From Spirochaetia bacterium (GTDB taxonomy: Bacteria > Spirochaetota > Spirochaetia > CAKZLE01): 64,000 nucleotides of DNA. The notes beneath the pieces are model-generated. The model ran no database searches, was not told where the DNA came from, and worked only from the letters and a program-made list of their open reading frames with translations. The stretch lies in the NCBI GenBank assembly GCA_963677595.1, contig OY782041.1:736001-800000 (forward strand), given 5' to 3'. Positions 1 through 64,000 of this stretch are shown here, piece by piece. Within the stretch, counting starts at the first letter, position 1, and each line of letters begins with the position of its first letter. The translations under genes were made by a program, and so were the position numbers.

Positions 1-435
1 CTCTGCAGATTCGGTCTCTTCAGCATCAGCCGCTTTTTCGACGGCTGCAGGCTTCTTCACGGCACCTTTCTTCGCAGCAGGTTTTGCGGCAGCAGCCTTC
101 TCTTCTTTCTTGTTGATGACGCTTGAGATAGCGCCTTTCGAGAATTCGATCTTGGCATTGTCATCGACCTTGAGTACGACCGCATCATCCTTCACGGACA
201 TTACCGTACCCCGGATGCCGCCGATCGTGACGACCTTGTCGCCCTTCTTCACGGCACTGATCATCTCCTTGGTCTCCTTCTCCTTCTTCCGCTGAGGACG
301 GATGATCAGGAAATAGAAGACAAGGATGATTAATCCAAAGGTGACGAAGGTCGTCACCATGGAACCTGACGTTGCTTCTCCACCAGAGGCAGGGGCTGCC
401 ATCAGTGCAGGAAAAGCTGAAAATAATGCTGTCAT
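1..435 (-). CDS. yajC: Preprotein translocase subunit YajC (3' end runs off the window)
   Basis: Manual minus-strand translation from ATG at 435: ...FGLIILVFYFLIIRPQRKKEKETKEMISAVKKGDKVVTIGGIRG..., the YajC signature, followed by an Ala/Lys-rich tail. Confidence 0.93.
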   Translation of the reverse strand, partial: MTALFSAFPALMAAPASGGEATSGSMVTTFVTFGLIILVFYFLIIRPQRKKEKETKEMISAVKKGDKVVTIGGIRGTVMSVKDDAVVLKVDDNAKIEFSKGAISSVINKKEEKAAAAKPAAKKGAVKKPAAVEKAADAEETESAE

Positions 436-601
436 AGTATGATTCCTCACATGTTTTTTATTGATAGTATCGAGAAAAAGTATCATTTTAATCCCCAGTA
501 GTCAAGGAAGATTCCCAGAGCGCAGATGGAAGTCTCCCTACTTCCTCGCTTTTTCCTCCCCCCATCGTCACCAGAGGCAGATCTTATTCAGATGATCTGT
601 G

Positions 602-647
602 TTGACATCTGGAAATTCATGGGGTATCATACGTAAAAGATTACGTA
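602..647 (+). promoter_or_regulatory. Sigma70 promoter with overlapping palindromic operator
   Basis: TTGACA(602-607)-N17-TATCAT(625-630); inverted repeat TACGTAA-aaga-TTACGTA (630-647). Confidence 0.65.
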
Positions 648-699
648 GTCATTTCTATATGGCAAATCTGTATTCATACATTGAGAGAGGCAACAGCAT

Positions 700-1743
700 A
701 TGTCGACATTACGGGAAAGGAACCTGCAGCGACTGCGGGAAAGCATCGCGGGAGAGAGATCAGACGGCCATGCCGTCTTCAACTTCTATACATTCCCCTT
801 CTTCAAATCCATCACGGGAGTCAACCTCGACGAGTACTTCCATAATCCGCAGGTGACCCTCGACTGCCAGGTCGAGGCCCTGGAGCTGCTCGACGGGATC
901 GGCAACCCGGTCCCGGACATGGGGGCCGTCGCTGAGGCCAGCGGTCTCGGCGGGGTCGTTCGGTTCGATGATGCGGGGTTCATCTCGGTACATCCGAACC
1001 CGAGGATCGCTGCCGCAGAAGGGATCAGCGACCTGGACTGGCTCGAACCTGGCGACCCCTACGGTGACAACTACATGGGGCAGGCCCTCAAGACCCTGGA
1101 ATACATGGTAGACCATTGTCCCGAGGGGTACAGGATCAACCCGCATCCGGTCATGGGTCCCTTCACGGTAGGGGCTAACATCAGGGGGATCAGCCAGTTC
1201 AGCATGGATGCACTGCTCGATCCGGACCTGGTGGAGAAGATCATGGACGTGGTCATCGAGACGACGATCAGGTTCATGAAGGCCCAGGAGAAGATCCTCG
1301 GTTCCCTTCACCATATATTCATCGCGGATGACCTGTCGGCATTCCTGAGTGAACCGCTCTACCGTGAGCTCATCCTCCCCGGCTACCTCAGGCTGTTCGA
1401 GGATTTCCCCAACACCCAGCGATGGCTCCATAACGACTCCACAGCACGGCATGTGGCACCAGCCATAGCAGATTCCGGCATGGTCGCCTGGCAGTACCTG
1501 CCCGAGATCGCGCCGATGGATGCACTCGAGTTGACAGGGGGGAAGTTATCACTGCTCGGGGGGCTGAGCCCGCTCGACCTGCAGGGGTGGACAGAAGAGG
1601 AGACCTATGCGAACTGCACGAAGGTGCTTGAGTCATTCAACGGGAACAACCGCTGCGTCCTCGCAGCTGGAGGTTCGGTCAACCAGGTGCCGATACCGAA
1701 CCTCAAGGCCATGTTCAGGGCTGCAGATGACTTCAAGCTGTGA
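700..1743 (+). CDS. Uroporphyrinogen decarboxylase (URO-D/MtaA-like) family protein
   Basis: 347 aa; GPFT motif, IADDLS, WLHND, LLGGLSP and C-terminal LAAGG..VP..NL.AM typical of the URO-D TIM-barrel superfamily; RBS GAGG. Confidence 0.8.
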   Translation: MSTLRERNLQRLRESIAGERSDGHAVFNFYTFPFFKSITGVNLDEYFHNPQVTLDCQVEALELLDGIGNPVPDMGAVAEASGLGGVVRFDDAGFISVHPNPRIAAAEGISDLDWLEPGDPYGDNYMGQALKTLEYMVDHCPEGYRINPHPVMGPFTVGANIRGISQFSMDALLDPDLVEKIMDVVIETTIRFMKAQEKILGSLHHIFIADDLSAFLSEPLYRELILPGYLRLFEDFPNTQRWLHNDSTARHVAPAIADSGMVAWQYLPEIAPMDALELTGGKLSLLGGLSPLDLQGWTEEETYANCTKVLESFNGNNRCVLAAGGSVNQVPIPNLKAMFRAADDFKL

Positions 1744-1788
1744 TCAGGCTTAGGTGAGTGGAGGTATGCATCGGGATTCGGTGCGTCC

Positions 1789-2085
1789 CTATCGTACCAG
1801 CATGACCCGGGTGATGGCATCTGAGGGTTCAATGACACCGAACATCTGCTTCAGGTCCTCGGTCGTCATCAGGGTCGTACCTGCTATGGTATTGTACCGT
1901 TCACGGATGAGTTTGAGGGAGTCCTGGTCGTTATCGAACAGGGCACCGCTCAGGGCGAATCGATACAGCCCCTTCCCCACCAGTTCCTCGATCGAAGCCT
2001 TGCCGTAGGTCTTCCTTGCCTGCCCGTCCACCAGGGCAGTGTCTCCCTGGTACCCGATACAGAACATATAATCTTCACGTTTCAT
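1789..2085 (-). CDS. Hypothetical protein (98 aa)
   Basis: ORF with AGGAG RBS and host-like codon usage, directly downstream of groEL. Confidence 0.7.
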   Translation of the reverse strand: MKREDYMFCIGYQGDTALVDGQARKTYGKASIEELVGKGLYRFALSGALFDNDQDSLKLIRERYNTIAGTTLMTTEDLKQMFGVIEPSDAITRVMLVR

Positions 2086-2097
2086 TTGGCTGCTCCT

Positions 2098-2128
2098 AAA
2101 AAAAACACCTCCCGCTTACGCGGGAGAT
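2098..2128 (-). terminator. Intrinsic terminator of groEL
   Basis: CTCCCGC-ttac-GCGGGAG hairpin followed by a T-tract on the minus strand. Confidence 0.75.
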
Positions 2129-2188
2129 GCCAATCCTGAAGTTGTACTAAACTCTTTCGAGCTTTACTAAAAACCCTTATCAGTCAGC

Positions 2189-3841
<1,653 letters not shown>

Positions 3842-4175
3842 TCAACCTCTCCTATATTCTTTAATAATGGTTTTCAACAGTGATTTGGTATTTGTCTCTA
3901 AGTAAAATACATATAATCATTTGGATTATCAACAAAAAATCTCTTTTTTTCAATAGATTTTTCTCCCGGCAGGGCCGGTTCCTCCTCCCCGGGGGAAACT
4001 TCTGCCCTCTCCCCTGCCGTGAGGACGGGATCCTCCCCGCCTCCTGGCCTTCCTATCGTACCATCTGCTTCCCATCTGCACAATGGGCTCGCTGCCTCCT
4101 GTAAAAAGTCAACTCACTCTTGTGTTTCAGGTTGTTGTGAACTAGAATCAGAGAGAATAACGAGAAGGATTCGAT

Positions 4176-5291
4176 ATGCAGTACCTGATCCAGTTCCAGA
4201 TCAATATCTACGCAGTTCTCATGCTGCTGGTCATCTTCATGATCACCAGCATGCAGATGAGGATCAAGTTCCCGTCAAAGAAGCTGCTCCAGCTCATCAT
4301 CCTCGTGAACATTGCCAGCATCATCACCGAACCACTCACCTGGGTCTTCGATACCCAGCTCTACCCTGCGGCCTTCCTGATCAACCACGTGACCAACTTC
4401 CTGCTCGTCCTGCTGAGCCCGGTCCTTGCCGGCCTGTTGATCTCCTATGTGGACATCACCCTCAACAATGACCAGAGGCGGCTTAGGAAGCGGCTCTATT
4501 ACCAGGGGCCGGCCATCCTGGTCTTCATCCTCCTGTGCATCAACTTCTTTACCCCCATCTACTACTGGATCGAACCTGAGCTAAACCTCTATCAGAGCGG
4601 TCCCCTCCTATGGGTCAATTACGTGCTGATCCTCATCCTCTACCTGTATACCTACTTCCTCGTCCTGGTCAATCGGAACAAACAGGACCTCAGCCGGATC
4701 CATACCCTCGTGGTGATCCTCTCCCTGCCCGTGATCGGGATGATCATCCAGACATTGGATTCCAGGCTGAACTTCTCCTGGACCACCATCAGCCTGGGAA
4801 TCCTCGTGGCCTACTCCTTCTTCGAGACCTCTCCGGGGGAGAAGGACTACCTGACCGGCCTCTATTCCCGCTCCAGCTATGACCGGTATGTGCACCAGCT
4901 CATCGACGAACACAGGGACTTCCAGATCATGATGATCGACCTCAACGGGTTCAAGCAGATCAATGATGTCGAAGGCCACCATATAGGGGACTATGTGCTC
5001 CTCGAGTTCTCCAAGATCCTCTTGCAGACCTTCTCCCGGGAGCAGATGGTAGCACGTCTCGCTGGCGATGAGTTCGTCATCGTCATCGAATCAGCCGGGT
5101 CAGGACAGGTCCAGGTAGAGGATATCTACTCACGCTGCAGGAGGCACATGAACCCCCTCATGCAGCAGCTCCAGTTCAGTTACGGCATCGAAGCCTACCA
5201 GGACGGTGTCACCTTCAATGAGCTCTACATCCAGGTGGACAAGAAGATGTACACCCACAAAGAGGAGCTCAAACGGATCCAGGGACCGTGA
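4176..5291 (+). CDS. Membrane-bound GGDEF-domain protein (diguanylate cyclase, AGDEF variant)
   Basis: Multiple TM helices, then DYLTGL, DLNGFKQIND, GHHIGD, RLAGDEF. Confidence 0.88.
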   Translation: MQYLIQFQINIYAVLMLLVIFMITSMQMRIKFPSKKLLQLIILVNIASIITEPLTWVFDTQLYPAAFLINHVTNFLLVLLSPVLAGLLISYVDITLNNDQRRLRKRLYYQGPAILVFILLCINFFTPIYYWIEPELNLYQSGPLLWVNYVLILILYLYTYFLVLVNRNKQDLSRIHTLVVILSLPVIGMIIQTLDSRLNFSWTTISLGILVAYSFFETSPGEKDYLTGLYSRSSYDRYVHQLIDEHRDFQIMMIDLNGFKQINDVEGHHIGDYVLLEFSKILLQTFSREQMVARLAGDEFVIVIESAGSGQVQVEDIYSRCRRHMNPLMQQLQFSYGIEAYQDGVTFNELYIQVDKKMYTHKEELKRIQGP

Positions 5292-5412
5292 TGCTTCGTA
5301 TCACAGACAGGATATACGGTTTATATAGCGGTTAAGGTATTGTCATTTTCCCGTGAAACCAATAGAATCACCTTTGTCACAGCGGCTGATCCGAGGGACA
5401 GACGCTGCTCCT

Positions 5413-5496
5413 GCCGGCGTGGTGAAATTGGTAGACACGATAGATTCAAAATCTATTGGGGGCAACCTCGTATCGGTTCAAGTCCGATCGCCGGTA
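5413..5496 (+). tRNA. tRNA-Leu (CAA)
   Basis: GCCGGCG acceptor stem pairing with CGCCGGT; D-loop GGTAGAC; anticodon arm ATAGA-TTCAAAA-TCTAT; long variable arm; GGTTCAAGTCC T-loop; CCA not encoded. Confidence 0.95.
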
Positions 5497-5583
5497 TTCA
5501 TTCTTTCCTATAAATCATTACATATTTAATAATTATTTTTTCGCATATTGCAAAGTGTTACCAAAAGTGTAAGCTTTGTTAAC

Positions 5584-5860
5584 TCAAATCAGTTTCTTGA
5601 GGAATCTGAACTGGACGTAGGGATTTCTGCTGGCTTCCATGATCTCCCAGAAGAAATACTGTGTATCAGGTAATCTATAGGCTTTCCTTCTAATCGTCGT
5701 GATCAGATTGTTCAACCCTGCGAGTTTTCCTGAAGAGATGGGTCTCAAGCAAGGTTGAGAATCCCATCAGCCGTTTCTCGATCGTATCAGCAAATGAGAG
5801 AATCTCTGCTGTGTTGCTTTGTCTGGCAATTTTAAGCCAAGACATAACGCTTGCCCATGA
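5584..5860 (-). pseudogene. ISL3-family transposase C-terminal remnant (frameshifted)
   Basis: Manual translation gives WLKIARQSNTAEILSFADTIEKRL / PISSGKLAGLNNLITTIRRKAYRLPDTQYFFWEIMEASR*, matching the ISL3 'SSG.LEG.NN.IK...R.AYG..D..YF' motif. Confidence 0.7.
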
Positions 5861-5971
5861 GGTTCCTTGAATGCCTCATCAAATATCATGCAGCTAAGAG
5901 CCCCCCTTGGCTGCATATTTATAACATACTTCTACTTGTATTTTTTTATTATGCTTCAGTATAATTGAGGT

Positions 5972-7612
5972 ATGTTGAAGAATACAAAAGACACCAAACG
6001 GGAACTAATAAAATTCAATAGTACACATATGGTCACCGGGACTATCCTGCTGTTTTTATTACTCTTACTTTTGTCTATCACTATTATTTCAATATCCAAC
6101 AATATACAGTCTGAGCAAAAAAAGTCTGAATTCATCCTTGAGAAAAAAATCAGTCTTGATGGAGCAGCCATCTCAATTCAAGAGACCCTCTCCTTTATCG
6201 CTGACGACCTTTTAATGCTTAGCGAATTACTACTTTCTAAACCACTTGCAGCGTGTTCTGATGATACCAGGAGTGATGCAGAACGGATATTCAGAAAAAC
6301 TGCCAAGATCACTCAAAAATACGACCAAATCCGCTTTATCGATGCGGAGGGAATGGAGCAGGTAAGAGTCAACTACAACTATGGAAATCCTGAAGCTGTT
6401 TCGGTTGAGAACCTGCAGAATAAACGTAATCGTTACTACTTCAACGATAGCATACATCTCAACAAAGGGCAGGTCTACGTATCTGTTCTTGATCTCAATA
6501 TTGAACATGGCGATATAGAGACCCCCTATAAACCAATGATACGGTTCTCAACCCCAGTCATCGATGACGCTGGAAACCTGTACGGAGTAGTTGTATTGAA
6601 CTATCTTGCCGGGCATATCCTCGACCTGTTTCGGCAGATGTTCCCGGAAAGCTCTACTGAAGGCAGCACGGTCATGATGCTTAATTCAGATGGGTATTTT
6701 TTTGTTAATGAGGAACAACCCGAACTAGAATTCGGGTTCATGTTTCCTGACAAACAGGATACCTGCATCCGTATAACAAATGACGCAGTCTGGTCTCTGG
6801 TACAGATGAATGAGTCAGGCAGTTTCTTTGAAAATGGGAATCTTTATGTATTCTCCCATTTACATCCACTGGAAGACAATTGGATATCCAGCAAAGATAT
6901 TCTTCAAACTGAATCACAACTAATGGATCCTGATGATTACTACTGGATCATCCTATCTCAAATGTCGGATTCCTACTTTAAGCAGCATATCATTCCTGAT
7001 ACAAATCTCGGAGTAGCCATCGCATTGGTATCTCTATTGATTCTCCTTAGCATCGCAGCCTTCCTTTCCTATTATCGGGAAATCCGGCGTGTTGATTTAC
7101 ATAATACGAGAGTATTTGCCAGATATGACTCAATGACTAAGCTGAACAAACGGGAATATGGTCTCAACCAGTTGGAGGTTCTCTGTGAATGGAAAAAACA
7201 GAAAAATGATACGTTCGGTATGCTCTTCCTTGATCTCAACAAGTTCAAACCTTTAAACGACACATACGGGCATCAAGCAGGTGATTTTTGTCTTGCAACT
7301 GTAGGGAATCGTATCAATTCCATCATCAGAGAAAACGATATCGCTATCCGCCTTGGCGGTGACGAGTTCCTTATCGTCATTGAGCATTTAGTAACCAGTA
7401 AAAGCCTTCTGGACATTGCCAAAAGGATGAAAACTGAAATTATCAAACCTATTTTGTTTGAAGAAATCAGCTTCTCCGTGGGGGTGAGTATCGGAATTGC
7501 ATGCTACCCCACTGACGGCAAAACGATTGATGAATTGATTACCTGTGCAGATAATGCTATGTATGAAGCGAAACACACTGATGAGGGGATAGTTTTATCC
7601 TGCAATCAATAA
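5972..7612 (+). CDS. Cache-like sensor diguanylate cyclase
   Basis: TM, periplasmic YDQIRFID...LDLNIE..PMIRFSTPV, TM, GGDEF with RxxD I-site (REND); AT-richer than flanks. Confidence 0.9.
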   Translation: MLKNTKDTKRELIKFNSTHMVTGTILLFLLLLLLSITIISISNNIQSEQKKSEFILEKKISLDGAAISIQETLSFIADDLLMLSELLLSKPLAACSDDTRSDAERIFRKTAKITQKYDQIRFIDAEGMEQVRVNYNYGNPEAVSVENLQNKRNRYYFNDSIHLNKGQVYVSVLDLNIEHGDIETPYKPMIRFSTPVIDDAGNLYGVVVLNYLAGHILDLFRQMFPESSTEGSTVMMLNSDGYFFVNEEQPELEFGFMFPDKQDTCIRITNDAVWSLVQMNESGSFFENGNLYVFSHLHPLEDNWISSKDILQTESQLMDPDDYYWIILSQMSDSYFKQHIIPDTNLGVAIALVSLLILLSIAAFLSYYREIRRVDLHNTRVFARYDSMTKLNKREYGLNQLEVLCEWKKQKNDTFGMLFLDLNKFKPLNDTYGHQAGDFCLATVGNRINSIIRENDIAIRLGGDEFLIVIEHLVTSKSLLDIAKRMKTEIIKPILFEEISFSVGVSIGIACYPTDGKTIDELITCADNAMYEAKHTDEGIVLSCNQ

Positions 7613-7633
7613 CTTGAATCTCTGCGGGTAATA

Positions 7634-7825
7634 CTAGCACTGAGTTGCCGATACTCCTTCGCAGTGGATGCACATGAATACCTTGCCGTTCGAGAACAGC
7701 TTTCTGCCGCAGGAGGGACAGGGCTTGAAGGTCTCCCAATACCCGAGTGTGCCGGTCCGGCAGTGCTTCGAGCGGAAGAACAAATTGCAGTTACTGGTAC
7801 CTGAAACATCGGTCAGTGATCTCAT
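7634..7825 (-). CDS. Small Cys-rich putative zinc-ribbon protein
   Basis: GGAGG RBS before ATG 7825; CPSC...CIHC pair plus extra Cys. Confidence 0.55.
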   Translation of the reverse strand: MRSLTDVSGTSNCNLFFRSKHCRTGTLGYWETFKPCPSCGRKLFSNGKVFMCIHCEGVSATQC

Positions 7826-7915
7826 AGGCATCCTCCATTCCCTGAGGGTACCTACACTGGTAGCAGACTCCTGTTTCCTAACTGTGAGCAGATGACGAGA
7901 ATTGTATGAGATCTT

Positions 7916-8632
7916 TCAGAATCGTGCGAAGCTCATGACGAGTCCAATCATCCCACCGAACACCCCGCCCCAGATGACCAGCCAGCCAAGGTGCTTTGCG
8001 ATCATATCCTGCACGATCTTCTTGACGATCTGCGGTGTGAGTTCATTCAGTCGCGACTCCACGATGGTGTCGACATGGTCCTTCACGGTGATGACCAGGT
8101 CTTCCTGTCCCCCGTATGCCCCGATGAGGGCCTGCTGGAACTGGTCATCCGAAGCCTGCTCCCGGATGAATCCCCTGATCTTTCCCTCGAACGGCTGCCT
8201 GAAGCCTTCAAGGACCGAGGCACCACCGAAGAGGCCCAGCATCCCGCCGAAGGAGGATTCCAGAATCATGGAGGTCAGGGACCCGAAGGCCCCGTCATAG
8301 TTGATGCAGTCCAGGGCCGGCTCGATATCGAGCTGTCTTGGTTTCTCGAGCGTTTCCGAGAGGAACTTCCTCATGTTCTCCTCGGTGAAGAACTGCTCCA
8401 TGATCAGGGTCTTGATCCCGCTCTTGAAGTCCTCGAAATGGTTCGGGACGACCCCTGACCCGTAGAGGAGCGGGACCTTCTCGAAGAGCATGTGGACAGC
8501 AAGCCAGTTCGTGACTGCCCCTGATAGGGCAAAGAACCCCACAGACCTGATCTGGTCTCCCCAGAGAGGAGAGAAGTAGCCTGCAAGTATCACAAGCAGT
8601 GCCAGTAGGTTGGTTGCCAGACTCTTATTCAT
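7916..8632 (-). CDS. DUF445-family membrane protein
   Basis: GAVTNWLAVHMLF N-terminus and HLGWLVIWGGVFGGMIG C-terminus. Confidence 0.85.
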   Translation of the reverse strand: MNKSLATNLLALLVILAGYFSPLWGDQIRSVGFFALSGAVTNWLAVHMLFEKVPLLYGSGVVPNHFEDFKSGIKTLIMEQFFTEENMRKFLSETLEKPRQLDIEPALDCINYDGAFGSLTSMILESSFGGMLGLFGGASVLEGFRQPFEGKIRGFIREQASDDQFQQALIGAYGGQEDLVITVKDHVDTIVESRLNELTPQIVKKIVQDMIAKHLGWLVIWGGVFGGMIGLVMSFARF

Positions 8633-8825
8633 GTAAAGACCCCTTCTTCATTCGTAACTCGAAAAGAATATACAACTTTTTCCACGGGAGGGGAAAGCCC
8701 TGTGATGATCCCGCTGAGACCCGGCAGGGGGAAGAATGCAATAGTTTTACCGGTTTGGCACCGTATTCGCTTGCATTGTGTAAAATGGTCTCTATATAAT
8801 GACCTATAGCCGCAAGGAGAAACAT

Positions 8826-9239
8826 GTGAAGGGAAACATCTCTATCTGGGTCTATATCTACCTCATCATCCATGCACTCTTCTCTGCATCGATGGCTGCG
8901 GTCGCGCTCATCGACCCCTCGTTCCAGTTCACCGGCCTCCTGCAGACCTCGGCAGTCATGCACCCGATCGGGCTCTATGCCAACAGGGGGTTTGCCATAG
9001 CTGCAGCTACCCTGTATGCAGTGTTCTACGGCATCAGAACCAGAAGGCCTTCGCAGATCACCAGCATCCTCCTGATCTTCTTCCTCACAGACCTCCTGGA
9101 TTTCATCCTGCTAGCCGTCAGGGGGGATTCCAGCTGGCTCATGTTCGCGACCTATCTCATCCTGTTCTGGATCCCTGAAGTACTCTCCCTCCTCTACCTG
9201 AGCAGCAGGCTCAGGATCCACAGGAGAAAGGCAGATTAA
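8826..9239 (+). CDS. Hypothetical integral membrane protein
   Basis: About 4 TM segments; AAGGAG RBS before GTG 8826. Confidence 0.65.
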   Translation: MKGNISIWVYIYLIIHALFSASMAAVALIDPSFQFTGLLQTSAVMHPIGLYANRGFAIAAATLYAVFYGIRTRRPSQITSILLIFFLTDLLDFILLAVRGDSSWLMFATYLILFWIPEVLSLLYLSSRLRIHRRKAD

Positions 9240-9333
9240 CCCCCCTGTTTCCTGCATGAGTCTTGCTTAAAAACTCTTCCATTCAGCCCTCTATGGTAGT
9301 AAAATGAGAGCGTGGGAAAAGAGGTGAACTATC

Positions 9334-10692
9334 ATTACCATCGGCTTGATCGATCATACAGTCTTTATGAATATCAATCTGTGGGAGGACCTGGGGTCCT
9401 ATATACTCCCTGACTCCATCAGGCTCTTCATACCTTCATCCTATGTCAGGATCATCACAGGACTCATGGAGGAATCCCTCGACCCGGAGCAGAAAGAGCA
9501 GCTTAGCCAGGTCATCCTGCTGCTTCAGGAGATAGGGCGCAGTGAGACCGGGATCGAGTACATGGAGTATCAATCAGCAGCCCTCGTGCGGACGACCTCG
9601 ATGCAGGCCAACCTCGCGATCCTGGAGGGACTGCAGGAACTCGAGCGGTCATTCCCGGATGCGGAGATCAGGTTCTTCTCCCAGAACCGGTCCCTCCTCC
9701 GGGAGGTCAGCCAGCTCGGGTATATGACCGAACGCATTCACATCCCGTTCAGCAAGGACTACCATGACCTCTTCTGGGATCCCTACAACCCCGAATTCAG
9801 TGAGGACCCTGCCGTAGCCGTCGATATCCACCCCCTGGGGATCGACCCCGGGGCGCTCTGGCTGATCACCGCGGACGAACCGGGTGAGGACCAGCGCAAA
9901 AGGGTCCTCGAGGAGATAACCGCACGGTTCCCGATCGAGGCGATGTTCAGGGCTGACAACAACCCGGCAGGGGCCCCGATTAACTACTCCCTCCCGATCG
10001 ATATGGTCAGGATCATCATCAGGAAGGCCGATGAAGATACGAGGGAGTTCATCAATTCCGTCTATGAGACCTGGATCGACGATATCACCGGCTGGTATGA
10101 GGAGATGGTCCAGCGAAGCAGCAGCTCACTGAGGATGAACAGGCTCCAGGTCGCCCTGAAGAGCAACCACCATGAGACCCTCCATGACCTGAGGATAACC
10201 TGCTCCCTGCCAGAACGGCTGATCGTCCTGCAGGATCCCGTTGCTGACGGCAGCCCACCGGAACTGCCGAAGATGCCCATTCTCACCCATAGGATGTGCT
10301 CTGATATCGATGCGATACCGCCGGAAACCTACCTGCGGCTCTTCGGCGAGGACCTGCGTGATAGCACATTGCTCTCCCCGACCTGGCAGGGACTCATGGA
10401 CGAGTCCCAGGACCGGGATGCGGGACCTCAGGTCGTCGAGTCACAGGATCACCAGGTCACCTTCTCAGCAAGCAGCCTGCTCCCCTTTGATGTACTCTCC
10501 ATGGAGATAGCCTGTTCTTCAGGGAATGACCTGCAGGGTGATACACCTGCTGCGATCACCTGCCGGATTGAGGCTGAGGAACTCGAGATACCGATCACGA
10601 CCACCAGCACGATCCCCGTGGTCATAAAGAGGAGGATGATCCTTCCGTTCGTACGGCACCAGCTCAATGCTGCCCTGGCACGGATGTGCTGA
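9334..10692 (+). CDS. Hypothetical protein with degenerate N-terminal PIN-like domain
   Basis: 448+ aa; LIDHTVF..LFIPS..NLAILE..RFFSQNRSLLREVSQLG follows the PIN_4 pattern; start uncertain (ATT 9334 or TTG 9346). Confidence 0.6.
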   Translation: MTIGLIDHTVFMNINLWEDLGSYILPDSIRLFIPSSYVRIITGLMEESLDPEQKEQLSQVILLLQEIGRSETGIEYMEYQSAALVRTTSMQANLAILEGLQELERSFPDAEIRFFSQNRSLLREVSQLGYMTERIHIPFSKDYHDLFWDPYNPEFSEDPAVAVDIHPLGIDPGALWLITADEPGEDQRKRVLEEITARFPIEAMFRADNNPAGAPINYSLPIDMVRIIIRKADEDTREFINSVYETWIDDITGWYEEMVQRSSSSLRMNRLQVALKSNHHETLHDLRITCSLPERLIVLQDPVADGSPPELPKMPILTHRMCSDIDAIPPETYLRLFGEDLRDSTLLSPTWQGLMDESQDRDAGPQVVESQDHQVTFSASSLLPFDVLSMEIACSSGNDLQGDTPAAITCRIEAEELEIPITTTSTIPVVIKRRMILPFVRHQLNAALARMC

Positions 10693-12960
10693 TCAGGGCC
10701 AGGGGAATCGTTCAGCGATCATGTCGACCACTGCATCTGTGGTCTTCAACCCCAGGAGTTCCGGTACGGCGGCGCGACACTCCTCATAGGAGAGTGTGCT
10801 GATGCGCTGTTTCACGGCAGCAAGCCGGGAGGGCTCGGCACTGAATGAGTCGATACCGATACCGATCAGGAACGGCAGCATCATAGGGTCACCGGCAGCA
10901 TCACCGCAGACAGAGAGGTACCCCGATATATCAGGGCGGACCGGGAGGATGTTCTCCACCAGGCGATGGAGAGTCCTGAATACCGCAGGGTGGAAGGAGG
11001 TATGCAGCTCACCCACCCGTTCATTCCCGCGGTCCACTGCCAGGAGGTACATGATCAGGTCATTCGTCCCGACACTGAGGAAGTCAGCTTCCTCTGCCAG
11101 CTCGCCGGCGATCTCGACTGCGGAAGGGATCTCGATCATCGCGCCCAGTTTCGGGTCCGCGCAGTAGGGGACCCCGTTCTCCTCCAGCTCCCTGATGCAT
11201 TCAGAGACAGCGTCCTTCGCCTGGAGGAACTCATCGAGGGATGAGACCATGGGGAAGAGGATCTTCAGGTCAGTCCCCTCCCCGGCTCTCAGCATCGCCT
11301 TGATCTGCTCCGAGAAGATATCCATCGCCTCGAGCGAATACCTGATGCCCCGGAACCCGAGGAAGGGGTTCTCTTCCGTGATCATCTCGGCATACCCCGG
11401 CAGTTTATCCCCGCCTATATCGAGGGTACGAAGAATGACCTCCTTGCCGTCAGCTATCGTGCAGATCTTCTCATAGACATGGAACTGCTGGCTCTCGGAG
11501 GGGAAGTCGTTCTGGATGAGGAAGGGGAACTCTGACCGGTAGAGGCCGATCCCCTCGGCCGCGCGTTCGAACCCCGCTTCCGCATCATGCAGGATATTGA
11601 CGTTCACGTTGACATGGATCCGCCTGCCGTCTGTCGTGACAGACTCCTTCGGCAGGTCGACGGGTGCCAGTTCGGTACTGACATCACGGATCTTCCGGTA
11701 CTTGGCAAGCACCTTCTTGTCAGGGTCTATATGGAGCACTCCCTGGGTAGCGTCAAGAAGCAGGGATGACTTCGGCGGCAGCTTCAGGATCTCCCGGTTG
11801 TTCACCAGCAGCAGCGGGAGCCCCAGGGAACGGGATAGGATCGATATATGGGCCGTGAGCCCGTGCCCGAGCAGGACTACGGCCTTGGCATTCTGGACCC
11901 AGAACCGGACCAGTTCCGACGGATAGATCGTCTGGGCGATGATGACCAGGTCAGAGTAGTCGCTGTGGTCGGAAGCCTTGTTGAAGAGGTTCGCCAGGAG
12001 GCGGTGCTCGAGGTCACGGACATCCTGTTCCTTCTCCTGGATCCTCGGGTTGTCGGTACTGGCCATCAGCTGGGCATACATATCGGAGACCGAACGGACT
12101 GCGGCGTCGACAGACTCTCCCCCCTCGATCTTCTCCCGCATCATCCCCGTGAAGTTCGGGTCCTTGAGCATCAGGTAATGGGCCGTGAAGATCAACCCCG
12201 CAATATCACTGAGGCTCTCCCCGAGCTGGTCCTCGATCTGCTTGAGCTGGTCGAGCGTGGTCTCTATGGCGGTATCGAAATCCTCGATGGTATAACTCTT
12301 CGACCCTTCCGGGATGAGGTCGTCATCCAGGCGGTCCTCGAGGACGAACTGTTCGCGGTTATAGATGAAACTCTTCCCCTCCACGATACCCGGGGAGGCC
12401 CCGACTCCCTGGAGCGGGGATTCGATCGCTACCGCCGAGGCCTCAGGGGCCTTGAGCGAGAGCAGGACACCGGCACTCAGGACGGCGGAAGCCATCTGGG
12501 AAGCGATCGCCATGAGGATGGTCACGTCCTTCACCGTGAAGAACCCCGACTCCTTCTTGTGCAGGGTGATGACCCCGATCCTATTGCGGCCTCTGCGGAT
12601 CGGGACAGCGAGCAGGGACTGGAACTCATCCTCCCCGATACCGGGATAGGGCTTGTACTTGGGGTGCGACGGGGCATGGTCCGCCTTGATGGGGAAGAGG
12701 GTATCCATGACGGTACCCGTGATCCCTTCGCCGCGCTTGATCACCAGCTTCCCCACGAACTCCCCGGAAAGCCCCGCAGTCCCCTGGAGGGTGAGCGTCT
12801 CGGATTCCTCATGGTAGATGAAGAACGAGCAGGAATCAGCATTCATGTGGGTCGCGATCAGCGTGGAAAGGTCATTGAGGAACACCTTGAGGTTGGTGCT
12901 CTTCTTCATGATCTCCGTGAATTCCAACGTCTTATTCAGTAATGAGAGTTTCTTTACCAT
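10693..12960 (-). CDS. ptsP: GAF-domain phosphoenolpyruvate-protein phosphotransferase (EI-Ntr/PtsP-like)
   Basis: N-terminal GAF; GLTAHISIL phospho-His; GIGLYRSEF, RTLDIGGDK, NPFLGFRGIR, SVGTNDL. Confidence 0.92.
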   Translation of the reverse strand: MVKKLSLLNKTLEFTEIMKKSTNLKVFLNDLSTLIATHMNADSCSFFIYHEESETLTLQGTAGLSGEFVGKLVIKRGEGITGTVMDTLFPIKADHAPSHPKYKPYPGIGEDEFQSLLAVPIRRGRNRIGVITLHKKESGFFTVKDVTILMAIASQMASAVLSAGVLLSLKAPEASAVAIESPLQGVGASPGIVEGKSFIYNREQFVLEDRLDDDLIPEGSKSYTIEDFDTAIETTLDQLKQIEDQLGESLSDIAGLIFTAHYLMLKDPNFTGMMREKIEGGESVDAAVRSVSDMYAQLMASTDNPRIQEKEQDVRDLEHRLLANLFNKASDHSDYSDLVIIAQTIYPSELVRFWVQNAKAVVLLGHGLTAHISILSRSLGLPLLLVNNREILKLPPKSSLLLDATQGVLHIDPDKKVLAKYRKIRDVSTELAPVDLPKESVTTDGRRIHVNVNVNILHDAEAGFERAAEGIGLYRSEFPFLIQNDFPSESQQFHVYEKICTIADGKEVILRTLDIGGDKLPGYAEMITEENPFLGFRGIRYSLEAMDIFSEQIKAMLRAGEGTDLKILFPMVSSLDEFLQAKDAVSECIRELEENGVPYCADPKLGAMIEIPSAVEIAGELAEEADFLSVGTNDLIMYLLAVDRGNERVGELHTSFHPAVFRTLHRLVENILPVRPDISGYLSVCGDAAGDPMMLPFLIGIGIDSFSAEPSRLAAVKQRISTLSYEECRAAVPELLGLKTTDAVVDMIAERFPWP

Positions 12961-13077
12961 AGACCCGTACCTTTAAAAGTGTGTTCTAGTATCATACTAT
13001 ATAGAGAGATCATACGACAAGGAAAAACCTACAGGAGTGATTGTGCAATCCCGCCTGCTGTCGTATGATGCACAAAG

Positions 13078-14244
13078 ATGGAACAGAGAACCCCTGATCG
13101 AGCAGTCACCGCCATGATCTGCATCCTCTCCATGCTCCCTGTCATGGCAGCAGCCGCAATGGCTCCCATACTCGGGAGGTTCGCCGAACTCTATCCGGAT
13201 TCCCCGGACCTCACCATCCGAATGATCCTGACCCTCCCGCAGCTGCTCATCATCCCCGGGTCCCTGGTCTCCGGCAGGCTTGCCTCACGGGTCAGCAAGA
13301 AGACCCTGCTCCTTATCGGCTTGGCCCTCTACAGTGCCGGCGGCCTCTCTGGGGGGATCTCCTCATCGATCAACCAGCTGCTTGTCTCACGTGCAGTCCT
13401 CGGCATCGGGATCGGCATCATCTTCCCCCTTACCACGAGCCTCGTCCCCGATTACTTCAGCGGGGAAGGAAGAATCCGCATGCTCGGCCTGTCGGCCGCC
13501 ATGAACAACCTCGGGGGAGTCATCGCGACGCTCTCCTCAGGACTCCTCGTCTCCCTCTCCTGGAGGGCCCCCTTCCTGATCTACCTGACGGCAGCGGCTG
13601 CCATGGTCCTGGTCATCACGGTGCTCCCCTCCTATCGTGCAGCCGTCGGGGTACAGGAGGAGCAGGCAGTACGTCCCTACCGTAAGGTCCTGCCCTTCCT
13701 GCTGGGGATCCTCGGGCTCAACCTGATCTTCTATACCATACCATCCACGACCTCGATGACCATCCGGGACCTCGACCTCGGCGGCCCGGTCTACTGCGGG
13801 GTCATGTTGGCGACCCAGAATCTCTGCTCCTTCGCAGCCGGGACGGTGTTCAAGCACGTCTACATGAAGTTCAGGGCCCGTATCCGGTATCTCAGCATGG
13901 GGATCATCAGTACCGGGTTCCTCCTGTTCATCCTCTTCCCGAAGACCGCAGTACTGCCGGTCTCCCTGATCCTCATCGGGTCAGGCTACGGGCTGCTCAC
14001 CCCCTACTACCTGCTTAGGGTGAGCTTGGGGACGACCCCGGGAAGGAGGACCTTCGCCCTCTCCCTGGCGAGCTGCAGCATGTTCCTCGGACAGTTCCTG
14101 AACCCCGTCGTGCTCTCGCTCATAGGGAAGGGCTTCGGGCTTGAGATGCCCACGGGTGTATCACTGGTCCTGATCATCCCGTTCGTACTGCTGATGGGGC
14201 TCTTCGACCTACGAGATCGTCGCTCCGAAGGGCATCAGGGCTAG
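13078..14244 (+). CDS. MFS transporter
   Basis: About 12 TM segments; GRLASRVSKK motif A variant. Confidence 0.88.
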   Translation: MEQRTPDRAVTAMICILSMLPVMAAAAMAPILGRFAELYPDSPDLTIRMILTLPQLLIIPGSLVSGRLASRVSKKTLLLIGLALYSAGGLSGGISSSINQLLVSRAVLGIGIGIIFPLTTSLVPDYFSGEGRIRMLGLSAAMNNLGGVIATLSSGLLVSLSWRAPFLIYLTAAAAMVLVITVLPSYRAAVGVQEEQAVRPYRKVLPFLLGILGLNLIFYTIPSTTSMTIRDLDLGGPVYCGVMLATQNLCSFAAGTVFKHVYMKFRARIRYLSMGIISTGFLLFILFPKTAVLPVSLILIGSGYGLLTPYYLLRVSLGTTPGRRTFALSLASCSMFLGQFLNPVVLSLIGKGFGLEMPTGVSLVLIIPFVLLMGLFDLRDRRSEGHQG

Positions 14245-14571
14245 ACGTGCCAGTTTGAAGTGCTGTTTCCCGAAGGGGATGCCGATGATCGTGATGCTGA
14301 AGAGCAGTCCAAGTACCAGGTGGTAGATGCAGAGCTCCCAGCCGAACAGGATGAGCCAGATGATGTTGCCGATGAGCCCGAGTGCCCCGAACTGGCCGAT
14401 GCTCACTTCGGAACCGAAGGGCAGCAGGGTAAGGGCTGATACCTTCAGACACTGCTTCCCGAAGGGGATCCCGATGATCGTCAGCATGAGGATGATACCC
14501 GAGACTGCCCAACCTATGGCTCCGATGAGCCCGCCGAATACGATCCAGATGATGTTTCCTACTAATCTCAT
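14209..14571 (-). CDS. YccF-domain membrane protein
   Basis: Duplicated GNIIW...TIIGIPFGKQ...L.PFG repeat. Confidence 0.9.
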   Translation of the reverse strand: MRLVGNIIWIVFGGLIGAIGWAVSGIILMLTIIGIPFGKQCLKVSALTLLPFGSEVSIGQFGALGLIGNIIWLILFGWELCIYHLVLGLLFSITIIGIPFGKQHFKLARLALMPFGATIS

Positions 14572-14679
14572 GCATCCATCATGCCACAGGTTCCGGGATT
14601 GTCAAGACAAATGCACTTGACGCCGGAGAGTATAACCAGATACCTTATAGATATTGAAAGCTATTTCAGGGGGATATTT

Positions 14680-15489
14680 ATGAAACGAAAGTTGTTCGCA
14701 GGGATCTGTGTATTGTTGCTGGTTTCCGCCGTGGTCACCGCAGGCGGTGTCCAGGAGACGAAGATCGCTCCACTGGTCGTGGGAATGGAACTGCAGTATC
14801 CCCCGTTCGAGATGAGCGATACCGACGGGAACCCGACGGGTATCAGCGTCGAGATCGCCGAAGCACTCGGCGAGTATATCGGCCGCCCGGTGAAGATCGA
14901 GAATATCGCATGGACAGGTCTGATCCCCTCCCTCCAGACGGGGAAGGCCGATATCATCATCTCCTCCATGACCATCACCGAGGAACGTGCGAAGACGGTC
15001 GATTTCTCAGACCCCTACATCAAATCCGGGCTGACCCTCCTCATCGCCAAGGACTCCCCGGTCGAGCAGTTCAGCGACCTGGATGCACCGGGGATGGTGG
15101 TAGCCGTCAAGTCAGGTACGACCGGGGCGACCATTGCGAAGGAGCAGCTCACACAGGCAGAGGTGAGACTCTTTGATGAGGTCTCTGCCTGCGTGCTCGA
15201 GGTCTCTCAGGGGAAGGCCGATGCCTTCATCTACGATGCCCTCACCGTCTATGAGAACCACAAGAAGCATGCGGGGACGACCAGGGTGAATATCACCTCC
15301 ATACCGGGAACCGACGGGTACTGGGGTATGGCCATCAAGAAAGGCAATGATGAGTTCAAAGCCCAGGTGAACGCATTCATCGGGGAGTTCAGGGAGGACG
15401 GCGGATTCAACCGGATCGCAGACCGCTACCTCGGTGAACAGAGGGCCCTCTTCGAGGAGTCCGGCGTCCCGTTCTACTTCGACCTCTAG
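14680..15489 (+). CDS. Polar amino-acid ABC transporter substrate-binding protein
   Basis: Signal peptide ending AGG..E; YPPFE, SSMTITEERAKTVDFSDPY. Confidence 0.92.
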   Translation: MKRKLFAGICVLLLVSAVVTAGGVQETKIAPLVVGMELQYPPFEMSDTDGNPTGISVEIAEALGEYIGRPVKIENIAWTGLIPSLQTGKADIIISSMTITEERAKTVDFSDPYIKSGLTLLIAKDSPVEQFSDLDAPGMVVAVKSGTTGATIAKEQLTQAEVRLFDEVSACVLEVSQGKADAFIYDALTVYENHKKHAGTTRVNITSIPGTDGYWGMAIKKGNDEFKAQVNAFIGEFREDGGFNRIADRYLGEQRALFEESGVPFYFDL

Positions 15490-15513
15490 GGGTCGGAAGG
15501 AGCCCGAGGACAG

Positions 15514-16311
15514 GTGAACGTGAGAGCACTGCTTAAGACCATCACAACGGAACAGAAGGGGAAGACCTCACCATGGTGCGTGCGCGTACTCAATGCCGCC
15601 GTCCTGCTGGCCCTGGTCGGCATCGTCTTCTCCCTCGGCTTCTCCTCGCTCTCCTACTCATTCCGCTGGGACTCGGTCTGGGAATACCGCAGCAGCATGC
15701 TTGACGGGTTCCTCATGACGATCCTGCTCTCACTGTGCTCCCTGGTGCTCAGCATCCTCATGGGATTCCTCTTCGCTGTGACCCAGCGCAGCAGGGTCCT
15801 TCTGGTACGGTACTTCTCCCGCGGCTATATCGAGATCATCCGGGGCACTCCCCTGCTCGTGCAGATCCTCATATTCTTCTACGTCATCGCCAATGCGGCA
15901 GGGCTCGACAACCGGTACGCGGCAGGGATCCTCATCATGTCCATCTTCTCGAGTGCCTACATCGCGGAAATCATACGTGCCGGCATCGACGGCGTGGGAA
16001 GCACGCAGTTCGAGACAGCCCGGTCCATCGGCCTGACCAGGGGACAGACCTACCGCCATATCGTCTTCCCGCAGGTGATCACCGGCGTGCTCCCGCCCAT
16101 GGCCGGGCAGCTTGCCTCCCTCATCAAGGATTCCTCACTGCTCTCGATCATAGCCATCAAGGAGTTCACCATGGCCGCACGGGAGGTGAACGCGAACACC
16201 TTCTCGACCCTGGAGAGCTACATACCGCTGGCTGTCGGCTATCTCCTGCTCACCCTCCCCATCTCCTTTATCACGAAACGGCTGGAGAGGAGGTTCTTCT
16301 ATGAGACTTAG
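15514..16311 (+). CDS. Amino-acid ABC transporter permease
   Basis: RGTPLLVQ, AEIIRAGI, EAA-like loop, IKDSSL. Confidence 0.93.
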   Translation: MNVRALLKTITTEQKGKTSPWCVRVLNAAVLLALVGIVFSLGFSSLSYSFRWDSVWEYRSSMLDGFLMTILLSLCSLVLSILMGFLFAVTQRSRVLLVRYFSRGYIEIIRGTPLLVQILIFFYVIANAAGLDNRYAAGILIMSIFSSAYIAEIIRAGIDGVGSTQFETARSIGLTRGQTYRHIVFPQVITGVLPPMAGQLASLIKDSSLLSIIAIKEFTMAAREVNANTFSTLESYIPLAVGYLLLTLPISFITKRLERRFFYET

Positions 16312-17035
16312 CCTCTCAGGGCTGACCAAGCGCTACGGGGATCTCACGGTACTCGACTCCCTCGACCTCGAGCTTACTGACATCTCTTCACTGGTCCTCA
16401 TCGGCCCGTCCGGCGGGGGGAAGACTACCCTCCTCCGGCTGCTTGCCGGTCTTGAGCAGGCTGATGCGGGATCGATCATCGTCAATGAACACGACCTCGC
16501 CTGCCCGGAGGAGGAGCTGATCCTCTACCGGCGGAGGATCGGCATGGTCTACCAGGCCTATAACCTCTTCCCCCACCTCAACGCACTGGAGAATATCATG
16601 CTCCCGCTCGTCCAGGCCCAGGGGGTCCCGAAGCGGGAAGCCAAGGAGCAGGCCTTGACCCTCCTGGAGCGGTTCAACCTGGCTGAGCATGCCTTCAAGC
16701 GACCGGTAGCGCTCTCCGGGGGCCAGCAGCAGCGTATCGCCATCTGCAGGGCCGTGGCGATACGGCCGGAACTGCTCTTCTTCGACGAACCGACCTCCGC
16801 CCTGGACCCCGAGTACACCTCCGAGGTGCTCGACCTGATCGAAGAGCTCAGGGAGGAGCATATGGAACTGATCCTGGTGACCCATGAGATGGGATTCGCC
16901 CACAATGCGGCTGACCACATCCTCTTCATCTCCGATGGGGGCATCATCGCACAGGGAGCCCCAGACGATCTTTTCGGCCAGGATGCACACCCCAGGGTAC
17001 AGCGGTTCTTCGACAAAGTCCTGAAGTACAGCTGA
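16301..17035 (+). CDS. Amino-acid ABC transporter ATP-binding protein
   Basis: GPSGGGKT, LSGGQQQR, DEPTSALDPE, VTHEMGFA. Confidence 0.95.
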   Translation: MRLSLSGLTKRYGDLTVLDSLDLELTDISSLVLIGPSGGGKTTLLRLLAGLEQADAGSIIVNEHDLACPEEELILYRRRIGMVYQAYNLFPHLNALENIMLPLVQAQGVPKREAKEQALTLLERFNLAEHAFKRPVALSGGQQQRIAICRAVAIRPELLFFDEPTSALDPEYTSEVLDLIEELREEHMELILVTHEMGFAHNAADHILFISDGGIIAQGAPDDLFGQDAHPRVQRFFDKVLKYS

Positions 17036-17104
17036 ATATTCCACAATTAATCCTATACATTATCAGTACATGTGTTTATAATCCTCATAGAGGAGGATGA
17101 GCAG

Positions 17105-17587
17105 TTGACACTAATTATCTATGCCACAAAGCATGGTGCTGTCAGGACCTGTGCTGAGATTCTCTCAGAGAAACTTGCCGATGACTGTACCATTACACAT
17201 ATAAAACATGACCAGATACCATCATTGGATGAATATTCCTCAGTTATCCTGGGGTTCTCAGTCCATGCAGGGAGCATCCCCGCATCCATCAAGAAGTTCA
17301 CCGAAGACCATATCGGGAAACTGAAAGGGAAGCGGTTCGGACTCTTCTGCAGCTGCCTCTCGGAAGAAGACCAGGCGATCTCCTACTTCCACAAGAACTT
17401 CTCGACCGAGGTGATCAAGGCAACGAAGACCATCGGTATCTTCGGGGCAGAGGTGACCTTCGAGAAGATGAACCCCTTCGAACGGTTCATCATGAAGAAG
17501 ATCACCAGACGCAGGGAGAGTTTCTCGACGATCAACCAGGAGAACATCGGGGAGTTCGTCAGGCTCTTCGAACTGCCGCAGGAGTGA
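17105..17587 (+). CDS. Flavodoxin-domain protein (HemG-like)
   Basis: LIIYATKHGAV FMN loop; GAGGAGG RBS before TTG. Confidence 0.8.
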   Translation: MTLIIYATKHGAVRTCAEILSEKLADDCTITHIKHDQIPSLDEYSSVILGFSVHAGSIPASIKKFTEDHIGKLKGKRFGLFCSCLSEEDQAISYFHKNFSTEVIKATKTIGIFGAEVTFEKMNPFERFIMKKITRRRESFSTINQENIGEFVRLFELPQE

Positions 17588-17770
17588 TGCCTGAGGAGGG
17601 GGGGACCCCTCCCTGAAACCGACATCCACCCTACACCCCATCTTTTTGTCCCACCATACGGTGCGTTACAGGGGTACTATGCCTCATTATGGTCGGATCG
17701 AACTGGGGATGATTAGGGGTCAATTAATTCTATGAAAATCAGATGATAAAAAAACTTTCAGTATCGTATC

Positions 17771-17800
17771 TTGACAATAGTGTATGTAACACACTATTGT
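17771..17800 (+). promoter_or_regulatory. Promoter with perfect palindromic operator for the PadR gene
   Basis: TTGACA-N18-TATTGT overlapped by ACAATAGTGT-N7-ACACTATTGT (17774-17800). Confidence 0.75.
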
Positions 17801-17806
17801 ATAATC

Positions 17807-18142
17807 ATGAGTAACGATCAGGATGGAATTTCAGAGAGACTGCTGCAGGAGTATCACCGGGGGACACTGACCATGGTGGTCCTGTCGCTCCTTGAGGTGC
17901 AGCATTACGGATACGCCCTTGTCCAGGAGCTGCAGGCTGCTGGGATGGAAGTGACCCAGGACACGGTCTATCCGCTGCTTCGGCGGCTCGAGCAGCAGGG
18001 CCTGCTCTCCAGTGAGTGGATCGTAGAGGGTTCACGCCCAAGGAAGTACTACCGCACCAGCCCGAAGGGAGTTGAGGTGGTGAAGCGTCTCAAGACACAG
18101 TGGCTCTCCTATACGGAGACGATCAGGAGGATAATCACATGA
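17807..18142 (+). CDS. PadR-family transcriptional regulator
   Basis: RGTL..VLSLL..HYGY..TVYPLLRRLE..G..S.W..RPRKYY. Confidence 0.92.
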   Translation: MSNDQDGISERLLQEYHRGTLTMVVLSLLEVQHYGYALVQELQAAGMEVTQDTVYPLLRRLEQQGLLSSEWIVEGSRPRKYYRTSPKGVEVVKRLKTQWLSYTETIRRIIT

Positions 18143-19128
18143 AGTTGACGCAGGATGCGCAGTATCTGCTGGACAGGTATATGCTTGCTTTCTCTCGAAG
18201 GCTTCCGCTCAGGCAGCGGAAAGAGGTAGTCGATGAGCTCAGGGCCTCCCTGCTCGATGAGCTTGAGGCACGCTGCGGGACCGATGAGATTCCAGAGGAG
18301 CAGGTGAGGTCCCTGCTCGCCGAGTTCGGCGCACCGGGTCGGCTCGCCTCATCCTATGCAAAGGAACAGTTCCTCATCGGCCCAAAGGTGTTCCCCCTCT
18401 TCAGGATGGTGCTCTTCATCGTCATGATAGTCGTCAGTGCCGTGGGGATCATCAACATCGGGATCTCCCTCTCCTCCTGGGATTTCGTCGGGATCCTGCA
18501 GGACCTGCTTGGTCTCTTAGCCTCGCTCATGACCGCCCTCGGGTTCATGGTCGTCGCCTTTCACATCGTGGAGCGGACGGCATCGAAGACGGACTGGCAT
18601 GATGAGCTCTACGATGGCTGGAAGGTCGAGGATCTCCCCGAGATCGAGACACGGGCACCGGTCAAACTGTGGGAGCAGGTCATCGCGATCGCGGGGTCGC
18701 TCATCCTGATCCTGGGGCTCAACCTGTTCGGCGAGAGGATCGGGGGATGCCGTACGGTCGGGGAGACCTGTATCCTCATCCCCGTCCTGAAGGATGGGTT
18801 CTTCGCTCTGCTGCCCTTCCTCAGCCTTCGCTGGGGCCTGAGCATCGTCCTTGCAGCGCTGCTGATCTGGAAGCGCAGGGAACTGCCGGGCTATAGTATC
18901 TTCGCGATCATCCTCAGCTGTCTTGACATCGCCATAGGCATCGTGTTCCTCCGGGGCGGGGTCGATACCTTTTTCGCACTGGATGACCTTACCGGGACGC
19001 CGCTCGAACCGGTGATCGGGATCTTCAGGATCATGTTCTACGGCCTGATCATCTTCCTGATGGTCATGACAGTCATCGAAATCGTAAAAAAAATCATAGA
19101 GTTGTTTAAGTTTCCTGTTACAGAGTAG
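18139..19128 (+). CDS. Membrane protein with HAAS-like N-terminal domain (PadR partner)
   Basis: LDRY..RRLP..RKEV..EL...EFGAP.RLA..Y then several TM helices; ATGA overlap with padR. Confidence 0.75.
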   Translation: MKLTQDAQYLLDRYMLAFSRRLPLRQRKEVVDELRASLLDELEARCGTDEIPEEQVRSLLAEFGAPGRLASSYAKEQFLIGPKVFPLFRMVLFIVMIVVSAVGIINIGISLSSWDFVGILQDLLGLLASLMTALGFMVVAFHIVERTASKTDWHDELYDGWKVEDLPEIETRAPVKLWEQVIAIAGSLILILGLNLFGERIGGCRTVGETCILIPVLKDGFFALLPFLSLRWGLSIVLAALLIWKRRELPGYSIFAIILSCLDIAIGIVFLRGGVDTFFALDDLTGTPLEPVIGIFRIMFYGLIIFLMVMTVIEIVKKIIELFKFPVTE

Positions 19129-19318
19129 ATGAAAGATTGACTAGGAAGTGTCTATGTGGTATTTTCTAAGTGCTTTATTGTTGAGTATGTATTGTATTTG
19201 AGTTCTTCCGTCTCTCCTGTCTCTTTCTCTAGATCGGACCTGATGAGCATTGACTTGGTAAATTACATTCCCATAAAGTAAATTTATGATCTCCGTAAAT
19301 AAAACGGAAAGGATGCTT

Positions 19319-19597
19319 ATGGCAAAGAAAATTTATGTAGGTAATATGAATTACGCTACAACAGAGGACCAGTTGTTTGATCTGTTCGGACAGTACGGAA
19401 CTGTCAGCAGTGTTCGAATCATCACCGACAGAGAGACCCAGAGACCTAAAGGGTTCGGCTTTGTAGAGATGGAAGAAGACGATGCAGCAGATGCAGCAAT
19501 CAGCGAGCTTGACGGCAAAGAATACGACGGCCGAAACCTTCGTGTGAACGTCGCTCTTGAGAGAGAGAGACAGCCGCGACGAAACGGCTACAGATAG
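19319..19597 (+). CDS. RRM-domain RNA-binding protein
   Basis: KKIYVGNM (RNP2) and KGFGFVEM (RNP1). Confidence 0.95.
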   Translation: MAKKIYVGNMNYATTEDQLFDLFGQYGTVSSVRIITDRETQRPKGFGFVEMEEDDAADAAISELDGKEYDGRNLRVNVALERERQPRRNGYR

Positions 19598-19618
19598 ATC
19601 GCTCTTCTGTAATTGATG

Positions 19619-19649
19619 AGGACTGCCGGAAGGCAGTCCTTTTCTTTTC
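19619..19649 (+). terminator. Intrinsic terminator
   Basis: AGGACTGCC-ggaa-GGCAGTCCT plus T-tract. Confidence 0.8.
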
Positions 19650-20221
19650 TAGGCGAGGGTCCCGGCCAGCCCGATCTGTGCAGCGACCGGCTGCATCCCC
19701 CGGATCGTCCAGTCGATGACCTCAGGGAGTTCCATCCCGAGCATCCCGGCTCCCCGTTCTATGACCGAACGGTCCACCCCTGCAGAGAAGGCTTTCGTCT
19801 TCCATTTCTTCTTCACCGATTTCACCTTCATATCCAGGATACTCCTCGAGGGCCGTACCAGCGCGGTCGCCCCGATGAGGCCCGTGAGCTCATCGATGGT
19901 ATAGAGGGTCTTCTCCATCCGGGACACAGGCTCTATATCGCAGCAGAGCCCCCAGCCGTGACTCTGGACTGCCCGTACATACTCGGCAGGCCAGCCAGCC
20001 TCGGTGAGGATGTCGTGCGCCTTGATGCAGTGTTCGTCTGGAAACCGTTCATAGTCGATATCATGGCAGAGCCCGATGACTCCCCAGAGTTCCACGTCTT
20101 CCCCGAACTGCTCGGCGAAGTAGCGCATGACAGCCTCGACTGCCAGTGCATGGGAAATAAGGTTCTCTGCATGTACATGTTCATTGAGCAGCTTCCATGC
20201 TGCCTCCCTCGTGATGCTCAT
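19649..20221 (-). CDS. HD-superfamily hydrolase (HDIG/COG2316-like)
   Basis: H.LAVEAVM, GLCHDIDYE, DELTGLI.A.ALVRP, AF.AGVDR. Confidence 0.88.
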   Translation of the reverse strand: MSITREAAWKLLNEHVHAENLISHALAVEAVMRYFAEQFGEDVELWGVIGLCHDIDYERFPDEHCIKAHDILTEAGWPAEYVRAVQSHGWGLCCDIEPVSRMEKTLYTIDELTGLIGATALVRPSRSILDMKVKSVKKKWKTKAFSAGVDRSVIERGAGMLGMELPEVIDWTIRGMQPVAAQIGLAGTLA

Positions 20222-20232
20222 CTGTCTTCCTC

Positions 20233-21012
20233 CTATCTGCTCATCCGGTATTCCCCGGAATACCAGACGGTTGTGCCATCCCCTGTCTCCAGCACGATCC
20301 CGCCATGGGGATCGAGGCCAGCCAGGATACCGGTAACCAACCGGTCACTGTCCGGGTCCTTCCCTGGATCGGCAGCCTCCCCCGGCTCGAGCGTGATCTC
20401 CTCACCGAACCGGTAGAGCCTCGACTCTATGTACTCCCGCCAATCTTCCAGGGAAAGGGCCCATGCAAGGGAAGCAAGTAGGGGTTCGATCAGTTCGACC
20501 GGTTCTGCAGGGTTCCCGGCCACCATCCTGATGGAGACCGGATCCCTCCGGTAGGACTCCCCTTCCGGTACAGGAGGGAACCCTGCCTGGTTGACATTGA
20601 GCCCGATCCCTATCAGGAACAGTCTGCCGGTACTCTCACAGAGGATCCCGCAGACCTTCCTCTCACCGATGAGGATGTCGTTAGGCCACTTGATCCGGGA
20701 TGCTATACCAGAGACCCTCTCCAGCAGCCCGGCTACTGCGATCCCGGTCCGCAGGGGCAGCTGCTCCGGCGGGAAGGAGAGGTCATCACGCTCGAGGACC
20801 AGCGTCATGAGCAGTGACTGACCAGGGGAATCGTGCCAGGACCGTTTCTGTATCCTCCCCCTTCCCGACCGCTGGTGGCGGGTAACGGCGATGGTCCCAG
20901 GGAACCCGGTCTCCCGGTAGAGTTCCCTGGCTGTCTCCATGGTGGAATCAACCTCATCGAAGAGATAGACGGGAGCTTGGTGGAACGGGTTGTCAAGCGG
21001 GAGTATCCTCAT
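20233..21012 (-). CDS. birA: Biotin-[acetyl-CoA-carboxylase] ligase (no HTH)
   Basis: VDSTM, QRSGRGR, KWPND, KVCGILCE, GIGLNV. Confidence 0.92.
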   Translation of the reverse strand: MRILPLDNPFHQAPVYLFDEVDSTMETARELYRETGFPGTIAVTRHQRSGRGRIQKRSWHDSPGQSLLMTLVLERDDLSFPPEQLPLRTGIAVAGLLERVSGIASRIKWPNDILIGERKVCGILCESTGRLFLIGIGLNVNQAGFPPVPEGESYRRDPVSIRMVAGNPAEPVELIEPLLASLAWALSLEDWREYIESRLYRFGEEITLEPGEAADPGKDPDSDRLVTGILAGLDPHGGIVLETGDGTTVWYSGEYRMSR

Positions 21013-21088
21013 ACCCGAATGGTAGTATTTCACAAACAATTATGCAACATCTAAATTTCACCTTGCATTAACCCTCCTCATAATGTAT
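20995..21088 (+). repeat. 94-bp direct repeat, left copy (target duplication of IS #1)
   Basis: AAGCGGGAGTATCC...CATAATGTAT, identical by eye to 23134-23227. Confidence 0.95.
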
Positions 21089-23133
21089 CCTGTCTTTGGC
21101 AGCATAAAATTTTATAAAGTATTACCCTATATGAATTAAACCGCCATTTCTCAGCACACAAATATGTGGTCTAATTCTCGAATTTTTTTGTTGCGGCGAA
21201 AGTTTTTCTGATCTCAGCCTTGGTCATATACTTCCGGCTGAAATCAATGCCTGTAGCCTTCCCAATAGCTTCTAAGCAGGGATCGGTATGGTAGAACCGG
21301 TAAATGTTGTCCCCAAGGTAATAAGCCTTTGACTCTCGTAAGGCGTTTAGAATCTCGGAAGTAGTAAAGACTTCACCGATCTGTTTCTCCAGTAACCGCA
21401 GAATGGTCAAGGCCAGAAAGCTTATCAAGAAATGTGCCTTGATGTGATTGAGCGTGGATACGAAGACCGGCCTGGTTTTCAAATCCTTTTTTGAGATGCG
21501 GAAGGTCTCCTCAATCTCCCATAGCCCACGATACTTCCTGACAACCTGGCTGGCCGGCAGATCAAGCTCGGTAGTGAAAATCGCATGAAGTCCATCAAAC
21601 TGGGCATCACGAGCAAGTTTCTCCTCATCAATCGCCAGGAGTTGTTCCACATCTACCTCTTCCCCACTCTCCTTAGAGAATGAGGTGGTAGCAATATACT
21701 TGCGAACATCATTTGAGCCAATCACCCGTCCGGAAGCAATGCGCTTCTGTAGCTTCTCAATGATCTTAGCCCGCTCCTCTTTCGCTTTGGCAGCATACTT
21801 CGGGGAATAGCTGACTACGATCTTGACCGTATCAAGCTTCACGGAGGTCTTCTTCCCTTCCAATGAAGAGACGTGGATCTCGTAGGGGGTAATGATCTCC
21901 TTGAATCGCACCACCTCATCCGCATACGTATGCTTGGGATTCCATGGCCGTATCTGCTTGAAGAGCTTACCGGTCTTGGGGTCTGTTACGGTATCCACAA
22001 ATGAGTAGCCGGAGGTATCGAAGGCGAACTTCTTCAGTGCATCAGTACCCTTCTTCAGGGAATAGGCAACAATGAAGCCTTGTTTGTTGAGCAGGACCTG
22101 ACGAATATTGTCTCCACTGAACATCCCGTTATCGGCAACAACCACGACTCGCTGGTCCTTCGGACGGAAGGTGGAATTGACATCAGAAAACGAATCGAAG
22201 AAGGTTTTTGAATCGTGGGTGTTCCCTTCGAAGAGTTTGAACGAAAGGGGAAGTCCCTGTGCATCAAGGAACAGACCCAGCTGGACAATGGGAAGCGGAC
22301 GAAATTCTTTGGAAGGTCCCCGAATGCGAAAATCATCCTCGCGGTCAATCTCAAAATAGTAGTTGGTCACATCATAGTAAAACACAGATTTGTCTCTGCC
22401 GAAGACCTGCTCAATACGGGCATCGAGTGCATGCACGATCGCATCAGAATGGGTTTTAAAGAAATCAAGAGAGCGATAGACATCCTCAAGGGAGAAATCC
22501 ATCTTGTCAAAGAATTGGTGTTTCTTTTCAAAGGATGCTTTCTTGGAGCCTGGATTGATCAGTTGGGAGTAGACGAGCATTTTCAGGATCGCATTATGGT
22601 TGTATTCGGCCTTTGTGTACCGTCTGCGGTTATTGATTACATAATCGAGTTCAAGGAGATGGTAGAAGTAGCTGAAGGCAGCAGAGCCGAAATTATAGAT
22701 CTGCTTTGCATCCTCAGCGGTGAGCTTCTCATTCATGGGGATGGGGAGGCTGGTAACAACCTGTTCAAGAGCTTCCTCCTGTTCCGCGCGTTCAAGTACA
22801 GATTGAATGAATGCCTCGGGGTCATCGTGTTCGCGCTCTAGCACATCATAATAGCCGAGGCCCTTGATGACACGGGACTTGGACTTTCCTTGTTCGTCAC
22901 GATAGGACTTGGAGATGGAGATACTGGTGCGGCCGGTCTTGTAGGTGTTCCGTTTTACAAACATAGGATCCTCCTATGGTAGTAGTATAGCATATGTCTC
23001 TACATAAGTCGGCAGATATATGTTTCTTATATGAAAAAAAATGCTGTCCGGAATCTATGCCGCAGATAGCTGGGAGCAGGATAATTGGTGGGATTGAGGG
23101 GTGGCTGATAGCTGGGGACCTGTCAAAGTCCGG
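21089..23133 (-). mobile_element. IS1634-family insertion sequence #1 (2045 bp)
   Basis: Imperfect terminal IRs CCTGTCTTTGGCAG / revcomp CCGGACTTTGACAG (11/14), single transposase, 94-bp flanking DR. Confidence 0.92.
21171..22964 (-). CDS. IS1634-family DDE transposase
   Basis: YYDVTNYYFE, GPSKEFRP.P.VQLGL, VADNG, YRGLWEIEETFR..K. Confidence 0.95.
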   Translation of the reverse strand: MFVKRNTYKTGRTSISISKSYRDEQGKSKSRVIKGLGYYDVLEREHDDPEAFIQSVLERAEQEEALEQVVTSLPIPMNEKLTAEDAKQIYNFGSAAFSYFYHLLELDYVINNRRRYTKAEYNHNAILKMLVYSQLINPGSKKASFEKKHQFFDKMDFSLEDVYRSLDFFKTHSDAIVHALDARIEQVFGRDKSVFYYDVTNYYFEIDREDDFRIRGPSKEFRPLPIVQLGLFLDAQGLPLSFKLFEGNTHDSKTFFDSFSDVNSTFRPKDQRVVVVADNGMFSGDNIRQVLLNKQGFIVAYSLKKGTDALKKFAFDTSGYSFVDTVTDPKTGKLFKQIRPWNPKHTYADEVVRFKEIITPYEIHVSSLEGKKTSVKLDTVKIVVSYSPKYAAKAKEERAKIIEKLQKRIASGRVIGSNDVRKYIATTSFSKESGEEVDVEQLLAIDEEKLARDAQFDGLHAIFTTELDLPASQVVRKYRGLWEIEETFRISKKDLKTRPVFVSTLNHIKAHFLISFLALTILRLLEKQIGEVFTTSEILNALRESKAYYLGDNIYRFYHTDPCLEAIGKATGIDFSRKYMTKAEIRKTFAATKKFEN

Positions 23134-23227
23134 AAGCGGGAGTATCCTCATACCCGAATGGTAGTATTTCACAAACAATTATGCAACATCTAAATTTCAC
23201 CTTGCATTAACCCTCCTCATAATGTAT
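23134..23227 (+). repeat. 94-bp direct repeat, right copy
   Basis: Identical to 20995-21088. Confidence 0.95.
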
Positions 23228-23260
23228 GTTTATACAGTAATTTAAGTATAAATATACACT
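23221..23260 (+). promoter_or_regulatory. Tandem ARG-box-like operators upstream of argR
   Basis: aaTGTATgtttATACAgt (23221-23238) and taAGTATaaatATACAct (23243-23260) resemble TGnAT-N4-ATnCA. Confidence 0.6.
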
Positions 23261-23284
23261 ACTTCAAACATATAAGAGGATATT

Positions 23285-23755
23285 ATGCGGGAACGGCAGA
23301 ACCGATTAACCAAGATCAAGGAACTGATAAAGCTTCATCGAATAGACAGCCAGGACATGCTTCTGGAACTGCTTGTCAAGGAGGGCTACAGCGTCACCCA
23401 GGCGACCCTGTCCAGGGACCTGAAGATGCTGAAGGTAGGGAAGATCTCTGACGGATGGTCAGGATACTACTATGCGCTCCCGGACAATGACCTGATCAGT
23501 GAATCGGAGAAGAGCTATATCCAGGATGTACGGCGCGGGGTGCTCTCGATCGAGTTCAGCAATAATATCGGGGTCATCAAGACCCGGCAGGGCCATGCCG
23601 ACAGCGTCGCGCTCGCCCTGGACATCCTCTCCATCCCGGAGATTCTCGGCACCGTTGCCGGGGATGACACGATCTTCATCATCCTCCGCGAAGGGATGAC
23701 CAAGGAAGACCTCTTGGAGAGCTTCAAGGTCAGGATCCCCGAGATCGATGCATAA
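23285..23755 (+). CDS. argR: Arginine repressor
   Basis: VTQATLSRDL and LGTVAGDDTI. Confidence 0.96.
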   Translation: MRERQNRLTKIKELIKLHRIDSQDMLLELLVKEGYSVTQATLSRDLKMLKVGKISDGWSGYYYALPDNDLISESEKSYIQDVRRGVLSIEFSNNIGVIKTRQGHADSVALALDILSIPEILGTVAGDDTIFIILREGMTKEDLLESFKVRIPEIDA

Positions 23756-23836
23756 CCTGCACAGAACACTATAGATATAATCCCGGAAACTGACTATCCT
23801 GTAGATAGGAATACCACGTTATACAAGGAGCGTATT

Positions 23837-25408
23837 ATGGCGTTACACTATACGGATCTGGACAAGACACGGTCATTCGATGAACTGTGCACGTTGAAGC
23901 CGACAGCCCTGAAAGAGGTGCTGGACGGCAGGAGGGTCTCAGCATACTCGATCCCTGCGGGGGGATCCCTCAGCTTCAACTTTGCGGCAGCTCCGGTAGC
24001 CGATGAACACATCGCACTACTTCAGCAGCTTGCCGATGAGCAGCAGGTCATAGAGAAATACCACGACCTCGCCAGCGGCGAGATCATGAACACCGGGGAG
24101 TCGAGGAAGGTCCTCCATCACCTCACCCGGGGGAAGCTGGCTGCCGACGTCATAGAGGACGAGCAGGACCTTGAACGGTTCTATGCCGCCCAGCTCAAGC
24201 GGATCGACACCTTCGCCGGGCAGGTCCATTCAGGACTCATCACCGGTTCGACAGGGAAGCCCTTCGATACTGCCGTCCAGATCGGGATAGGCGGGTCAGA
24301 CCTGGGGCCACGGGCCCTCTACCTGGCTCTTACCGGGATCATGCGCAATCAGAAGATGACCGCAGAGTTCATCTCCAATGTCGACCCTGACGATGCAGCT
24401 GCCGTCCTGCGACGTATCGATCCTGAGACGACCCTCTTCATCCTCGTATCAAAGAGCGGCACCACACAGGAGACCCTGACGAACCGTGACCTGGTCCTGC
24501 AGACGGTCCAGGCCTCCGACATCAAGGGCTTCGATGCATCGAAGCATATGGTTGCCGTGACCAGCAACTCAAGTCCGCTCGCCTCCTCCTCGGACTACCT
24601 GGAGAGTTTCTTCATCGATGACTATATCGGGGGGAGGTACTCCTCCACCAGTGCGGTTGGAGGGCTGGTACTCTCGCTCGCGTTCGGGACTGATACCTTC
24701 CGGGAACTGCTCAGCGGCGCCCATGAGGCAGACAAGCTCGCACAGCATCCCGACATCACGGAGAACGCACCGTTGATGGATGCCATGATCGGCATCTACC
24801 AGCGGAATGTCCTCGATATGAGGACGACTGCGATCCTCCCCTATTCACAAGCCCTCTCGCGATTCCCAGCACACCTCCAGCAGCTCGATATGGAGAGTAA
24901 CGGGAAGCAGGTCAACCGGGACGGGCAGCCGATCGCCTACCGGACAGGCTACACCCTCTTCGGGGAACCGGGGACCAACGGGCAGCACTCCTTCTACCAG
25001 CACCTCCACCAGGGGACCGACGTGACCCCGCTGCAGTTCATCGGGTTCAATGAATCCCAGTACCAGGAAGACATCATCATCGAGGGGAGCACCAGCCAGG
25101 AGAAGCTGAACGCGAACCTGGCTGCACAGATCATCGCCTTCGCGAAGGGCCAGGACCATGAGAACCTCAACAAGCGGTTCCCCGGGGAGCGGTATTCAAC
25201 CCTCATCCATGGGACGCAGCTGACCCCCTGGACCCTCGGGGCGCTCCTTGCCCATTTCGAGAACAAGGTCATGTTCCAGGGCTTCATCTGGAATGTGAAC
25301 TCCTTCGACCAGGAGGGTGTACAGCTCGGGAAGATCCTGACCAAGAAGGTACTCTCGGGGAACATCGAGGATGATGCCCTCGCAGCCTATGTGAAGCTGC
25401 TGTCGTAG
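23837..25408 (+). CDS. pgi: Glucose-6-phosphate isomerase
   Basis: IGIGGSDLGP, SKSGTTQET, GGRYS, QQLDMESNGK, GTNGQHSFYQ, FDQEGVQLGK. Confidence 0.97.
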   Translation: MALHYTDLDKTRSFDELCTLKPTALKEVLDGRRVSAYSIPAGGSLSFNFAAAPVADEHIALLQQLADEQQVIEKYHDLASGEIMNTGESRKVLHHLTRGKLAADVIEDEQDLERFYAAQLKRIDTFAGQVHSGLITGSTGKPFDTAVQIGIGGSDLGPRALYLALTGIMRNQKMTAEFISNVDPDDAAAVLRRIDPETTLFILVSKSGTTQETLTNRDLVLQTVQASDIKGFDASKHMVAVTSNSSPLASSSDYLESFFIDDYIGGRYSSTSAVGGLVLSLAFGTDTFRELLSGAHEADKLAQHPDITENAPLMDAMIGIYQRNVLDMRTTAILPYSQALSRFPAHLQQLDMESNGKQVNRDGQPIAYRTGYTLFGEPGTNGQHSFYQHLHQGTDVTPLQFIGFNESQYQEDIIIEGSTSQEKLNANLAAQIIAFAKGQDHENLNKRFPGERYSTLIHGTQLTPWTLGALLAHFENKVMFQGFIWNVNSFDQEGVQLGKILTKKVLSGNIEDDALAAYVKLLS

Positions 25409-25434
25409 GCACTTTAGCCGCAGGGTTAACAACA

Positions 25435-25470
25435 CGAAGAGCTGTCAGGGATTGACAGCTCTTCGTTTTT
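25435..25470 (+). terminator. Intrinsic terminator after pgi
   Basis: CGAAGAGCTGTCA-gggat-TGACAGCTCTTCG plus T-tract. Confidence 0.85.
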
Positions 25471-25493
25471 CGGGACAGATACCTGTGATCCTC

Positions 25494-26435
25494 TCAATCA
25501 AGCAGGGATGATGCGATACTGTGATCGGTGATCAGGGTCGTCAGGAGCCCGCCTCTCAGGGCTGCCTTCACCGCTTCCGCCTTAGCTTCCCCGCAGGCTA
25601 CCCCTACCCGTTCATCCACCTTTCGCAGGTCCTCGAAATCGATCCCCACGATCCGGCGGTTGGCTGACAGGTCCATGTACGCCCCGTCGCGATCATAGCT
25701 GTACCCGCAGATATGCCCCACTGCCCCATGAGTCTGCATCCCGTTAGACTCCTCGCGGGAGAGGAACCCGGCACGCACCAGCGAACTGGAGTCCGGGTCA
25801 TTCGACCCGATGCCCAGCAGGATGACGTCCAGGTCCTGGGTCCTGATGATCGTCTCCGCGATCCCCGGTTCCTGGAGCAGCATCTTCTTCATCTTCTCGC
25901 TCTTCACCATCACCGGGCACTGCAGGGGAAAATAATGGCCATGGAACCGAAGGGCCAGCTCCCGTGCCAGCTCCATCCCGTCATACTGCGGTTCCCGTGC
26001 GCCGAGCCCTCCCATCAGCTGGACCACGCTGACATCCTTGAGCTGCTGGAACGGTACCTGGTGGACCAGCTGGTAGAGGGTCGTCCCCCAGGAGATGCCG
26101 AGCTTCAGGCCGTCCCTGAGCAGGCTCGTCACGAACCCGGCAGCCTCCTTGCCGACCCGGTGGAGGAGGAACTGGTCCTGGTCCTTATCATAGGAGGGCA
26201 GCACTACCACATGACGCAGTCCGTACAGCTGCCTGATCGAGTCCCCGAGCGTCGTCGCATTCGAGGGGTCATCGACGATGTGGATCTGCACGATACCCTC
26301 TGCCTTACACTGTTTCAGGAGGTTCGATACCGTAGGCCGGGAGATACCGAACTCAGCGGCGATCTCCTGCTGCGAGCACTCGTCGATGTAATACCTTCTT
26401 GCTACGGATACCAGAAATTCCCTGCTTCTCTCCAC
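25494..26435 (-). CDS. SorC/LsrR-family sugar-binding transcriptional regulator
   Basis: ARRYY...SQQEIA...SRPTVS; GISWGTT; GAVGHICG; KAEAV.AALRGG. Confidence 0.92.
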   Translation of the reverse strand: MERSREFLVSVARRYYIDECSQQEIAAEFGISRPTVSNLLKQCKAEGIVQIHIVDDPSNATTLGDSIRQLYGLRHVVVLPSYDKDQDQFLLHRVGKEAAGFVTSLLRDGLKLGISWGTTLYQLVHQVPFQQLKDVSVVQLMGGLGAREPQYDGMELARELALRFHGHYFPLQCPVMVKSEKMKKMLLQEPGIAETIIRTQDLDVILLGIGSNDPDSSSLVRAGFLSREESNGMQTHGAVGHICGYSYDRDGAYMDLSANRRIVGIDFEDLRKVDERVGVACGEAKAEAVKAALRGGLLTTLITDHSIASSLLD

Positions 26436-26474
26436 ACCATGACCCCTTTACGAAACTGCGTCCTATCCTTGTTA

Positions 26475-27356
26475 TTATTGCTTATAACCTGCCATGTGTT
26501 CAAACACTTTTACCACGGCAGAGGCATTCTCCTCCCCGAATCCCATGTTCTCCCCGACCTTGTTGAGCTCATGGACGACATTCGAGAGCAGTACGGGTAC
26601 CCCGATGGATTCGGAGTAGTTCCTGATGAGTTCCGTGTCCTTGACCATGGTCCTCAGGTGGAACGAGACTTCGAAATCACGGTTGATGATGGAATGGCCG
26701 ACCCCATCTACGACCGGGGACCTGAAATCTGATTCAAGCCAGAGTTTGACGAGCTCTTCCTGGTCCAGCCCGGCCTTGCCTGCCATGACCATCGACTCGC
26801 AGATCGCGGCTACGATCGTTGATACCAGGTGGTTCCCGCAGAGCTTCGCTGCGTAGCCTTTGCCGTTCTCTCCCATATAGTGCCAGGTCTCCCCGATGCA
26901 CTGGATGACCGGCAGCACCTGCTCATAGACAACCTTCTTGCCCCCTACCATGATCCAGAGGCCGCCGTTCTCAGACTCACCCTTAGTCCCATGGACCGGT
27001 GCATCCAGGAATTCCGCCCCCTTCTCAGCAAAGAGTCCTGCTGCCCATGCAGCCGTCTCCGGCAGCTGGGTACTCATATCCATGTATACCTGGCCTGCGA
27101 CAGCATGCGCGACGAGCCCGCCATCGCCGAGGAGCGCACTCTCGAGGGCTTGCTTGTTCCACATCATGATGATCACGACATCGGCCCCTTCAGCAGCCCC
27201 TGCAGGAGTTGCGGCATAGTCAGCCCCTGCATCGACCAAGCGCTGAGCATTCGCTTCTGTCCTGTTGTAGCAGCATACTTCATAGCCGGCATTGAGGAGC
27301 GTCAGCCCCATCCCGGTTCCCATAATACCTGTCCCGATCACTGCGATCTTCTTCAT
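26475..27356 (-). CDS. Beta-hydroxyacid dehydrogenase (3-hydroxyisobutyrate/tartronate-semialdehyde reductase family)
   Basis: GTGIMG, DMST, LDAPVHG, AAKLCGN, KD motif. Confidence 0.88.
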   Translation of the reverse strand: MKKIAVIGTGIMGTGMGLTLLNAGYEVCCYNRTEANAQRLVDAGADYAATPAGAAEGADVVIIMMWNKQALESALLGDGGLVAHAVAGQVYMDMSTQLPETAAWAAGLFAEKGAEFLDAPVHGTKGESENGGLWIMVGGKKVVYEQVLPVIQCIGETWHYMGENGKGYAAKLCGNHLVSTIVAAICESMVMAGKAGLDQEELVKLWLESDFRSPVVDGVGHSIINRDFEVSFHLRTMVKDTELIRNYSESIGVPVLLSNVVHELNKVGENMGFGEENASAVVKVFEHMAGYKQ

Positions 27357-28912
27357 CTCTTCTCTCCTTCTTTCTGGTCATATGCTACCAGTTCCCTCGA
27401 ATCATCCTTAAGATGTTCATAGGTCATCTGGTACTGTCTTACATATTCACGATAGATCCCGGTCTTCTCCAGATCGGGTTTGACGGTCTTCGCGATCCGC
27501 ACCATCTGCGATGCAGCCTCCTTGATATCCCCATAGAACCCGGCTGCCACAGTCGCCGCGATCGCGCTGCCGAGCGAGACTGCCTGCTGCTCCTCGGGGA
27601 TGATGATCGGCTTCCCGGTCACATCCGCATGGATCTGCATCCAGAGGTCACTCTGGGTCGCGCCCCCACAGGTGATGATCTCGTCGATATGGACGCCGCC
27701 GGCTTCCATAGTATCGAGGATAATCTTGGTCCCGTAGACGACCCCCTCCATGATAGCCCTGAAGATATGGGCAGGGCCGTGCTTGAGGGTAAGCCCCCTG
27801 ATGACCCCCCTGCTGTTCGGGTCGACCCACGGGGTCCTGTTTCCCTGCCAGTGCTCGAGAACGACAAGCCCCTCCGATCCCGGGGGGATCTCGTCCGCTT
27901 TCTCATCAAGCAGCTGGTAGATCGATATACCCCGCTCCTTCGCCTCGTTCGTCATAGCCTCACTCAGGAAGTTGGTCACGAACCACTTGATGATCGACCC
28001 AGTCGAGATCTGTCCAGCCTCAACGACCTCCATGCCCGGTACGATGGCACCGGGGAAGGTCCCGAAGATCCCGGCTGCATGGAGCTCGGTCTCGGTCATG
28101 CCGATATGGAGCTGGGAGGAGCCGGTGATCAGGGCAAGCTTCCCGGGTTCCAGGGCATTGACGCCGATGACGCCCATATAGGCATCGGCCCCGCCGCCGG
28201 CGACGGGGATACCTGCCCGCAGGCCGGTCTTCCGGGCGACCTCGTCACTGATGCCCCCGATGACCTCGCCGATCTCGACGATCCGGGTAGGAAGCTTCTC
28301 GAAGATGTCTCCCAGCCCGATCTTCTCATAGAGGGAACGGGGGAACCCGCCCTCCCGGCTGTTATAGAACCAGCGGATAGACACCGTATTGATATTCGCC
28401 GTGATCTCCCCGGTCAGCCAGAATGCCATCCAGTCCGTATGTTCGAATATGGTGTGGGCCTGCTGGTAGATCTCAGGCTCGTTCCGCTTCACCCAGAGGT
28501 TCTTGCAGGGGAACCACTCCGGCGACACATGGGAGAACCCCACATACTTCAACGCAGGGTCACCGCAGTTGGCGATCTCCTCAGCCTCCCCGGCTGCCCT
28601 GATGTCCATCCACATGACGGCATCCCGCAGGGGTGCACCATCTGCATCGAGGTGGACCACTGTACAGCTCGTCCCGTCGATTCCCACCCCCTCGATCTGG
28701 TCGGGTGTGATCTCGCATCCGGAGAATGCCTTCGTGATGGATTCGAGCATGGAGGCATCCCACTGGATGACGCTCTGCTCGCCCCAGCCCGGATGCCTGT
28801 GTATGTTCGTGTTCTCGCTGATGCCGAAGCTGATGCACCGGCCTGTCTCATCGTAGATGCCGGTACGGATGCTCTCCGTGCCGGCATCGATCCCCAAAAC
28901 GTATCTTGCCAT
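27353..28912 (-). CDS. FGGY-family carbohydrate kinase (pentulose/ribulokinase-like)
   Basis: LGIDAGTES, DGTSCT, WMDIRA, WQGNRTP, CGGATQS. Confidence 0.9.
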   Translation of the reverse strand: MARYVLGIDAGTESIRTGIYDETGRCISFGISENTNIHRHPGWGEQSVIQWDASMLESITKAFSGCEITPDQIEGVGIDGTSCTVVHLDADGAPLRDAVMWMDIRAAGEAEEIANCGDPALKYVGFSHVSPEWFPCKNLWVKRNEPEIYQQAHTIFEHTDWMAFWLTGEITANINTVSIRWFYNSREGGFPRSLYEKIGLGDIFEKLPTRIVEIGEVIGGISDEVARKTGLRAGIPVAGGGADAYMGVIGVNALEPGKLALITGSSQLHIGMTETELHAAGIFGTFPGAIVPGMEVVEAGQISTGSIIKWFVTNFLSEAMTNEAKERGISIYQLLDEKADEIPPGSEGLVVLEHWQGNRTPWVDPNSRGVIRGLTLKHGPAHIFRAIMEGVVYGTKIILDTMEAGGVHIDEIITCGGATQSDLWMQIHADVTGKPIIIPEEQQAVSLGSAIAATVAAGFYGDIKEAASQMVRIAKTVKPDLEKTGIYREYVRQYQMTYEHLKDDSRELVAYDQKEGEKR

Positions 28913-28928
28913 AGTTAACAACCCCTTT

Positions 28929-29582
28929 TTAGTTGATTATGCGCTGCAGTCCCTCTATGTTCTCCTCGATATCGCCGGAGAAGATCCCGCTGCCGACGAT
29001 CGCGATCGTCGCCCCGGCATTCATGACATCTTTCAGTGTACCAGCATTCACGCCGCCGTCAACAGAGATATCGGTCTCGAGCCCATGCTGCCCGATGAAT
29101 CGAGCTAACTGTTCGATCTTCGAGAGTACCCGCCCCTGGAACTGCTGCCCCCCGATACCGGGGTTCACTGCCAAGATGTTCACGGCATCCACCATCTCAA
29201 GGAAGGGGATGATCTCCCCAGCCCCGGTCTCAGGCGTGAAGCACATGCTGACCTTCAGCCCATGGTCCCGTATGAGGCCGATCAGTTCCTGGTGCCCCTC
29301 ACAGGACTCGTACTGCAGGTTGATCATATCAGCACCGGAAGGCAGGAAGGTCTCAAGGATGGATCGCATATTGTAGACTGCCAGGTGCGCATCGAAGAAT
29401 GCCGTACTCTCCGGTCGGACATCACGGATCAGCTGGTCACCGAAGATGAGATGCCGTGTATAGTGACCGTCGCAGATATCGAAATGGAATCGCCTGATCC
29501 CGGACCGCTCGGCAGCTTTCAGGTCCCTCGCTATATGTGCATGATTCGCTGCCAGCACAGATGCACAGAGTTCTATCATCAC
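28929..29582 (-). CDS. Ribulose-phosphate 3-epimerase family protein
   Basis: HFDICDGHY, DAHL, VNPGIGGQ, VDGGVN, VGSGIF. Confidence 0.9.
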   Translation of the reverse strand: MMIELCASVLAANHAHIARDLKAAERSGIRRFHFDICDGHYTRHLIFGDQLIRDVRPESTAFFDAHLAVYNMRSILETFLPSGADMINLQYESCEGHQELIGLIRDHGLKVSMCFTPETGAGEIIPFLEMVDAVNILAVNPGIGGQQFQGRVLSKIEQLARFIGQHGLETDISVDGGVNAGTLKDVMNAGATIAIVGSGIFSGDIEENIEGLQRIIN

Positions 29583-29724
29583 ATAACTCCTTACTATTTG
29601 TATATTATACTACCACTACTTTACATATGTAAATTGATATTTTGTGTTTTTACAAAATTTAGAAAAGAGTTATGCAGGTTCTTCATGTTGAGGCTGGAGC
29701 ATTGTTCAGTACAAGGGCATTCCG

Positions 29725-30741
29725 TTACAGCACAAGACCTATCTTCTTGGCAATAATACGAGAAAGTACTTCAAAATCTTTCCTAGAATCAGCAACGGCA
29801 TTCGCGTGACTACCTATTGCTCCATCGGCAGATGTCAGTTGAAATATCGGTTTGCGATGTTCCTGCCCCATAGGGATCAGACTCCGATAATGCTTGATCG
29901 TTGCTAGACATAGTGGGTCCTCTATCTGTTTCATTGATACTGGATCTCTTTCATTCAAGACGAATCTTCTGTAGACTTCTGGGATCCTATTCACCCATTT
30001 GTCATATGCCTTGACCGGGCGTTCAAGACGAACACCATGCTGTTGGCATACATACCCAATGGGAGACATTTTTCCTTCGGGTAATCGCAATCCCTGATAT
30101 ACATCTGATTCACTGCTCCCTGCCCAATTATCCAATCGCTTACGCCATAGGTTCTTCCAATTCCGCAGGGTCGGTCCTAGATTCTTCAACCCTTGAAGGG
30201 AGAAGAGATCAGCTCCCAGGGGAATCACGACAAAGTCAGTAGCGATAAGCACAGACCTATTGATAGCTCCTAGGTTAGGTCCGATATCTACTAAAATAAG
30301 ATCAGCTTCAACCTTTCCAGCTGCCATCTGCATAATCTGCCAGAACGCAGACAGGATCCTCAAGGGGCGGTACAGATTATTGTCACGCATACTGTTTGGC
30401 CATTCTGCTGAAAGTGATTCTTCAAATGCTGACAACTGAACATCTCCGGGTACGAGATACAGATCAGTTGAGATTCTTTGCAGGACTGGCTCAATAAGGT
30501 CGCCGACAGCTGTTAATGGCTGCAGGCAGGAATAGATCGTAGATCCTTCTTCAGAACGTTCCCAGAGCGTCTCAATCTTATCCTCTGATAGAAATGCGGC
30601 TGTCAGGTTGGCCTGGGGATCAAGATCAACTACAACCACCCGTTTTCGCAAACCTGCATACATCCAAGCAAGATGATAGATCAATGAGGTCTTCCCGACC
30701 CCTCCCTTATTATTAAAGAAAGTAAGGATAGGTGAATTCAT
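29725..30741 (-). CDS. Orphan ParA/Soj-family ATPase
   Basis: FFNNKGGVGKT, DLDPQANLT, DIGPNLGAINR; lower GC than flanks. Confidence 0.9.
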   Translation of the reverse strand: MNSPILTFFNNKGGVGKTSLIYHLAWMYAGLRKRVVVVDLDPQANLTAAFLSEDKIETLWERSEEGSTIYSCLQPLTAVGDLIEPVLQRISTDLYLVPGDVQLSAFEESLSAEWPNSMRDNNLYRPLRILSAFWQIMQMAAGKVEADLILVDIGPNLGAINRSVLIATDFVVIPLGADLFSLQGLKNLGPTLRNWKNLWRKRLDNWAGSSESDVYQGLRLPEGKMSPIGYVCQQHGVRLERPVKAYDKWVNRIPEVYRRFVLNERDPVSMKQIEDPLCLATIKHYRSLIPMGQEHRKPIFQLTSADGAIGSHANAVADSRKDFEVLSRIIAKKIGLVL

Positions 30742-31544
30742 AATCTACTCCATATCTCACATAGGACTCTAGTCTGGTTAACATGAAATACCAAGGGTGG
30801 GTTCCCATTTTTTGCTAACTCTCTTTCAGCTATGGCAATCCCCCGACCGAAAGCCTGAACGAAACCGAACGTCTTCAAGACATCCCCAATGTTAGGGTTC
30901 CTGTAATCTGTTATACCAGGTTCGCCGAAATTCTCAGGTGTCACATTACCATACGGCCCCCCCGGACTGGTGATCTCGATCCTGTCATTGAACCAATACA
31001 CCCGTATCGGTGTATTGGTTCCCTCATAAGTTCTATGAAGGACAGCATTATACAGGATCTGATGTACTGCAGGTAATGGATACAACTGATTTCTTGTATG
31101 GGTTGCTGCGGACGTAATGTCCATCCCCACCCTGTTATGGGCCCTCAGTTTTTCTTCTGTTCTACGCAGGATATCAACGAGAGTTCCACCAATCATCTCC
31201 TCATCTATAACTGCATCTGTCAGTTCCGTACCATCAATCCTGAGGAATTGAATATATGCACCTGGAAGAAAATCCTGCGGACTCTTCCCCAATGCCAGTA
31301 GACCCAACACTGTAGGAGTAGTGTCCGATGGTGATACTATCATCTTACAGGATGCCAGGCGCTCTTCGTATATCCTGCCATGTGCTTCAAGAACATCACT
31401 GGCAAAAGCTGCAGGAAGATACTCATTCTCGAATATCACTCTTGATAGATCCTTGATCGTTGCAGTTGGAATGGGGTACAAGTCGAATGGACGAAACTTG
31501 TACCGTTGTTTCTCTATCAACACAGAATCTGTTAGATTTGCCAT
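30738..31544 (-). CDS. HATPase_c_4 (RecG C-terminal-like) protein, probably N-terminally truncated
   Basis: NAVLHRTY, DRIEITSPGG, YRNPNI...GFVQAFGRGI; lacks the usual N-terminal AlbA_2 domain. Confidence 0.75.
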   Translation of the reverse strand: MANLTDSVLIEKQRYKFRPFDLYPIPTATIKDLSRVIFENEYLPAAFASDVLEAHGRIYEERLASCKMIVSPSDTTPTVLGLLALGKSPQDFLPGAYIQFLRIDGTELTDAVIDEEMIGGTLVDILRRTEEKLRAHNRVGMDITSAATHTRNQLYPLPAVHQILYNAVLHRTYEGTNTPIRVYWFNDRIEITSPGGPYGNVTPENFGEPGITDYRNPNIGDVLKTFGFVQAFGRGIAIAERELAKNGNPPLVFHVNQTRVLCEIWSRL

Positions 31545-31874
31545 ACATTACCCCATACCATTCATGATACATATTCCCGGAGGCATATGACTGTCATCGA
31601 CTGCAGCTCCGCCTGACTCGTCCCACGTATCAAGCTGCTCCTGCTTCAATTGACACCCCATCGTTCATCGACTTACTCTTTGACAGTACTTGAGGACCTA
31701 ACAGAAGTCAAATGCTCCCATTGATTTCGCCGGATTTATCATGATTTCATATGGTTAGGCCTGATTCAAACAATGATCATGTTATCCAGACTGTTCTTTA
31801 CATTTGATAATATCTAATATTTGTTTTTACAAAATTTATAGACAATCCCATAATCGGGGCTTATACTGGAATGC

Positions 31875-32396
31875 ATGAAAGATGAACGTATACAACGAGC
31901 ATATGAGTTGGGGTTCTCCCATGAGAAGGAGTTCCGGGGTTGTGCCCAGTGCACCGTCGCTGCTATTCAGGATGCCCTGGGCATCGTGAACGATGACGTG
32001 TTCCGTGCTGCGAGCGGTCTCGCGACCGGGGGAGGGCTCACCAGTGATGGTTCCTGCGGGGGAGTCATAGGCGGCGGCATGATGATCAGCCTCCTGTTCG
32101 GCAGGCGGCGGGAATTCTTCGATGGTGACGATAAGAACAAGTACACGGCGTTCAGGTTGGTGAAGGAACTGCAGCAGCGCTTCCTTGATACCTACGGGTC
32201 GGTGATCTGCCGTGACATCCATGAACACCTGTTCGGCAGGAGCTACGATCTCTGGGATCCCGATGAGAAGCAGCAGTTCAATGATGCCGGGGCGCATTGT
32301 GACAAGTGCACCTCTGTCGTGGCCCAGGCGGCAGCCTGGAGTGTGGAGCTCATCCTCGAAGAGGAAGAACGAAGAAAGGCCAGCCAGGGAGATTGA
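31875..32396 (+). CDS. C-GCAxxG-C-C family putative redox protein
   Basis: GCAQ, SCGGVIGG, VICRDI, KC cysteine pattern. Confidence 0.85.
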   Translation: MKDERIQRAYELGFSHEKEFRGCAQCTVAAIQDALGIVNDDVFRAASGLATGGGLTSDGSCGGVIGGGMMISLLFGRRREFFDGDDKNKYTAFRLVKELQQRFLDTYGSVICRDIHEHLFGRSYDLWDPDEKQQFNDAGAHCDKCTSVVAQAAAWSVELILEEEERRKASQGD

Positions 32397-32452
32397 CAAA
32401 CTCCAATGTTTGTTTTATGTTAATTCTAACAGATAAATTGTTAGTTTTAACA
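32393..32452 (+). promoter_or_regulatory. Promoter with two TGTTA-N4-TAACA operators
   Basis: TTGACA-N17-TATGTT; palindromes at 32418-32431 and 32439-32452. Confidence 0.7.
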
Positions 32453-32463
32453 TAGAGGTAGCC

Positions 32464-33237
32464 ATGACCCCTGACAAGAGAAAACAGTTCATCCAGGATA
32501 GGCTCTATAGGGTATCAACGATCCAAGTCTCGGACCTTGCGGAGGAGCTCTCCGTATCGGAGATGACCATCAGGAGGGACCTTTCCGAACTGGAACGCTC
32601 CGGTTTCCTTCGCCGCACCCATGGAGGGGCGGTACGGGAAGTCAGCAGGAGCTATGAACCCCCGTTCGATCTCAGGCAGGCACAGAACCGGGAGGAAAAA
32701 CAGGCGATCGCTGCCCTGGCTGCCTCCTGCGTCTCCGAAGGCGATACCATCGTCATCGATTCAGGTACCACTGCCCTCCACCTGGCTGAACAGCTTCTCA
32801 CCTTCACCGACCTGAAGGTGATCACCCCCAGCATCCCGGTAGCGGCGGTCTTCCTCAACCACCCGACCATCCAGGTCCTCGTATCGGGTGGGACCATGCG
32901 TTCCCGCGAGGGTTCGCTCATCGGGGAGTATACCCGCAGATTCTTCGAGGACCTCTATTTCGATATCTATTTCCTCTCAGCGGCAGGCATCGACCCTGCA
33001 TCAGGGATCACCGAATACATCGTGGAAGATGCCCTGATCAAGCACTCGATCCTCACCCATGCGAAGAAGACGGTCGCCATGATGGCCTCGAGCAAGTTCG
33101 AGACGACCGCCTTCGCGTCAGTCTGCCGCCTGGATGAGATCGATATGCTCATAACCGACACAAGACCCCAGGGCCCCCTTCTGGGAGCCCTGGAACAACA
33201 TAATATCATAATACAATTCCCGAACGATAAGGAGTGA
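32464..33237 (+). CDS. DeoR/GlpR-family regulator
   Basis: VSEMTIRRDL, RTHGGA, IDSGTT, SSKF. Confidence 0.94.
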   Translation: MTPDKRKQFIQDRLYRVSTIQVSDLAEELSVSEMTIRRDLSELERSGFLRRTHGGAVREVSRSYEPPFDLRQAQNREEKQAIAALAASCVSEGDTIVIDSGTTALHLAEQLLTFTDLKVITPSIPVAAVFLNHPTIQVLVSGGTMRSREGSLIGEYTRRFFEDLYFDIYFLSAAGIDPASGITEYIVEDALIKHSILTHAKKTVAMMASSKFETTAFASVCRLDEIDMLITDTRPQGPLLGALEQHNIIIQFPNDKE

Positions 33238-33243
33238 TACCGT

Positions 33244-34047
33244 ATGAACTGGTTAGATGAGATCTTTGAAGTGAAGAAGCCCGTGATCGCCATGTGCCAC
33301 CTGCAGCCCCTTCCCGGCGACCCTGACTATGATCAGGAGAAGGGCATGGACCATGTGATCGAGGCTGCACGATTCGACCTTGAGGCCCTGCAGGAGGGAG
33401 GTGTGGATGGAGTCATGTTCTCCAATGAGTTCAGCCTCCCCTACCTCACGGAAGTGGAGCCGGTGACCTATACCGCGATGGCGAGGGTCATAGGTGAACT
33501 GAAGGACAAAATCAGGATCCCCTACGGGGTCAACGTCCTGTGGGACCCGAAAGCGTCGATCGACCTGGCGGTGGCGACTGATGCCCTCTTCGTCCGAGAG
33601 ATCTTCACCGGCGTCTATGCCAGTGACTTCGGTCTCTGGAACACGAACTGCGGGGCAGTGATCAGGCACAGGAACAGGATCGGCGGCAAGCATGTCAAGC
33701 TGCTCTTCAACATCGTACCCGAGGCTGCCATGTACCTCGCCCCGAGGGAGATCACCTCGATCGCCAAGTCGACCGTCTTCAACAACAACCCGGATGCGCT
33801 GTGCGTATCAGGCCTCACTGCCGGGGCTGAGACCGACTCCTCGGTACTCAAGGCCGTCAAGGATGCCGTTGGTGATACACCGGTCTTCGCGAACACCGGT
33901 GTGAGACTCTCAAACGTACGGGAACAGCTCTCGATAGCAGACGGGACCGTTACGGCGACGACCTTCAAGCGGGACGGTGAGTTCTACAACGAAGTCGACG
34001 TGAAGCGGGTCAAAGAGTTCATGGATGTCGTGAAGAGTATCCGATAA
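33244..34047 (+). CDS. BtpA/SgcQ-family TIM-barrel protein
   Basis: IAMCHL.PLPGDP, FSNEFSLPY, GVNVLWD, CVSGLTAG, ANTGV. Confidence 0.92.
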   Translation: MNWLDEIFEVKKPVIAMCHLQPLPGDPDYDQEKGMDHVIEAARFDLEALQEGGVDGVMFSNEFSLPYLTEVEPVTYTAMARVIGELKDKIRIPYGVNVLWDPKASIDLAVATDALFVREIFTGVYASDFGLWNTNCGAVIRHRNRIGGKHVKLLFNIVPEAAMYLAPREITSIAKSTVFNNNPDALCVSGLTAGAETDSSVLKAVKDAVGDTPVFANTGVRLSNVREQLSIADGTVTATTFKRDGEFYNEVDVKRVKEFMDVVKSIR

Positions 34048-34058
34048 CGGAGGAGTAT

Positions 34059-35126
34059 ATGGATAAACGCTGGAACAGGCTTGCGGAGATCCTGGTCAAC
34101 TATTCAACGAAGGTACGACCCGGCGAACGGGTCATGATCGCGATGATCGAGCCGGAGACCTACCCCCTTGCACAGGCAGTATACGAAGAGGTGATCAAGG
34201 CCGGCGGGTACCCGCAGATCCAGCTGCTCTCCGAGCGGCTGCGTCGCCTGACGCTCCTGTACGGGTCGGCAGAACAGGTCTCCTGGGTACCGGAGATGGA
34301 GAGCTGGGGTATGGCGTGGGCCGATGTCTACATCGGGCTCAGGGGTGCCCACAACCTCCACGAGCTGGACGGTATCCCCTCTGAGAAGATCTCGGCCAGC
34401 CAGAGCGCGATGGGGAAGGTCTCGGCCATGCGCTGGGAGAAGACCCGCTGGGTCCTGGTTCGGGTTCCCAACGAGTCATTCGCACAGCAGGCCCATACCA
34501 ACCTCGAGGAGCTCGAGGATATGTTCTTCGACTCCTGCTTCCTCGACTGGGAGGAGGAGAAGCGCAAGTGGGACCTCTGGGCCTGGAAGCTCGAGCAGGG
34601 TTCCCGGATCCGCATCACCGGCAGGGGGACCGACCTCTCCTTCTCGGTGAAGGGGAGGAAATGGGTCCCCTTCGCCGGTACCCAGAACATGCCCGACGGG
34701 GAGATCGCCACGGCACCGATCGTCGATACCGTGGACGGGATCATCTCCTTCGAGCACCCGGGAGTCCTCGGGGGCAGGCTGGTGGAGAGGATCAGGATCG
34801 CCTGGGAAGACGGGAAGCTCGTCGAGGCAATCTCGGAATCCGAACAGGAATTCTTCCAGTCGATCATCACGAAGGATGCAGGCGCCTCCCGGATCGGCGA
34901 GTTCGCCATCGGGACCAATATGCGCATGGACAGGTTCTGCAATGACATCCTCTTCGACGAGAAGATCGGGGGGACCATCCATATCGCACTGGGCAGGGCA
35001 TACCCTGAATGCGGGGGGCTGAACACCTCCTCCATCCACTGGGATATCATCAAGGATTTGAAGGACGGCGGGATCGTCTACCTCGATGACGAGCCGATCC
35101 TCAAAGACGGCATGATCCTGCTCTAA
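34059..35126 (+). CDS. M29-family aminopeptidase
   Basis: LVNYS, NMPDGE, IGEFAIG, LFDEKIGGTIHIALG, SSIHWD. Confidence 0.9.
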   Translation: MDKRWNRLAEILVNYSTKVRPGERVMIAMIEPETYPLAQAVYEEVIKAGGYPQIQLLSERLRRLTLLYGSAEQVSWVPEMESWGMAWADVYIGLRGAHNLHELDGIPSEKISASQSAMGKVSAMRWEKTRWVLVRVPNESFAQQAHTNLEELEDMFFDSCFLDWEEEKRKWDLWAWKLEQGSRIRITGRGTDLSFSVKGRKWVPFAGTQNMPDGEIATAPIVDTVDGIISFEHPGVLGGRLVERIRIAWEDGKLVEAISESEQEFFQSIITKDAGASRIGEFAIGTNMRMDRFCNDILFDEKIGGTIHIALGRAYPECGGLNTSSIHWDIIKDLKDGGIVYLDDEPILKDGMILL

Positions 35127-35139
35127 AGGGAGGCTGCAC

Positions 35140-36600
35140 ATGAGACCCTGTTTTCTCGGAATCGACATAGGCACCGGCTCCTCAAAGGGGGTCCTGACCG
35201 ATGAGCACGGGACCATCCTGGCCCAGGATTCTCTTCCCCATACCGTCTCCTCCCCCCATCCCGGCTGGTTCGAGCAGGATGCCGATGCCGTATGGTGGCA
35301 TGATTTCGTCAGCCTGAGCAGGTCCCTCACGTCACAGGTACCGGCCGGGTATGCCGTCATGGCGGTCTCCTGCAGCGCTATCGCTCCCTGCGTGCTTCCC
35401 GTCGAAAAGGACGGTACACCCTTACGAGCCGGTATCCTCTACGGGATCGACACGAGGGCGGCAGCCGAGATCGAGGAGCTGACCTCCGAGATTGGGAAGG
35501 ACGCTATATTCTCCATGACCGGGCAGCAGCTCTCTTCCCAATCGTGCTGCCCCAAGATCCGCTGGATCGAGAAGCATGAGCCCCATATCTTCGAGAGGAC
35601 TGCTAAGTTCCTGACAGCCACGGGCTATGTGAACTACCGCCTGACGGGGAACTACTGCGTTGACATGTATGACGCGATCGGCTATGCCCCCCTCTTCGAC
35701 CTTGCCGGCCGCAGATGGGATGACAGCTATGAGCAGGCTGTATGCGACCTCTCGCTGCTCCCGGAGATCCTCTGGACGACAGAACCCTGCGGGAGGGTAA
35801 CCCCTGCAGCAGCTGAGGCGACGGGCCTGCCCCCGGGTATACCGGTCTTCTCAGGTGCCGCCGATGCAGCCGCAGAGGCTGTGGCCGCGGGGGTTTCGGC
35901 TCCCGGGGACATGATGATGATGTACGGCAGCAGCAACTTCTTCATCATGAGGACTGCAGCCCTCCTCCCGGCTCCCTCCTTCTGGGCTTCCAACTTCCTC
36001 TCTCCCGGGGAGTTCGTCCTCACGGGGGGGATGACGACTGTGGGATCGCTGTTCAACTGGTTCACGGAAACGTTTCCCGGCAAGACCATGCCGGAGTGGG
36101 AAGAGCTGGCATCTGCCTCCCCGCCCGGGGCGAGGGGGATCATCACCCTTCCCTACTTCGCGGGAGAGAGGACCCCGCTCTTCGATCCGGATGCGAAAGG
36201 GGTGTTCTTCGGCCTCACGCTGCAGTCTGGTGCAGGTGACCTCTTCCGTTCCTGCCTCGAGGCAGTGGGGTTCGGGATACGCCACAACCTGGAGGTCCTC
36301 TCACAGGAGGGCCAGGATGCCCGGCGGATCATCGCCATCGGCGGGGGGATCAACAGCACCAACCTGATGCAGGCTGTCTGCGACATCACGGGAGTGACCC
36401 AGGCCATACCCGACTGCACGCTTGGCGCCTGTTACGGCAGCGCCTATATCGCAGCCGTGGGCAGCGGGATGGTGGGCAGGGATGCCAGGTGGACCGGGAT
36501 CGAACGTGAATACACCCCGGAGCCTGCGAACCGATCGCTCTATGATGAAGCCTACGGCAAGTACCGCTCCCTCTACGAATCAACGAAGCACATCCGCTAA
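35140..36600 (+). CDS. FGGY-family carbohydrate kinase (xylulokinase-like)
   Basis: LGIDIGTGSSK, LYGIDTRA, LPYFAGERTP, IGGG. Confidence 0.9.
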   Translation: MRPCFLGIDIGTGSSKGVLTDEHGTILAQDSLPHTVSSPHPGWFEQDADAVWWHDFVSLSRSLTSQVPAGYAVMAVSCSAIAPCVLPVEKDGTPLRAGILYGIDTRAAAEIEELTSEIGKDAIFSMTGQQLSSQSCCPKIRWIEKHEPHIFERTAKFLTATGYVNYRLTGNYCVDMYDAIGYAPLFDLAGRRWDDSYEQAVCDLSLLPEILWTTEPCGRVTPAAAEATGLPPGIPVFSGAADAAAEAVAAGVSAPGDMMMMYGSSNFFIMRTAALLPAPSFWASNFLSPGEFVLTGGMTTVGSLFNWFTETFPGKTMPEWEELASASPPGARGIITLPYFAGERTPLFDPDAKGVFFGLTLQSGAGDLFRSCLEAVGFGIRHNLEVLSQEGQDARRIIAIGGGINSTNLMQAVCDITGVTQAIPDCTLGACYGSAYIAAVGSGMVGRDARWTGIEREYTPEPANRSLYDEAYGKYRSLYESTKHIR

Positions 36601-36608
36601 ACCAAGAA

Positions 36609-36636
36609 CAGGGCAGAACCGTTAGGTCCTGCCCTG
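36609..36636. terminator. Hairpin between convergent operons
   Basis: CAGGGCAG...CTGCCCTG stem; no strong T-tract. Confidence 0.5.
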
Positions 36637-36662
36637 ATGAGGAGGAGTGTGCTTATAGTCTG

Positions 36663-37172
36663 TCAGCCTTCGACTGACAGGTAACAATCATAATCGTCTG
36701 CGAGGTCCACCATGAAGAAATCCTCTTCAGGCGTCGTTGATTGGAAGACGACGAAGGTCCTGGTGACCTCCTCTTTCGTCAGCGGGGCATGGTGCCATAC
36801 CCCCTTCCCGAGCGTGACGGCACTCTGCCTGGGGACCTTGAAGGCCCTGGCAGCTTCGATGTCAGGCTTCTTCGGGTCAGCAGGGTCTGAGAGGGCGACG
36901 ACGATGTAGATATCATCGGTGGGGATGAGGGTCTCCTCGCTCTCGGTATGCTGCTCAAGGTTGAACTCATCAAGGCCGTTCTTTCCGTAGGTCTCAACGA
37001 TCGATATAGAGGTCTTCCCCTCATAGCTCATCTCGCTGAGACGGTTCCAGAACTGGAGCTCGTCATTCGAGGCATCCGCCTCCCGGGAGTATACACTGAT
37101 AACCTGACCGAAGGGGGCGAAGCCCTCAGGATCGATCGTCTCACATCTCAATACACGTTCTTCCATGATCAT
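36663..37172 (-). CDS. Ureidoglycolate lyase (AllA)-like cupin
   Basis: FAPFGQV, LEQH..SEE..IP, GVWHHAP. Confidence 0.8.
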   Translation of the reverse strand: MIMEERVLRCETIDPEGFAPFGQVISVYSREADASNDELQFWNRLSEMSYEGKTSISIVETYGKNGLDEFNLEQHTESEETLIPTDDIYIVVALSDPADPKKPDIEAARAFKVPRQSAVTLGKGVWHHAPLTKEEVTRTFVVFQSTTPEEDFFMVDLADDYDCYLSVEG

Positions 37173-37810
37173 ACCTCCCGGTTCACGTAATCGGATATGA
37201 CACCCACGACCAGTCTCCCGATCGTTGCGCCCGGGTCCTGGATCGTGCGGGACTTCTCCTGGTAGTAGGCAGCCCTGCCGTGCTGAGCCACCATATCAAG
37301 GGTAGCCTCGAGCCCCTTCTGGGCTGCCTCGTCAGCTGCACGCATCACTGCGGGGAGGGCATCCCCGGCGCCGGCTGCTGCCTGGGCCGCCTCGGCCGCA
37401 GGATAGAGGGCATCGATGATGGTCTTCTCTCCGGGCTTGGCCTTGCCGCGGTCCATGATCCCTTCAACGAAGGCTGTGAGGAAGGCTGCTGCATCCTGGG
37501 CAGCGAACACTGTCGTCCCTTTCAGCGCCTTACCGCCGCGCATGAACCCCGTTGCCATGAGCGTACCCATGGTCGAGGGGGCAGCCTTGGCCATAGCCAT
37601 CCCGGCCTTCATGCAGAGGGTCCCGATGTCCTCATCGCCAAAGGCGGCGGCGAACTCATCCGCGGCAGTGAAGACTGCCGCCATGGTGAGCCCGAGGTCC
37701 CCGTCACCCATCGCGGAATCAAGCTCTATGAGATGGTCCCTGTTCTCGAGTGCCATCTGCTTCAGCTCACTGAAGAGCCCCTTGAAATCCTGTATGGTAC
37801 ACTGTTCCAT
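37169..37810 (-). CDS. dhaL: Dihydroxyacetone-kinase family subunit L
   Basis: LDSAMGDGDLG, GKAKPGEKTIIDAL, GRA.Y, DPGA. Confidence 0.88.
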   Translation of the reverse strand: MEQCTIQDFKGLFSELKQMALENRDHLIELDSAMGDGDLGLTMAAVFTAADEFAAAFGDEDIGTLCMKAGMAMAKAAPSTMGTLMATGFMRGGKALKGTTVFAAQDAAAFLTAFVEGIMDRGKAKPGEKTIIDALYPAAEAAQAAAGAGDALPAVMRAADEAAQKGLEATLDMVAQHGRAAYYQEKSRTIQDPGATIGRLVVGVISDYVNREV

Positions 37811-37821
37811 GCTATGCGCTC

Positions 37822-38826
37822 CTACAGCTCACGCTGCTCGAAGAACGGGGTGTAGGCTGGTTTTGCCAGATACCCCTTCAGCTCATCATCAAGCTTCAGG
37901 AGGGAGATCGAGGCCCCTGCCATCTCCATGGAGGTAGCGAACTCCCCGGCATAGACATGGAAGACTGAGATACCCTTTGCCTCAAGGATTTCCGCGACCT
38001 TGCGGTACATGATGTAGAGCTCCTCCTTGGGGGTCGCGCCGAGCCCGTTCATGAGGACTGCCACCTCATCACCCGATCCATACGGGAGGTCCTCGATGAG
38101 GGCATCCATCATGGTCTGAACCACTTCATCAGCAGGCTTGAGCGTCGACCGCTCGATGCCCGGCTCGCCATGGATCCCCATGCCGATCTCCATCTCATCC
38201 TCGCCGATGGTGAAGGAGGGTTTCCCCACCTCAGGCACGATGCAGGGGGAGAGTGCGACACCCATGGTCCTGACGTTTGCGCAGACCTTCTCGGCGACTC
38301 GCTTCACCTCATCAAGGGAAGCCATCGAATCAGCACAGGCACCGGCTATCTTATAGACGAAGAAGATACCGGCGACACCACGCCGCTTATGTTCCTCGCC
38401 CTTCTTCGAGGAGGCTACATCCTCCCCGGCGACGACCTGTTCCACCCTGATGTCTTCCATGTCAGCCATCTCTGCCGCCATGTCGAAGTTCATGATGTCC
38501 CCGCCGTAGTTCCCGTAGATATAGAGGACCCCGGCCCCGGAATCGATCTCCTTCGTCACCTCGAGCATCTGGTCGGCACTCGGTGACTGGAAGACACCCC
38601 CGACCGAGCAGCCGTCGAGCATACCTTCCCCGACATAGCCGAGGAAGAGCGGAAGGTGACCCGAGCCTCCTCCGGTCGCGATCCCTACCTTGCCGGGTCT
38701 CTTCTTCTTCGAGACCAGGCACCGGTAATCATCATTGGTGATGGTCACCTCAGTCGGATGAGCGGCAAGGATACCCTTGATCATATCATCTACGAACTGT
38801 TCCGGTGTGTTCAGAAACTTCTTCAT
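37822..38826 (-). CDS. dhaK: Dihydroxyacetone-kinase family subunit K
   Basis: GGGSGHLP, NYGGD.MNF, RRGVAG, GMGIHGEPG. Confidence 0.9.
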   Translation of the reverse strand: MKKFLNTPEQFVDDMIKGILAAHPTEVTITNDDYRCLVSKKKRPGKVGIATGGGSGHLPLFLGYVGEGMLDGCSVGGVFQSPSADQMLEVTKEIDSGAGVLYIYGNYGGDIMNFDMAAEMADMEDIRVEQVVAGEDVASSKKGEEHKRRGVAGIFFVYKIAGACADSMASLDEVKRVAEKVCANVRTMGVALSPCIVPEVGKPSFTIGEDEMEIGMGIHGEPGIERSTLKPADEVVQTMMDALIEDLPYGSGDEVAVLMNGLGATPKEELYIMYRKVAEILEAKGISVFHVYAGEFATSMEMAGASISLLKLDDELKGYLAKPAYTPFFEQREL

Positions 38827-39866
38827 GCTGCGCTGCCTCCTTTCGAGGCTTTTTCCTTGTTCATCGCCTCGATCTTTTTCTTAGCACTATTCTTATTGAT
38901 CAGGTAATTCAACACCATGACGAGCAGCAGGGCGAATCCCCACATGAACTTCTTGAAGAAGGGGCTGAATGCGAGGATGTTCAGGCCGCTCTGTGTTATC
39001 TGCAGGATGAATATGCCCATGACGACCCCGGGAATGTTCCCGAACCCGCCGTCGGGGTCTACCCCGCCGAGGACCACGACCAGGATAGCCTGCAGGACAT
39101 AGGCAGTACCGTAGCCTGGACGCATGGAGTTCGCCCTCGAGATCATGATGATCGATGCCAGTCCGGCCAGCATGGCAGTCAGGATGTAGGTCTTGATCAG
39201 GACCTTCGTGTTATCGACCCCGGAGAACCGTGAGACGACCGGGGAAGAGCCGATCATGAACATGCTGAAGCCCTGCTGTGTCCTCCTGAGCAGCACACTC
39301 ACGAAGAAGGCAGCCGCGATGAACAGCAGGAATGAGATCGGGATCCCGAGGACGTTCCCGTTCCCGATCACCATGAAGGATTCCGGGAACCCGCTGACGC
39401 TGTGTCCCTCTGTGAGGACGATGGCGAGCCCCATGAAGAGTCCCTGCGTCCCGAGGGTCGCGAGGATCGGCGGTACGCCGAGGAATGCGATCAGCGATCC
39501 GTTGACCAGGCCTGAGATGACCGAGACCGCCAGGATGGCAAGGACTGCCAGGATGATGGCAAGGCCGGCATTGGTCCCGTTATCGACTGCAGCCGAGAGG
39601 ATCTTCGCGGCCACGACGCCGGTGAAGTTGGCTACTGCCACGACAGAGAGGTCGATCCCGCCCGTGATCATTGCCAGCATCATAGCCAGGGCAAGGAACC
39701 CGAACTCGGGGAACTGTGAGGCCATGGACTGGATGTTCATGCCGGTCAGGAACTTACTGGGCATGGCGATGGACATGATCAGGACGACGACCAGCAGGAT
39801 CATGAAGAGAGTCCTGTTCTTCGGGTTCTTGAACCCGGGTATGATGCTCAATTTTCCAATACCCAT
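38823..39866 (-). CDS. Sugar ABC transporter permease
   Basis: GGIDLS, PILATLGT, VVLGG. Confidence 0.92.
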   Translation of the reverse strand: MGIGKLSIIPGFKNPKNRTLFMILLVVVLIMSIAMPSKFLTGMNIQSMASQFPEFGFLALAMMLAMITGGIDLSVVAVANFTGVVAAKILSAAVDNGTNAGLAIILAVLAILAVSVISGLVNGSLIAFLGVPPILATLGTQGLFMGLAIVLTEGHSVSGFPESFMVIGNGNVLGIPISFLLFIAAAFFVSVLLRRTQQGFSMFMIGSSPVVSRFSGVDNTKVLIKTYILTAMLAGLASIIMISRANSMRPGYGTAYVLQAILVVVLGGVDPDGGFGNIPGVVMGIFILQITQSGLNILAFSPFFKKFMWGFALLLVMVLNYLINKNSAKKKIEAMNKEKASKGGSAA

Positions 39867-39867
39867 A

Positions 39868-40878
39868 CTACACACCTCCCAGGGATGGATTGCGCTTCTG
39901 CTGCAGTTTGTTCTGTGCATAGGTGATACTCACACCGAGGATGATGATTACCCCGATGAAGAACTGCTGCCAGAAGGACGAGAGGCCAAGCAGGATGAGG
40001 TTCTTCTCGAGGATGGTGATCAGCGCGACACCGAGCATGGTCCCGGTCAGGGTACCAGTACCCCCGCTGATCCTCGCACCGCCGAGAACGACAGCCGCGA
40101 TGACGCTCAGCTCTGTACCTACCAGGTAGTTCGGGTTGCTGTAGCGGATCAGCGAGAGGTGCAGGACCCCCATGATCCCGGCCAGCATGCCGACGTAGCA
40201 GTAGACGAAGAACTGGATCTTCGTGGCGTTATAGCCGGTCCGCTGGGCAGCTTCCCGGTTCCCGCCGATCGCATAGATACCACGACCGATCATCGTGTAC
40301 TTCAGGATGAACCAGGTCACCAGCACGATGATCACGAGGATGAGGAAGAAGATGGAGAGGCCGTAGGCTGACCCGTCTGGTCTCGTGATCGTGATGATGT
40401 TGATCTTCCCGAAGTCCTTGATGCACTGCGGGAGGTCGCCGACGTTGACGGCCTTGGTCCCCACGACCTCAAGCAGGAGCCCGTGGAAAACGCTGCTCGT
40501 CCCGAGCGTGGTGATGAGGGTCGGGAGCTTGAAGATCGAGATGAACACGGCATTCACGGCCCCGAGCGCGATCCCGAGCCCGATCGAGATGAGGAATGCG
40601 ACGATGATGTTGTCCACTCCCGATGCGATCAGGACATTGACCGATATATACTGGCCGACGATGGCGATCGCCGTGCTGGAAACATCGATACCGCCGGAGA
40701 GCAGGACCAGAAAGACCCCGATCGCCAGGATGGCAGTACCTGAACTGCTCCGCAGCAGGTCGAACATGTTCTCGAGTGTAAGGAAGACCGGGTTGATCAT
40801 GGTGATGACGAATGCGAAGATCACAACGATCAGGAACACATAGGTCTCGGTATGTTTGAAGAGTCGTCGTATGTTCAT
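39868..40878 (-). CDS. Sugar ABC transporter permease
   Basis: GGIDVS, GR.IYAIGGN..AA..TG, IAAVVLGG. Confidence 0.92.
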   Translation of the reverse strand: MNIRRLFKHTETYVFLIVVIFAFVITMINPVFLTLENMFDLLRSSSGTAILAIGVFLVLLSGGIDVSSTAIAIVGQYISVNVLIASGVDNIIVAFLISIGLGIALGAVNAVFISIFKLPTLITTLGTSSVFHGLLLEVVGTKAVNVGDLPQCIKDFGKINIITITRPDGSAYGLSIFFLILVIIVLVTWFILKYTMIGRGIYAIGGNREAAQRTGYNATKIQFFVYCYVGMLAGIMGVLHLSLIRYSNPNYLVGTELSVIAAVVLGGARISGGTGTLTGTMLGVALITILEKNLILLGLSSFWQQFFIGVIIILGVSITYAQNKLQQKRNPSLGGV

Positions 40879-42401
40879 GCTTCAGCTCCTACTGCTGTCT
40901 CCCCTGTCACGATCGCGTAGAGTTCATCAGCATTGGTAGTGGTGGAATCCTCGATCTCGCGGATGATCCTCCCGCCCGACATCAGGAGGACGCGGTTGCA
41001 GTTGTCGAGGATCTCCTGGATCTCGTCCGAGATCATGATGATCCCCATGCCCTCCCGGGCAAGGTCCCTGATGATGTCATGGATCGTATGCTTCGACCCG
41101 ATATCGATGCCGATCGTCGGTCCGTCGAGAATGAAGACCTTCGGGTCGATCGCAAGCCATTTGGCAAGGACGACCCGCTGCTGGTTGCCTCCCGAGAGGC
41201 TGTTCGCAGGGTTGGCGCCGGTCGGGGTCTTGATCTGGAGCTTCTTGATCCAGTCATCCCCGGACTGCGTCCTCTGCGAGGTATTGAGCAGCCCCACCTT
41301 CCCGAGGAAGCGCTTGAGGATCGTGATGACGATGTTGTCGCTGATCGACTGCTCGACGAAGAGGCCCTGGTTGAGCCGGTCCTCAGGGAGGAGCGCGATC
41401 CCATGAGCCATGGCATCACGGGGACTGGTTATCGTCACCTCGGTACCGTTCATGGACATGGTGCCGGTATCGGGTTTGTTCAGCCCGAAGATCGCCTGGA
41501 CGACCTCGGTCCTGCCCGAGCCGATGAGGCCCGTGATCCCGAGGATCTCCCCCGGCTGCAGGTCGAAGCTGATATCGCTGAACTGCCCCTCCCTGCTGAA
41601 ATCCTTCACGGAGAGCAGGGGGGAAGACTGCTTCATCTTCTCATCATAGATATACGGCCGGAACTCGAGCTTCTTCCCCGTCATGATATAGACCAGCTTG
41701 TCATGGTCGAGTTCAGAGGTCGGGTATACCCCGACGAGCTTCCCATCCCGTATGATAGTGATGTTCTCCGAGATCTCGAAGACCTCGCTGAGCTTATGGC
41801 TCACGAACAGGGTCGCGATCCCCTTGGCCTTCAGCTTATGGATGATCGAGAAGAGATGGTCGACCTCTTCCTTCGTAATGGCCGAGGTAGCCTCATCCAT
41901 GATGATCAGCCGTGCGTTCTGGGTCATCGCCCTCGAGATCGCCACGATCTGCTTCTTTGCCATGGAGAGGTTCTCAACCCGCTCATCAAGCGGCAGGTCC
42001 TCGCCGATCTCGGCAAGGGCAGCCCGTGCGGTCTCGTGTATCTGCTTCCAGCTCACCGTCTGCTTATTACTCTCAAGCATCTGGTTCACCGCGATGTTCT
42101 CTGCTACGGTGAGGTTCGGGAACAGCGAGAGGTCCTGGTAGATGATCTGGACCCCTGCACGGATCGACTCGATCGCCTGTGACCCATGCAGCTGACGACC
42201 ATCGATCTCGATGGTACCTGAATCAGCAGTATGGACACCGCCTATGATCTTGATCAGTGTTGACTTCCCCGACCCGTTCTCCCCGATAAGGCAGTGGATC
42301 TCACCTTTGGAAATCTGCAGACTCACATCATCAAGGGCCTTCACACCGACGAAGGACTTGCTGACATGCTCTGCCTTAAGAAATATATCTGACATACTCA
42401 C
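40875..42401 (-). CDS. Sugar ABC transporter ATP-binding protein (CUT2, tandem ABC domains)
   Basis: GENGSGKST, VSHKL, LSGGNQQRV. Confidence 0.94.
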   Translation of the reverse strand: MSMSDIFLKAEHVSKSFVGVKALDDVSLQISKGEIHCLIGENGSGKSTLIKIIGGVHTADSGTIEIDGRQLHGSQAIESIRAGVQIIYQDLSLFPNLTVAENIAVNQMLESNKQTVSWKQIHETARAALAEIGEDLPLDERVENLSMAKKQIVAISRAMTQNARLIIMDEATSAITKEEVDHLFSIIHKLKAKGIATLFVSHKLSEVFEISENITIIRDGKLVGVYPTSELDHDKLVYIMTGKKLEFRPYIYDEKMKQSSPLLSVKDFSREGQFSDISFDLQPGEILGITGLIGSGRTEVVQAIFGLNKPDTGTMSMNGTEVTITSPRDAMAHGIALLPEDRLNQGLFVEQSISDNIVITILKRFLGKVGLLNTSQRTQSGDDWIKKLQIKTPTGANPANSLSGGNQQRVVLAKWLAIDPKVFILDGPTIGIDIGSKHTIHDIIRDLAREGMGIIMISDEIQEILDNCNRVLLMSGGRIIREIEDSTTTNADELYAIVTGETAVGAEA

Positions 42402-42482
42402 TCCTAGTCTCGTACAAACTCATACCATATTACAGAAGAGGAGACCCAGGTACTGGATCTCCTCATCCTTCTATTTCATGGA

Positions 42483-43523
42483 TTAGAGCATATAGCTTCC
42501 ATCAGAGTTGGTCCAGTCGCTCAGGTTATCCTTGTTGACATCGACCCATGCCTGTCCGTAGACGACCGGCACACCATCAGCATTCTTCTTGATGATAATA
42601 CTCTCGTATCCAGGAACACCAAGGTCGATCCCTTCCTTGATCTCCTCGCCCTTGAGCATCATGTATGCGAGTTTCGCAGTTGCGTAACCGGCATCAGCAG
42701 GTACCCAGAAGTGGATTGACTTGGCAGCACCGCTCTTGAGGTAGTCGCCTGCGACTGACGGCAGACAGGTACCGAATGCGGCGACCTTACCGATCAGGCC
42801 CTTCTCCTCGATCGCTGCAGCAGCACCAGGAACGGTACTCATGGCAGAACCCATGACAGCCTTCAGGTCAGGAGTCTTCTTGAGCAGTTCAAGGGTCCTC
42901 TCGTAGGCGATCTGCTGGTTCTCCTGGTCCTCTTCCCGGTTGGCGGGCTTCACGAGGTTGGGGTACTTCTCAGCCATCTGAGCCATCTCACCATCGACCC
43001 ACTGGTTGTGTGTCGGTGAGGTCAGGAAGCCTACGAAGGGCTGCCAGATGCCTTTCTCGCCCATCCAGGCTGCCATGACATCCATCATATGGCGTCCATA
43101 CGCTTCGTTATCGAATGCCTCGAGGTCATAACTTACCTGTTTCTGGTTAGAAGCCTCGTGGGTGAAGGTCAGGATACCAGCCTCGTTGGCTTTCTTGAAT
43201 ACCGGTACGAGTGACTCAGGATCGTTCGGAACGACAAGGATCGCATCCACGCCCTTGGCGATCAGGTCATTGATGATAGCGACCTGTGCAGCAGGGTCTG
43301 CGGTATCAGCACCGACCTGGTATGCATGCACATCATCATACTCTTCATTGAACTTCTCGATTCCCAGTCTCATGTTGTCGAACCATGCGACTCCTTCAAG
43401 CTTGACTACCATAGCGATCTCGAACACATCACTATCTGCGGCAGCTTCTTTCTGTCCTCCAGCAAAGATGATCCCGGTGGATGCAACCACTAAGATCAGC
43501 ATCAGTAACACTAGTCTCTTCAC
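42483..43523 (-). CDS. Sugar ABC substrate-binding protein (LsrB/RhaS-like clade)
   Basis: Signal peptide ..FAGGQKE; VVK..G..WF, DPAAQV..I.DLIA.GVDAI; AGGAGG before GTG 43523. Confidence 0.88.
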   Translation of the reverse strand: MKRLVLLMLILVVASTGIIFAGGQKEAAADSDVFEIAMVVKLEGVAWFDNMRLGIEKFNEEYDDVHAYQVGADTADPAAQVAIINDLIAKGVDAILVVPNDPESLVPVFKKANEAGILTFTHEASNQKQVSYDLEAFDNEAYGRHMMDVMAAWMGEKGIWQPFVGFLTSPTHNQWVDGEMAQMAEKYPNLVKPANREEDQENQQIAYERTLELLKKTPDLKAVMGSAMSTVPGAAAAIEEKGLIGKVAAFGTCLPSVAGDYLKSGAAKSIHFWVPADAGYATAKLAYMMLKGEEIKEGIDLGVPGYESIIIKKNADGVPVVYGQAWVDVNKDNLSDWTNSDGSYML

Positions 43524-43863
43524 AAACAGCCTCCTAAAAAATGTTGAAAAAGAAATGTCGAGCAGTCCTGCACAGCCGTCAGGCACCTCCTTCCGGTCGG
43601 GCAGTCCTCCTTACCTCCTAAGTATCTCCCGTGAAACCAGATTTGTCAAATGTTAATTTCAAATATTTAGATTTACATTTGTTAATCCAATCACGATACT
43701 TCCTGATACCATACAGGTCCTCAGATACTCCATCATAGAACCGTTAAAATCCCAAGTCAAGAAAATTTTATATAAATTTTCAACTATTTTTATATAAACT
43801 TTTTTCTTGTTTTACCTATAATTTTAGTTTACACTATGGCCTAGGATACGAATTGGGGAAGAT

Positions 43864-44925
43864 ATGAAGATTACAATCAAAGATATAGCACAACAGGCAG
43901 AGGTCTCCGTCTCTGCCGTCTCACTTGCCCTCAACGACAAGCCGGGGGTGAGCCGGGAGACGAAGGAGAGGATACTCGCGATCGCCCAGGAGATGGGGTA
44001 CGAGTTCACCGCTCGGGACACGTCAGGAGCTGAGGCCGTAGTACGACTTCTGAAGATCCAGCGCCACGGCCATACGATCAACGCAAGCCACAATATCTTC
44101 ATAGATGACTATATCGACGGGATCAACTCGATCGCATCACGATCGGGGATCACCCTGGAGATCGCGACCTACCATACCGACACATCTATCGAAGAGATCG
44201 CTGAGATCATGGGCAGGAACACCCAGACGAAGGGGTACCTGATCCTGGGTACCGAACTGAGCGCCTCTGATGTCACGACCCTGATCGAGACCGGCAAGGA
44301 TATCGTCTTCATGGACACCTTCATCGACTACATCCCCGCCGACTTCGTTGATATGAACAATACCGATGCCGTCTACAAGATCGTCACCTACCTAGTCGGC
44401 CACGGGCATACCGAGATAGGCCTGATCACCAGCAGCGTCCCGACGAGGAACTTCTACCTCCGTGAGCAGGCCTTCTACCAGGTGATCGAGCACCTCAGGC
44501 TCCCCTATATGGACCAGTACATCGTGGATGTAGATTCCACCTTCAACGGGGCCTATGAGGATATGAAGCGGTACCTTGAGGGGACCCCCACCCTGCCGTC
44601 AGCCTACTTCGTCATCAACGACATCGTGGCACTCGGCTGCATGAAGGCCCTCCAGGAAGCAGGCTATGCCATACCCGACGACATCTCGCTCATTGCCTTC
44701 GACAACCTGCCGATGGCCACGATGGTCTTCCCTGCCCTCACGAGCATCGATGTCTCCAAACGGAAGATCGGACAGAATGCCCTGACGATACTCCTCTCCA
44801 AGTCAGAGCACAATGAGAGCGCCCCGCCCATCAAGATGCTCATTGGGGGAGAGCTCGTCGAACGGGACAGCGTAAGGACCCTTGAAAAAGCAAAGCAAAT
44901 GACCCCCTCGGAATGTTCGTTTTAA
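43864..44925 (+). CDS. LacI-family transcriptional regulator
   Basis: TIKDIAQQAEVSVSAVSLALN, IPDDISLIAFDN, P.LTSI. Confidence 0.94.
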   Translation: MKITIKDIAQQAEVSVSAVSLALNDKPGVSRETKERILAIAQEMGYEFTARDTSGAEAVVRLLKIQRHGHTINASHNIFIDDYIDGINSIASRSGITLEIATYHTDTSIEEIAEIMGRNTQTKGYLILGTELSASDVTTLIETGKDIVFMDTFIDYIPADFVDMNNTDAVYKIVTYLVGHGHTEIGLITSSVPTRNFYLREQAFYQVIEHLRLPYMDQYIVDVDSTFNGAYEDMKRYLEGTPTLPSAYFVINDIVALGCMKALQEAGYAIPDDISLIAFDNLPMATMVFPALTSIDVSKRKIGQNALTILLSKSEHNESAPPIKMLIGGELVERDSVRTLEKAKQMTPSECSF

Positions 44926-45164
44926 CCCCAAATAATCCAGCAAACTGCTCCAGCCATTGAACACTTGGCAGGAGCAAGACTATTATTTAAATTGTAATCA
45001 TTATAATCTACTTTACATTTATGTACTAATCATTATAGAATACTCAGGATTAGGCATATGCATAGCATGATGTACCTGTCCCGTGATTCGGTAAATTCAA
45101 AAAGTCATACAGCATACACACACTACATTCATGCGGAAGCAGGATGTAAGTAAGGGGGATAAGC

Positions 45165-47513
45165 ATGGCTAGCGACAATCGGGAATCACGAATGTTGGAC
45201 TTTGCGAGGACCTTCTCCGAGATGGACAGGGAGCAGATTTTCCACTTTGCCGGTATCCTCTTCAACATCTCGGAGAAGATCGGGTTCGAGAACAACGTGA
45301 ACAGGATACTCGAGACTGCCGGGAAGTACCTCAATGTGAGCAGGGCCTACATCTTCGAGGATGACCTGACGCACAACTTCACCAGCAACACCTTCGAGTG
45401 GTGTAATGAGGGGATAGAGCCGCAGATCAATGAGCTTCAGCAGATCCCGTATGAGATCATCGCCTACTGGCCAGAGACCCTGAAGAATCAGAACATGATC
45501 TTTACCCACGATATCCACAGCCTCCCCGATGCTGTGGTGGAGATCCTAGAACCCCAGAGTATCCGCTCCATAGCGGTATACCCCCTGAGGGTAGATGATG
45601 ACCACCAGCTCATCGGATTCATCGGCTTCGATGAATGCACGAGGCAGAGGGTCTGGACGAATAGCGAGCTCACCTACCTCGCTATCACAGCCCGGATCCT
45701 CTCATTGCTCTACGACCAGATCAGGCAGGAGGTTCGACTCAACCAGCTCTTCGATGACCACCCCTATGCCCAGATCTTCTGCAGGGAAGAGGACCTCGGG
45801 ATCGTTGATGCCAACCAGGCATTCCTTGATCTGTGCGGGTACAGCAAGGAGGAGGTCCTGGGTCTCTCCGGCTGGGATTTCGGGCTCTTCGATTCCGGCA
45901 CGAACAAGGACGAACTCCTCACGTACCTGAAGGGGCATGAAACGTTCAGGATCTTCGAGAGCAGGTTCTACTCGAAGGACGGGACCATGTTTACCGGCCT
46001 CTTCGCGGGGCAGATGATCGAGCTCTCCGGGGTCAGGTCCTGGCTCATCGTCATTACCGATATCTCCAAGCGCAAGAAACTCATCGCCGATATCGAGGAG
46101 CAGAAGAACCGCTTCGAACAGATCATCGACGCGACCGGTGTCGGCACCTGGGAGTGGGAGGTCAAGACCGGGAAGGTGACGTTCAATGAGGAATGGGCCA
46201 ACATGCTCGGCTATACCCTCGAGGAGCTTCACCCAATCTCGATAGAGACATGGTTCAGCCTCATGTATCCTGAAGACAGGCCTGAGAGCGACAGGCTGCT
46301 TCAGGAACACTTCAGAAAAGTCACCCCCTGGTATGAATGCGACATCCGCATGATTCACAAGGACGGAAACCTGGTCTGGATCAACGACAGGGGAAAGGTC
46401 ACACAGTGGGATGAAGAAGGGAACCCTGTCAGGATGTTTGGCACCCATACGGACATCACCGTCAGGAAGCAAGAGGAACTCGACCTTGAGGACTCGTTCA
46501 ACTCCCTCATGGAAGGAGCCAAGAACAAGTCCGAGTTCCTCTCCCAGGTCACCCATGAGTTCAAGACCCCGCTGAACATCATCCACAGTCTCAGCAGCCT
46601 CCTGCTCGACATGGAACTGACCGAGACGCAGAAGAACTACCTGCGGAAAATCGAGAAGTCCGCGAATGAGCTCTACGGGTCAGTCTCGAACCTCTTCGAC
46701 CACACAAGGATCGAGGCAGGAAGATTCATCACAAGCTCATCCGACCTCTCCTTCACAGACCTCTTCTCCGAGATAGCTGATTCATTCAGCTTCACCAGTG
46801 AGGATACAGGACTCCCGCTTCTGAGCGAGATCGATCCAGGGCTGCCCGAGTGGATCCATTCAGACGGGACCATCCTGAAACACATCATCACGAACCTCAT
46901 CGGTTTCGCCTTCAAGAATGCGAGAAAGGGAACGGTCCACCTGATCGCGAAGAAGTCAGCCTCCGGAGACCGGCTGCTGCTGACGATACTGTTCAGGGGA
47001 GGAAGGGAGAATCAGGCACTCATACAGTCTCTGGTCAGTGAGGATCCCCTTACCTATGAGGCAGGATTGAGCATGCTCACCACGAAGGAGCTGGTGAACG
47101 TGCTCGGTGGAAGGCTCACCGGGGAACAGATCGGAGCAGAGACGACCCGTCTCACCGTCGATTTCCCCCTGGTGTCGGGACGCAAGGAGAATACCAGGAC
47201 GACCGGGACACCTCCTCTTCCTGACCAGGGAATCACTCTTGCAGGCCCAGCCGGCACCCCGAAACAACCCAGCAGCGAGGAACTCCTCAGCATGGTGACC
47301 GACCTCACGGACTTCAAGGAGACCATCGCCCTCAATGACCCTGCGGCAGCCTCGCGAACCTTCAACAGGCTGCTTGAACAGGAATACTTCAGGGACCTTC
47401 TCGGACAGATTACCAGGGATGAGATCACGCACTGCATCAGGAGCTATCGTTTCGCGGAACTGCAGGACCTGGTCTCAGAGCTGATTGACGGGTTCAGGGG
47501 GGTGCAGAGATGA
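45165..47513 (+). CDS. GAF-PAS-PAS sensor histidine-kinase-like protein with degenerate ATPase domain
   Basis: GAF (SNTFEWC), PAS/PAC (G.WEW, GTHTDIT), H-box VTHEFKTPL; N/G boxes eroded. Confidence 0.85.
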   Translation: MASDNRESRMLDFARTFSEMDREQIFHFAGILFNISEKIGFENNVNRILETAGKYLNVSRAYIFEDDLTHNFTSNTFEWCNEGIEPQINELQQIPYEIIAYWPETLKNQNMIFTHDIHSLPDAVVEILEPQSIRSIAVYPLRVDDDHQLIGFIGFDECTRQRVWTNSELTYLAITARILSLLYDQIRQEVRLNQLFDDHPYAQIFCREEDLGIVDANQAFLDLCGYSKEEVLGLSGWDFGLFDSGTNKDELLTYLKGHETFRIFESRFYSKDGTMFTGLFAGQMIELSGVRSWLIVITDISKRKKLIADIEEQKNRFEQIIDATGVGTWEWEVKTGKVTFNEEWANMLGYTLEELHPISIETWFSLMYPEDRPESDRLLQEHFRKVTPWYECDIRMIHKDGNLVWINDRGKVTQWDEEGNPVRMFGTHTDITVRKQEELDLEDSFNSLMEGAKNKSEFLSQVTHEFKTPLNIIHSLSSLLLDMELTETQKNYLRKIEKSANELYGSVSNLFDHTRIEAGRFITSSSDLSFTDLFSEIADSFSFTSEDTGLPLLSEIDPGLPEWIHSDGTILKHIITNLIGFAFKNARKGTVHLIAKKSASGDRLLLTILFRGGRENQALIQSLVSEDPLTYEAGLSMLTTKELVNVLGGRLTGEQIGAETTRLTVDFPLVSGRKENTRTTGTPPLPDQGITLAGPAGTPKQPSSEELLSMVTDLTDFKETIALNDPAAASRTFNRLLEQEYFRDLLGQITRDEITHCIRSYRFAELQDLVSELIDGFRGVQR

Positions 47514-48622
47514 CAGGGAACAAGACCATCCTCATCGTGGATGACGTCATAGAGAACATCGACATCCTGATCGGCATCCTTGAGGGGAGCTACCGGATCC
47601 GGGTCGCGACCTCAGGGAAGGAAGCCCTTTCCCAGGTACGGAAAGAGCAGCCTGACCTCATCCTCCTCGACTTCATGCTTCCTGACATGAGCGGGTACGA
47701 TGTCTGCAGGGAGATCAAGGCGAACGAGGAGACTACTGCGATCCCGGTCATCCTCACATCTTCATATACGAACATCCAGAACGAGGAGCTCGGCCTGCGT
47801 GTCGGAGCTATCGATTTCATCTATGAGCCCTTCGTCTCTGACCTTGTCCGGATTCGGGTGCAGAACCACCTGCAGATCTATGATAAGCACCGCGAACTCG
47901 AGGATGAGGTCTCTCGAAGGACCAGGAAAATCCAGCAGGTCCAGGATGCCATGATCGCTTCCTTCGCGTTCATGACCGAAGCCAGGGACCAGGAGACGGG
48001 TGACCATATCTTCCGTACCCAGCAATACTTCGAGATCCTCGCAGAAGAGGTCTACTCCTGCAGGCCGGGCCTATTCAGCTTCGAGTCCATCAAACCCATG
48101 GCCCTTTCGAGCTCCCTCCACGACATCGGGAAGATCGGGATCCCGGACCAGATTCTGCTCAAGCGGGGACCGCTCTCACCCGAGGAGTTCGAGATCATGA
48201 AAGGACACCCGAGGATCGGCGGGGAGATTCTGAGGAAGACCAGTGAATACCTCGGGGGCAAGGAGAACGACTTCCTCCTCTTCGGCAAGGAGATCTCTTC
48301 CTGCCACCATGAACGGTGGGATGGGACGGGGTACCCCAACGGGTTGAAGGGAGAGAGAATCCCCATTTCGGCACGGATCATGTCCATTATCGACGTCTAT
48401 GACGCCCTGCGTTCCGAACGGCCATACAAGAGGGCCTTCTCCCATGAGAAATCGATCTCAATCATCTTTGAGGGTGACGGGAGGGTACAACCTGAACATT
48501 TCGATCCCCTCATCCTTGAGGCTTTCTCCAACCTTGAACCGGTTATGGAGAGGATCTCCTCCGCTGCCCATCCAAGCCAGTATAGCAAGGACAGCGAGAA
48601 AGTCTTCAATGTGAACATCTGA
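47510..48622 (+). CDS. Response regulator with HD-GYP domain (RpfG-like c-di-GMP phosphodiesterase)
   Basis: ILIVDD, DLILLD; HDIGKIGIPD, HHERWDGTGYP, DVYDAL. Confidence 0.93.
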   Translation: MTGNKTILIVDDVIENIDILIGILEGSYRIRVATSGKEALSQVRKEQPDLILLDFMLPDMSGYDVCREIKANEETTAIPVILTSSYTNIQNEELGLRVGAIDFIYEPFVSDLVRIRVQNHLQIYDKHRELEDEVSRRTRKIQQVQDAMIASFAFMTEARDQETGDHIFRTQQYFEILAEEVYSCRPGLFSFESIKPMALSSSLHDIGKIGIPDQILLKRGPLSPEEFEIMKGHPRIGGEILRKTSEYLGGKENDFLLFGKEISSCHHERWDGTGYPNGLKGERIPISARIMSIIDVYDALRSERPYKRAFSHEKSISIIFEGDGRVQPEHFDPLILEAFSNLEPVMERISSAAHPSQYSKDSEKVFNVNI

Positions 48623-48684
48623 CCTACTATACCCATTCATGCCAACCAATGAGTTTCATCTGCTATAGGGGTATGCAAGGGCAC

Positions 48685-48780
48685 AAAAAAAACCCCTCAG
48701 GGAAAAGGAGGTTAAAAACCCTGAGGGGAACATCAAAAGGAGGTCGATGAAAAAAGTCTTATGCTCTTTCATAACAATAA
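48685..48780 (-). ncRNA. Candidate small RNA with two anti-Shine-Dalgarno loops
   Basis: Two hairpins each displaying ACCUCCUUUU; the last has a 10-bp stem plus U8; no ORF. Confidence 0.55.
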
Positions 48781-48873
48781 CAACGTCCTGCCACAAAAGG
48801 TTACAAAAAAACTTTTTCAACAACTATATAAATAAGTTATCTTTGCCGGATAACTGATTTAACTTTGTTTCGC

Positions 48874-49437
48874 CTATAACATAGTCATAACCGAAAAATA
48901 AATCAAGTACCTGCAACACATTTTCACACTTTTTTTATCGAATGAAAACTGCTGCTTCAAACACTATACATAGCGTAAGATTCTTCTTCCTACGCTATAT
49001 GGTCAATTCTTCATGGAAAAGGGCTGTCTGGTATTCTCCAGGACATCCCTCCAGAGGCTCCCCTCGATCTTGACCCTGTTGCGTTCTGCAACAGCTACCC
49101 GGATCGGGATATGCACGAACTTGTTGTTCAGGAGGCTGATCAGGGTCCTCGTCTTTCCCGCCATGGCAGCGTGGACCGCATGGGCCCCGAGCCGTGAGCA
49201 GTAGATGGAATCGTTCGGGTTGGCAGGGGCACTTCGGATGATGTAGCTCGGGTCGATGTACTTGATGTTGACCTCGATCTCCTCATCATCGAAATACTGC
49301 GCGATCCTCTCCTTGAGGTACTCCCCGATGTTCACCAGCTTCTTGTTTCCTGAGGCATCGGTCTCCTTCGTCTCCTCGAGCAGGTTCTGTCCTGCTCCCT
49401 CAGCGACGAGGATGACGGCATGGTCCCGGTCGAGGAT
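48874..49437 (+). repeat. 564-bp direct repeat, left copy (identity extends 3 bp to 49440)
   Basis: CTATAACATAGTC...GTCGAGGAT(CCG), identical by eye to 51596-52159(52162), constant offset 2722. Confidence 0.95.
49003..49437 (-). pseudogene. Duplicated 3' fragment of pfk
   Basis: Encodes the same C-terminus as the ORF ending at 51725; truncated at the IS end. Confidence 0.92.
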
Positions 49438-51595
49438 CCGGTCTTTTTACCAGAATTAGCGAGTATGCCCATTTTCCCCATTTCAGCCCTGTCTAGGGCT
49501 ATTTTTTTGGCCATTACGAATTTTTAAAGAAATATTACTGTGCTACGTTGTACCACGTTGCGCCACGCTACCAAATGTGTTACACTATATTACACAGGAG
49601 GTAGCCCATGTATGTCTCCGTTATCCCAGAACACGCAACCGGCAAGCATCTGATGCAGTACGTCACAAGTACCCGCAAAGGGAAAAAGACTAAGAAAACC
49701 ACGGAGGAAACCATCGGCTATGTCGAGGACTTCCTTGATCGCTATGATGACCCGGTCGCTCACTTCAAAGCAGAGGCCAAGCGGATCACAGCAGAGCGGA
49801 AAGCTCAGCAGAAGACTATAGGGGTTGAACTCCAACCCGATGCACGGCTTCCCTTCGATCCGGATACCCACAGCTTCTCCCGTGAATTCAACATCGGCCA
49901 TGCGGCGATCAGTCAGGTATTCCACACCCTTGACCTCCACACCTTCTTTGATCGGCGCCGGATAAAGCTTGATGTGCAGTTCAATCTGACCGCTGTCATG
50001 AAACTCCTCATCTATGAGCGTATTCTGGCTCCTGCCTCCAAACGCGCTACCTGGAAGTCTCGAAGGCGATACTTTGACAAGATGGACTTCAATCTCAATG
50101 CGGTATACCAGACCCTTTCTCACATCAACCCCTGGACTGATGACCTGATCGCTCACCTGCATGCGAAGATGGTAGAACTCTATGACCGGGATACCACCCT
50201 CATGTACTATGATGTGACCAACTACTACTTTGAGATCGACGAAGCTGATGATTTTCGCATAAGGGGAATCTGCAAGGAGCACCGTCCGTTACCGATCGTG
50301 CAGATGGGGCTGTTCATGGATGAACAGGGCTTCCCGGTGTCCTTTGACTTGTTTCCCGGTAATGTCAATGACTGCCTGACCTTTGAAGCAATGAGCGAGC
50401 ATGCCAGAACCCTGTTTGAGGCCAAGCATCTGATCTTCGTAGCTGACAAGGCCATGCTCACGGGGAACAACATCGCAGATGTGATCCTCCATCATAACGG
50501 GTATGTCTTCAGCAAGTCGGTACGGGGCGGGACGAAAAAACTCAAGCAGGCGGTCAGGGATCCTCATGGCTATCTGCGGTTTGCGGAAGACGGGAAGCTC
50601 ATTGCGCCTGGTGACAACGAGACGGCAGTCTGGTCCAAGTACAAGATCCTTGATGAGCAGAAACCCACCTATGTGACGAACACGGACGGCAAGCGGGTAG
50701 CCTCCTCAGGTGTTGGCCACTACCAGATCATCTATTGGTCACGTGCGTATGACAAACGAGCCAAAGCGCAGCGGCTGGAAGCGGTAGAGCATGCGCTTGA
50801 TGCATCATCACGGCAGAGTAAGGAAGTCATCGACAGTAACTACGGGAAGAACAAGTATCTGATGACCATGGTCTATGATCCCCAGACCAAGAAGTATACC
50901 GACAACTATAAGGCCAAGACGGAGTTTGATGCTGCCAAGCTTGAAGAAGATGAGTCGTTTGACGGATTCTATGTCATTGAGACCAATGTGACGGGGCTCA
51001 GACCGTTTGTCGATGCCAGGGGACATGAGACCGGTGAACTCGAGCCTGCGTTTGCCACACCTCACCGCTGGCTCAAAGAAGAGGGCATGCTGCAGCTCAA
51101 CCGGCCGATTGGCCCTCTGGATATTATTACGATGTACCATGGGCTGTGGAAGATCGAACAGTCCTTCAGGGTCACCAAGAGTGAGTTGGATGCCCGTCCG
51201 GTCTTTCTGTCTTTAGAGGATCGAATTCATTCCCACTTCCTTACCTGCTTCATCGCTCTGCTCATCCTGCGTATCCTGGAGCATGAACTCGATCATGAAT
51301 TCTCAACAGAGCAGATAGGGACTTCCCTGAATCAGGCGAATGTCGCAGAGATCACTGGGGCAACGTACATGACTTTGCAGTACGATGAAGTCCAAAAGGC
51401 TTTGAAGGAAAAGATGGGAATCCCGTTCGGCATGAATGTATACTCGAGAGCTGCGATCAAGAAGATGATCGCTGAGACGAAAAAAAACCGGAAACGGTAG
51501 GGACGTACTACAAGTTTTTTTAGCCAGGTGCTGACCTATTGTGTTGTATTGCAATAGGTTAGCGCCGTCATTTCCTAAATTGGTAAAAACACAGG
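49438..51595 (+). mobile_element. IS1634-family insertion sequence #2 (2158 bp)
   Basis: Terminal IRs CCGGTCTTTTTACCA / revcomp CCTGTGTTTTTACCA (13/15), single transposase, 564-bp flanking DR. Confidence 0.93.
49608..51500 (+). CDS. IS1634-family DDE transposase
   Basis: YYDVTNYYFE, GICKEHRP.P.VQMGL, VADKA, YHGLWKIEQSFR..K. Confidence 0.95.
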   Translation: MYVSVIPEHATGKHLMQYVTSTRKGKKTKKTTEETIGYVEDFLDRYDDPVAHFKAEAKRITAERKAQQKTIGVELQPDARLPFDPDTHSFSREFNIGHAAISQVFHTLDLHTFFDRRRIKLDVQFNLTAVMKLLIYERILAPASKRATWKSRRRYFDKMDFNLNAVYQTLSHINPWTDDLIAHLHAKMVELYDRDTTLMYYDVTNYYFEIDEADDFRIRGICKEHRPLPIVQMGLFMDEQGFPVSFDLFPGNVNDCLTFEAMSEHARTLFEAKHLIFVADKAMLTGNNIADVILHHNGYVFSKSVRGGTKKLKQAVRDPHGYLRFAEDGKLIAPGDNETAVWSKYKILDEQKPTYVTNTDGKRVASSGVGHYQIIYWSRAYDKRAKAQRLEAVEHALDASSRQSKEVIDSNYGKNKYLMTMVYDPQTKKYTDNYKAKTEFDAAKLEEDESFDGFYVIETNVTGLRPFVDARGHETGELEPAFATPHRWLKEEGMLQLNRPIGPLDIITMYHGLWKIEQSFRVTKSELDARPVFLSLEDRIHSHFLTCFIALLILRILEHELDHEFSTEQIGTSLNQANVAEITGATYMTLQYDEVQKALKEKMGIPFGMNVYSRAAIKKMIAETKKNRKR

Positions 51596-52159
51596 CTATA
51601 ACATAGTCATAACCGAAAAATAAATCAAGTACCTGCAACACATTTTCACACTTTTTTTATCGAATGAAAACTGCTGCTTCAAACACTATACATAGCGTAA
51701 GATTCTTCTTCCTACGCTATATGGTCAATTCTTCATGGAAAAGGGCTGTCTGGTATTCTCCAGGACATCCCTCCAGAGGCTCCCCTCGATCTTGACCCTG
51801 TTGCGTTCTGCAACAGCTACCCGGATCGGGATATGCACGAACTTGTTGTTCAGGAGGCTGATCAGGGTCCTCGTCTTTCCCGCCATGGCAGCGTGGACCG
51901 CATGGGCCCCGAGCCGTGAGCAGTAGATGGAATCGTTCGGGTTGGCAGGGGCACTTCGGATGATGTAGCTCGGGTCGATGTACTTGATGTTGACCTCGAT
52001 CTCCTCATCATCGAAATACTGCGCGATCCTCTCCTTGAGGTACTCCCCGATGTTCACCAGCTTCTTGTTTCCTGAGGCATCGGTCTCCTTCGTCTCCTCG
52101 AGCAGGTTCTGTCCTGCTCCCTCAGCGACGAGGATGACGGCATGGTCCCGGTCGAGGAT
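51596..52159 (+). repeat. 564-bp direct repeat, right copy
   Basis: Identical to 48874-49437; contains pfk 3' end and downstream hairpin ATAGCGTA...TACGCTAT. Confidence 0.95.
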
Positions 52160-53053
52160 CCGCTTCTTCAGGTGTTCGAGCAGGCCGTTCGGCCCATTGA
52201 GGTCGAAGGGGTTCTCGGGGATGAGGCAGAAGTTGACATCACTCATCGCCAGGGCGGTATGGGCTGCGATGAACCCGGACTCACGCCCCATGACCTTCAC
52301 GAGTCCGATGCCGTTGATCGCGTCGGTCGCCTCGATGTGGGCTCCCCGTACCGACTGCACGGCAGTGCTCACGGCAGTATCGAACCCGAACGAGCTCTGG
52401 ATGAAGGAGAGGTCGTTATCGATGGTCTTCGGGATCCCCACGATGGCGATCCTCAATCCACGCTTCTCGATCTCCTCACCTACCTCGTCAGCTCCGCGCA
52501 GGGTCCCGTCGCCGCCGATGGTGATCAGGATGTTCACGTTCATCCGTTCGAGGGAATCAACGATCTCCTCGACCCGGTCACCGCTCCCGCGAGCTGAACC
52601 GAGGATCGTCCCGCCCTTCATCTGGATGTCATCGACGACATCCGGGTCGAGGGCAACAGGTTCATAGGGGCTGTCGGGCATGAGTCCGCGGTACCCGTAC
52701 TGGATGCCGCTGATCCTCCTGACCCCGTAGCGGTACCAGAGGCACCTAACGACTGCCCTGATGACGTTGTTGAGCCCCGGGCAGATCCCGCCGCAGGTGA
52801 CTACCGCCGCATGGACATGGGCGGGGTTGAAGTAGATCCTGTCACGGGGACCGGCAACCTCGATCAGGTCCTCATTGCCGATCTCGGGGATCCCGTCGTC
52901 TCCCGCATGGGCGTCGATATTGAAGAGGATCCGCTCGGAATCCTGTACGTAGTTGGCGATACTGTCACCCTTGATGTTTGACATCTCGATCGGTGACTTA
53001 ATCTTAGCCGGCCCGAGGGTCCGTATCGTGAAATCATAATGATTCTTTGTCAT
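51725..53053 (-). CDS. pfkA: ATP-dependent 6-phosphofructokinase (X-clade)
   Basis: [44 protein letters not shown]. Confidence 0.93.
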   Translation of the reverse strand: MTKNHYDFTIRTLGPAKIKSPIEMSNIKGDSIANYVQDSERILFNIDAHAGDDGIPEIGNEDLIEVAGPRDRIYFNPAHVHAAVVTCGGICPGLNNVIRAVVRCLWYRYGVRRISGIQYGYRGLMPDSPYEPVALDPDVVDDIQMKGGTILGSARGSGDRVEEIVDSLERMNVNILITIGGDGTLRGADEVGEEIEKRGLRIAIVGIPKTIDNDLSFIQSSFGFDTAVSTAVQSVRGAHIEATDAINGIGLVKVMGRESGFIAAHTALAMSDVNFCLIPENPFDLNGPNGLLEHLKKRILDRDHAVILVAEGAGQNLLEETKETDASGNKKLVNIGEYLKERIAQYFDDEEIEVNIKYIDPSYIIRSAPANPNDSIYCSRLGAHAVHAAMAGKTRTLISLLNNKFVHIPIRVAVAERNRVKIEGSLWRDVLENTRQPFSMKN

Positions 53054-53405
53054 GTGCAAGTTCCTCATTTAATGCTCCCTCGAACTCAGTGAATCGTTCG
53101 TTGGCATACTGCTTGACATCCTGCTGAAACTCATCATACAGGGTGATTAGCCGCTTCCCCAAAGGAGTCAGGACGGCACCTTCCCGGGCCTCCCCTCCTC
53201 TTCTTCTCTCAAGCACCTGACAGTCGAGTTCCTGCTCCAGGTTCTTCAGCATGCTGAATGCCTTGGAGTAGGAGATCCCGAGGCCTGCAGCGGCACTGCG
53301 GATTGATCCCTCGAGGGAGATCTCCTGCAGGAGCCACAGGACCCCGATCCCCATGAACTTCTCATGGGTCCCGCCGGTCAGGTAGATCTTGAGTTTCAGT
53401 TCCAT
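53034..53405 (-). CDS. ModE N-terminal-like winged-helix regulator
   Basis: G...LL..I...GSI..AA..LGISY.KA...RGG...GA.LT..G; no molybdate-binding domain. Confidence 0.82.
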   Translation of the reverse strand: MELKLKIYLTGGTHEKFMGIGVLWLLQEISLEGSIRSAAAGLGISYSKAFSMLKNLEQELDCQVLERRRGGEAREGAVLTPLGKRLITLYDEFQQDVKQYANERFTEFEGALNEELAHDKESL

Positions 53406-54685
53406 AGTTCTCCGGCAGCATCGAACAGGGTCTTGTAGAGGTCTTCTACATCATCGACATCAACACTGGAGAAGGCTATCCTCAGGTACTTCCCCGCTAT
53501 GGAGATCGCACCGATGCCGTAGGTTTCCAACAGGTGGAGTCGCAGGGCTTCGGCATCACCCTTGCAGGTGAAGGTCATGAAGTAACCGGAGTTGAACGGG
53601 AGCGGGACGAGAGTATCGTTATCGCTGTACTCAGCGAGGACTTCCCGTACCTTGAGGTAGCGTGCCTTCAGAACCTTGAACGCCTCGGCTTTCTCCGATT
53701 CATAGGTCGGGCTCTGCAGAGCTTTGAGCAGCAGCGACTGTGCAGGCCGGCTGCAGTTCGACACGGAGGACCGGATCGCACCCATGGTCTTCTTTACCAG
53801 GGCATCGTACTGCGCCTCGGTGAACCCCTTGCAGCCGTACGTCAGGAAACCAACACGGAACCCCCAGACGAAATCCTCCTTGGTGGACCCATCGACCTTC
53901 ACGGCCAGGATGTTCTCGTGCAGGTCCGCGATATAGGCGAACAGTGACTGTTTTGCGGTCTCTTCCTCATAGAAGAGGCCGAAGTATGCATCATCGGTGA
54001 TCACGAGGATCTTCTTCCCGAGATCCGCCTGCCGCTTGAGGATGGCCACGATGGCCTCAGCCTCGGCAGTCGACGGGGAGTACCCGGTAGGGTTGTTCGG
54101 GAAGTTGAGGATGAGGGCGGCTTTATCGCCGGGGGTCCCCTCGATGCTCTTCTCGAGCCCCTCGAGGTTGATCATGCCGTTCTCGGCGAAGAACGCGAAC
54201 GGGACGATGGTCGATTCCCTCCGTTCCTCGAAGATCAGGCGGTAGTTGCCCCAGAACATATCGGGGATGATGATCGTATCGCCCTCGTCGAGGAAGAGGT
54301 CTGCAGCCATGAGGATCCCATGGGTGAGGCCGCTGGTGACCAGCGGGTTGGAGATCGCGACCCCGTCAAGCAGCGGGTTCTTCTTCACCATCTCCTGCTT
54401 CCAGGCAGCCCGCAGTTTCGCGTCCCCTGGAGTCGGGGCGTAGGTGAAGATATCACCGGCATCCAATCCCGGGATAGATTCATGTATGGAGCTCAGGTAC
54501 ATGGGAGACGGTCCCTGTGTTGCCATACCTACGGTAGCATTGTATCGCGTAGCCTTCTGCTTCGCTTCTGCGGACTGGGCGACGATCCCCTTGGGGAAGT
54601 ACATCCGCTTTCCCAGGTCTGACAGCAGGGTCTGTGCGGCAGTACCCTCAAGGACCTGGTTCAACTCAACGGCGATTGAATTCAT
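53396..54685 (-). CDS. Class I/II PLP-dependent aminotransferase
   Basis: NFPNNPTGY, DDAY, DGSTKE (PLP Lys), WGFRVG. Confidence 0.92.
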   Translation of the reverse strand: MNSIAVELNQVLEGTAAQTLLSDLGKRMYFPKGIVAQSAEAKQKATRYNATVGMATQGPSPMYLSSIHESIPGLDAGDIFTYAPTPGDAKLRAAWKQEMVKKNPLLDGVAISNPLVTSGLTHGILMAADLFLDEGDTIIIPDMFWGNYRLIFEERRESTIVPFAFFAENGMINLEGLEKSIEGTPGDKAALILNFPNNPTGYSPSTAEAEAIVAILKRQADLGKKILVITDDAYFGLFYEEETAKQSLFAYIADLHENILAVKVDGSTKEDFVWGFRVGFLTYGCKGFTEAQYDALVKKTMGAIRSSVSNCSRPAQSLLLKALQSPTYESEKAEAFKVLKARYLKVREVLAEYSDNDTLVPLPFNSGYFMTFTCKGDAEALRLHLLETYGIGAISIAGKYLRIAFSSVDVDDVEDLYKTLFDAAGELWN

Positions 54686-54776
54686 ACTCGACCTCCTGGT
54701 CATTTTCTTCGGTTCTGTGCCTGATAGTATCGTAAGATCGAAACTATGTGAATATCTTATGATAGGTTATGAACAA

Positions 54777-56768
54777 CTATCGGCCTGACAATAGGATAAA
54801 TTCAGCTTCTTCCACGATCTCCACACCAAGTTTCTCAGCCTTGCTGAGTTTACTCCCTGCACCGGTACCGGCAAGCAGGTGGGTGGTCTTCCCGGTGACT
54901 GAGCTCACGACCCGGCCGCCGAGCTCCTTGATCAGCTCCTCGGCCAAAGAACGGGGCTTGAATTGGTCGAAACTGCCTGTCACGCACCAGACCTGGCCGG
55001 CAAAGACCATCAGTCCTTCAGCAGGCTGCTCCTTTGCGGCAGCCTCGAAGGAGAGGCCTGCCTCCCTGAGACGGGAGACCCGCTCCCGCAGCCCGGGGTC
55101 CGAGAACTCCCGGATGAGGCTCTCCGCGATCTTCTGTCCGATCCCCTTGATCGCGATGAACGGCTCACTCTCCCCGGCATCGACGAGCTCGAGCAGCAGG
55201 TCCATGGAGCTGATCCCGGCATCGATGAGGAGCTCCGCCATCCGCTTCCCCAGGTCGGGCACCCCGAGCGACCGGAGGACGACGGCATACTCCCGCTCCC
55301 GGCTCTTCTCGATGCTCTCCCGGATCTGCGCGACCTTCTTCTCCCCGAATCCCGGCTCTCCCTTGAGCCGGTCGTAATCGACCTGGTAGATATCGGGGAT
55401 GTCCTTCACCATCCCGAGGCTGATCAGGGTCGTGATCGTCTCCCTGCCGAGTCCCTCGATATCCATCTGGTCCCTCCCGACGAAGAAGACCAGCCGGCCG
55501 TATACCTGGTCAGGGCACTCCAGGTTGGGGCAGAAGTGGTGGGCCCCCTCCCTGACGAGGGCAGTACCGCAACTCGGGCAGGTCCCGGGCAGCTTCCAAA
55601 TACCGTTACCCTCGCTGTTCTTCTCCAGGACCTCCTCCACCGCAGGGATGACATCTCCCCGCTTCGAGACAGCGACCGAGTCCCCGATCGCGAGTTCGAG
55701 CATGTCGATATAATCCTGGTTATGGAGCGTCACGTTCGAGACGGTCGACCCGCCCACGAGGACCGGCCTGACCCTGGCCACGGGGGTCACCCTGCCCGTC
55801 CTGCCGATCTGGACGTCGATCGATTCCACGACCGTCGCCGAGGTAGGGGCCTCGAACTTGAAGGCCGTAGCCCAGCGCGGGTGGTGTTCGGTATAGCCGA
55901 GCTCCTCCCTGAGGGGGAGTTCATTCACCTTGATGACCAGCCCGTCGATCTCGTAGTCCAGGGCATCCCGTTCGGCGGTCCTCTCTAATATCCTCTCCCG
56001 CAGCTCTTCTTCGCTGCTGCAGAGTGTCGTATGCGGGTTGAGTCTGAACCCCAGGGCTTTCAGCTTTTCGAGCAGCTCGAGGTGCGTCCTCACCTCCGAG
56101 AAGAACCCCTCATACATGAAGGCATCAAGGGGAACCTTTGCAACCTCGCTGCTCCTGATCCGCCGGATCGTGCCTGCGGCCAGGTTCCTCGGGTTCGCAT
56201 ACGCGGTCTCCTGGTCCTTGTTGAGTTGTTCGAATGCGGCCTTCGGGAGGTAGATCTCGCCCCGTACCGCTATGTCGAGCGGTTCAGGCAGCCGCAGGGG
56301 TATGCTCCTGATCGTACGGACATTGGCCGTGACATCGTTGCCCACAGCGCCGTTCCCGCGGGTCACGGCCCGCGCGAGCAGCCCCTGCTCATAATAGAGA
56401 ACGATGGAGATGCCGTCGATCTTCTCCTCGAGGACGAATGAGACCGGCTCGTCGGTCCTGCCTTTGAGCCGCTCCATCCAGGAGAGCACCTCTTCCGGGG
56501 AGTAGGCTTTGTCCAGACTGAGGACCGGGATGGTATGGGCGACCTCGGGGAGGTCCGATGAGAGGTCCGACCCGACCCGGAGTGTCGGGGAGTCCTCCCG
56601 CCTGTACTGGGGATACTCACCCTCGAGACGGAGCAGGGTATCGAACTTGAGGTCATACTCACTGTCGCTCGCAGGCGAGGTGCCGCTGATGTAATAGGCC
56701 TGCTGGAGCTCATCGAGCTCTGATGACAGCCGGTCTATCTGCTGCCTGATCTTCTCTTCATCTCTCAT
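54777..56768 (-). CDS. ligA: NAD-dependent DNA ligase
   Basis: EKIDG, TRGNG, ANPRN.AAG, GRTG, Cys4 zinc finger, HhH, BRCT; alternative start 56786. Confidence 0.97.
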   Translation of the reverse strand: MRDEEKIRQQIDRLSSELDELQQAYYISGTSPASDSEYDLKFDTLLRLEGEYPQYRREDSPTLRVGSDLSSDLPEVAHTIPVLSLDKAYSPEEVLSWMERLKGRTDEPVSFVLEEKIDGISIVLYYEQGLLARAVTRGNGAVGNDVTANVRTIRSIPLRLPEPLDIAVRGEIYLPKAAFEQLNKDQETAYANPRNLAAGTIRRIRSSEVAKVPLDAFMYEGFFSEVRTHLELLEKLKALGFRLNPHTTLCSSEEELRERILERTAERDALDYEIDGLVIKVNELPLREELGYTEHHPRWATAFKFEAPTSATVVESIDVQIGRTGRVTPVARVRPVLVGGSTVSNVTLHNQDYIDMLELAIGDSVAVSKRGDVIPAVEEVLEKNSEGNGIWKLPGTCPSCGTALVREGAHHFCPNLECPDQVYGRLVFFVGRDQMDIEGLGRETITTLISLGMVKDIPDIYQVDYDRLKGEPGFGEKKVAQIRESIEKSREREYAVVLRSLGVPDLGKRMAELLIDAGISSMDLLLELVDAGESEPFIAIKGIGQKIAESLIREFSDPGLRERVSRLREAGLSFEAAAKEQPAEGLMVFAGQVWCVTGSFDQFKPRSLAEELIKELGGRVVSSVTGKTTHLLAGTGAGSKLSKAEKLGVEIVEEAEFILLSGR

Positions 56769-56851
56769 GCTGTGAACATCCCCCATAAACGCTGTGTTGC
56801 CGCCCTTTCAATATTGCAGGTACAGCAACTACATGATACTTTTAACATAGC

Positions 56852-58849
56852 ATGAATACAAGCATCACCTTCAACAAAGATATGAGTATCCATACCATCA
56901 GGCATCCCGACATGATCTTCGGGCAACTCGTCAGGTCATCGATCCCCAGGGGGACGGTCACCTCCATCACGCTCCCCAACCTCTCGAAGGACTTCATCGT
57001 GATCTCCGCACAGGATATACCGGGATCGAACAGTGTCCGGGTACTCGACGAGACGATACCGCTGCTCTCAGGAGACCATATCATCTACCGTGACCAGCCG
57101 ATCCTCGCGATCTTCGGTCCTGACCAGGAATCGGTCCATCAGGCCGTCTCGAACGTGGTGATTAGCTATGCTACCGGGGACCAGCCGTTGGAGGCTGACC
57201 AGTCCCCTGCCCATGAGGTGACCATGCACTGGGGAGACTGCGCGACCCTGCTGGAACAGGCTTCCTCGATCGAGGAGCATACCTACCTGACCGGGAACGA
57301 GGAGCGCACCCCCGCGACCCCCATCGGGGTGATCGCCGTCAGTGAGGGGGAAGAGCTCACGGTCTGGGCCACGACCCAGTGGCCGTTCCACATCAGGAAC
57401 ACCATCTCGGAGGCCTGCGGGCTCTCCAAGAGACGGGTCTCGGTCTACCAGAACCCCTACGACCATACATCAGCAGGACTGCTGGTCTGGCCTTCCGTGC
57501 TGGCCGCACTCGCATCGATCGCATCCATGAAGAGCGGGAAGCCTGCGAAGCTCCTCTCCCGCGACCCGATCCATCGTCCCGAGCTCATCATCACCAGGAA
57601 GACAGCCCTCGATGACGATATGCTCCCTGTTGCCGAGAAGGTGGACCTCCAGGTTCACCTCGGGGTCATCCCCCTCTTCGCAGACGAGATCCTTGCCCAG
57701 ATCATCACCGGGGCAGTCCCTATGTACCATCTCGAGGCGTGTGAGATCACGGCACGCATCGTGACCTCCCCTGCCGCCCCGCGACACTACTACTTCGGGT
57801 TCGGCTTCCCGCTCGGGCTCTTCTCCACGGCAGCCCATGCTGCCCATATAGCACGAAGGAGCATGGTGAACCCGGCAAACTGGCTCATGAAGGCAGTGAA
57901 GAACTCCCACGCAAGACCACGCCACCTCGTCCACCTGAGGACCGCACTCATCAAGGAGCTCATCGATCAGACGATAACCCGCTCAGATTTCTCCAGGAAG
58001 TTCGCCGTGTATGAGATGCAGAGGAGCCGCAACCGGATGATCTCCACCTTCACCGGCTATACCAGGGGTATGGGGATCGCTGCCGGCTCCGGGGTGAACG
58101 GGTTCTCCAACACCAGCATGAACGAGTACAACTTCTCCGTCGAGGTCACCCTCGACGTGAACGATGCCGTCAGGGTCCGCACCTCCATCATCCACTCCAA
58201 GGCACGGGAGATCTGGAGGGAGGCTATCAGGAGCCAGCTCGGGGTCGATCCTGAGGACATCGAGTTCAGTACCGGCTCCACTGCCGGGATGCTCGATTCC
58301 GGCCCGGACATCCTCGACCGGGACCTCACCGTGATCCCGATGCTCCTCAACCGGTGCTGCGAGTCGATCAAGAACCAGCGGTTCAAGGAGCCGCTGCCCA
58401 TCACGGTGAAGCGGTCCGTCAAGCGGACGAACAGGGCAGCGACCGATGAGGGCATGAAAGCCCAGTTCTCCCATGCGACCTGGGGAGCCATGGTGTTTGA
58501 ACTGACGATAGACCCGGTCTCGCTCAACCCGGAACCGATCGGGATCTGGATCACGGTCAGCTGCGGCAGGATCTATGACCGTGCCGCCCTGAAGAAGAAG
58601 ATCCAGTCGGCGATCCTCAGGGAGCTCGGGTCCATCATAGGGGGCGAAGCGAGGACCGGGCTGCAGCCGGCGATCGATATCCAGTTCCATGCAGATGAGG
58701 AGAGCGATACAGCAGACCCGACGCCGAACATCATCGGGCTGCTCTATGCTGCCTATACCTCAGCCCTTTCCCAGGCCCTGAACGAACCGGTCACCTCCAT
58801 CCCCGCAGGTGCCGGGGAGGTACTTGAATTCCTTGGAGGGAACTTGTGA
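56852..58849 (+). CDS. Xanthine dehydrogenase/aldehyde oxidoreductase large-subunit-like protein (degenerate)
   Basis: Hammerhead-like N-terminus (VRS..P.G..I, AQDIPG.N), TQWPF, RGMGIA; Moco motifs eroded. Confidence 0.75.
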   Translation: MNTSITFNKDMSIHTIRHPDMIFGQLVRSSIPRGTVTSITLPNLSKDFIVISAQDIPGSNSVRVLDETIPLLSGDHIIYRDQPILAIFGPDQESVHQAVSNVVISYATGDQPLEADQSPAHEVTMHWGDCATLLEQASSIEEHTYLTGNEERTPATPIGVIAVSEGEELTVWATTQWPFHIRNTISEACGLSKRRVSVYQNPYDHTSAGLLVWPSVLAALASIASMKSGKPAKLLSRDPIHRPELIITRKTALDDDMLPVAEKVDLQVHLGVIPLFADEILAQIITGAVPMYHLEACEITARIVTSPAAPRHYYFGFGFPLGLFSTAAHAAHIARRSMVNPANWLMKAVKNSHARPRHLVHLRTALIKELIDQTITRSDFSRKFAVYEMQRSRNRMISTFTGYTRGMGIAAGSGVNGFSNTSMNEYNFSVEVTLDVNDAVRVRTSIIHSKAREIWREAIRSQLGVDPEDIEFSTGSTAGMLDSGPDILDRDLTVIPMLLNRCCESIKNQRFKEPLPITVKRSVKRTNRAATDEGMKAQFSHATWGAMVFELTIDPVSLNPEPIGIWITVSCGRIYDRAALKKKIQSAILRELGSIIGGEARTGLQPAIDIQFHADEESDTADPTPNIIGLLYAAYTSALSQALNEPVTSIPAGAGEVLEFLGGNL

Positions 58850-59331
58850 AGATATCATGCATGCTGAACAGCAAACCGGTCTCGTTCAACACCTATTCCG
58901 ACAAGCCGCTGAACCTGCTGCTTACCGAGGAGGCCGATATTCCCTCGCTGCAGGTCGGCTGCGGCACCGGGAGGTGCGGGAACTGCATCATCCTCCTGGA
59001 TGAGAAACCGGTCCTCTCCTGCCTTGTGCCGGCATTCTCCGTGGCAGGGAGGAGGATCGTGACCTTCGAGGGGTTCACGAAGAGCCGCTACCATACCGAC
59101 ATCAGGCGGGCATACCGCCAAGTCGGGGCAGCCCCCTGCGACCACTGCTATGCGGCGAAGACCCTGCTCATCCACTCGATCATCAGCGACAACATGGACC
59201 CGGACCCAAAAGATATCATCCAGGAGATGGATATGAACTCCTGCAGCTGCGTGACCCACGAGGAGCTTGTCGCCATCGTCGGTGCAGCCGCAGGGTTCAG
59301 GAGGAGGAAGCGCCGTGTACGAAGGAGTTAG
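58846..59331 (+). CDS. 2Fe-2S subunit (CoxS/XdhC-like)
   Basis: GCGTGRCGNC...SCLVP...TFEG; CDHC and CSC. Confidence 0.85.
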   Translation: MKISCMLNSKPVSFNTYSDKPLNLLLTEEADIPSLQVGCGTGRCGNCIILLDEKPVLSCLVPAFSVAGRRIVTFEGFTKSRYHTDIRRAYRQVGAAPCDHCYAAKTLLIHSIISDNMDPDPKDIIQEMDMNSCSCVTHEELVAIVGAAAGFRRRKRRVRRS

Positions 59332-60199
59332 GGCACCGGCAGTCTTCAACCCGGAGACGATCTTCGAGGCTCTCGATATCTACCAGCGGTACCCGCGTTC
59401 CATCCTCTGGGCCGGCGGGACCACCCTGATGAGCCAGCTGAGAGAGTACCCAAGCCATGACAACAAGGATATCCTCTATCTCGGGGGAGTCAGCGAACTC
59501 AGCCGCATCACCAGGACCGAGCGCTATATCGAGACCGGGCCGATGGTCTCGATCCAGCGGCTCCTCAATGTAGGCCAGCACATCCTGCACCCGGTGCTTG
59601 CCGATGCCTGCCGACGGCTCGGGCCGTCGATCATCAGGAACCAGGCTACCATAGGCGGGAACCTCTGCCACCCGAACCTCCGGCTCAACCTGGCGACCGC
59701 CCTCATGATCCTGGAGACCCAGGTGGAGATCAAGGATTCCAGGTCGACGAAATCATCGACGAGGTGGGTCCCCATCCACCGTCTCTACAAGCGTGACGGT
59801 TCGCTCGGCCTGCTCCACGGGGAGATCATCACCCGTATACGGGTCTTCTTCGAGGAGGCGAACTTCCAGCGGTTCCGGGTGATCGGCGATCCCTTCTGCA
59901 GCCCCAAGCTTGCCGTTATCTTCGCCGTCTTCGCCAAGTACGAGAAATCGACCATCTCGGAGTTCCGGTTCTCCCTCTCGCTCCCGGCGATCGATATCTT
60001 CAGGAGCAAGGATATCGAAGCGTCCATCACCAGCAGGGACCTCCCGCTCTCATCAAAGGAGATCGCCTTGATCTCGGGGCAGCTCAGGGAACTGCTCCAG
60101 GGGTACTCCTCCAAGATCACGAAGGTCCAGGTCGAGCGTTCGGGACGGGTCCTGGAGCAGACGCTCCAGAACCTCAACACCCGGGTCTTCGCGAACTGA
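59315..60199 (+). CDS. FAD-binding subunit (CoxM/XdhB-like)
   Basis: AGGTTL, IRNQATIGGNL; AGGAGG before GTG. Confidence 0.85.
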   Translation: MYEGVRAPAVFNPETIFEALDIYQRYPRSILWAGGTTLMSQLREYPSHDNKDILYLGGVSELSRITRTERYIETGPMVSIQRLLNVGQHILHPVLADACRRLGPSIIRNQATIGGNLCHPNLRLNLATALMILETQVEIKDSRSTKSSTRWVPIHRLYKRDGSLGLLHGEIITRIRVFFEEANFQRFRVIGDPFCSPKLAVIFAVFAKYEKSTISEFRFSLSLPAIDIFRSKDIEASITSRDLPLSSKEIALISGQLRELLQGYSSKITKVQVERSGRVLEQTLQNLNTRVFAN

Positions 60200-60268
60200 A
60201 CTCTTTACAGAGACAGATGGAGCTTGGTATAGTGAGGGGATCGAAAACCATAAGAATCTGAGGTTCCC

Positions 60269-63200
60269 ATGACTGAATTCGTACACCTGCACAACCACTC
60301 CGACTTCTCACTCCTCGACGGTGCGGCCCCCGTGGGCCGGATGGCTGCACGAGCCAAAGAACTGGGGATGTCAGCAATCGCGCTGACCGACCATGGGAGC
60401 ATGTTCGGGGCCCTGAGATTCTACCAGGCCTGCAAGAGCCAGGAGATCAAGCCGATCATCGGCTGTGAGTTCTATGTCGCCCCGAGTTCCCGCCACATCA
60501 AGTCGGGTACCGAGTCGGGGAACAAGTACTACCACATGGTGCTGCTGGCCATGGACGGAACAGGCTACAAGAACCTCATGTACCTCGATTCCGTTGCCTA
60601 TACCGAAGGGTTCTACTATAAACCGAGGATCGATGACGCCCTGTTGGAAGAACACCATGAAGGCCTCATCTGCCTCTCAGCCTGCCTTGCCGGGGAGATC
60701 GCCGTACACCTGTCGAACAACCAGCTCGAGACCGCCGAAGAGCGGGCTCTCTATTACCGTGACCTCTTCGGGAAGGAGAACTACTACCTGGAGCTCCAGG
60801 ACCATGGGATCCCCGAGCAGAAGACGGTGAACACCCGGATGGTCGCCCTCTCACAGAAGACGGGCATCCCCCTGGTCGCCACGAACGACCTCCACTACAT
60901 CGAGGCCGAGGATGCCAATGCCCAGGATATCCTGATCTGCATCGGTACGAACCGGAAGAAGCACGAATCCGGGCGGATGCGGTTCGAGACCGACCAGTTC
61001 TACCTCAAGTCAGGCGACGAGATGGCTGAGCTCTTCAAGTTCGCCCCCGAGGCTATAGCCAACACGGTGAAGATCGCCGAGCGGTGCAACCTGGAGATCG
61101 AATTCCCCGGCCCGCTGCTTCCTGATTTCGCGATCCCGGAGGAGTTCGACAACCCGGATGAGTATTTGCGGCATATCACCTACGAGGGGCTTGCCGAACG
61201 GTACCAGGAGATCACCGACGAGATACGCGAACGGGCTGAGTTCGAGCTTGGCATCATCATCGGGATGGGGTTCACCGGCTACTTCCTCATCGTCTGGGAC
61301 TTCATCCACTGGGCGAAGGAACATGATATCCCGGTCGGGCCGGGACGAGGGTCCGGGGCCGGCTCGATCGTCGCCTATGCCATGACCATCACCGATATCG
61401 ACCCGCTGAAGTACCAGCTCCTCTTCGAGCGGTTCCTCAACCCGGAACGGGTCTCGATGCCCGACTTCGATATCGACTTCTGCTTCGAAAGAAGGTCGGA
61501 AGTCATCGACTATGTCACCCGGAAGTACGGTACCGACCGGGTCGCGCAGATCATCACCTTCGGGACCCTCAAGGCGAAGGCGGTCATCAAGGACGTGGCG
61601 AGGGTCCTCGACATCCCCTTCTCCGAGACCAACGAGATCAGCAAGCTGATCCCCGCAGACCCGAAGATGACGATCGAGAAAGCCATGAAGGAGGAGCCGA
61701 AGCTCAAGGAGCTCGAGCAGAAGGGCGGGATCTATGCTGAGCTCTTCGACGTCAGCCGGAGGCTCGAGGGGCTGAACCGACACTGCTCCACCCATGCGGC
61801 TGGTATCGTCATCGGGAAGGATATCCTGACCGAGTATGTACCGCTCTACCGAGACTCCAAGACCGGGGGTATCTCCACCCAGTACACGATGGACCTGCTC
61901 GAGGAGTGCGGGCTGGTCAAGATGGACTTCCTCGGGCTGAAGACCCTGACCCTGATCAAGAACACCGTGGACCTCGTGAAGAAACGCGGTATCGATATCG
62001 ACATCAGCACCATCCCCGAGGACGATGAGAAGACCTATCACATGCTCTGGGACGGGCAGAGTTCCTGTATCTTCCAGTTCGAGTCTTCCGGCATGCAGGG
62101 GATCCTGCGTGATGCGAAGCCGAACTCGATCGAGGACCTCATCGCCTTGAACGCCCTCTACCGTCCGGGCCCGATGGCCAACATCCCGAAGTATGTCGCC
62201 AGTAAGAACGGTGTCGAACCGATCGTCTATCCCCATCCTGACCTTGAGGAGTCCCTGAAGCAGACCTACGGGGTCATCGTCTACCAGGAGCAGGTCATGC
62301 AGGTAGCACAGACCATCGGAGGCTTCACACTCGGCAAGGCCGATATCATGCGGCGTGCCATGGGGAAGAAGAAGGTCAAGGTCATGATGGAGATGAAGCA
62401 GGAGTTCATCGAGGGTGCCGTCTCCCGCGGCTACAAGGAGGACTTCGCCAACTACATCTTCGAGATGCTCGAGCCCTTCGCCGGCTACGGCTTCAACAAG
62501 TCCCATGCGGCAGCCTACTCGGTCGTCGCCTACCAGACGGCCTACCTCAAGGCCAACTACCCGGTGGAGTTCATGGCAGCCAACCTGACCAATGAGATCA
62601 ACTCTCCGGACAAGCTCACGACCTACATCAACGAGACCAAGAGCATGGGGATCGAGATCCTCCCGCCTGACATCAATCTCTCCGAGCAGCGGTTCAACGT
62701 CGCCGACGGGATGGTCATCTACGGGCTCAACGGGATCAAGAACGTGGGGACCGCAGCCGTCGATGCCATCATACGTGAACGGGAGGAGTCCGGGCCCTAC
62801 ACCTCCTTCATGGACTACCTCAACCGGGTCGACCTGAAGGTGGTCAACAAGAAGGTCCTGGAATCCCTCATCCAGTGCGGGGCCTTCGACAACCTTGGGG
62901 ATACCCGTTCGACCCTGCTGAGGAACCTCGAGGAGGTCACGGAGTACGTCTCAAAGCGGAAGGCTGCCGAACAGTTCGGGCAGGCCTCCCTCTTCGACAT
63001 CCAGGAAGAGGAGGAGCTCGGGAACTTCCAGATGCAGCAGGCTGAGGAGTTCTCCCTGGCTGAGAAGCTGCAGTTGGAGAAACAGCTGCTCGGCTTCTAC
63101 TTCTCCGGCCATCCCATGGATGAGTACCGCGACATCTGGAACCGGACCGTCCGGGTCGACCTCTCCAAGCCTGAGCACCTGATGGACAAGCAGGCCTGTA

Positions 63201-63691
63201 ACCTCGTGGGGATGGTGAACAGCGTCAGGTCCATCATCACCGCGAAGGGAGAACCGATGGCCTTCTGCCAGATCGAGGACTTCAACGGGAAGATCGAGCT
63301 CATCCTCTTCCCCAAGACCTGGGCCAAGTACCGCCACCTGATGGTCGTCGATGCGATCATCGGCTTCACCGGGAAGATCGATACGGCGAAGGGAGAGCCG
63401 AAGTTCCTCGTAGATACCGTCGTGGAACCGAACGAGCTCAAGCAGAGCGGGGTCTCCCAGGTACATGTGAAGATCGGCCGGGAGGTGTGCACCGACTCCA
63501 ACCTCAACTCCCTGCGGGACCTCTTCCTCGAATACCTCGGCAGCTGCTCCCTCATGCTCCACATCTATGACAGCACCTTCGAGAAGGAGCAGGTCGTGAA
63601 GGCTTCAGGACAATTAAATGTTGCTTTTTCCGATGATTTTATCGATACTTTAAAGAGGAACCCGCTTATATCAGATGTCTGGTATGTCTGA
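60269..63691 (+). CDS. dnaE: DNA polymerase III alpha subunit
   Basis: HLHNHSDFSLLDG PHP domain, GRGSGAGS, MPDFDIDF, YGFNKSH. Confidence 0.99.
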   Translation: MTEFVHLHNHSDFSLLDGAAPVGRMAARAKELGMSAIALTDHGSMFGALRFYQACKSQEIKPIIGCEFYVAPSSRHIKSGTESGNKYYHMVLLAMDGTGYKNLMYLDSVAYTEGFYYKPRIDDALLEEHHEGLICLSACLAGEIAVHLSNNQLETAEERALYYRDLFGKENYYLELQDHGIPEQKTVNTRMVALSQKTGIPLVATNDLHYIEAEDANAQDILICIGTNRKKHESGRMRFETDQFYLKSGDEMAELFKFAPEAIANTVKIAERCNLEIEFPGPLLPDFAIPEEFDNPDEYLRHITYEGLAERYQEITDEIRERAEFELGIIIGMGFTGYFLIVWDFIHWAKEHDIPVGPGRGSGAGSIVAYAMTITDIDPLKYQLLFERFLNPERVSMPDFDIDFCFERRSEVIDYVTRKYGTDRVAQIITFGTLKAKAVIKDVARVLDIPFSETNEISKLIPADPKMTIEKAMKEEPKLKELEQKGGIYAELFDVSRRLEGLNRHCSTHAAGIVIGKDILTEYVPLYRDSKTGGISTQYTMDLLEECGLVKMDFLGLKTLTLIKNTVDLVKKRGIDIDISTIPEDDEKTYHMLWDGQSSCIFQFESSGMQGILRDAKPNSIEDLIALNALYRPGPMANIPKYVASKNGVEPIVYPHPDLEESLKQTYGVIVYQEQVMQVAQTIGGFTLGKADIMRRAMGKKKVKVMMEMKQEFIEGAVSRGYKEDFANYIFEMLEPFAGYGFNKSHAAAYSVVAYQTAYLKANYPVEFMAANLTNEINSPDKLTTYINETKSMGIEILPPDINLSEQRFNVADGMVIYGLNGIKNVGTAAVDAIIREREESGPYTSFMDYLNRVDLKVVNKKVLESLIQCGAFDNLGDTRSTLLRNLEEVTEYVSKRKAAEQFGQASLFDIQEEEELGNFQMQQAEEFSLAEKLQLEKQLLGFYFSGHPMDEYRDIWNRTVRVDLSKPEHLMDKQACNLVGMVNSVRSIITAKGEPMAFCQIEDFNGKIELILFPKTWAKYRHLMVVDAIIGFTGKIDTAKGEPKFLVDTVVEPNELKQSGVSQVHVKIGREVCTDSNLNSLRDLFLEYLGSCSLMLHIYDSTFEKEQVVKASGQLNVAFSDDFIDTLKRNPLISDVWYV

Positions 63692-63731
63692 TTGAGGTTC
63701 CCGTGGTATACTACCAGGAACAGGAGTACAT

Positions 63732-64000
63732 ATGCAAACTGCGGCAGGGCTGCTCGGCGGCCTCTTATCACTCTACTCGCTGGCGATCGTCATCAGGATC
63801 GTCCTCTCATGGGGCGGCATGGGCGAACTCAGGTTCGGCTCATTCTACCGGATCCTCAAGCAGGTCACCGACCCCTACCTGAACCTCTTCAGGAACATCC
63901 CGGGACTCCAGAGGGGAAACCTCGACTTCTCGCCGATCATCGCCATGATCATCATCGGGATCGTCAACAACGTCCTCTCCATCTTCGCAGCCCAGGGAAA
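63732..64000 (+). CDS. yggT: YggT-family membrane protein (partial)
   Basis: Manual translation: IRIVLSW...VTDPYLNLFR.IP.....LDFSPII. Confidence 0.85.
   Translation, partial: MQTAAGLLGGLLSLYSLAIVIRIVLSWGGMGELRFGSFYRILKQVTDPYLNLFRNIPGLQRGNLDFSPIIAMIIIGIVNNVLSIFAAQG

Follow-up and report, generated by a model that had tools for sequence, protein, structure and literature searches.

The 64,000-nt stretch of spirochaete DNA analyzed here (hereinafter, the window) contains a 380-nt gap that is bounded on one side by a plus-strand response regulator/phosphodiesterase gene, which ends at position 48622, and on the other by the 3' portion of a phosphofructokinase gene (pfk) on the minus strand. This gap holds a predicted small RNA (sRNA) gene on the minus strand. 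The short form of the RNA, driven by an ECF-type promoter, is predicted to span 48685..48772 (about 88 nt). Read from its 5' end, it consists of the stretch AUGAAAGAG (48764..48772), which mimics a target start and, in the predicted folds, pairs with a U-rich anti-start element to form a weak stem, P1; the anti-start element itself, GACUUUUUUCAU (48747..48758), complementary in sequence to AUG AAA AAA GUC (Met-Lys-Lys-Val); anti-SD motif 1, ACCUCCUUUU (48735..48744), which lies in a linker or small loop and matches the 16S rRNA 3' tail; a terminator hairpin of 10 bp with a 16-nt loop (48693..48728), supported by covariation; anti-SD motif 2, again ACCUCCUUUU (48703..48712), which follows a U run within the terminator loop and is open across homologues; and a U8 tail (48685..48692, A8 on the plus strand), at which the 3' end was set. 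Upstream lie the ECF-type -10 element TGTTA (48778..48782) and -35 element TGTAAC (48800..48805), the latter kept in homologues and common to the ECF sigma gene. Farther upstream, a sigma-70-like promoter, TTGATT-N17-TATGTT (48878..48906), would yield a long form of about 187 nt, and the 5' extension of this putative form contains a hairpin (48835..48855) whose structure recurs in homologue folds while its sequence differs.

The first-pass annotation of this DNA had reported the 10-mer AAAAGGAGGT twice on the plus strand and a perfect 10-bp stem preceded by A8, and both observations are confirmed (48703-48712 and 48735-48744 for the 10-mer; 48693-48702/48719-48728 for the stem; 48685-48692 for A8). 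Counting both strands, the 4.3-Mb genome contains 10 copies of the 10-mer, and nowhere else do two of them lie within 60 nt of each other. Two further hairpins of that annotation fared less well. The letters of the CATC/GATG stem are present (48731-48734/48746-48749), but the stem forms in just 16 of the 105 pattern-found homologues; the TTATG/CATAA hairpin (48759-48774) also exists as described but straddles the predicted RNA start. Instead, the 5' pairing that recurs in homologue folds is between GAAAGAG at the 5' end and CUUUUUUC, and this weak stem, joining a purine-rich 5' end to the U run ahead of motif 1, is more common than CATC/GATG. The minus strand folds with z-scores of -4.1 (131 nt) and -3.0 (96 nt).

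Strong single BLAST matches to the RNA (E<=1.3e-4) were found in 20 of the 40 relatives searched, from 16 families of the class. The first covariance model, built from 22 sequences, detected 26 of the 151 genomes of the phylum at E<=0.01, some of these being merely related one-motif hairpins, and the second model (R2, 65 sequences) detected 103 of the 151 class genomes at E<=0.001, 64 of them at E<=1e-7, with no matches in families f5 (0/3), f10 (0/3) and f26 (0/7). An exact-pattern scan that covered 36 of the 64 parts of a contig collection yielded at least 119 loci, 104 of which are titled as spirochaetes (Sphaerochaeta, Pleomorphochaeta, Sediminispirochaeta, Spirochaeta, Brucepastera, Treponema, and Aphodenecus, which we take to be a spirochaete). 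The hairpin, open loop and U tail are present in 105 of these 119 loci; 10 of the 14 failing loci carry non-spirochaete titles, and five non-spirochaete loci that pass resemble spirochaete copies and may be mis-binned. The pattern-found homologues were picked for both motifs and include kin that are not independent, so that motif invariance within this set is partly circular. In three genomes lacking the ECF gene orthologue (G007, G014 and G030), the RNA match is absent too. Within the genome studied here, the gene is single-copy: a search for a second copy yielded two weak matches (E of 0.08 and 0.17), at 398597-398663 (L039) and 1950554-1950615 (L040) of contig G000:C1. Both look like paralogues, with a U run, an anti-SD-like motif and a terminator.

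The terminator stem evolves under clear pairing constraint. In the BLAST-found set, 97.7% of the stem cells are paired and six of the 10 pairs have changed on both sides; none of 500 shuffles reaches the observed pairing, and slid controls drop to 44-63%. In the 65 model-fitted sequences, all 10 pairs covary, with a fit that leans towards structure. While the stem covaries, the two ACCUCCUUU motifs, both equal to the 3' tail of the genome's 16S rRNA, remain fixed. Motif 1, whose first 9 nt are identical to this tail, is near-invariant in the BLAST-found set; throughout the 65 aligned sequences the motif reads CCUCCUUU(U), with a fourth U where 16S rRNA has C. Motif 2 is always in the loop, with a mean unpaired probability of 0.96-1.0 across 98 homologues. 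The 5' stem shows paired changes as well, in Sphaerochaeta (AGAAAG/UUUUCU) and in homologue L188. Among the non-Watson-Crick cells of the terminator stem in the 65 aligned sequences, 17 are G.U, none is A.C and 16 are others, an asymmetry that favors the minus strand as the one transcribed. Conservation and covariation in relatives, among the checks named in the first-pass annotation, are both found, and comparison of these sequences establishes a conserved minus-strand element with a predicted promoter, a covarying terminator and two fixed anti-SD motifs. It is almost certainly transcribed as an 88-nt RNA, perhaps along with the longer sigma-70-driven form. A search of sequencing runs with a 1.9-kb query, which is long for a small RNA, returned no RNA dataset among its matches.

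The pfk gene flanks 54 of the 146 loci tested, many of which had just 300-500 nt of flanking sequence, and a gene that we take, from its motifs, to be pgi-like converges on the RNA in many loci; other copies have different neighbors. In the window, the place that pgi occupies beside the RNA in relatives is taken by genes for a LacI regulator, a PAS histidine kinase and a response regulator (43864-48622), which suggests a rearrangement. On the opposite side, an IS1634-family transposase gene (49608-51500) lies between two exact 567-bp copies (48874-49440 and 51596-52162) that hold the pfk 3' end and the sigma-70-like promoter of the RNA; the second copy of this promoter is directed into the transposase gene from the gene's 3' end. 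IS1634 elements make long target duplications, and the 567-bp copies fit this pattern. That the RNA ancestrally lay between pfk and pgi points to a possible metabolic role, against a reading centered on secreted proteins.

The motif TGTAAC-N16/17-(T/G)GTT precedes the RNA here and is found in 41 of the 105 pattern homologues; TGT-AC is invariant in 18 aligned homologues, which had been chosen for carrying the motif. The motif is kept in loci where the upstream neighbor is not pfk (for example, L016, L019, L021, L026, L028 and L041-L044), so the RNA appears to have its own promoter. The spacing, described in the first-pass annotation as slightly short, is not: the -10 element is TGTT at 48782-48779, 17 nt past TGTAAC, compared to 16 nt in most relatives. 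The genome encodes three sigma-70-family proteins, only one of which is ECF-sized; its gene is followed by one for a zf-HC2 anti-sigma factor and, judging from gene order, is presumably the orthologue of T. pallidum TP0092. The same promoter motif lies ahead of the orthologue of this ECF gene in 29 of 30 genomes, and its TGTAAC begins about 32-33 nt before the start codon (L080, G000:C1:132600-134000; L202-L231), so that the ECF mRNA looks leaderless. The RNA start at 48772 was placed by applying this distance to the RNA. At the sequence level, then, the promoter of the RNA matches that of the ECF sigma gene, the promoter feature looked for in sigmaE-type sRNAs.

TGTAAC-N16-(T/G)GTT thus provides a usable promoter consensus for a conserved spirochaete ECF sigma factor. 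The strict motif has 21 matches in the genome, 15 of them intergenic, compared to 4-9 for six other spacings. Among the 26 genes preceded by a relaxed motif, 13 look secreted (the baseline is 14%); two have weak matches to beta-barrel proteins of the PorV/PorQ family, and most have no Pfam match. The putative ECF regulon (L073-L079) consists mostly of unknown exported proteins. It is very probable that the ECF sigma factor drives the RNA together with about ten genes, the majority of them for exported proteins. In each of 13 hand-picked loci, a sigma-70-like arrangement precedes TGTAAC by 29-79 nt, and a strict pattern for it is matched in 15 of the 41 ECF-type homologues; in a scan with the sigma-70 consensus nothing rose above the threshold, TTGATT-N17-TATGTT falling below it. 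In Sphaerochaetaceae, the ECF gene is kept, and the RNA copy has a sigma-70-like promoter or none detected, without the ECF motif, which counts against the ECF-driven reading. The stops inside the Sphaerochaeta ECF matches are normal gene ends.

The reverse complement of GACUUUUUUCAU-CG-ACCUCCUUUU reads AAAAGGAGGU-CG-AUG AAA AAA GUC, that is, an SD sequence followed by an MKKV start. The statement of the first-pass annotation that no ORF follows either GGAGG does not hold, given that an ATG at 48747 follows the second one and opens a 36-aa frame (MKKVLCSF...). In 58 homologues, which were selected for CAU, this antisense frame starts with MK(K/S) in nearly all cases, ranges from 3 to 55 aa in length and is unconserved past MK(K/S), so we regard the plus-strand ORF as the mirror of a start site and not as a gene. 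Small ORFs were rejected on either strand; the one on the minus strand, followed from the predicted start, continues across the terminator, and in relatives it stops early or shifts frame. The Y4+CAU element is kept in 47 of the 61 non-redundant ECF-type homologues and lost in 14, and the anti-AUG element is lost in 51 of the 64 homologues without the ECF motif. Among those that keep CAU, 18 have both intramolecular partners, 17 only the 5' one, eight only the 3' one, and four have none. The anti-AUG element, with a mean unpaired probability of 0.44, also pairs within the RNA, and some lineages have changed both sides of the stem with the loss of CAU (L016, L188 and L255, with CAG; Sphaerochaeta, with UCUA), so part of the element's conservation may be purely structural.

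Candidate targets were ranked by predicted duplexes with gene starts, which, like the signal peptides, came from our own crude callers (3560 genes, 501 with signal peptides). The 100 best duplexes of the RNA include 39 signal-peptide-like genes, whereas 14 would be expected and motif 2 and the 16S tail give 24 and 13, respectively. When the ranking was confined to the 2142 SD-bearing starts, 42 of the top 100 were signal-peptide-like, against about 16 expected and 21 for the anti-SD motif alone. None of 60 control seeds reached 42: 30 shuffles of the 5' 14 nt gave 5-30, and 30 random parts 6-18. Co-folding with the full RNA placed 27 signal-peptide-like genes among the top 50. ABC binding proteins, defined by Pfam (68 of 69 mapped, a few being regulators or mis-started), supplied 17 of the 200 best-ranked of the 3560 starts, where 3.8 would be expected and where the 16S tail gives three and motif 2 alone seven; AAAAGGAG, which is read by the four-U motif, occurs in 16 of these 68 starts compared to 60 of the 3560 genes. 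Held-out binding-protein families (12 of 13 mapped) had a median rank of 18%, compared to 39% when ranked with the 16S tail; five of the 12 ranked below 1200 of 3560. When the seeds of homologues were scored on the starts of this genome as a stand-in, with one shuffle each and the 1765 of 3560 genes that are SD-bearing, ECF-type seeds gave 31 against 18 for shuffled ones and the others 21 against 14. An M[KR][KR] start is found in 42% of the signal-peptide-like genes but in 4% of the others, and any seed with UUUUUCAU favors MKK starts, so the enrichment demonstrates fit and not regulation. Thus, the targeting of envelope-protein mRNAs is predicted in the form of an enrichment of modeled duplexes. 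The top predicted target (g872) itself has an ECF promoter, which counts against the repressor reading; g873, g2711, g1548 and g2935 are further predicted targets.

No match to Hfq (PF17209) or to CsrA (PF02599) was found in the genome, which is 95.4% complete in a single contig, and KH_KhpA-B matches, indicative of KhpA/B-type genes, are present. The KhpA/B proteins are named as sRNA binders in Fusobacterium in the available part of one study (PMC11039985).

Sigma-E-dependent repressor sRNAs include FoxI of Fusobacterium nucleatum, which acts in an Hfq-free host and for which pairing over the SD of mglB is predicted, and MicA, RybB and MicL of E. coli, according to the accessible sections of PMC9546586. 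To judge by these sections, the spirochaete RNA would share with them an ECF-sigma-driven promoter and a predicted role as the repressor arm acting on envelope-protein mRNAs, and it differs from them in phylum, in promoter sequence (TGTAAC-N16/17-TGTT as opposed to AAC...GTCWAA) and in having, besides two copies of the 16S tail, an anti-start element, which fits a class consensus instead of single mRNAs. Like these sRNAs, it is a free-standing short gene with an intrinsic terminator and no conserved ORF; the enterobacterial ones are Hfq-dependent, FoxI is not, and no Hfq was found here. With the cuckoo/CcsR/NfeR1 and AbcR1/2 (ar15) RNAs, as far as the available text on them goes, it shares repeated anti-SD motifs in unpaired regions and variable stems. 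That text attributes to the group large target sets, including ABC transporters, and Hfq independence to NfeR1 (PMC4615179; 10.1101/2025.11.14.688489), and describes cuckoo RNAs as 2-4 hairpins, each with CCUCCUCCC, restricted to Alphaproteobacteria (PMC4615179). Compared with this description, the CCUCCUCCC loop motif is absent here, its place being taken by CCUCCUUUU in one linker copy and one terminator-loop copy, and there are no 2-4 adjacent motif-loop hairpins, the motif 1 stem forming in the same 16 of 105 homologues. The hosts are Spirochaetota, there is no match to the cuckoo family, and ar15 reaches 22.8 bits against a cut-off of 40.

In Rfam, neither the window nor seven homologues produced a match at the gathering level. 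The best scores came from suhB/MmgR (RF00519; 19.6 bits for the window and 33.1 for homologue L184, against 41), anti-hemB (RF02837; 16.7 and 22.3 against 49.5) and LhrC (RF00616; up to 35.7 against 110), which resemble our RNA in combining a hairpin, a C/U-rich stretch and a terminator; this resemblance likely reflects convergence on the anti-SD motif. No description of the sRNA was found in our literature search. The main text of PMC11109978 names no spirochaete, although its supplement might list the motif; in the part of PMC8632094 available, the only spirochaete is Leptospira biflexa; and the accessible portions of 10.64898/2026.09.22.753630 and PMC7160235 contain nothing relevant. In our literature search, we also found no described trans-acting sRNA from Spirochaetia beyond Borrelia and Leptospira. 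Taken together, this is a real, conserved and widespread spirochaete sRNA gene, apparently without earlier publication, and the sRNA is class-wide, including records titled Treponema, Brucepastera, Sphaerochaeta and Spirochaeta.

We consider it more likely than not that the RNA, with its ECF promoter and complementarity to ribosome-binding sites, serves an envelope-stress response as its repressor arm by base pairing at translation starts, among which those of secreted-protein mRNAs are predicted to be preferred. The first-pass annotation had proposed a minus-strand sRNA that targets ribosome-binding sites from an ECF-type promoter, a prediction supported by conservation, covariation, the strand asymmetry and the promoter held in common with the ECF sigma gene; it did not include the anti-start-codon extension, the sigma-70-like promoter farther upstream or the occurrence across the class. 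Under the proposed mechanism, the ECF sigma factor, freed under envelope stress, would make the RNA together with the mRNAs of exported proteins. Motif 1 or the loop motif would dock on A-rich SD sites; by analogy with known anti-SD sRNAs, CCUCCUUUU probably base-pairs with SD sequences and keeps the 30S subunit out with no help from Hfq. Once motif 1 has docked, the weak 5' stem could open, allowing UUUUUUCAU to pair across AUG and the next two purine-only codons, a modeled step that we find plausible but slightly doubtful. Signal peptides begin with Lys and Arg codons, and all of these would be read since U pairs with A or G. The mRNAs of lipoproteins and ABC binding proteins would then be repressed as a class, and the leaderless sigma mRNA would escape. 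In the boldest form of this model, a single sigma-E sRNA would act as a consensus antisense that recognizes the features common to secreted-protein starts (A-rich SD, AUG, Lys/Arg codons) through an SD toehold followed by displacement of its own start-site mimic; we put this forward tentatively, as somewhat unlikely. If true, the whole lipoprotein and binding-protein export load would be throttled class-wide and Hfq-free, as opposed to through an individually evolved target list. A functional anti-start element would mean that an sRNA picks its targets by the signal-peptide coding signature and controls a protein class at once. Under the envelope-stress reading, the sigmaE-plus-repressor-sRNA design would hold in one more Hfq-free lineage. 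With its sigma factor and promoter defined and its targets ranked, the sRNA is open to direct testing.

In our weighing, the main rival of the secreted-protein reading is a general anti-SD sRNA of the AbcR/NfeR1 type, with two redundant CCUCCUUUU motifs, a broad metabolic or nutrient-uptake regulon and a U-rich 5' part that is structural, which we regard as fairly unlikely. The universal presence of both motifs, the covarying 5' stem, pfk beside 54 of 146 loci with pgi converging in many, the frequent sigma-70-like promoter and the richness of binding-protein starts in AAAAGGAG would all suit such an RNA, and NfeR1 and AbcR1/2 act in this way in the accessible text of 10.1101/2025.11.14.688489. 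However, motif 2 alone enriches binding proteins less (7 vs 17 in the top 200), CAU persists where its partner has moved or is absent, and the ECF promoter, found in 41 of 105 homologues, is fixed on the sigma gene. Binding to a protein or to another RNA in place of mRNA repression, either as a 16S-tail mimic that titrates a factor binding the anti-SD or as a sponge, is improbable: the loops copy 9 nt of the 16S tail, a very stable stem closes the motif 2 loop and would limit long duplexes, and KhpA/B-type genes are at hand, but the fourth U, C in 16S rRNA, fits mRNA AAAAGGAG, the extension is complementary to start codons, and the known sRNAs with C-rich loops pair with ribosome-binding sites in the available parts of PMC4615179 and 10.1101/2025.11.14.688489. 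Very improbably, the element is just a conserved terminator or 3' UTR belonging to pfk, or a terminator that serves pfk and pgi from both directions; it is terminator-like and follows pfk on the same strand in many loci, but has promoter motifs of its own, is kept next to other genes, combines the covarying stem with a fixed loop and linker that a terminator does not need and has no U tract on the plus strand. A plus-strand RNA, whether the CsrA sponge with GGA loops that the first-pass annotation had entertained, a ribosome decoy or an mRNA for a small MKKV peptide, is the least credible reading: AAGGAGG does lie in the loops and an SD with ATG opens the 36-aa frame, but no csrA was found, it is the minus strand that carries the promoter and U tail, no terminator or U tract was found on the plus strand, the G.U to A.C ratio (17 vs 0) favors the minus strand, the SD-ATG gap is 2 nt and the frame (3-55 aa) is unconserved. 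Unlike in sponges of the CsrB/RsmZ type, the GGA motifs would thus be off the transcribed strand, and the host CsrA was not found. An antitoxin of a toxin-antitoxin system was also considered, but the locus has no conserved overlapping ORF.

Outside the class, spirochaete genomes contain related terminator hairpins with CCUCCUUU (L045, L047, L049-L053, L057, L059, L060, L062, L067 and L068) that lack the ECF motif, several of them located directly 3' of tRNA-like sequences. Two further loci (L066 and L069, at about 1460-1570) have a sigma-70-like promoter followed by two tandem CCUCCUUU-loop hairpins, a spirochaete arrangement that resembles the cuckoo layout.

Follow-up and report, generated by a model that had tools for sequence, protein, structure and literature searches.

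Long target duplications of an IS1634-family element point to insertion anchored at promoters

Insertion sequences of the IS1634 family typically generate AT-rich target duplications of 5–6 bp, with IS1634 and IS1549 named as exceptions in the family description of PMC2266710. The part of that source dealing with these two elements reports long direct repeats of variable length (8–514 bp), offers no mechanistic model and makes no mention of anchoring of one end at a promoter. Oriented insertion at promoters has been described for other elements. As set out in the relevant sections of PMC3942029, TnGBS/ISLre2 (p-MULT 3) and ISKra4 insert at sigmaA/sigma70 promoters with the right end beside the promoter, and promoter-targeting elements with near-perfect terminal inverted repeats (IRs) insert in both orientations.

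An element that behaves like the exceptions IS1634 and IS1549, and that does not show the typical 5–6-bp duplication, was found in a 64,000-nt stretch of contig OY782041.1 from a Spirochaetia bacterium (the window, to which the coordinates of this locus refer). In a self-alignment of the window, positions 48874–49440 and 51596–52162 match across 567 bp with zero mismatches. The final CCG of this match is also the first three bases of the insertion sequence (IS), so the repeat proper measures 564 bp (left copy, 48874..49437; right copy, 51596..52159, 100% identical and followed by a CCG that matches the IS left end). Between the copies lies a 2158-bp IS (49438..51595, + strand) with 13/15 terminal IRs. 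This alignment confirms the arrangement given in the initial annotation, and the IS boundaries were set by aligning the four other genomic copies, which are 99.95–100% identical. Both ends start CC....TT, in agreement with the C-----YT ends of the IS1634 family, and the IS carries a single ORF, as the family requires; its size is slightly above the typical 1500–2000 bp. The family assignment made earlier is upheld by the encoded 630-aa DDE transposase (49608..51500, + strand), which scores 299 bits against NF033559 (IS1634 transposase; cut-off 100) and also matches PF01609. The element thus resembles IS1634 and IS1549, as they are described in the corresponding part of PMC2266710, in its NF033559 transposase, single long ORF, C-----YT ends and repeats that vary from copy to copy, a likeness by description, since the transposase tree holds only elements found in this study.

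The 564-bp repeat was almost certainly produced by transposition of this IS1634-family element. In X1, one of four public runs compared as assembled contigs, a contig of 55 nt spans the left junction with 27 + 28 letters and no differences, its flanks being shorter than the 31 letters set for bridging. X1 may be the source sample, though the X1 IS differs at three positions. The right junction was absent among the matches listed, and no empty-site joint was reported among the contigs of the four runs. An assembly artefact, or an older duplication later entered by the IS, would account for the complete identity of the two copies and could be suspected in an assembly that is rated 6.3% contaminated and contains odd internal tandem copies of another IS, the more so if the sole contig covering the left junction derives from the source sample. 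Such an origin is nevertheless extremely improbable: repeats abut the IS ends exactly at 7/7 sites in this genome, three of which have already diverged (97–99% identity), and at 85 sites elsewhere. Furthermore, five genomes of the same family, which represent other species (72–78% identity), each yielded a single pfk match; in them the IS is absent, and pfk is directly followed by the promoter and small RNA described below. Comparison with IS-free relatives had been suggested as a check in the initial annotation, and the duplication is not already present in them.

As initially annotated, the right copy of the repeat completes an intact pfk gene (51725..53068, − strand), here found to encode a full 447-aa ATP-dependent 6-phosphofructokinase (NF005301, 681 bits), and the left copy is an orphan 3′ fragment (49003..49437, − strand; codons 304–447 plus the stop). 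The far junction separates codons 303 and 304 of pfk, and an in-frame stop within the IS lies just upstream of the fragment. A hairpin of 13 pairs (51690..51722, − strand) begins 3 nt past the pfk stop and is duplicated at 48968..49000 (− strand). The earlier claim that the duplication includes the pfk terminator holds insofar as this hairpin is inside the repeat; its U-tail is poor, making it weakly terminator-like, and a clean U-tailed terminator (48693–48710, − strand) lies outside the repeat. The proposed non-disruptive insertion into a core gene likewise stands in that pfk is spared, but the insertion is aimed at a downstream promoter. pfk is uncut because one of the two cuts is intergenic, and the same applies to genes at the other sites. 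It is not the target of the element; it is where the far cut landed.

Judged from sequence, the true target is a predicted sigma70-type promoter of an unannotated candidate small RNA. The promoter (48878..48906, − strand; −35 TTGATT at 48901–48906, 17-nt spacer, −10 TATGTT at 48878–48883) adjoins the small RNA, and the IS right end is located 4 nt behind its −10 box. Relatives keep both boxes and their spacing, and the sequence of the spacer varies. The locus scores just 8/12, which 6.7% of random non-coding positions reach, and its designation as a predicted promoter rests on this conservation. After insertion, pfk and the small RNA each retain one complete copy, and a second copy of the promoter boxes (51600..51628, − strand) points into the right end of the IS, in antisense orientation to the transposase gene.

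Tabulation of the repeats, another check proposed earlier, revealed no short ones: all five genomic copies of this IS carry long repeats of 128, 213, 564, 577 and 707 bp. The two copies of the 128- and 213-bp repeats differ at 1 and 4 positions, respectively. In contrast to the 8–514 bp given in the cited part of PMC2266710, three of these repeats (564, 577 and 707 bp) are longer, which agrees with the initial placing of the 564-bp repeat at or beyond the known range. Both copies of one related IS in the genome also have long repeats, and all seven span 94–707 bp. By comparison, repeats of only 5–7 bp flank 13 copies of four further IS1634-family elements in this genome. Their transposases are 20–26% identical to the long-repeat transposases in partial alignments, whereas the latter are mutually 27–53% identical along most of their length. 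Ordinary members of the same HMM family, such as ISGka5 (6 bp, as given in the portion of PMC8024623 that covers it), have short duplications unlike those of this IS. Six of the seven long-repeat sites in the genome score at least 9/12 as promoters, relative to 2.9% of random non-coding positions, and one is a tRNA-Gly promoter. No repeats exchanged between IS copies were found. Tandem repeats at 1683475–1688378 of the genome, considered as excision scars of this IS, were rejected as internal copies of a different IS. Taken by itself, this locus extends the known range modestly; the value lies in a clade-wide rule.

This rule emerges from 39 related types of element with 92 distinct sites, 85 of which are in other assemblies; the sites, drawn from related elements and genomes, are not entirely independent. 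A strong promoter, defined as at least 10/12 consensus matches in the −35 and −10 boxes, is present at the right-end junction in 28/92 sites (200 shuffles: 5.6 ± 2.4, maximum 12), and the other three combinations of junction and strand yield 1, 2 and 0 sites. The promoter offset peaks at 0 (16 sites) and −1 (6 sites), placing the junction at the 3′ edge of the −10 box. With a −10 box of at least 5/6 adjoining the cut, as in 44/92 sites, a −35 box of at least 5/6 lies 16–18 nt away in 13/44, compared to 43/2279 flank hexamers. Seven of the 48 sites with no −10 box at the cut are still within −4 to +10 of a strong promoter (background 1%; interval picked after looking at the sites), and in 57/92 sites no promoter in that interval reaches 9/12. 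Of the 76 intergenic sites having a downstream ORF, 63 have the next gene oriented away from the promoter, and the far cut is within an ORF at 47/89 sites. At 13 loci with intact ends, and at ten additional loci examined by self-comparison, no repeat was detected. We hold with high confidence that the right end is anchored on promoters. In this respect, the clade resembles TnGBS/ISLre2 and ISKra4, and, as for the promoter-targeting elements of PMC3942029, those here with near-perfect IRs (L064, L070, L314 and L354; 14–15/16) have the −10 box at the left end. According to the same sections of that source, however, TnGBS/ISLre2 have a Mutator-like transposase and insert 15–17 bp upstream of the −35 box. 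The transposases of the present clade are Tn5/IS4-like, and their cut falls at the −10 box or slightly beyond it; the entire promoter is duplicated together with tens to hundreds of bases upstream.

The most likely explanation, favored by a modest balance of probability, is that the two IS ends are joined to the target in two separate steps, promoter first. In the first step, the right end would attack the template strand at the −10 box or immediately beyond it, the position observed, in target DNA probably opened or bent by RNA polymerase holoenzyme. Alternatively, the transposase could read the sequence with no polymerase: a meltable TATAAT-like word would be preferred, selection against gene disruption would leave mostly real promoters, and the far joint would form as in the two-step model. 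At the right-end cut, 90% of sites carry A at −2 and 92% carry T/A at −1, a strong base preference that shows sequence read-out and counts against our main model. The direct contact of −10-like hexamers with 44/92 cuts and the many sites with no scoreable −35 box also fit this alternative. We regard it as unlikely on four grounds. The −35 enrichment persists when compared with intergenic hexamers only (11/32 vs 23/873), and the promoter signal is one-stranded although TATA is nearly palindromic. In addition, TATA is missing from the cut of IS copy 5, where TTGACA-18-TAGAGT lies 8 nt upstream instead, and the shortest repeat is 32 bp, so that the far cut clears the −35 box. A polymerase complex is probably needed, rather than sequence alone.

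In the second step of the two-step model, the stretch upstream of the nick would undergo processive unwinding or displacement, after which the left end would attack the other strand at a random distance with a preference for CT|C; here this distance would be 564 bp, inside pfk. Standard DDE repair would then fill both long gaps and duplicate the stretch. Consistent with this sequence, the repeat extends upstream from the promoter-anchored junction, and a shifted exponential fits the distribution of repeat lengths (minimum 32, mean 171 bp; KS p 0.67), which includes a repeat of 704 bp in a same-genus genome. A concerted reaction, in which both ends attack the promoter and an upstream site together through looped or wrapped DNA and replication later parts the strands, would retain the established paired-end DDE chemistry. 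It would also suit the preference for N|A at both ends, which join 5′ of A on the attacked strand in 60/92 and 51/92 sites, and the variation of the length scale among elements (Kruskal p 0.016), with longer repeats in this element than in the others (p 0.004). Against it, no helical period of 10–11.5 bp is detected in the repeat lengths (Rayleigh p 0.33–0.99), the exponential decay from 32 bp has no peak at favorable loop sizes, and the 11/92 repeats of 32–49 bp are short for a free loop. We consider this concerted capture rather improbable and lean slightly toward a sequential over a looped second strand transfer. The widely staggered strand transfer of the initial annotation remains one option, but the length distribution favors a sequential process.

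The far junction was also considered as a product of repair synthesis, with one end joined by transposase and the other by microhomology-primed template switching. Three of the five copies, this site included, share 2–3 bases (CC, CCG) with the IS left end there, and C follows the far cut in 53/91 sites against a background of 19%. The match rarely extends past one base (8/53; expected fraction 0.19, not above chance), so microhomology was rejected as a general rule; moreover, 39/92 sites share no base with the IS end, and every copy has a precise IS left end at which bases are neither gained nor lost. This origin is very improbable.

Extended to the clade, the two-step model leads to a tentative proposal: these widespread elements may land on the RNA polymerase–sigma70 open complex, one end in the bubble and the other joined after an upstream processive step. 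The promoter-anchored end, the 32-bp floor and the exponential length law offer a testable route to the unexplained long repeats. If true, the proposal would supply the mechanism missing so far for long repeats of variable length, together with a new way for DDE elements to capture their targets. Each jump would then duplicate an entire promoter and any reachable gene end while leaving all genes unbroken, and an extra host promoter would end up directed at the transposase gene in antisense. Such elements would spread promoters and gene ends through genomes, which bears on promoter evolution and is relevant to non-disruptive integration tools. Finders of target duplications restricted to <15 bp would miss these footprints.

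In the transposase, D202, D280 and E517 are invariant across 54 aligned sequences, forming a DDE triad with a long D–E spacer. The E517 region (YHGLWKIE) is a variant of YREK that lacks the R, following the IS1634-family definition as given in PMC2266710. The structure model has a predicted Tn5-like fold, with Tn5 and piggyBac as the closest structural matches and no recognizable extra domain, and a complex prediction with the C-terminal 250 residues of RpoD gave no usable answer (score 0.00).

Finally, the candidate small non-coding RNA at the target (48686..48871, − strand; start placed from the −10 box) is predicted and unannotated, and the spare promoter facing the IS might yield an antisense RNA. 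No Rfam match was obtained above the gathering score. The RNA holds two anti-Shine-Dalgarno-like CCTCCTTTT motifs, and a perfect 16-nt complement of the first was found nowhere else in the genome. A DNA match is present in 58/151 genomes of the class, the predicted fold has a z of −4.5, and the stem of its terminator at 48693–48710 shows changes on both sides.

The insertion at pfk is real and was correctly described in the initial annotation. Self-comparison of the window shows that positions 48874-49440 and 51596-52162 are identical over 567 bp; the final three bases (CCG) are common to the left end of the insertion sequence (IS), and the duplication proper is the proposed 564 bp. The IS between these copies (49438-51595) has the reported terminal inverted repeats (IRs, 13/15) and encodes the expected 630-aa IS1634-family transposase (NF033559, 299 bits). 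Residues D202, D280 and E517 of this protein are invariant, and Tn5 is the top structural match (E 1e-8) of its AlphaFold model (mean pLDDT 86.6). As anticipated, a full-length pfk (51725-53068, minus strand) stands beside the right copy, and the left copy carries orphan 3′ codons 304-447. The assignment of the pfk terminator to the repeat holds in part: a hairpin is present there 3′ of pfk, but its U-tail is poor and a clean terminator (48693-48710) lies outside. Five genomes of the same family each have one pfk match, with the downstream element directly behind it and no IS.

In the accessible text of PMC2266710, the typical IS1634-family duplication is 5-6 bp, IS1549 and IS1634 duplications span 8-514 bp, and no mechanistic model is said to exist for the long repeats; the accessible text of PMC8024623 lists 6 bp for ISGka5. 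As a single locus, the pfk insertion is a small step past the known length range. The concern that other copies of this IS might have only short target duplications is dispelled by its five genomic copies, with repeats of 577, 707, 128, 564 and 213 bp (one difference in the 128-bp pair and four in the 213-bp pair). A second element, with a protein 31% identical to the focal transposase, has two copies with repeats of 94 and 298 bp. Because four further IS1634-family elements in the same genome duplicate only 5-7 bp (13/13 copies examined, a count that leaves out three more places with unusable ends), the long repeat is a property of the transposase clade and not of the host or assembler. The window holds one copy of the second element (21089-23133, minus strand, 2045 bp) between identical 94-bp repeats (20995-21088 and 23134-23227), with the right end placed in a sequence resembling a promoter, which matches the consensus at 9/12 positions of the −35 and −10 boxes.

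Loci were collected from genome scans, metagenome scans and multi-copy genomes, and sites were accepted if repeats of at least 18 bp and at least 94% identity adjoined IR-defined ends. This yielded 92 distinct sites (7 from the source genome and 85 others) with 39 end types from Spirochaetota, Bacillota and Chloroflexota. A further 230 entries yielded no repeat; many of these are redundant or truncated at contig ends, and 34 have both flanks longer than 2 kb. Re-examination of no-repeat loci revealed seven with repeats missed by the pipeline (46-314 bp, kept outside the counts) and 13 with intact ends yet no repeat, and an exact 4-17 bp duplication in none.

A promoter of at least 10/12 that points out of the repeat is observed at the right junction in 28 of the 92 sites, which come partly from related elements and are not fully independent samples (offsets −4 to +10, a window picked after the sites had been viewed). 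In 200 shuffles of the upstream part, such promoters occur at 5.6 ± 2.4 sites (maximum 12); they occur at 1, 2 and 0 sites in the three remaining junction/strand combinations. Without a window, the offsets most often seen are 0 and −1 (22 sites). In a window-independent test, a −35 box lies behind 13/44 of the −10-like hexamers (at least 5/6) that abut the cut, versus 43/2279 other such hexamers in the flanks (11/32 versus 23/873 at intergenic positions only). As a counterpoint to promoter anchoring, a promoter scoring 9/12 or better is absent from 57/92 sites. Among the 89 sites with sufficiently long flanks, the right cut falls within an ORF in 12 and the far cut in 47; the next gene is oriented away from the promoter in 63/76 cases. 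Gene sparing is geometric, since one intergenic cut leaves any gene that overlaps the repeat complete on one side. One focal-IS copy (G000:C1 589005-591418), whose insertion duplicated 128 bp, interrupts the promoter of tRNA-Gly(CCC) within its −10 box (TATAA/T). In four elements with near-perfect IRs (L064, L070, L314 and L354), it is the left end that adjoins the −10 box, an arrangement also reported for symmetric TnGBS-like elements.

At pfk, the target of the IS right end is the predicted minus-strand promoter TTGATT-17-TATGTT of the downstream element (only 8/12). The IS is joined 4 nt past it, at about −3/−2 from the inferred transcription start. The boxes and their spacing are kept in relatives, all from Spirochaetia, and the spacer sequence is variable: TTGATT with a 17-18 nt spacer is a top call in 13 of the 29 best related loci, and TTGAAT, TTGATA or TTGACT with 17-nt spacing occurs in a further three, the boxes lying 162-210 nt ahead of the match end. 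We read the ~185-nt element 3′ of this promoter (48686-48871, minus strand) as a candidate unannotated small RNA. It is matched in 58/151 genomes of the class, has a good fold (z −4.5), shows compensatory changes on both sides of its terminator stem among relatives and contains two anti-Shine-Dalgarno-like CCTCCTTTT motifs, one in the terminator loop. The Rfam search returned no family, and the literature search no matching paper as judged by title. Alternatively, a putative ribosome site and 29-codon ORF on the opposite strand may account for the interval.

At the 92 sites the median repeat length is 122.5 bp, with extremes of 32 and 707 bp and four values above 514; repeats of the focal IS average 438 bp and exceed the others in length (p 0.004). 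A shifted exponential fits the lengths, and its 32-bp floor falls just past the −35 box. Both joints look transposase-made, because both IS ends prefer to join 5′ of A (60/92 and 51/92) and sequence matching with the IS end continues past a single base no more often than chance predicts (8/53). Under standard DDE geometry, the strand attacked by the right end was the template strand of the promoter, and the left end was joined to the opposite strand, far upstream. No helical period was found in the lengths; together with the exponential and its floor, this favours a two-step model. The first joint would form at a polymerase-occupied promoter and the second after a memoryless processive step, for example unwinding by a helicase or strand-displacement synthesis that starts at the freed 3′ end. 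Looped concerted capture of both target positions is an unlikely alternative given these lengths, and pure sequence read-out of the boxes, without polymerase, is a doubtful but credible one. With a promoter-anchored end and an exponential-length rule, the open mechanism of long repeats becomes testable. The nearest precedent for promoter targeting is that of Mutator-like elements, which, in the accessible text of PMC3942029, insert 15-17 bp upstream of −35 boxes. The accessible portions of PMC3053259, PMC11004492, PMC11448079, PMC12274833 and PMC1798306 add nothing on target choice, and a search largely of open-access main text found no paper tying IS1634 repeats to promoters; the original IS1634 and IS1549 descriptions may give insertion sites or an A/T-rich or promoter preference.

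Other repeat structures were also observed. At G000:C1 942471-951601, a 1438-bp exact repeat with a sugar-binding-like protein gene lies on either side of a 6.3-kb transport/catabolism block, with no IS end found at its joints. Within a short-duplication IS1634-family element (G000:C1 1683475-1688378), segments of ~1038 and ~1417 bp are exactly repeated in tandem, which may reflect nested events or a slip in assembly. Four loci (L060, L135, L326 and L362) are tandem IS arrays with nested repeats, via repeated insertion at one promoter. Finally, an annotated plasmid IS1634 (NZ_LN846931.1 1839-4544), kept outside the counts, is surrounded by exact repeats of 175 and 144 bp.
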